DNA of 59,306 bases, filler included, from Sphacelaria rigidula (taxonomy: Eukaryota): assembly GCA_964200075.2 (NCBI GenBank). It is 8 parts of 8 records of this genome, joined end to end, with 100 filler letters (N's around TTAATTAATTAA, not from the genome) between each part and the next. Parts side by side here need not be neighbours in the genome. Positions count along the whole stretch, not along the records: positions 51,982 to 59,306 come from CAXNAA020015438.1; 7 more parts are not named here. One strand, 5' to 3'. Under the pieces are notes generated by a model, which saw only the letters and a list, made by a program, of their open reading frames with translations, ran no database searches and was not told the origin of the DNA. Shown here piece by piece: positions 1 through 59,306 of the stretch. The position numbers and the translations under genes were made by a program. Each line of letters begins with the position of its first letter. The first letter of the stretch is position 1.

Positions 1-341
1 CTGAACATGACGCGTTACGGGTTCACCTCTACAGGTTACTTCTTCCGAATAAGAGCTTGTCCTCGGTGCTTCTGCTACAAACAGTTCGCAAGTCGGGTTA
101 CCCACTTGAGCCTCAATTCAGAGTTAAACCTCAATTCACACAATTTGCTATCAGTTTATATAGCGCTTTGATTACCTCTTATCACCTTGCTTACTCACTC
201 AGATTCCCTCAGTCAACCTCACCCAATCACCCAATAACACACACTCTATCTCTCTCACTCAATACCACACTAACGCACTCGCCGCGCACACCTATGCAAA
301 CCCCCAGGGCAAGGCAGACAGTAACAACCCAGAACCAGACC

Positions 342-550
342 TGACTGAACGGCGTGGGCGATGCCTAGCTCTTTTGTCTGCGCATGAAGTATATTGTATT
401 CGCATAACCTACGTCATTAAACACTATTCCTCTGATTGGCCATGATAATGCTCCGCAACCTCAACATGGTTGATGTCTACGTGTACCTCACGGTATCTTG
501 TATCACTCTTGTGCATGACTGAGCGTGAGCATATTCGATCAGCCCCCCTG
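342..550 (-). repeat. Polypurine tract and probable 3' LTR of the copia element
   Basis: Minus strand reads CAGGGGGGC (550-542) immediately followed by TGATCGAATATG from 541, ~270 bp past the pol stop. The distal end at 342 is a guess because no second LTR is present. Confidence 0.5.
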
Positions 551-809
551 TTCACGGCCCAGTCATGACCTGAAAACCTATACCGTTGAAAACTGGAATG
601 GAAAAATAACAACTCGACACAAAAATGAAAGTATCTTAAGCCATGTTCAACGTCCACACAATAAATAATATAACAAGCATAACTTACTCAGAAAATAGTA
701 CCTCCAATTTTTATGCCCCCCTTGATCATACCACTCTCCTCTTCACGGCAATATATTCCGTGAAAATTTCAAATCAAAAAGGGTTCACATCATCAAATAC
801 CCCAATAGC

Positions 810-2210
810 TCACACAATGCTCATAAAATAATTACGATGAAATTCGAAGAACTCTGTGGGTAACACGTTTGTCAAGAAATCGGCATGTTGATCGTTCGAT
901 CTTACGTGGATAATTGAAATCTCTTTCCTCGACACTATTCCTCTTATAAAGTGATATCTAACGTCGATGTGCTTGGAGTTCGAGTTGGTTGTGGGAATCT
1001 GTGCTCGTTGGATGGCTCCCTGGTTGTCCTCGAACAATGAAATACACGGTTCTCCAACCTGGGGCAACATAAATTGCCATCCCTGTCTGAGAAACAATAC
1101 CTTCTTCAACACGTCAGTCATGGCTACGCACTCTGCCTCCGATCTAGACCGCATTACACATTTTTGCGTTCCAGAGGACCAAGAAACACATCCGCCCCCA
1201 AACATGATTAGCTCCCCAGATACCGAACGCCTGTCCACTGCCTTGCTGGCGTAATTTGCATCAGCAAGTGCCTGAAAGTCGCTGCAAACTTCCGCTACGG
1301 TAGGTGATCGCGAGTGCACTGGTCCGCTTCACATATCCCAAAATACCAACAGCGGCACGCCAATGAAGGATTTTGGGACACGCACAACATCCTGCCACTA
1401 CTCGCGCTGCATTAGATAAATCTGGCCGTATTTGAGTGGCCAACCATATAAGTGATCCCACCAGTTCTTTGAACGACAATTTCGGTGACTCTTCGTCGTC
1501 TCTGAACTCTTCATGCTTCACACCAGGCCTCATCGGAATACTGTTACCCTCCTCAACATTGAGTTTCCGTGCCAACTCCTCTACAAACGTTTGTTGTGAG
1601 ATACTCAGCGCCCCCCTCTCCAAATCTCTTTCATAATATAGTCCCGAATACCACCGCAGTTCTCCCAAATTCTTGATCGGTACCATTTTGTTCAGATCCT
1701 CACCAAATCTATCACATCTTTCCATATTTCCTACTGCGAAGATATCGTCTACATGTACCATGAACGTAATAGATACTTTTCCCTCCTCCATCAAACGAAG
1801 AATGCATGGGTCCGCCAAACATTGCGTGAATCCCAGTCTTTTCAACCTTGCTCCCACGTGATTGTGCCATTGCCTCGACGCTTGTCTGAGACCATATATA
1901 TTCTTATTCAATTTAACAATCTTTCTGGACAATATCCCACAACCTCAAGGTAGTCGCATCAAAATGTTTTCCTCTGACTGCACAAAAGCTCGTCCAACAT
2001 TAAAATGACGCAATGGAAGATCCTGCTCACACGCCAAGACAGCTAACGGACGGACACTCGAAATTGCTACAGTTGAAGTATACAATTCACCAAAATCTAT
2101 ATCTGCTCTTTGAATATCAACGCTTGCAACCAGTCTTGATTTCGCTTTGGTAGCTCACCCAAACTCGCCAGCCTTCCAAGTATAGACCCATTTCGCGTTA
2201 ATTTAATTAT
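810..2210 (-). pseudogene. Copia reverse transcriptase + RNase H (disrupted)
   Basis: Motifs KWVYTWK..KSRLVA, LNKNIYGLRQASRQWH, VHVDD, ADANYA..DRRSVSG, EDNQGAI..SKHIDVRYHFIR and QHADFLT, split over several frames. Confidence 0.92.
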
Positions 2211-2959
2211 GAACGGGTTGCTACTCGGCTGAACCAATTGTCCCTGCGTCTACAATACCTTGAAACTCTCGAGCCATTGAATCTACACACACACATCCAT
2301 ATTCCGGCTGTAGAGCTTATGCGCACGTCGTAGGTGTCTTCAGGTCTTCCGCTGGAATCTGTGGAATGTTCGATGTCGTGCGCGGCACATGTTTTCCCCC
2401 CATGGCGTTCCTGATATCCTCTCACGTTGCCAGCATCGTTGCGTCTCGGAACGGGATACTCCTTTGCCTCCCTGCATTGTAGTCCTGTTTCCTTCCAATG
2501 CGCGTAAGATGGGTGGACAGCAAGCATTGCTTATCCAGTTGTGATATTAGGCCCAGGTCTTGATGGATGAGTGATGTTGACATAGCCCTTCCATACAAAT
2601 ATTGTGCTATACCCGAGCGTGTCCTTCCTAGCTGTCGTGAATCTATTTCCAGATCAAGTTCCCTGACGACTCTTGGCGGGGTTGGTGAAAACGAAAAATC
2701 TTGTACGTTGGTTGTTGATAGTGGTGGACATGTTGTTGCCGATGAGATATTGGTGATAGTGCTTGTGAATCATTGAATAGTGGCGGCGATGTCGGTGATC
2801 TATCCGGATGTTGGGGTGGAATTGAAGCGGTCTACGATTATTGTTGTGTAGGCGGTCGTGGATGTGGAGAAGTGGATGATGATTGCGATCGCTGGGTTGT
2901 AGAGGTAGCACGTGGTCGTGTGTGGCGCGGTTGTTGGGCGAAGATTTTGAGAGGTGTAA

Positions 2960-3180
2960 ATCTCGGAAAGGTCGGAGCGGGGAAAGAATATGTCGGTCGC
3001 AGGATGGTCGAAGCATGTTGAAAAGAATTAGGTTTCGGCATGGTCGGAGCGGGAACGGAATATCTGGATTGAAAAGGTGTAGATCTCCGCATGGTCGGAG
3101 CGGGAATGGAATGTCTGGATTTCGGAACGGTCGGAGGGGGAGTGGGATAACTAGATTTTGGAATGGTCGGAGCGGGAGTG
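2960..3180 (-). repeat. In-frame minisatellite (PAPT repeats) in the integrase-RT linker
   Basis: GGTCGGAGCGGG-like core at 2970, 3006, 3042, 3093, 3129 and 3165; spacings 36, 36, 51, 36, 36. Confidence 0.8.
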
Positions 3181-3359
3181 GAGGGTGTAGTGTTAGCGGC
3201 GGTTGTAGGTGGTAGCCACGGTGGTGCGACAGCGGGGAAAGATTGCGGTAGTGTCGGTGCGTCGGTGGCGTCGGAGGCGGGATGATTGCTGCCCCCCGCC
3301 CCCTCCCCCCGACGTCGAGCAGTACCGGTTTGGAAAAGGGTTGACGAGGTACCGTCGAC

Positions 3360-4200
3360 GCCACATTGTTGGTGTAGCGAACGGCACCTTCGTCGGCCAT
3401 GAGAACCTTGACGGTTTTTGAGGAGTGATTGGACGTCCATCTTTGATCTTCGGGTGACGCGCATCATACCGGGCTGTAGAAAAGGTACGATTTGAAGAGG
3501 TGGCTGTCGGTCGTTGAAGACTTGTACGGCGGCAATTTGCCGGGGTTGGCCGTAGTTGCGGAGCGATTGAAACCATCAGCTGCCCAGACGGCGGCCTCTA
3601 GCCATAGACGATCCAGGTTGCCGCCTAGGTGAGGAACCTCGGCAAGATTGATGTCGAGAAACAGTCGTGACGCCTCGCAGCGCGCGGCGTGCCCGGCCTT
3701 CATCGTGCGCCAGATTGCGCTTTCAGCGCCCGCGTTCTGCTTTGGGGTATCAGGCGCGGTGTTCTCGCGGCGGATGCGGGCGTTGTCGCAGAAGTCGACG
3801 AACTCCTGGGAGAAAAACTCACCACCGTTGTCGATGCGGAAGCAGCGCGGGTTACCGAAGCGATTAATGTCAGCGAGGTAGCGTTTCACCATCGCCAAGG
3901 CGCCCACCTTCCGTGCTAGCCCGTACAGCATTATCAAACGAGATTTACTGTCAAGGCAGGCCAGCATGTACATGGACCCTCCCAGAGTGCGTGGATGGGG
4001 TCCGGTCAGATCGAGGTGCACGATGCAGATGACCGTCAAAGCTCGTAAGCCTGAGTGAGGAATACCGGCCCGTCGCCCCTTACCCTCGAAGCATCCCTCG
4101 CACGGTTCCAGTTTTCCTGTGAGGATAATGCCCCGTTGGGCGGCAATAGCTCGGAGGGTGGTCTCGTTCGAGTCGTAGAGGGATACATGAAAAAAAATGA
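3360..4200 (-). pseudogene. Copia integrase (Zn-binding region, DDE core, C-terminal remnant)
   Basis: CEGCFEGK, VHLDLTGP, RIDNGGEF, TAPDTPKQNAGAE and LWLEAAVWAADGFNRS in ORF 3464..4528. Confidence 0.92.
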
Positions 4201-4699
4201 TGTCCACTCGGCTTAGTGGTTTGCCAACCGTGAAGGGTCCTGGGTTGGGTGCCAGTACTGCAAAAGCCATGTGTGCTCTCTCCTCCTCACTCAACTCTTC
4301 AAGACACGAATATGAAGGGAAAACATCATGGGGGGAAATACTGTCTATTCCCAACAGTAGCTGCTGATCAGAAAACAAGCTGAGATCAGATTGTGGTAGC
4401 CCGGGAACAACATACAGCCCTAAAGCAACAGTAGAATCATCATCAATCGAGGGCAGACGGGGGTGGAATACTGCTGACACTCTTTTGCGGGGGAACAGAA
4501 ACAGAACCCAGGGGTATATTACGAACACTATATCCTTGGGTTTCGGAATAAGAGATCAGGGGAATGTCACTGACACTCGCTTGCTGTGGACTAGAAACAG
4601 AAACAGTATCTTTCCTGGCCGCAACAACAGGCGTAACTAAGGGCATCTGTCTGTAGGTTGACGATAGGCGTGAGGCTTGTTGTGATGAGGAACGCTCAG

Positions 4700-5100
4700 T
4701 GCAGTTAAATCGCAGTCTGCCGTTGAGTAGATGCACACCTACTTTATCACAGATGACTTGCCGGCTCTTTTGAGCCCTGTGGATAGAGAATAGGTTAAAC
4801 TGAATTCCCTCCAAAACACACACATCCGTCAGCAGTACATACACTGCATCAACATAGGGGGGGCTGTTCGCACGTGCTTGATACAATCCTGATTTGTGAC
4901 TTCCGACAGCCTTGACCGGTAGTACTGTGCCATCACCTAAAATAACACTCTCGTTCCCCGGCGGAGGGGGGCGAGTATTAAAAACGTGAGTCATGTCTCC
5001 AGGCGTATGGTGGGATGCGCCTGAGTCCGCTGTCCATACATTTGCATCAGCGACGGGCAGAGATGTGGTTCGATGCAACATGACCCTACCGCTAATATCG
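4700..5100 (-). pseudogene. Copia aspartic protease region
   Basis: VWTADSGASHH...VILGDGTVLPVKAVG...LTDVCVLEGIQFNLFSI in ORF 4443..5186. Confidence 0.85.
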
Positions 5101-5401
5101 GAATCACCCAAAGTAAAAGCTGATTTTTCTGGTGCGGCAGAAAGCGTCATGTACACATTACCACCAGGGATATCAGCACGTGGCATTGGAAATAGTCGTG
5201 GCTCGTGGCGTTTGGTACTGTTCTCGAAACAGACGGACTACCATCGCAGAGACTGTAGTATAGCAGAGGTTGCACAGTGGTAGTCAAACCACTTACTTCT
5301 GCAGCAGACAGAAAGTCCAAAGACAAATATGGTGTTTGGGGCTCTTCACTCCGGCCGAACAAAATCAAGGCAGCCTCTTTTGCAAGCAGAGTGCTGAGGA
5401 A

Positions 5402-7326
5402 ATGAAGAATAGCTGGGTAAGCTTGGTAAGCTCGGGAGAGTGATTGCAAGGGCGATAGGAACCACCGATCACAACCATGCTCAACCCTGGAAGAAGAATC
5501 CAACACTCTACACGTACGTAAGGTCTAATCGTATCATTCAATTCAACCTCGCTATTGCTGACGCGGTAGCCTTGCTAGCTTAAATTAATTGCCAAGTTGC
5601 ACACAAGATATGCTGTAGCTTACGTGACCTAAATACTGTGCTAGAGTATCGTTCATTGATAAATCGTGGCAACACGCCTACTGTAGCAGTATCCTACCTG
5701 AAACGTCATTCACACAGGTAGACTATAAAGCAACACAAAATGGGAGGTTTGTTCAGAAAAAGCAAACCGTGGTTTATTGCAAACATCGAATTGGCCAAAG
5801 AGGCGTCTATTAGTTCAGCCGCTCTTTTTAGGTCACGGAGAAACAGTCAAATAGTCAGCCACCTTTTTATTACTTCACTCGCTTTTTGAGGATCACGGAG
5901 GAACAGTTGAATAGTCAGCCCCACGCGTTCACTCTGCGGAAAAGTCCACGGATAGTCAAAACAAGGAGACCAAAATCAGCCGAGGTTGGAGACACAAAAA
6001 ATGGACAGAGAGAGCATAGAAGGAGTTGGGCCAGTTCGACAGGGGCCAACAAGCTTTATCGATTACGTGCGCAGGCCAACAAGTTTATCGATTAGGTGTG
6101 AAGAAGGCTGGGCTGCGCAAGGCGCCAGCTTCCGGGCGTGGCGCGAGGGCATCTACGCGCTTGAAAAGGCGGAAGGAGGCGGGGCTGCGTAGTGGGCCGG
6201 CTTCCTGGCGTGGTGCTATCACATATACCGGTATGTCTGGTCACTGTGGTATATCTGTACGCACTGTGAAACAGGCTACTACCAGCTATCGGGAAGCAGC
6301 TACTGTCGAAGTAAAGTTGCACGGTTTTCTGGCTCCATCGCAGACGTCTGTGTATTGCCGTTCAGATCATCCCCGAGTTGTCGAGTTTGGTCTAAGTGCA
6401 GAAAACCTACACCCATGCTAAATGTTTCTGGGCTCAATCGCACACATGTTTGTATTGCCGTTTCTGGGCCATCCCGGAGCTGTCGAGTTTTGTCGAAGTG
6501 CAGAAACCTATGCTCGTGCAAGGGGAAGCAACTACTTTCGGAAGTAAAGCTGCACGAGTTGCTGGCTAAATCGCACACGTTTGTGCATTGCCGATTCTGG
6601 ATCATCCCGGAGTTGTCGAGTTTGTTCGAAGCGCAAAAAACCTACTCTCAGGTTGAATGTTTTCTGACTCACGCACACACAGGTGTGTGTGTTGCTGCTC
6701 TGGGCCATCCCGGAGTTGTTGGGTTTTATCGAAGTGCAAAAACCTATGCTCGTGCTGAACCAATCTATCCAGGACATCCGAGAGGTTGCCGTCTGGTCAA
6801 ATAGCGTGTTACACATACTTTTCTCGAGCTTGTTGCACATACACTTCGCGACCCGGGATGCCGAAAATGTTTTCGGGTTGCAGTCAAAAAAGAGTTCCAA
6901 ACATTGCAGCAGGCTTTTGACTCAATTACACTGTGTGATTGCTGTTTCGATTTCCTATCGAAACTGTCGAGTAGTCTTCGAAGGGCAGAAGTCTGCGTAA
7001 AGAAATGCCTGTGCTGAACCAACCCCTCAGGGAAATTCACAGGAGGTTGCCGTCTGGTCAGTTAGCATGGCACAAGTCAATAGCGTGTATGCACATACGC
7101 TACTCGACCCGGGCTGCCGATTCCGGGATGAAGAATAGCTGGGTAAGCTTGGTAAGCTCGGGAGAGTGATTGCAAGGGCGATAGGAACCACCGATCACAA
7201 CCATGCTCAACCCTGGAAGAAGAATCCAACACTCTACACGTACGTAAGGTCTAATCGTATCATTCAATTCAACCTCGCTATTGCTGACGCGGTAGCCTTG
7301 CTAGCTTAAATTAATTGCCAAGTTGC
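5402..7326. mobile_element. Non-coding insert bounded by an identical >=199-bp direct repeat (candidate non-autonomous LTR element or tandem unit)
   Basis: 5402-5600 equals 7128-7326 base for base (offset 1726); the second copy is cut by the contig end. The repeat starts (A)TGAA, and a possible TTCA end lies at 5712. Confidence 0.55.
6290..6760. repeat. Higher-order tandem repeat (~235-bp dimer of ~102 + ~133-bp subunits)
   Basis: CATCCC.GAG.TGT core near 6368, 6470, 6603 and 6706, each followed by AAG(T/C)GCA.AAA..CCTA. Confidence 0.75.
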
Positions 7327-7426
7327 NNNNNNNNNNNNNNNNNNNNNNNNNNNNNNNNNNNNNNNNNNNNTTAATTAATTAANNNNNNNNNNNNNNNNNN
7401 NNNNNNNNNNNNNNNNNNNNNNNNNN
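7327..7426. other. Artificial contig linker (also at 14753-14852, 22179-22278, 29605-29704, 37031-37130, 44457-44556, 51882-51981)
   Basis: N44-TTAATTAATTAA-N44, which has stops in all six frames, occurs seven times. Confidence 0.98.
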
Positions 7427-7468
7427 ATTCTCATTTCAAAAAACGTTCTCATTTTTCTGGCAACCCTG

Positions 7469-7667
7469 TTTATTCTGGGCGCCGGTTTACACCTTCCGGT
7501 GGATGTGGGCGCACCAGCCAGGGTCACATAGGCGGGAGGCGTGGTTTCTCCCCTGCTTGTTTTCTAGTACTCCACCTTCCTTCTGCTGTGAATGCGTTTT
7601 TATTTTCGAATCGCGAGAGGGGTTCAGCAGCCCCCTTCCCTCGTCGATCGTTACGTCGGTTTTTGTG
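7469..7667 (+). repeat. Dispersed repeat family E (~200 bp), copy 1
   Basis: Aligns to the reverse complement of 45430-45636 (GGGCGCA.CAGCC.GGGTCACA...CACCTTCCTTCTGC...ATCGCGAGA.GGGTT.AGC). Confidence 0.75.
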
Positions 7668-7744
7668 ATAATTATTACAACTGTTATTATTATTATTTAC
7701 ATTTTTATCACGACGTCTTGGTGTAATATGTCGTTCTGTTCGAC

Positions 7745-7870
7745 TTTTTTCCTGCTCCTTCCTTTTGTTCAGCGAGTGTTTCAGTTTTGCTTTTTGGGGG
7801 TACGTCTGTCACACGACAACGGCTGGACCCATGGGGGGTCATCAGTTGAAGTGCGACAATAATAAAAAAA
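7745..7870 (+). mobile_element. 3' end of a non-LTR retroposon, family F
   Basis: GGGTACGTCT.TCA...GGCTGGACCC..GGGGG.TCA...CGACAAT plus a simple-repeat tail. Reverse-complement copies lie at 33606-33760 and 47759-47850. Confidence 0.65.
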
Positions 7871-10800
7871 GACATTCCGCGACATCACCGCTTGCCGTCC
7901 CGAGCTTTCCGCCAGCGTTGGGATCACCAGACGCTGTCCCAAGAACAGTTGTAAGCTGTTATTGATAACCGCAGGGGCCATTCAGGATTCCGGCTCTGGA
8001 ATAAATCGGGATGATAATTTTTCCAACGAGGCCTTGTTCCGGCGGTTAAACGTCATGATCATTTTGACTGTACGTGGTGCCGTCGTCGCGGGGCTTCATC
8101 GCTCGTTGCCTGGTGAGAGGCCTGCAACGTACCTTTTCGAATCTCAACCCACACGGGTTTTAAACGACCCATTTTGCAGCTTAATGTTGAGAGCTGGCCG
8201 TCAAACGTTCGTACGGAGAACGCCCACTACAGCTCAAAAACAAAAAACATGACGGTAGGAGCGACATGTTTTTTTCCACAACTCGGAGGTAACAGTCAAC
8301 ATCCGGTGGAGCGAATACAGAAACATACCGTTACAATTTTTTGTTGTTTCTTGACTCTCTGTTATTCCTTTTCAATATTATGGAGGCGGTATTTTCGGAG
8401 AATAGGCGCTCCAACACAGCACACCTGGCGTCTGATGAAGCTGAGAGTTGATGTATATGTGGGTTGAAGCTGAAGCTAAGTGTCGACGCAGCAGTTGCGG
8501 CGATCCAATGCGTTTTCGGCGCAGCGTGGCCTGCAACAGCGATTTTGCACGACGCTGAAACTGTTCCGAAAACTATAACACTTTCTCATTACAGTTCTAG
8601 AGGGTGATTATATCAAACCCGTGCTGAGCCAGGGGCATATCTTCCCAGCCTTGTTGTCTGCCTCGGCGCCCTGGCGGTCGAGAGTGGGACCAGGACGGGA
8701 AATTCTGAAAAGTGAAGGTTCTCCATATGTTAGAGGAAGATTCCGTTGGGGTTTAGGCGCCGGGTGGAGCAAGACGGGGCAGCGCAGAGTAGCCAAAGAG
8801 GAGAGTGTGTTCAGCCAAGGAGCACTGCGAACCTGCTCCGGCAGAGGGCAACGTCTCTTCTCTTATTACAGTGCCAGAGTTACCATTCGCCTTATCACGA
8901 CGGCGTAAGAATGGTAGGAGACGTTCTTGTAGTTTTGTTCTATCACAATCAACCGGATATTCTCCGACGTGATGGTTCCAAGTGAAGAAATTGACGTTCC
9001 CCTGACAGGCACGCCATCTGTGCTTTGCGAACCTCACGCCGTTCTCATTTGCTCTTAGTATACAATTTTCGCCACCTGGGCAACAACCTCTCGCGACAGG
9101 TATACTGCAGACAGTATCGCAAGTGGTTCGTACTGCGACAACATGTTTTATACTGTATGCAGTACACATCTAGAAGGCAAATGTCAAGGTCGGCACAGTG
9201 CGGAATACCGCGGGGATAAACAGGAAGCATGGGCAGTCATAAAATATCTGGCGGCAGGAACGCCAACCCGTACTCCTGGTGCAGCCCCTGCAACACCGTG
9301 GAGCGTGCCTTCCGCGACGAAAGTAATTGCGACCGACATATTTCGCTTAGACTTGTCTAAGATATTTCATAAGCCCGTGGCGGCATTATGTGCGGCGACA
9401 GTACTGCGCAGTGCAATCCACTGTTCCTGGTAATTCTAAGCAAAGACGGCGCACGAGTCTCTTCACCGCTTATTCCGGCGGCGCAGGGATGCGGAGAACT
9501 TTAATATCCTCGGCGCGAAGTGATGGGAAAAGGTACAGCCGAGGTACAGGCGGGATTTTCATGGCCGGTTCGGCATCGCTTCGCATCGCGGCATAAATGC
9601 ACGAGGCACCGCCTGCGAAGGCCGGGAGTAATATTACGGTAGGGGTGCACAACGTTTTTTTTCTGAGGTTAGAATTGTTAGGAGCTCTTCATCTTATCCC
9701 GAACACGAGTTATGAAATACGTTAGAGTACGCGAGGGATATTTCTCAATGTGCTAAGGATATCCCGAATGAATTTATATGCGGGGATGCCCGGAACCATA
9801 TTCTTGGGCACCAACAACCGTTAGGACCCCCTGAAGCAGACAAGACTGCGGAAAAAGTTCACCCCTACCGTATCGTTGCTGCCGGGGGGAACGTTGGCCT
9901 CTCGTATTATCATGACCCCCCAACGCTCGGGACCCAATATTTGTGGCGACCAGTATTTTGATGGGTGTTTGTATACTCGCGGGGATGTGGATTGTTGGTG
10001 AAGCACGGTTAGTGTGCCCGAGTTATCGTCGTGGTTGTAGATATTTTTGCTGTCTTTACATTTTAGACCGCACCGACATCAGGATATCGCTCTGTACCGA
10101 GCATATCACTCGGACGCTTGCCGCCGTGAAGGACAAAGAACCCGATCATGGGACGAAATGAATTAAAAAAACAAATTGTGCGAAAAATAAATCACACAGA
10201 TGCGATACCAAACAGAAACAAAGATCGATTTCGAGTGATAACGATACAACGAAAATGAAAGGGAAAAAAATAGAGGGGATCGTCGGTGCGCACGCGATCG
10301 CTTGGCGGTAGCTAGGCGTGCACACCGCACTACAGCACATGTCGCAAAACGCAACAGAGGTTTGGCGTGCCCCGCCGTCCCTCGCGCGTATCTCCCAATC
10401 GCTGCGTGCCGTGAAAACGTACCGAAAACATTTAATGCGTCGCACCGCTCGATGACTGATACAACCTGGAACGAGTGTTACAAAAATAATAACGACGCCC
10501 CTGCACGGCGGCGCCATTGCACTACATGAAAACCCTCGCCTATATTCCGCCCCCACCCCTGCACAAATGCCGTCGCACCGTGCGACCCCGCAACTGTGGG
10601 CGCTCCCACACAAATTGCCCTCATCTGTCGTGGCAATCGCCACCACCATACCACCCAACAATTACCCGGGCGTCACACTTGACGAGCGGACCGTGGCACG
10701 TTCAGCACGGCCGTCACGCAAACTCGTCGGCGACGGCGTCGTCGTCGGGAAGATGCCGAAACAGAGGTTCGGAGCCTTGTGTGACCGGCGGCCAGCGGTG

Positions 10801-13800
10801 GCACGCGCAGCACAACAAATTGCCGGAGCGCACGGGATTACCGGGACACACCGGACAGGGTGTCGGCCACGCTTCCGTGGCACCACAAACCGCCTGTCCG
10901 CATGACAACGACACCCGTTTCCGCCTTTCGGGGGTATGCACGTCGGCCTGCCCAGCGTGCGGTTCTTCTGTAGAGGGGGGTGGCGCCGGCCGTTGCACCC
11001 CCAAGAGCAATCTTGGCAGCATTCCCGCGATACCTCCTCCTCGCGCCGTAGACTGTCGGCGACTACGTCGGCGGGTGCCGCCCGCTGCCGACAGAATGCG
11101 CTCGCCGACGGCGTCAGGTGTGCCATCGCTGGTGATACCCGGCGACGGTGCATCGCTGGAAGTGGCATCACGATCACTCCGCGCCAAGTGGGGTGAACGC
11201 TGGACCGCCGCGCCCCTCCTCTCATCCGCCGACATACAGCCGGGTGGGCAGGGGGGGGGGGAGGTGTTCCGCTTCCGCTACTGGAGATGACGGCTCCTCT
11301 TCGCCGATGCCCTCTGTTCCTCCGCTTCAATCGTTCCCAACTGCGGTCGATGGCATACACGGCGACAGCATAAGCAGCACGGGTGACATGCGGCGCGGGG
11401 GGAGGATCGTGATCGTCGCATCGACGGTATGTCAGTCACGCGGGCAGGAGTCGTACTCTATCAGCCGTGGGTCACAGCAATTTCTAATTATGGGTCGCAG
11501 CTATAGCTATGGCATATTCGGCATCAGACAGTCCGTATAGTAGGCCCTACGCACGATACCCAGTCACAATATTAGCTGCTGCACGGAGCTCGTTGTGCGT
11601 GGTGCAGATCGTAAACGGAACCTAGCGCACGGGCTGCGTTTGCTGCCGCGCGGATGACTTGAAAGCGCACGACTGCCGTTTGGTGAGTGCTGCATTCATC
11701 ATGTGGTTTAGCGAGACATGGTAGCCTTCCTTCGCCGACAGGTAGCTGTTGACAACTAGCACACGCCACGCAAGTTAGGACAAGGACAAGCGACATTTCG
11801 GCGCACTGGAAGTTTTATTTTTTCAGTCGGGCTACCAAGATTCTCCCGCACCAACATTAATCTCGGACCTCAGTTGTTCGCCTAGACTTTCCTCCATTGA
11901 ATTTTTGACACAGGACCCCAGCAGATCGCTTATCGGAATCTTAACTGGTGGAGCGCATGGTGCCTTGCAATCGCAAGCGGCTGATTGAGAATAAAGTGTG
12001 GCATCCACGCGTCGGAGCGGGCGCGAGCGTTCTTGCCGAGGGGTGTCGTATACGACACACGGGATTTTACTAATTGGGGGTGGAGGTTTCATCGAGGATG
12101 AAAACCCGGAGAATTACAAGCTTCGTATCCACACAATATCTTCGAGGTACGGGTCAATTTCTTCACTTGCTGGTAGCTATTGACAACGACTGCACACCCA
12201 ACTAAGCAGGATTGATTACAATGACCGAAATATCGGGCTCCTAGGTGAAGAAACATTTTTGGCGTTCGATCGTACACCTCAAGTCCCCCAATATTGATAA
12301 TCTTGGACCCCGACATTCCGGTTATGGAGATCCAAATTTGTACGGCGTGTAGTACTTGTCAACTGCCACCAGCAAGTGAAGACATGGAATCGTGATTGGG
12401 AGATTCGGTGTTGGTACGAATATTTTATTTCTCCGGGTTTTCATCTCCAATAGAACATCCATTCCCAATTTGTAAAATCCCGTGTTACCATGCAAACCTC
12501 CAGCGTGGAATTCCATCATGCATTCAATCAAAATCAAGTTCTATTTGTACCGAAATGGCTCCATGCCATCACACCTGTTCAGACCCCAATGGTGAAACTA
12601 CAGCCGTACTTACACGAATCAGAGCGGGTGCGAACGGTTCATGTTGCGGGGTGTCATGCAAATCTCCATCGTGAAATTCACTCATGGATCCAGTCAAACT
12701 CGTCATCTATTTACACCGAAATGCAACCCTGCCGTCACACGTGTTGAGGCCCCAACGGTGGAATAAAGTACGGAAGGCGAATGGCGTATTTTGGTAAGCA
12801 CGATCTCCTCTAAACCCGGCCCGCCTTGTCATAGCGGCACACCCGCGCAGTCACGGCTGCTGAACCGAAAATGATCGACGGCATCGTAGGCGGGAACCCC
12901 AACAGTCGGACTCGTCTTTTCGTACTTTGTTCACACCCACGACAGATTGCGCCCGCTGATATGCAGAGAAATGCGTGCTTGTTGGGAAGGACGATGCTCG
13001 GTCGCAGGACAGAAGCGTTTATGTCTATATGTCGGGACTATCCCGACCGTAATTCTTTGAACATTTATCATAGGGGTGTTGATCACCGTATGGTATTGGA
13101 AAATGTCCGACTTGCAGCTGCAGAGGTCACGCAGAGTTACACTGACGCTGGTGCTGCGATCAGGGAAACGTCCTCGCCCTGCACAGTGATAGAATCGTAC
13201 ACGTTAATCGAACAATACTATTCGTGTGCAACTCGCTCGTACCGCGGTCATCGCGGTGCGAGTGCAGGACTGCATCCTCTTCTCCTTGAAGAGCACCTAA
13301 CACATCTGAACTGCACCGCCAAAAATTGGACGCCGCACGGCGCCGAACGTTCCCGCGTGATACATGCAGCAGGAATCAAAGGTCGCTGTCGCTAGAGCAC
13401 AGACCACGCTACAGATTGTGGCGTCGGGTTTGCGTTACCTAACCCTACGTCACATGAGCACCACCGCATACGCTCCGAGGGGGTGTTATTTGCGAAGCCT
13501 TAAGATTGGATTGTACTGCAGTGTCAAATCTGGCATGCGCAACATGAGGGACCCATGTGCGCTTTAGGCCGGAAATCACGAGTGCATTGTGGACATAAAC
13601 TACTGTAACATGGCGATATGCGCCGTTGCATGGCACAGCGCGCCGCACCGCAGCGAACACGCTGCAGCCTCCTTGTACATGCCAACTCCTTCCCACACTG
13701 CACACTCAACGCCCTGGCCTTCAACAGACGATACGCAGCAAGTACACGCCAACAGCAGGTGATCGCTTCACAGACTTGTCCTGCTTAACATGACGCGTAC

Positions 13801-15720
13801 ACATATCGGACAAACAATTATTCCCAAGTACGCGGCAACATACCTTCTTGCTCATCCGCCCGAGATTCGCGCGTCCCAACCTCTGTAGCGCCAGTTATCC
13901 GTGCTGATGTGGAGTCCTCTCTCCCAAAAAAAATTGCTCTCTTCGCACCGTATTAGACGCCTTGGAGCATGACCGTCTCGATGTGTTTTTTCCATGGATG
14001 ATTGATTAAACGCCACAAAAATCCCTCGATAATATTGAAAAGGAATAACACTGCATTACTGGGGTGCAGCACCGTCACGGAATATGTTGCACGCACGGCC
14101 CAATTCGACGAGTCTTGAGCTGAAATTTCAGGAAGACCTTCTGCACCCAAGTAACTGATACGTTCCGTGAGCAGCAGCAGATTCTACTTATTCCCCTGGA
14201 CTTATGGCGTAATCATGCGTTTTCGTAAATATAAAAATCCCCATAACTTCCCTATATTTTTGTCGGATGAAATATATTGAATTGATGTGAAGACTTGAAG
14301 CCACTGGGATAAAATATACCGAAGTAATGTGAATACTTAAAACCATACGGAAGGGGAAAACCCAGGGTATGGGAGGGACACTCCTTCGCGGAGGCATTGA
14401 TACTATAGCGCGGGGAATGTACAACAAACGCGAGGAAGACACAACATGTACAGACAAGTTTCGTGTGGGAACGGAATTGGTGTCTACCTCTACATACAAT
14501 GTCTATGCAATGACCACCTGCTACTTACCCACGCCATGCTGCTTGCAGTTTGCAGCGCTGTATACTGGTTTGGTCTAGACTACACTTTTGCGTTATCGTG
14601 TAATTTTGGGCAAATGATCACCAATCAATTTTTGACCTGTGCCAGGTTCAAAGCTTCTAAATATTGCTCACACCACAGCTTCCCCAGTTTCCCGAATGAA
14701 CCCGATGTAAGCATATCACTGTGAACTGCTGACCCACCTGATGAGAAAGGACNNNNNNNNNNNNNNNNNNNNNNNNNNNNNNNNNNNNNNNNNNNNTTAA
14801 TTAATTAANNNNNNNNNNNNNNNNNNNNNNNNNNNNNNNNNNNNNNNNNNNNACATGCAACGCCTTCGATGTGTTTTCTGACAGCCGTCATGTTCAAGTC
14901 CGCAGCGTACCACCTGATTTGTGGGGGTTCTTCCCACCCACCGTGTTCACCACACACGGTACTTGACCCTGCTATACGCGGATGTTCGGCTTCTCCACTT
15001 GACAGCGGTTATCACGATATCTTTCTTTACGCAGGGGGAGCACTATACGCTGAGATATCCTTGCTGGCATGCACGCGATGTTGGCTGAAACATGATGAAA
15101 AAAAGCGACGGAATCACGACTTCTCTCTATTTTCAGTATAAAATTCAAAAACTACGGATCTTGAAAATATCAGACGCTAACTTCTGTAGCACGGACAGCT
15201 CCAGCTTGCGCGGTTACCTGTACCTCCGTTTGGGCTAAAATATGTGGTGATGCACCCACTTCTGCGTTTTGCCCAGAAAAAAAACAAAATGATTCACTCG
15301 TTTGAGCATGAATCGAAACCGTATTTGAGCATGGACAGTCAGCTCTGAAATAATGAAACAGATAAACAACATGAACAGTCAGAACCATCTTCAAAATCAA
15401 ATTCATTTCAATTCTTCCTCTCGATGAAACGGGGCAAAGGTGCTGGTGTGTTGCTGTGAGGATATCACATTCAGGGGTACCCACAGCCTGCACGGCTTGA
15501 CCCCAGCACTCCTTGCGGTGTCTTCGGTCTGCAAATACCCAAAGCACTCAACCCGTGATACTGTAACTTCAGATCGCAAGGTTCAACCACCAAATCCCAA
15601 TTCTAACGTGTCCGTATTTAGTACACTATCTACGGTAGTTTCCGTCTCAGAACGCGAAACCGGCTTTCATGTGCGGCAAGAGACGGTAGCCGCTCAGACG
15701 ATACAAGATAGCTATTGAAA

Positions 15721-16240
15721 TCATCTTGATCACACAGAGATGCGTCCTATGATGTGAGAGTCGCACTGTGGACGTACATCAGCCTTATGCGATCGATCGA
15801 TTAATCCATCGGTGTACAGATGGCCGTAACAGGGTCGTATTCAATCGAGGATCTGCCGAAGATGGGCGTTTCTCCTGTCGTCTGAAAGAGCAACATCGAA
15901 TTGTGGATGCCGCAGGCGGCGACAGCTGCTCCAAAGACAAGGGGGATCTCACACAACCCTCTTGCCTACGCAGAGAGGCTTGGAGTGGCGCGCGATCCGC
16001 ACTGTGAGCTGATACCGGTATACACATGACTGTAACAGGATTGCATTCGATGTAGGATCTGGGGCAGGTTCGGCATTTCTCCTGTTATATGTCGTCTGAA
16101 TCCTCAGCCTCGAGCTTGGCATGCCGTAGGAGCCGATAGTTTCTCGAAAAACATAACATGGGAGAGCTCACGAAATCATCTTGCCTGCACAGAAATACAT
16201 CGAGTGGCGCGCGATCGGGACTGTGAGCTGACACCAGCTT
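15721..16240. repeat. Degenerate local repeats (~220-240-bp period)
   Basis: TCTTGCCT.C.CAGA...GAGTGGCGCGCGATC...ACTGTGAGCTGA.ACC near 15960-16017 and 16180-16235, with a weaker copy at 15721. Confidence 0.6.
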
Positions 16241-18739
16241 CGAGACTCACGAGATCAAGGGGAGACCAATGTTAATAAGAACGACGTGTCATGAGGAAGG
16301 AACATAGAGAGGCGTTATTTGTTCCTTCAGACAGTTTTGGGGCAGGTTGACTTACAGATTAGCCGATCTGTTCATGGGATTAATCCCATAGTTTCGAGGC
16401 AGGTTAGGTTACAGATTATCCGATCAGTTCATGGGATTACTCCCAGAGTTTGGGGGGGAAGATTGACATACAGACTGGTGTACCCCAGCCCCGAGGAGGA
16501 GGAACGCCTTCTCGGACCTAGGTCAGATAGGTTGTGTTACGTGCACCCTCGATCACTCTCTGAGCTGCCCTCTGAGCTGGACCATCTGCTCCTACTGCTG
16601 ACCTTTGGTGAGAACAGTACGCTAGGCGAGCAAGAGAATAATAAGCGAGAGTTACAAGATATCAAGCCTCCGAGCGTTTTTTGTCTGTTTGCTGCTGTTG
16701 ACCACCAGCCACGTGAACCTGTGTGTGTGAAACACATGTCTCTCGGACACATCATTGCACCTTGTGCATAGCTTGCAGCACATTGATCTATCAAGGAAGG
16801 TGTGTGGAGTCTGTTCATACCTACCCTTATCGAACTGGCGTTGACTTAATTGGTCGTGTCTTGCTTGGCTTTTGAGTAGCCTTTCCCTCCTATTCTTGTA
16901 GCCTCGTTGCCTTTTTAGCTGTCTCTTTCTGTAGCCCTCGTTTACTGCCCCTCACTTTTGGTTGCCCTGTAGTTTTCCTTTTTCTGGTGGCAGTATTCAC
17001 AGTCCCTCGTTTTCATTTAGCTTTTAGAGTGTTTTTTTTTTTTGCTGTGTTACAGTGCTGCTTTTCTGCATCCCCTCAGTTGCATTTCGGCCGCAGCAGC
17101 CACAATTGCGCCTCCACCGCTGGCACACTCTGTTTTTTGTCCTTCTTTTGCTTTGGTCGCTCCTTTTGCTGAGCTCGCACTCTTAATCTGTAGTGCCCTT
17201 GCTCCCTTGTCATTGTACTCCTGCTCCGCATCGCTCGACGAATACGTCCAGCGCTGTATCAGATTGTTTGTTGTGCCCCTTGCAGGCAGTTAACATTATA
17301 CCTTAGTGGACAGATCCAAAACGCGCCGCTTGTACCTTACGGCGCAAGCGACTATCCGTTTATCCTTGCAGGACGTTGACACTTATGTGCCGCTGCTGTG
17401 TCTACGTAAGTGTCCCCTCACTCTTGACACTGGCTGTTTTAGTGTTTTGGTTCACCGCTTGCAACCCACACGCTTACTTTTTCGGTGAAACTGCGTAGGT
17501 CGTAACTGCCGCTCCACCGTGTCGCAGTACTGTAGTGCACATTATCTGTTCTTCCGCGTGACAATCTGCCCTAACACAATTGTCAATTACCGGTGCTGTA
17601 CTTCTGTCACCGCACCCTCCATTAAGTTTCTACAACACCCCAGCCCCGCTTCTAAATCTTTCGCTAGCTGTGCACTGCGCGATCCACTTTTCATCTTTGG
17701 GCTGTGTATTACGCGACGCGCTTTTCATCTTTTGTGTGTGTACTAGGGGATACATTTTTCATATTTCGCGTGTGTACTACGTGACACATTTCCCTCTTTT
17801 GGTTAAGGTTACTTGATCCGCCCATGGTCACACCCTACGTGTTCCACCTTTTCCTCTTTGGCGGTGTACTTCCTAGTTCGTTTTACGATTTACTGTTGCT
17901 TTGTTTAGAAATTTCGTACCCCCTGTAGTCGTTTCAGGTTGGCGCCTGATCTGCACCACCATTAGTGTTTCAGTCGGCTGCTACGGCTGTCTCCTCTTCG
18001 ACCCCTGCGCTTGACTTCAGTGTTTCGCACCCTCGCTGCCGCCCTTTTGATTCTCTTTCTGTGTTGAATTCCAAAGCAATTTACACATCGCCTTCACTTT
18101 GGCCACGTGATCTACACTAATCTTCGTGTTTACCTTCGCGATCTCGAGTTGTGTTTTTCTACACTTCCTGTGTGCGGTGTCTTCCTTGCACCATTGAAGT
18201 ACCCTTGTGCAGTGTGTGCCTGGCCACTGAAGTACCCCTGCTGTATTTGACGTGCACAGTGCGCCCGTCGGACATCTGTCCGGGTGTCTGCCTCCTTTCA
18301 CAGTCGCCTCTTGGTTAGGTTTTACTTTTGCACCAAACCTTTCTTGCGACAACTATTGTTTTTGTCTGTAAGTTTGTTCCTTTTCGACTATTAATACCTG
18401 TGGCACACCTTCAGTGCGCCTTCCTGCGGTCCCCCATACACGGTTTCCCCTACAAGTGTCGTATTTCTGCCGCAGTTCCTCCCTTTTCGGCGTTTAGCTT
18501 CAGTTCTTCATCCTTTGCTCTGCTGTCTGCCCTTTCGGTACTTAAAAATTGCCGAGAATACGCTGATTGTTATTATCACAGCAGTTTACTGTACTTTGGT
18601 ATACCCATCTTGAAAAGCATTGTATTCTTTACTGCTCAATGTTTCGGTACTTGCATTTCGAGCTTGCACTACCTGCTTTTGTTACACCAGCCTATTGTAC
18701 TCTGGTGTTTAGCGTCCATTTCTACCTTTTCAATTTAAT

Positions 18740-21700
18740 ATGACGCAATCGAAGGAAATATTTCTCCACTCGGCCCTTCCTCCTCACACACCTTTACACC
18801 GTCAGCGTTTTCTTTCATCACTTCTTCCAAAACCGTTCATTCTTCCTTCTCCTGTACACGAAGAAGTAAAATCCGACAGAGCTTCGCCACTCTACTGTGG
18901 CGACTACACGTCTCAAGACTTGGCTTCTACTGGTGACCACGACCGCCATTTGTCCAAGACTTCCAACATGATCGACAAGTCGCTACGCGCTCGCTCTGTT
19001 GCGAAACGCACACCGTCCGAGACTTCCGACTTGATCGACGAGTCGCCACGAGCTCGCTCTGTCGCGAACCGTCCACTGTCCAAGACTTCCAACATGATTG
19101 ACGAGTCGCTACGCGCTCGCTCTGTTGTGAAACGCACACCGTCTCGGGGTTCCAACATGATCGACGAGTCGCCAAGCGTTTCCACTGTGGTGAAACGCAA
19201 ACCGCTCCAGGCTTCCGCCGCGGCTATCGTCTCACTCCGCGCTCGCGGTGTTGACGAGCGGCACTCGTCCATGCCTTCCGACGTTTTCGGCACGTGGTAC
19301 AACGGTTCCGATGCCTTACCACGCCCGCGACGACACGACAGACATCGTGAGGATACTTCTGTTCGCCAGCCCTCGCGCCGAACATCCTCCTCGCGTCTTG
19401 GCCGCTCAGAAGAGCCTTCCACCGGGCACTTGCCTTTAGTCACGGCTCTTGAGCACTTGCTCCGTTCATCACCGACTGTCATTTCTGATGGTCCGGCGAC
19501 AACTGCCCTCCCACAAGCGCCTGCGGCCGCGTTTCACACAGCCGTTCAACATTCGGCGTCTTCAGATCATGTTCACTTTAACCGTAGTGCGAACCAACGG
19601 TCCTCTGTCCCAACATCTGCAGATCCTGATGATGCACCTTCGACCTCACATGTTCCCTCTGATTTGGATTCGGATGGTGACGACATTGTCCACCATTGTG
19701 ATAGTACTACTCATGTCCATGACGTACGTGCTCTGTTATCAGGATTATCACCAACCACGGAATCCCCACGACCTAAATCTGTCGATCGAACCCATGTGAG
19801 CTCATGGCTGCTCGTGGATGCTTCGTAGACGCACCTTCACGCACCTATACGCGACGGACGCAGCACTAATCGTGTCCTTCCGCCCCATCCTGATGCTGCC
19901 ACTGTGCGTGCGGTGGAATGATAAATTGCAGATCCTCGTCGATACCTGCGATTTACTTCCACCATAGCTAACAACCCGGCACCTTCGACCACCGCTCCTA
20001 TCGCGGCAACCTCAACTACTGCGACTGCGGACATCGATACAGATGCTGAGAGCATCCGTGTCACGCCCCCCGCCCCCCGCGCGGCGGCAACTGCAGCTCC
20101 CGACACAGCGGCTACGGGTGACACCCCTGTCACGGCCACTCATGCGGGATCGGACACTTCGCCGCAGGATGCTACTGCCACGGGTTCGGCTCCGGCGGCT
20201 GCACCAGGGTCTCTCACGGACGACCGCCCCCTGTTGGGCGTCGAGCATTGCCCTCCGGGCGTCCTACCCCGGCTCTGGTTGCGTGGTCCCCGCTCAGACC
20301 AAGAGCAAATACTCGCTGAGTACCAGGCAATGCAACCGGCCACGCCCCATGCGCCACCCTCACCCCGTCAATCGGCGGAGGCCGCTGCTCATAATCTCCT
20401 TCTCGACGACTTCACAGCACGTCTCACGCGCCAACGTCGAGCCGTCGACTCGGCGACCAGCCGCCAGCAGGCGACCCAGGAGACTTCGAATGAACGTCTC
20501 GCTGCGTTTGAAAAGATGCGTGACTCCATTCGGCGCGATGAACAACGTCTGCGCCAATACACTGTGGCCACGGCCACCGCCACCTCGGCTCTACACTCTT
20601 TGGAACAGGAGCAACACCTCCCTCTTCTGAGGACAATGCCGACAGCGTCAGCGCCTGCGCCTAATTCTGCACTTACAGGCTCAGCGGATATCCGTCAGCC
20701 CTCGCGCCCGTACGCTGCTGCTGCGGCCCCTACAGCCTCGCCTGCGCGCACTTCACCAGCGCAACCGCAGGTCCCTCAGGCCTCCATGCCCCCTGCCCTC
20801 ACACCTTGGCTCCGCCTTCAGGCAGCGAACGTTTTTGGCTTTCTTGGACGCTCCGCCAACGTTCGGGCAATTGCCACCGCAACAACGTTCTCCGCGCCTC
20901 CGAGCAGGCTTGGCGCTCGCTCACCCTGCCCATTAACAGTGTGTTCGTCCCTTTCCTTCAGCAAGGGGGACAACTGCCGAAAAACGATCCGAGCGCTCTC
21001 ACCATTGAACGCCTCGTACTTTGCCTTACGATCGGTACCGGGAACAATCGCCCAACTTACGAGACCGCCGTCGTTGCCCTTTTCACTGCTGTGTGTGCCG
21101 CCCATAACACGCTACCACCCGACGATGCTGATGACTGGATCACACCCCACCCCTCTTATCACCGTCGTAATGACGACGATTTCGACGACGACCAACCCGG
21201 CGCCGAACCACGCCGCGGACAGGGAACCAACCGTAAGACAACAACGGTCGACGTACAACCCGGGGCAGCCATAAACGCTCTGGCAACCAGTCTTCAAGCT
21301 CGTCTACATCCAGACACCGTCAGTATGCCTCAACGCGATCCGCGCGGCCGTCACCGGTCGTCAGGCAAGTAACGCCTCCTTTAGCAGATGCATCTGCTCG
21401 CCTTCTAGATCTTTCGGATAGTGATAGTGACAATTCGGCTCGCCCATTGTCTTCTACCTCGGCTCGGCCACTAGCTGCCGCTGACAAAGCCGCTTCCGAT
21501 ACTCGTAGAGAAGCATCTCGTGTCGCTGCAATCAAGCGTGAGTACTTACAGATGGATGTTAAGAAACTCTGGCATATCAAAACCATGTCTACTGCAGATA
21601 ATGAGGACTCTGGTCAGTTTACATCCGCTCTTATTTCCTCAATGCGTCGAACTATGCGCAACATCCTTGAGTTGGCTGACGCAACTGGACAACAACGTTT

Positions 21701-22082
21701 CGAAGACTCTGACTGGATTGATGGATGAAAAACCCCGTTACATAAGGCTTTGCATCGCTCAATCAGCCGTCGCTGCCCTGACGTCGCTGCCTCCTTGACG
21801 CAGTTTCTCGACCCCTTCTTCCAAGCAATGGATCAAGATTGTGCCGGCAGGCAAACAGCGCCGCTACTATTCGGCAATTTGGAAAGGCGCATCATAAGCT
21901 ATTTTGATAAGTCCGATCAGGCCGGCGCCATCAAGCGCCTCAGTTCCTTCGCCGTGGCAACATACGTGCCCTTTACTGACTACCTACGCGAATTCAAGCT
22001 TTTGGTGTCTAGTGTAACTGGTACTGGCCGACAGAATGGCCCTAGCGATGTTATATGTCAGACATATGTTAGAGTCATCCTA
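18740..22082 (+). pseudogene. Decayed ~1100-codon ORF with a gag-like C-terminal region
   Basis: ORFs 18740 and 20234 share a frame, separated only by stops at ~19826 and ~19919-19924. Frameshifts lead to ORF 20806 and then to 21447/21750 (same frame), ending RIISYFDKSDQAGAIKRLSSF...PFTDYLREFKLLVSSV, which resembles a retrotransposon gag helix pattern. Confidence 0.6.
18950..19280 (+). repeat. 60-bp in-frame tandem repeat (20-aa unit, alternating 120-bp dimer)
   Basis: SKTSNMIDKSLRARSVAKRTP / SETSDLIDESPRARSVANRPL / SKTSNMIDESLRARSVVKRTP / SRGSNMIDESP... Confidence 0.9.
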
Positions 22083-22178
22083 CGATAGGGGGGGGGGGGG
22101 GGGGGGGGGTTTGGGTGGAAGAAAAAAAAGGCTCAAAAGTGTGTCGGCCTTCCTCCCCCACTTGGGGTGCGTTTCTTT
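22083..22178. mobile_element. MITE family B, left end (contig break after poly-G)
   Basis: TA|CGATAG(G)n followed by sequence resembling 37141-37210; it interrupts the gag-like ORF. Confidence 0.6.
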
Positions 22179-23352
22179 NNNNNNNNNNNNNNNNNNNNNN
22201 NNNNNNNNNNNNNNNNNNNNNNTTAATTAATTAANNNNNNNNNNNNNNNNNNNNNNNNNNNNNNNNNNNNNNNNNNNNATTCACTGATTGACCGCTTTTC
22301 ACTCTCAATCGTATCATCTACTCTCAATCTCACGAAAACACTGTTACGTGTCGATGACGACATCACCAGAGAGAGAAGCAACGACAGAGAGGAAGCTCCT
22401 TGTCCGTGTCCTCTGTGTGTCCTCGCTCGGCGATTACCAATCGCTCGAGAGACTGGCATCATGCATGTTACCAGCATGTACCGAATTTCTCATGTGCCGG
22501 TAGGCACGTTATATTGCTGCGCACAGTCCCCCAAAGAACATCGAGGTGCGGAGGGATATCGTCTCGTCTTGTCTGTGGAGCTCACCAATGCGAAGATCAA
22601 TTTCTCTCTGCCTCTTTTTGGGCAGGGCGTGCCTCTGTGCGCTGAAAAACATGTCGTGGAAAACCAGGGCAATGATCCCGTCACCGCTACTGTTCTCTGT
22701 GACACACATGCCAGCAAGGACGGTGTTGCTGCGGCAACAACATATCTAATTTGAACTTGGGGGGTGTCATTCATCGTTGATTGTACCCGACATGTGACCA
22801 TCTGGGTGCCCGATCACAAGAGCGTGCGACACGCCAGTTGGGGGGGAAGGGGGGATGTATGAGAGACCAAACACTCGTGGAGACCTTCTTGACATGCGGA
22901 GTGAAATACAATACATATTGTGATGATCTAATTGCTGCTAGCGTGGTGCAGAGAGGTGCGTCCATGCTGCAACCTGGAGCACACACAGGCTGCGTGAACA
23001 CCTCGGTCCAGCAGCGTACCAGAATTAATTTCGATGTGAGGAGGTCATGCATCACAAGCTGGGGCGAGATATGACCTCACAAGCAACAAGAGTGCTCTAC
23101 GACCAACCACTTGTCGTTGCATTTGGCATCCACGCCATCAACCGCCGACCGCAAAGGTCTTGTGGCCTTCAAGCGACGCTGGCGGCAGTACGGCAAGCAA
23201 ACCCGATCATAGCTAGCTTTCGTTGCTCTACTGTACTGACCGCCGTCTGCACGGAGGTCACCCACCGTAACAAGCCGAATTTCGCAAAAGCTGTAAAAAC
23301 GGAACAGTTGAAGTTTCTCAACTACCTCCACATGATTGAAAGGACTCTTGTG

Positions 23353-23602
23353 GTCTGAGGGGAAGTGGCCGCTTTGGGTCCGACCAAACGTTCGTAGATA
23401 CTGTCGAAGAACAATACCATACTCTGCTGGTGTTGACATACCGTAATCAATACAGAACTGAACAGAAATCGACAATTTGACGCTGTTATTACAAAGCAAC
23501 GTGCATAAAACAATTTGCAGGTGGGAAAACGCGGATTTTCATAGAGGAAAAACTCTCCGTTCCTCCGTCAGTGTTACATGCACTTGAAAAACCTCCCCCG
23601 TC
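23353..23602. mobile_element. MITE family D, diverged copy
   Basis: Colinear with 44225-44456 (CCGCTTTGGGTCCG...AGATACTGTCGAA...AAATCGACAATTT...GAGGA.AAACTCT...TACATGC); right end ACCTCCCCCGTC|TA. Confidence 0.7.
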
Positions 23603-47850: not shown

Positions 47851-50800
47851 GTAGAAGTGAAGCCCAAAGAATTCAGGGCAGCAGAGTAGATCACAAACGC
47901 AATTTCGATGTTGTGTAATTTATCACCGCTTCGTGCTCTCGCTTGGTCGAAGCCGGGGGCAAAGGCGAGAACGCACACATGCTAACTGTATGTTCTCTTT
48001 CTCGCGGCACCACCCCCATGCACTCCAGACAAGGGTTTTCACCGTATCATAGGTGAATGCGCTTCGATTGCATACATGGTCGTAGTCAACAGTACCCTAC
48101 AGCTCGAGATAACAAATTTTGACAGTTGGGGCGGGGAACTGCTCTATGACAAAATAAACGAGCTACGCTTCGTTTATTTGCGTCGATATTTTTCACGGTT
48201 CCATGCTGCGTTCACGAAGTGAAACAAAACTGAAAACCTTGCCTGCAAAGAAGGGGTGCACGAAATAAAAAAAAATCGATACAGTCATGTATGTGGAAGG
48301 GACAAGCCCCTTCGTAGGTTCTACAAGGCGTTGGTCTCTTATTTAGTGGTTTGGTGCGGAGTACACACCGGGTTGTGTCTTGTGTGGGCGAGCCAGCTGG
48401 GCTGAATTTGCATAGCAAAGATGCCCCGCGTTCATTTTCGTGAGTTCCACATGTACCCACTTTCTAATTTTGGACCTCTCAAAGGGGAGTACCAGATCAC
48501 CATCCCCTCCCTCACAAGATACGTCATACCAACTCCGACATAAACCGATCTCACTCTAAATCCTATGAACCGATCATATACTAAATCCTATACAACAGGG
48601 GCGAGATCGGAAAGGGGGCACCCCCCTTGAAGTGACGGGGTAAAAGACGATCCATATAATACATACCCCATTGATACCAAGGTGTAGAAAATAAAGCATG
48701 AAATATAACAATATACGTTTCTGTAGTAGTTCTGATTGAATTCGCTGTCCTGAAGCAACGATGCAGCTGGCCGCGGACTGCGTATGAAAACCTCGACGCG
48801 TGGTACATCCGTCCTCTGCAATGTAGGCGCCTTGTTGCCACCAACACACCTATTCCGATCCCCCTATGAGGAACAATACGAACATAGAAAACAGCCTGTA
48901 CTCACTCTTGCAGGGGCGCCCAAAGGGATAACCGATTCACCGCGCCGGAGGTGGGTCCTCTGGCTGTTTTTCTGAAAAATGAAGGCAGTATCCAGATGAC
49001 CCACCACCGGGCACATAGGGTTGTACAACAACCGAAACACCTCGCACTGACTCTCAGACCTACATCTAGTGGTCAAGAGTACAGTACAGGACATTGCTAC
49101 AGCACAGCAATGTACAGTGTCGCGCAGCAGTAGATGGCGAGCAAGAACAACAACGCGGCCTACTATTATTGTCGAGTAATGCAACACATCACGGTTAGGA
49201 CAAATTATCACGACTCAAAATAACCAAATAAATTCACGATTTCTCCGGCCTGATTGCCCAAAAGGGAGGATAAAGTTGATCGCTGGTCCAAGGGGTATCC
49301 ACACAACTTTTGCGCCATTTCACGTGTCTGAGCTGCGTGTACCTGGGTTGCAACGCTGAAATACAGCCTAGGGATTGATTCGTCACGAGTCGACTCATTA
49401 TACTAAAACCAAGTAATTTTCAGACGAATCATTATTTGTCCGACCGTTGCAACACATACATGTAGTAGCGGAATACGAGCGCTCGGTTGGTTCGTGATGC
49501 ACAACTATTCAACTATTGGAACATAATAATGCAGACAGCAGTATTGTACTCAGGATTACAGGAAGTATCTCGGCTCAACACAGCAGTCATCAATTACAAC
49601 ATACTACCGACTTGGATTTCCTCGAAACCAACAGCAGTCGAGGCTGTGAAAGCTACGTCGATTCAAATGCAGATTCTCATGGAAACATTGCGACAAGCGG
49701 GGTCTCACGGGAGACCACATGATAATCCGTATCTTGCTTCCAAGAACACCGAGGTCAAAAGACATATCAGCCGAGGGTGTTGTACTCCGTTTGCGAATAT
49801 ACGGGAAGGTACGGTACGGTGTTGGTACGGGCTGGACTGGTCAACAAGGTGAACTTTTCCGAAGGTGTACTCCACAACTACTAACTCTCCACTCACCTTG
49901 GGCTCTGTTGTTGGTGTTGCTGCAGCCACTCGCCATGTCCTCTGTCTGCTATCTGCACCGACACCACCCCACGGTCCACTACATAGAGTACAGTACAACG
50001 TTTCAGATGGGCACTGCGCTGTTGCGCGCTAGCGGACCAGCTGGACTGAAAATGAGGAGAAGCGCACGTCTTGCACGTCGCATGCGCGGCTCAAGGGTCA
50101 TGATATTTCGTTGGTGCGGCAAGCACGCGCGGATTTTGCCGTAAAATTCAGGCGAAAAACATGTGCGGCATGATCAATTTCACCGAAGATTTTTATACAC
50201 CCAGGGGGTTGCAATACTCGTGTCAGTAGAGTCGTGGGGGATTACGGCACCAGTTTACTGGCAACGACAACGCACACACACAACACACCACACGCACATA
50301 TTCCCACTCGAGTCCCATTTCGTAGGTTGAAGTGGCTTACCTTGGTTTTCGAGTGCCGTCACCGAAATTCGGATTTTTGGTAGGGCAGACAGTTCCAAGT
50401 GTTTCGACCGTGCAGAAGCTATGGTTGTTGTCTAGATATCACCACTTACTAGGTGGGTTAAAATTGGCGTACTTGACTTGAGTGTATGCACACCGGAGTT
50501 CGGTTTTTTACACTGTATACGATCACCTTAGAATTCTGCGCACGCTCTGGAAGTTCCTACGTAGGACTGCCAGCCCCACTGAAATTCGAATGTATAGTAT
50601 CTACTCAAATCAAGTACTCCGGAGTATAGGCCAACTTCAACTACCAAGGGGTAAGTAACGTGACGTATCTACTACTGATAATTCGCAACTCCCTTGGTGC
50701 ATGAAACATTTCGGCGAAATTTTTCATACCGCACATTGGTTTTCCTCTGCAGCGAAAAGTCGTGCGAGACAAAATCGGCGCGTGTGGCGAGCCGCACATG

Positions 50801-50933
50801 CCACGTTGCAGACGGTACATTTTCTCTTCATCATGATTAATTTCCAGCCGATGCACTGGCGCAACCGCGCAACCCTTCTTTGGTGCGCTACAAACTGCCT
50901 GTACTGTAGTGGAGTGTGGTGTGGTGTGCTTCA

Positions 50934-50982
50934 CCTAACCCTAATCCAACCAAATAAGGTGTATACCTAGAACCCTCGGGCA
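50934..50982 (+). repeat. Family H copy
   Basis: CCTAACCCTAA...AGAACCCTCGGGCA. Confidence 0.7.
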
Positions 50983-52003
50983 GGGGGGTGTACTCATGAT
51001 CATGAATGCCATAGCCATGTGACCATGCCTCGCATCCCTACAAAGCGGGGACGGAGCACGCCGGGGTTTTCCGCCCGACCAGGTCCGTACTCAGTCACCA
51101 AGCGCGAAGCGCGGTGGTGTGTGCGGCGAGTCGCATGAAGGGTGAGCTGCATCCTGCTAAGATTGTTCGAGCCGAAGTCTTTTGATTGGTTACCTTGCGT
51201 TTGGATGACAGCCTACAATGAGTTGCTTCATTTTCTGGTATCGCCACCTCCAGAGACAACCACGGCTTATACACTGCCTCATGGGTGCTTGACCATTGAA
51301 ACTCTAACACTATTATTAGACGTAGTACGATCATCCGTACGATCATCCCCATTGTGCGGAGTTGAAGTTCTCCCACGCCGCACAACATGATCTAGCTCGA
51401 CTACCATTATGATTACCGCAAAAAAAACACAATCGCGCAAAAAAAAATCAACCTGGTTGCCTAGCTTACGCACAGGCGTGTTCTATAGCGACGACATCGC
51501 AAATCGACGCCAGCCCCATCGGGGGTCCGCCCCTACAAAGCCGGGACGGAGCACGCCGGGTTCTCGCCGGACCAGGCTGAGAACCCTCCTAATCGAGTAT
51601 ACTCACACTCAATGTTGGATACACGCGGACAGGCCTGGATGAGTTGGAAATGGATATTGTGATTGGATTATGACATATGGGTGAAGGGCATAGAAGAAAT
51701 ACAGTTCTGTTATTAAAGGTATTCCCGATATGTTGGTTGCAGTAAGAATCTGTTGGAGGCACACGCTCAGCGCGTGGCCAAGGAATTAGGACCTGACGTG
51801 TTACTTTTGGATGAGTGGCTCTTTACGATTGACCCAGCCCCCCTTTTTGGCACTACATGTTTCTGGATTTTTACGTACAAGNNNNNNNNNNNNNNNNNNN
51901 NNNNNNNNNNNNNNNNNNNNNNNNNTTAATTAATTAANNNNNNNNNNNNNNNNNNNNNNNNNNNNNNNNNNNNNNNNNNNNGCAGGCAGATAGGACGTTT
52001 ATA

Positions 52004-52964
52004 CACCCTGGACAATATAATGTGTAATACATATTGCCCGCTCAAGATATGGACGCGTCGGGTGGTCAATATATATTGGGCGAGAAATATGATGGCACGA
52101 GAGAGGGTTAACATATATTGTGCCATTAATATGTCAAGGCTCCCGACATCCAATATGTATCGACGGAACAACACATCACGACATGCGCCACCTCAATATA
52201 TATTGGCCGAGTAATATGTTGGTGCGAGAAGGCACCAATATATGCATCTATCGAGTAGTATATTGGCTGCCACCCGAGGTCAATATATATATATATATAT
52301 ATATATTGATGATTCAATATACTCGACACTCGAAGCGCCAATATATATTGCCGCCCCAATATGTGGTGCGTCAATGCGTCCGATATATAGTGGGCGGACA
52401 ATACACGAGGGAACCGACGGTCACAATACATACTGGTGTAGCAAAATATGTTGAGTTTCAGCATGTGGATTAGAAGTTGTTCTGGAATCAGTATGGTGGG
52501 CAACTCTATGTTCGCGGGCGCCATTGAAAGATGTAAGACCACATGCCGAAAACGCTCATTACATTCCTCCGCAAGCGTGTACAATATATATTGGTTGCTC
52601 AATAGCTATCCGATGAGCGTGCGCAATATATATTGGAAAAAAACAATACTTCTGCATGGTTTGCGTTCAACATATATTTTGGTAACAATATGCTACGCAT
52701 TGCTTCGACTCAATATATATATTGACACTTCAATACATACACGACTGGCATGCACAATATATATTGAGTGTTTTATTCCCCGAGCAAACGCATGTCCACT
52801 ATATGTTGTCATACATTACTTGATCATGACACGAGCAATATATGTTGTTGCTTCAATGTCTCCGAGGACATCTCAACACAAAACATTTTGAAGGGACACT
52901 ATTTGAGCTGGCTCCAGTACAAAGTATTGGTATCATACTGAAACGCTGTGTATTGTCCAGGGTA
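52004..52964 (+). mobile_element. Complete family C non-autonomous TIR element (CACTA/EnSpm-like termini, TA flanks)
   Basis: TA|CACCCTGGACAATA...TATTGTCCAGGGTA|TA (13/14 TIR match); internal 42-43-bp phased array. Confidence 0.82.
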
Positions 52965-55296
52965 TAGCAACACAGCCCCGGTGATCGCAGTGGTACCAAA
53001 AGGCGCATGTTGACCCGTGGTTTCTGTCATCGTAAGGTTTAGCCAAGATACATTAGTTAAATGCTGGGAAGGGGATGGGCGACCCCGCACCGGCGGCCAG
53101 ATAGGTATCAGGAGGCATATGTACCGGGTCGCCTCTCCTGTCACCATATTTTCTGACCAGTACATATACATACATGCATCATTTCACAATTTTCACCACT
53201 TTTGCCGAGTTTTCTCTGGCGACAAGGCATTTTATCCCGTGCTTTCTTTTGCAGTGCACGAAGAAGGCGCAGCGGTACAATACTGTCCTGGTTTGGGTGC
53301 CATCTAATACCTGTGGCGCGTGTCCTAACCATCAGAAGTCGCCCACACAGGCTTTTTTTCTCGGGGTGTCGATCCTGAACCACAAAAGCCTCACCAAGAT
53401 CGTGGAAAACTCCAAACAAGAACTACAAAAGCCCACTCATGGCGGGGTATTTTTTCACCGTGATTTTCTTTGCGTTCTCGATGATTTGGGGACACGAAGA
53501 CAGTGTTTATGCAGCGAATGTCACGAGAACATGAGAGCAAAGCAATTGAAAACAGCTGGACATTGCCTTGACTTAGTCACCAGCAAACACAAGTCGAATG
53601 ATCTGAGATTCTTCATGATTTAGTTTTGACGTGAGGCCTCTAACACGGTCATATCTGCCTAATGTATGCCCCAATTATGCAAACATACCGCTCAACAAAA
53701 ACATGGCGAAGAACACTGAATGATGTGTAGATTGGTATTAGAGGAAGGGGCCACAGGCACAGCTGTAGCAGGGGAAGTCGCTGATGGCCCGGTCTGCATT
53801 CGTACGGTGAATACCCACGGTGCGTGGCATATGTTTTTTACACCCTGCTGTTTGATGACGGCTAGATAGAGTGGATACAGTGACAGTTGAGTACGCAGGC
53901 TGCGACGGATCCTGCCGGCCTCATCATCAGTCTCCGCCCAGTTATGGACAAACACTCGAAGGAACCCAGCAAACAAGCATCGTTTGTGGTCCGCTATCAA
54001 GGTCTATGTGAGGATTGGGAGCTGAACATTTCCGCTTCAAAAATCTCGACAGTCAAAGATTAAGCTCCTGTCGCGCGACCAGTGGGTAGTGCCACGGACC
54101 CTTGCCGGCGTACCGGGCACTGGGGGCGACATCGCGGTACAGATAGTCCCATCACTACCGGGACGGCCGTGCAAACAGGCCGGCAGCCGGAATGGCCGTT
54201 ACACTGGTGTTCTTCTAGCGTTATCAACTTAGAGTACGGCCGCACAGGTTTTGCACGCGAACATTTCGGTGATTGCCTCACTTCCACTTCGGCCATGTGC
54301 TGTGGATTATTTCACGACCTCACCGCCTGATATGTATGGGAATTTATTGAATCCTAGACAAGAGCCTTCTACAGTCTGTATACAATTCAAAAGCATGTAC
54401 TCTGCACAGTACAGTATAGAAGCTACTGCCTTCTGCGACATGCATAAGACTCGTACAAAAGAGGGAACTGGGCGTAGTATGACTTCAAGACGGTGCAAGA
54501 ATCTCCACGCGGCATGAAATGTTACAGCCGGCTTGCGCGCCACAGCAGCTGCGTTCCATCCGCTCAAGATACAGGCAGGACTTATAGCGGCAGAGGCGGC
54601 CTATTACTCTTGCGTGCGCCACCTAGGGCAAATGCACACTCAGCTGAAATACCGAGCGCTGTACTAGATGTGGCAGAGCGAGCGGTGGTACACCACGTAC
54701 ACTCAGACAGCAAGCAGTATCATATATATATATATATATACTGCATACAAGTGTGATTTGAAGTTCGTGCGCGCGGGATCGGGCCGGCATTTAGAGAACC
54801 CTGCATAGGTTCGCCGTGTACTACCGGTACGCGATCTTATTTCAGTAGCAATCACTTGCGATGTGTGCTGTGACGGGTCTCGTGTGTGAGGGTGTTTTTC
54901 CACCTCCACACACCGCCCGTGGAGCTAGCTCTTCATGTTGGAAGTGTCCACCGCTCTTCCCGCCACTCTTGGTCTAAGATAAATGAAGCTGCGGAATGTG
55001 GCAATAACTACTGGAAGGTACATATTCTCCCACACGACTGCCTCCATAATATGAAAAAGGAATAGCACTGTTATATTTTCGACTTGCGTCACCCCCGGGA
55101 GGCCAGTGCCAACCTCCCAAAGGGGAAACTTGTATATATATGTGTGTGTGCGTGTGTGTCAAACTCATTCGACAACTCCCCGTAGTACTGCACACGAACT
55201 TCTGCGACGCCATTTGAAACTTTTCCCAATCTGCACGGGCTCCGGCATCGATCGCGTCCGGATCTTTCTCAAAGCGCACACCATACTTATATTATC

Positions 55297-55640
55297 CAAT
55301 ATATACTGCGCGACCGATACATTGGCACCCACGCAGACCCAATATATATTGACCGGTCTATATGTTCTCATCAATGGGACCGTAATATATATTAGTCGTG
55401 CAATATGCTGTCGCCCACGCTGCCTCAATATATATTGATGGGACAATATGTGTTCGACCCCATTGCATCAATATATATTGGGCGGGTAATATGTATGCAG
55501 ACTCACGCCATCAATATCTACTGGGCGCACAAGACGTGTGCAGTCGAAGGGTACCAATATATATTGCACCGGCAATTTATCGCAAAATTCCAATGTGATC
55601 GACTAATATATATTGGAAACATATTGTATTGTCCAGGGTG
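55297..55640 (+). mobile_element. Right arm of a family C-related element with an exact 43-bp array
   Basis: Palindromes at 55297, 55340, 55383, 55426, 55469, 55512 and 55555; ends ATATTGTATTGTCCAGGGTG|TG. Confidence 0.82.
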
Positions 55641-57772
55641 TGGTATAAATACGATGTATAATAGATGTATATATATAATTATATATATGAGGATCTTTAC
55701 TGTCTACGGCAGCTGACCGCATCCGGCAGCGCTTCGGCAAAAAACCAGGGGACACACGGCTGGGTGTCCCCCCCCCCCGTCCCCCTCAAAAACTCGATAT
55801 TTCGATGTTGGGGCCTACGTGTCCTGATTTTTCTTCATTCGCTGCCCCCTGAGCCAATCGACGAAAATCATCTCGTCAGTTTCCCCCCCGATTTTGATAC
55901 CTTGACCGTTTGTTACTGGAAATTCAAGTTTGATCACAAACAAAGCTGTGACCTACGGGAAACGCAAAGATGCTCTGATGGAACGGTCTCGGCGAGTAGA
56001 GCAAGTCATTCCAACGTGTCAACATCCATCCGCCTTTAGTCCTCTTCTCGGGGGAAAAACGACGGAGAAGGGCCAAAAGGGTACTTTACAGCATTTTTAA
56101 TTTTTGATACATAAGGAGTAGCCTTGGAAACGACTGCACAAGCGTAATATTTTACGCTGGGAAATACTGCACGGCTGCGTTCTCCGGAGTCGCAACAAAT
56201 GCCCTAGAGGCCATAGTCAGTCCCTCCTCCAGAGGAGTGATGCTCATTTTCCCCTCTGATGTTCATCTTTCCCTCCAAGGGACGTCTACAGGCTGTTTAA
56301 CGCTCATCACCCAAAATTGTGTCATCATCAAATGCCTTTCGCAATACCTACCCTATAGTCGCATACATGATATGATACTGACCGCCATGGACAGCTGAAG
56401 AGCGTTATATAACCGGATTGAGTGTAAGGCCATAGTGTTAGCGCTGAGGGCGAAAAGGTATATCGTCCAATCAGCGCCCGTCCAATTTTTCCGAGATCGA
56501 AATTACGAATTGCAAGCCCAATTTCCACCCAACCTCCACATGCTTCAAATCGTAGTAACCGTCATCGGCTCAGGAATCCAACAAAAAAACATATCTGAAA
56601 ACGGTTACTACGGGGTCGAATTATACCCAAAACCGTGATGTGTCGGTGATGTCGGGTGTTGTCGTTTAATTTCCACTAATGATACGCACGAAAGACCCAG
56701 CGAGCCTCGTGACGGTGTCCCCTACATCTGTTGTCGAAAAGCTCAGATTACCTTCAAACTTGGTAGGTGTGTAGGTATTGATGCTCCAAATGGAAAAATT
56801 GTGTTCTTAGCAAGGGTTTAAAGTTTCTCCGTTCGCTACCGGCTTCCGAGGGTTCCAGTATGGAGACAACCGGGAGGCGGTACAGAATGCCCTAAAGGAA
56901 ATATAATAAAGTGATGCGTCCTGGGATCGTCCAAGGAACACATGTACGAACCTTGTCGCAGAAACCCGAGAACCTCATACAGTTTTTCTTGCCTTGGCGT
57001 GGAATTCAGCGATAAAGACATTTACATACTAAAACCAAGTAGTTAAAAGTTGCACGTTTCGAGCCCACGTCCTCCACAAACTCGCAAACCTTGACGCCGT
57101 TATCGGGAGTTAGAACCTAAAACGTTGCGAAAATATGCTATGTATCACTACGAAACGTTTTTCGGATCATGCTATTTCACTTCTTGAGTTTTTCACCGTT
57201 TTCCGGGGGTCCGACGGGGGTCAAGCTTGTGTCTTTGAAGCAGTCTCGCTTCCGGGACCCGGGAAAACCGGCACGACGTTTTTTTTTTTCATTTTATCGT
57301 GAGCGAGCTGTCCCCGCATAACCCGAGGAAGGGTCACACAAATGTTTGGCGCAAAAATCGATCAACTGATGCTTGAATTTTCATGTTCACGTCAAAGAAG
57401 GCCCATAATCGCCGCTTTCGTACTAAAATTAGGTAGTTTGAGGTCACCCTGCGGCACGTCAGAGTTCATTGCACGGAAGCAAAATCCTCATGCCATTTTC
57501 AGGAGGTACACCGTGAACGTTTGCACAGCTGTGCTATGGGTCATTACACAACTTCGGATGAACGAGGTTTTTCGATTTATTCTTCTTTACCGTTTTACAG
57601 GGGTCCGATTGGATCGATGTTTCCCGGTAAAAGCTGGGACCCCCGAAAAACGGTGGAAAAACTCAAAAAGTCGAAAAACCTCGACCTTATAAAGTTGCGT
57701 TATGCCCCATAGAAGATCTATGCAAAATTTCAGCGTCTAACTCCTTGAAACGGCGTGAGGTTTTGCCGATGA

Positions 57773-58062
57773 GACACTTTCTACGATAGCCCCCCCCCCC
57801 CCCCCCCCCCCAAAAGTGCATGGTTTTGGTGTGCAAAATCTTCACGTCAATCGAAATGGGAAAAGCCGAACACAACGAGCAGCTGGAAATTCCCACGCTT
57901 ACGTTCATTCTAGCCAATGTCGCCAATATGGGGCGCTTCATGCGGCCTGACACCAACATCAGGCGCTGTTTGGCCATTTTTTCGTGACACTTTTGGGCTG
58001 TTTTTTGGGGGGGGGCGTACTCATGTTTTTTTTTGGGGGGGGAGGGTATCGTAGAAAGTGTC
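57773..58062. mobile_element. MITE family A, copy 3 (ATGA TSD)
   Basis: ATGA|GACACTTTCTACGATAG...TATCGTAGAAAGTGTC|ATGA. Confidence 0.9.
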
Positions 58063-59306
58063 ATGAGTGGCTTTGGGGTGATATGCCTGAACCAGTCTGT
58101 ACAAACACCACGTGCTTCAGACCACCATATCTTTTGTTACTCTCGAGGGATTCAGACCTCAGAAGTCACTGGAGCATCAGATGCCCTCCAGAGGATTCGT
58201 TTCATGACCGGAACTGAGTATGGAATACCCTCTAGGGAGTATTTTTATCATCCGGAGTGTCGCTTTACCCTCGAGAGGATGAAAATCGCCTTAGAAGATT
58301 TTCAAACACGGGCCGAATGACCGCGTGTGTATTCAGTAACAAACGCGCCAAACCTCGAATATGCGCGGTAAATGCAAATGCGTGCTCGCTTTCTCTGTTA
58401 TCCAAAGTAAACACGGGACGACGTCGGCAGCATACGATCAATTCTTTTATGGGCGGTGGGCGGGGGCATGCGAAGAAGGGGGAGGAAGTATGCGGCCTAC
58501 CACCCCCGGCAAAAATGAACAACAACACAATTTCGACAGTGTCGATATACGATATCCGATCTCGATATTGCGCCGTGCCGTCGACGAATATCTCCTTGGA
58601 AAACGGCGATCTCAATACGCCGTATCGACGATATTTACCGGAATCGCATCGATTTCCGATACCAGATTTGCAAGCCTGCCAAAGTTGCATTTTTCTCGGA
58701 GATCTCATTTTTCGCGCAGACCGGGCAAGTGCAGGAAAACTTTGCGTATTTATGTGAATGCGACCGATTTCCGAGAAAATGAGCGACCTCCGAGAAAAAT
58801 GTAACTCTGGGCAAGGAACAAATTGCGGCGACGAATAAAACGCACGGGTGTGCTGGAACCGTCACACCGACTACCACAAGTCATTTTCAGGTGTCAACAT
58901 CCCCCTACCTCTCTGTCAGGGCGTCATACTAATAATAAGCTCCGAAAAGGTAATTTGCCACCTTCATATTTTTGTCTGCAATAAGGGCGTGCATTAGCAC
59001 TTTCGTTTTCGATCGAATACATGGGACGATGGAATCGATTTGAGCGAAACTTTCTGGGTGTGATGCAGTCGGGTGCAGATGAATTTTGGAGATTTCGATG
59101 GAAAAAGGGAGTGAAATTCGTGAAACGGTACATGGCCACTCGTGCACAGCACAGACAGTCTATACTGTCCGCACTGCTTGCAGGCAGGGCGTCTTGAGTG
59201 TGCGTGTGCGTTTTTCGTGCAGGCGGACAAAGGTAAAGGCAAATGTAGAGACGTCGGAACGGGAGGATAGTGGCTCGACAGAATTGCAGAGAGAGTTTAC
59301 TAGAGA

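Follow-up and report, generated by a model that had tools for sequence, protein, structure and literature searches.

Three arrays of a 42-43-bp unit in a non-autonomous hAT element of Sphacelaria rigidula as putative transposase-binding modules

A contig of the Sphacelaria rigidula assembly (244 Mb in 27,214 contigs) begins with a palindrome that recurs every 42 to 43 bp between variable segments, which raises the question of what kind of element carries such an array and what keeps it in phase. The window analysed here is a stretch of 59,306 nucleotides composed of eight contigs joined by N linkers; the array stands at the start of the last contig, with a left flank of only 20 bases. In the first-pass annotation it had been described as an element with terminal inverted repeats (TIRs) at positions 52004 to 52964. 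We used this segment as the query of a homology search in which the best 40 of 573 candidates were scored. Of the 29 other top-scoring copies, 28 have homology that extends beyond 52964, is interrupted by a gap at 53176-55131 and resumes in 55131-55650, so that the presumed right end at 52951-52966 is an internal copy of the TIR and the real extent is 52002-55642. The 29th copy, C8055, has the insertion at 53176-55131 as the stretch copy does; because the two also have both flanks in common, at 92% identity, they represent one insertion. The features are as follows.

52002..55642, plus strand: whole non-autonomous hAT copy, interrupted by a nested insertion; about 1.65 kb long in the family; no recognisable target site duplication (TSD) here
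52002..52017, plus strand: left TIR, CACACCCTGGACAATA in the family, with T as first base in the stretch copy
52025..52465, plus strand: array A1 of 10 units; consensus period 42.3 bp on average; the unit at 52281 has a TA expansion
52582..52920, plus strand: array A2, 8 units, mean period 42.3 bp
52951..52966, minus strand: inner TIR copy, TATACCCTGGACAATA when read on the minus strand; does not serve as an end; has counterparts in families D and N2
52967..53175, plus strand: first part of the unique middle segment, with an (AT)n tract at its end
53176..55132, unstranded: nested insertion of about 2 kb, an unrelated TA-targeting repeat ending in CTTGT; outside the family consensus
55133..55296, plus strand: unique middle segment, second part
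55297..55615, plus strand: array B, 7 units at 43 bp, with a last palindrome 49 bp further; orientation as in A1 and A2
55627..55642, minus strand: right TIR
43566..44209, plus strand: second, truncated copy of the 1.65-kb family on another contig; consensus positions 1-642, 90% identical

The exact 23-base end pattern of the 1.65-kb family occurs 134 times in the genome. Its consensus, from 32 copies, has 1,648 bp and the order A1, A2, inner inverted TIR, unique middle segment of about 360 bp and array B. The mean divergence of copies from the consensus (6.6%), together with the near star-shaped tree of the copies, points to an old burst. Among the copies, mutation at CpG sites is no faster than at the remaining C/G sites (C>T 0.060 versus 0.046; G>A 0.048 versus 0.058), in line with little DNA methylation. 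The stretch is absent from runs on record as RNA; contigs from four runs that we guessed to be RNA cover it, which says nothing on expression. A 1,911-nt contig from two of these four runs was considered as a fusion to other sequence and was rejected, as its loose end continues as the element.

The CTTGT-ending repeat inserts into TA tracts and is also found in loci L039, L044, L085, L175 and L180, at different TA sites of copies of the 1.65-kb family. It is possibly Helitron2-like, judged by the pattern that an Ectocarpus table gives for possible Helitron2 families. Elsewhere in the window, decayed open reading frames with Copia-type retrotransposon motifs, by inspection, lie at 810-5237 and 38323-42512.

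That the array belongs to a TIR element is borne out by the termini and by the duplications across copies. The family ends in the 16-bp core TIR CACACCCTGGACAATA and its complement, beginning with CACAC, and in public contigs loose ends with mixed flanks pile up at the two outer element ends. Among 48 distinct two-ended copies, an 8-bp TSD is exact in 24 and has at most one mismatch in 36, compared with a mean of 1.9 for random pairing; no TSD signal was present in these copies at any other length within 2-11 bp. Their target-site consensus is the palindrome RAATATTY. The TIRs of hAT elements are short and start with (C/T)A. From the CACAC termini and the 8-bp TSDs the element is a non-autonomous hAT with three arrays, and non-autonomous hATs with subterminal repeats are an already known kind. 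The earlier assignment to CACTA/EnSpm, as an element of 961 bp with short TSDs, drew on the CAC termini, which are indeed present, and the EnSpm families of Ectocarpus end in CACCC, CACAG or CACTG and have 2-bp TSDs (PMC12477816 supplement 1). We regard this assignment as practically untenable: 2-bp duplications occur in just 3 of the 48 copies and a 3-bp match in one, variable flanks do not delimit a 961-bp unit, and the identical TIR flanks an hAT transposase. CAC termini are not diagnostic of CACTA, since those of the Ectocarpus element hAT-2_Ec32 are CACAC-GTGTG (PMC12477816 supplement 1). By its table row alone, hAT-2_Ec32 / hAT-2_ESi resembles our family in these termini, a short TIR, an hAT transposase and an assumed 8-bp TSD, and differs from it as a single autonomous copy of 8,945 bp whose row lists neither arrays nor an inner TIR (PMC12477816).

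An 8-bp TSD, as found in the 1.65-kb family, is also a feature of KDZ/Zisupton elements in the available part of the source (PMC12730594). When this superfamily was considered, the ends of the family were found around an hAT gene (family D, below). The KDZ profile PF18758 had no match in the genome, yet none in the control genomes either, and the same holds for profile PF04937.

How the inner TIR behaves was read from 30 loci, fetched out of 214 exact hits for its 16-base form. A fixed, family-specific flank lies outside it in 29 of them, and the remaining one resembles the terminus of a MITE; the inner TIR is unused as an end in the loci read. In L040 it is followed by a 699-aa open reading frame, which was examined as a partner transposase and rejected as a nested insertion on account of its Copia reverse-transcriptase motifs (by inspection).

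All 25 units of the consensus have a single orientation and the same anatomy, namely the 12-bp palindrome, six variable bases, a six-base site like CAATAT and a further 18 or 19 variable bases. The palindrome CAATATATATTG, allowing two mismatches, has 18 matches in 52004-52964, where 1000 first-order Markov resamples averaged 0.34 and never exceeded 3. Fifteen of the 16 motif starts listed in the first-pass annotation lie within two mismatches of CAATATATATTG; the one at 52236 has four. The phased array it described is real, but the units at 52836 and 52879 and the third array at 55297-55604 had been missed. The third site, earlier written as N7-AATATR, is exact at just 5 of these 16 positions of the decayed stretch copy, and is at most one mismatch away from CAATAT in 23 of the 25 consensus units. 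Between units the palindromes are 95% and the third sites 78% identical. The motifs are A+T-rich and the spacers have 57% G+C; the motif core CAATA also occurs within the TIR. Distances between motifs do peak at this period: of the 863 steps from one motif to the next in 58 near-full copies, 512 measure 42 or 43 bp and a further 97 measure 84-87 bp. At 10.5 bp per turn, sites 42.3 bp apart drift by about 10-11 degrees per unit, so that the proposal of sites on one face of the DNA holds for A1 and A2 and fits poorly for the 43-bp array, with 34 degrees per unit. Exact scans for a two-palindrome unit gave no match in viral contigs and none in metagenome contigs.

The spacers had been taken as mutually dissimilar. 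They are in fact faintly homologous, being 34% identical to one another against 30% for shuffles (none of 2000 reached the observed value), and 19 of 300 spacer pairs agree at no fewer than 13 of 24 positions, where 2.3 are expected. Similarity is highest between neighbours and falls from 0.39 at lag 1 to 0.29 at lag 6. This residual homology, strongest between neighbours, indicates common ancestry of the units and their spread through tandem duplication. In 110 aligned pieces, which come from 89 loci, there are 21 deletions of exactly 42 bp, some of them common to 3-8 copies, whereas insertion of a whole unit was seen once in 57 near-full copies; a divergent relic contains two nearly identical adjacent units. 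The alternation of a conserved palindromic repeat with variable segments had suggested a repeat-spacer array. We give virtually no credence to a CRISPR-like array that acquires foreign spacers, as the array lies inside a TIR element with TSDs, 51982-55700 has no Rfam match, and acquisition is ruled out by units that are related to each other and by copies that lose whole units and almost never gain one. Mutual alignment of the spacers also speaks in part for an old decayed minisatellite, but plain decay cannot explain 95% identity of the palindromes beside 34% of the spacers.

Whether the motifs are under selection was read from a tree of the 67 loci (of 89) that cover at least 1,200 consensus positions, with the (AT)n tract excluded. 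Terminal branches of this tree record decay after insertion and internal branches the lineages still transposing. On terminal branches the numbers of changes per site are similar, with 2.87 for the palindrome, 2.93 for the third site, 3.11 and 2.73 for the two spacer segments and 2.96 elsewhere. The ratios of internal to terminal changes are 0.032 for the palindrome and 0.050 for the third site, compared with 0.122 and 0.133 for the spacers and 0.116 elsewhere. Motifs and spacers thus decay equally after insertion, while on transposing branches the motifs change about three times less. The contrast between motif and spacer is present with the base classes kept apart (odds ratio 0.25 for A/T sites alone and 0.43 for G/C sites alone) and persists when the tree uses non-array sites only, its weak nodes being collapsed (ratio 0.33, p<=0.0002 by site permutation). 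The inner TIR is likewise constrained on internal branches, with 3 internal versus 106 terminal changes, which are small numbers; the outer TIR was left out because many copies had been chosen by exact TIR match.

Selection on the spacing is less direct than selection on the motifs. The motifs could be transposase sites, with the period of 42-43 bp inherited from an ancestral minisatellite and the unit length kept by turnover of whole units, with no selection on spacing. Spacers that are homologous and most alike between neighbours, the exact 42-bp deletions and the relic with its two adjacent units would all follow from such an origin, and since whole-unit deletions are common, the mechanism by itself maintains part of the phase. 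However, N6 and N18/19 are kept in 25 of 25 units despite near-saturated spacers, over whose divergence some 5-9 indels of more than 1 bp would be expected from the rate after insertion, against none seen; this estimate is rough, as the units are defined by phase, and the phase is broken by two gaps of 157 and 49 bp. A merely inherited period appears unlikely to us, and the families described below bear on it further.

The earlier proposal to look for an autonomous partner with the ends of this element led to an hAT. The hAT dimerisation family has at least 139 matches in the genome (150 candidates scored of 248), and the named matches of a transposase exon of this genome are proteins of Ectocarpus, Scytosiphon and Hapterophycus, which fits a host that is likely a brown alga. 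The hunt for the partner covered 30 hAT loci and 42 contigs chosen via them or by exon searches. In three of the contigs and loci read, the transposase is carried by an element that ends in the 16-bp TIR, identical at 16 of 16 bases to that of the 1.65-kb family (family D). A search with the left end of D gave a whole copy with both TIRs (C9129:1078-7856; 6,779 bp), flanking bases duplicated at 7 of 8 positions and a spliced gene in decay; none of the D reading frames seen was intact. When 964 open reading frames were compared with a profile built from 23 brown-algal hAT proteins, the D exons matched with E-values down to 5e-22; this profile itself matches Hermes at 3e-19, and one D exon is 56% identical to a kelp protein. 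Against Pfam PF05699, family D alone remains below the cut-off (E 0.16), and P0034 alone has no hAT match in Pfam or PDB.

The left, right and intronic arrays of family D show autocorrelation peaks at lag 42-43, above the shuffle maximum; the intronic array, behind the inner TIR, is found in three copies and is absent from C9129. Each D unit consists of a 12-bp CAAT-N4-ATTG quasi-palindrome, N7 and a third CAATA-like site. D and the 1.65-kb family hence have in common the TIR, the grammar of CAAT-N4-ATTG plus third site and the plan of left, inner and right modules, and differ in the distance of the third site from the palindrome (7 bases in D, 6 in the 1.65-kb family). A second non-autonomous hAT family, N2 (L289:282-2107 and L280; 1.76-1.83 kb), has three modules with a period of 43 bp in the two copies examined, one of which has a perfect TSD; its ends are closer to family D than to the 1.65-kb family. 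Clear alignment of the 1.65-kb family with D or N2 is limited to the TIRs and, at the inner one, some 20-28 bases. As D aligns clearly only in the 16-bp TIR, it may be a sister or a mobiliser of the 1.65-kb family rather than its proven parent. Both would descend from a common D-like autonomous ancestor, with loss of the gene segments between the three modules.

Ten aligned D exons show a zinc-finger pattern C-x5-C...H-x3-H, the last His being cut off in two of them. The finger has no BED family match in Pfam and no sequence match in PDB. A fold search retrieved BED domains at Z 2.0-2.9, tied with unrelated folds, and Foldseek retrieved nothing at E<=0.001 for the predicted zinc-finger model, whose mean pLDDT is 64.6.

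Two MITE families of 170 bp (L092:1352-1521 and L103:1501-1670) and about 140 bp (L133:4141-4277) have the CACACCYTGGACAA end and no arrays. A 21-base pattern of the 170-bp MITE has 374 exact hits versus the 134 of the 1.65-kb pattern, two patterns that differ in strictness. An array-less MITE with the identical TIR that is at least as common means that arrays are not required to move.

Some further arrangements of hAT ends were noted. Locus L268 (C13455) holds two family D halves in tandem, the right array running into the left array, as if recombined through the common array, and L254 contains a 536-bp element made of both family D ends and one merged array. The hAT at C8403 and C19620, one insertion by its common flanks, was tried as a partner for its 14-bp TIR match and rejected, as its own end lies about 300 bp further in and a CAATA array is absent. 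In L081 (about 3220 and 2922), the own end of a family A hAT is accompanied by a second end of CACACCCTGGACAA type about 300 bp outside, which is either a MITE remnant or a captured end.

Other hAT families of this genome end in CACAC-N3-GGAYA or a close variant, and four of them, with unrelated motifs, keep the period. At the right ends, two loci each were examined in families A, C and E, and all six show autocorrelation peaks at 42-43 or 84-86 above the shuffle maximum, with family A at 43, C at 42/85 and E at 42; a sliding scan adds family F with 43 (3 loci) and single weak windows in G (86) and H (42). One family does not share it: in B, periodicity of the right end is absent from four of four loci. 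The array motifs are TGAGCTA in C, TTCAT-N5-ATGAA in E and of the G+C-rich CGAGCACTCGAG type in F. Arrays of different families do not align with each other; for pairs without the 1.65-kb family or D the best E-value is 0.017. In the dimerisation region the transposases are 27-54% identical in pairs (76% for B and E), and the families are spread over a 28-row tree of this region whose deep branches are poorly supported. Of 31 periodic regions in 314 kb of hAT-bearing contigs, 19 are of the 42/43 class; in the 372 kb taken from other loci it is 8 of 34 (p=0.003; the regions are not independent), and these 8 mostly have the same motifs or ends as hAT families. In the window itself, a 43-bp periodic region with family A-like words lies at 29100-29500, and the next contig has the cut end of another element with this type of TIR (29705-29768). 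Tandem repeats of other sequences, with periods of 42 and 41, lie at 14265-14345 and 35958-36104.

The young two-unit repeat of 84-85 bp in family C resembles the whole-unit turnover that an inherited period would require, but persistence of the period across families with deeply diverged motifs and transposases argues against it. The same comparison bears on a host ligand. Arrays that bind a host protein or shape chromatin, through A+T-rich motifs alternating with G+C-rich spacers, could help copies to transpose or to escape silencing, and the constraint on internal branches leaves the protein unnamed. We consider this quite improbable, as sister families keep the period with unrelated G+C-rich motifs, which indicates a family-specific binder rather than base composition, and CAATA is also part of the TIR. 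The earlier idea of a protein-binding scaffold, in which motif and spacing are kept while the spacers diverge, is supported by both the constraint on the tree and the period in sister families.

We assume that a partner hAT transposase would bind the units of the 1.65-kb hAT with its N-terminal zinc finger, and that selection has kept these putative binding modules since they probably made the copies better substrates; from the sequence comparisons above we consider this reading probable. A D-like autonomous hAT would have lost the gene segments between its three modules and become non-autonomous, with arrays that grow by tandem duplication and turn over by whole units. One unit, with two CAATA sites forming a palindrome and a third site, could then dock three zinc fingers as the left end of Hermes does, and arrays of such units would raise the chance of capturing transposase. 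The spacing of the arrays is likely set by the geometry of the enzyme. The most speculative step, for which we see about even odds, is that the four-turn period reflects the distance at which a transposase oligomer repeats along the DNA, from which a period that stays fixed while the motif changes between families would follow. Against docking on such a lattice stand the array-less MITEs, the aperiodic family B, the zinc finger with its equivocal likeness to BED and the drift of the 43-bp array. A broader model, which we put forward tentatively and hold to be somewhat less probable than not, would extend this to the brown-algal hAT clade with CACAC-N3-GGAYA ends: these ends would form a fixed four-turn lattice with a period of 42-43 bp set by the oligomer, one three-finger module per unit and a site that co-evolves with the zinc finger, and in the CAATA families a third lattice behind the uncut inner TIR would act from within the transposase gene to load or titrate its product.

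The comparison with Hermes relies on the accessible text of PMC10368747. At the Hermes left end, three BED domains bind a quasi-palindromic pair and a third repeat (STR1-3) over about 47 bp spanned by the octamer, and a shift of 1 bp impairs cleavage. Hermes thus resembles the 1.65-kb family in its 8-bp TSD, in the palindromic pair with a third site and in the importance of exact phasing. It differs in that a single module stands beside its left TIR, where we find 25 units at 42-43 bp in three arrays, one of them behind the inner TIR. Herves, Ac, Tol2 and Tag1, in the portions available of PMC3143072 and PMC10368747, have scattered or few subterminal repeats, not a fixed four-turn lattice across families. 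The best functional analogue is Muta1, along with type 2 foldback elements (MULE), with a conserved subterminal repeat and variable linkers; as far as the available text of PMC5499845 goes, more subterminal repeats lead to more binding and excision, and one repeat per end suffices. Muta1 belongs to another superfamily and has a 12-bp repeat, linkers of 3-4 bp and long mirror-image TIRs, unlike the non-mirror arrays at 42-43 bp described here. A full-text literature search, read by titles and starts of abstracts and lying outside Repbase, Dfam and most subscription journals, found neither a fixed four-turn period across motif families nor a conserved inner TIR module. According to the part of their preprint available, the Hermes authors state that data on multimerisation of other hAT transposases on their ends are lacking.

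If the period were merely inherited, the element would be an ordinary non-autonomous hAT with unusually tidy subterminal repeats. A 42-43-bp period across families with unrelated motifs would instead be a sequence read-out of transposase geometry, and a testable one. With the contrast between internal and terminal branches, the cis-acting bases of a dead transposon can be mapped from nothing but genome data.
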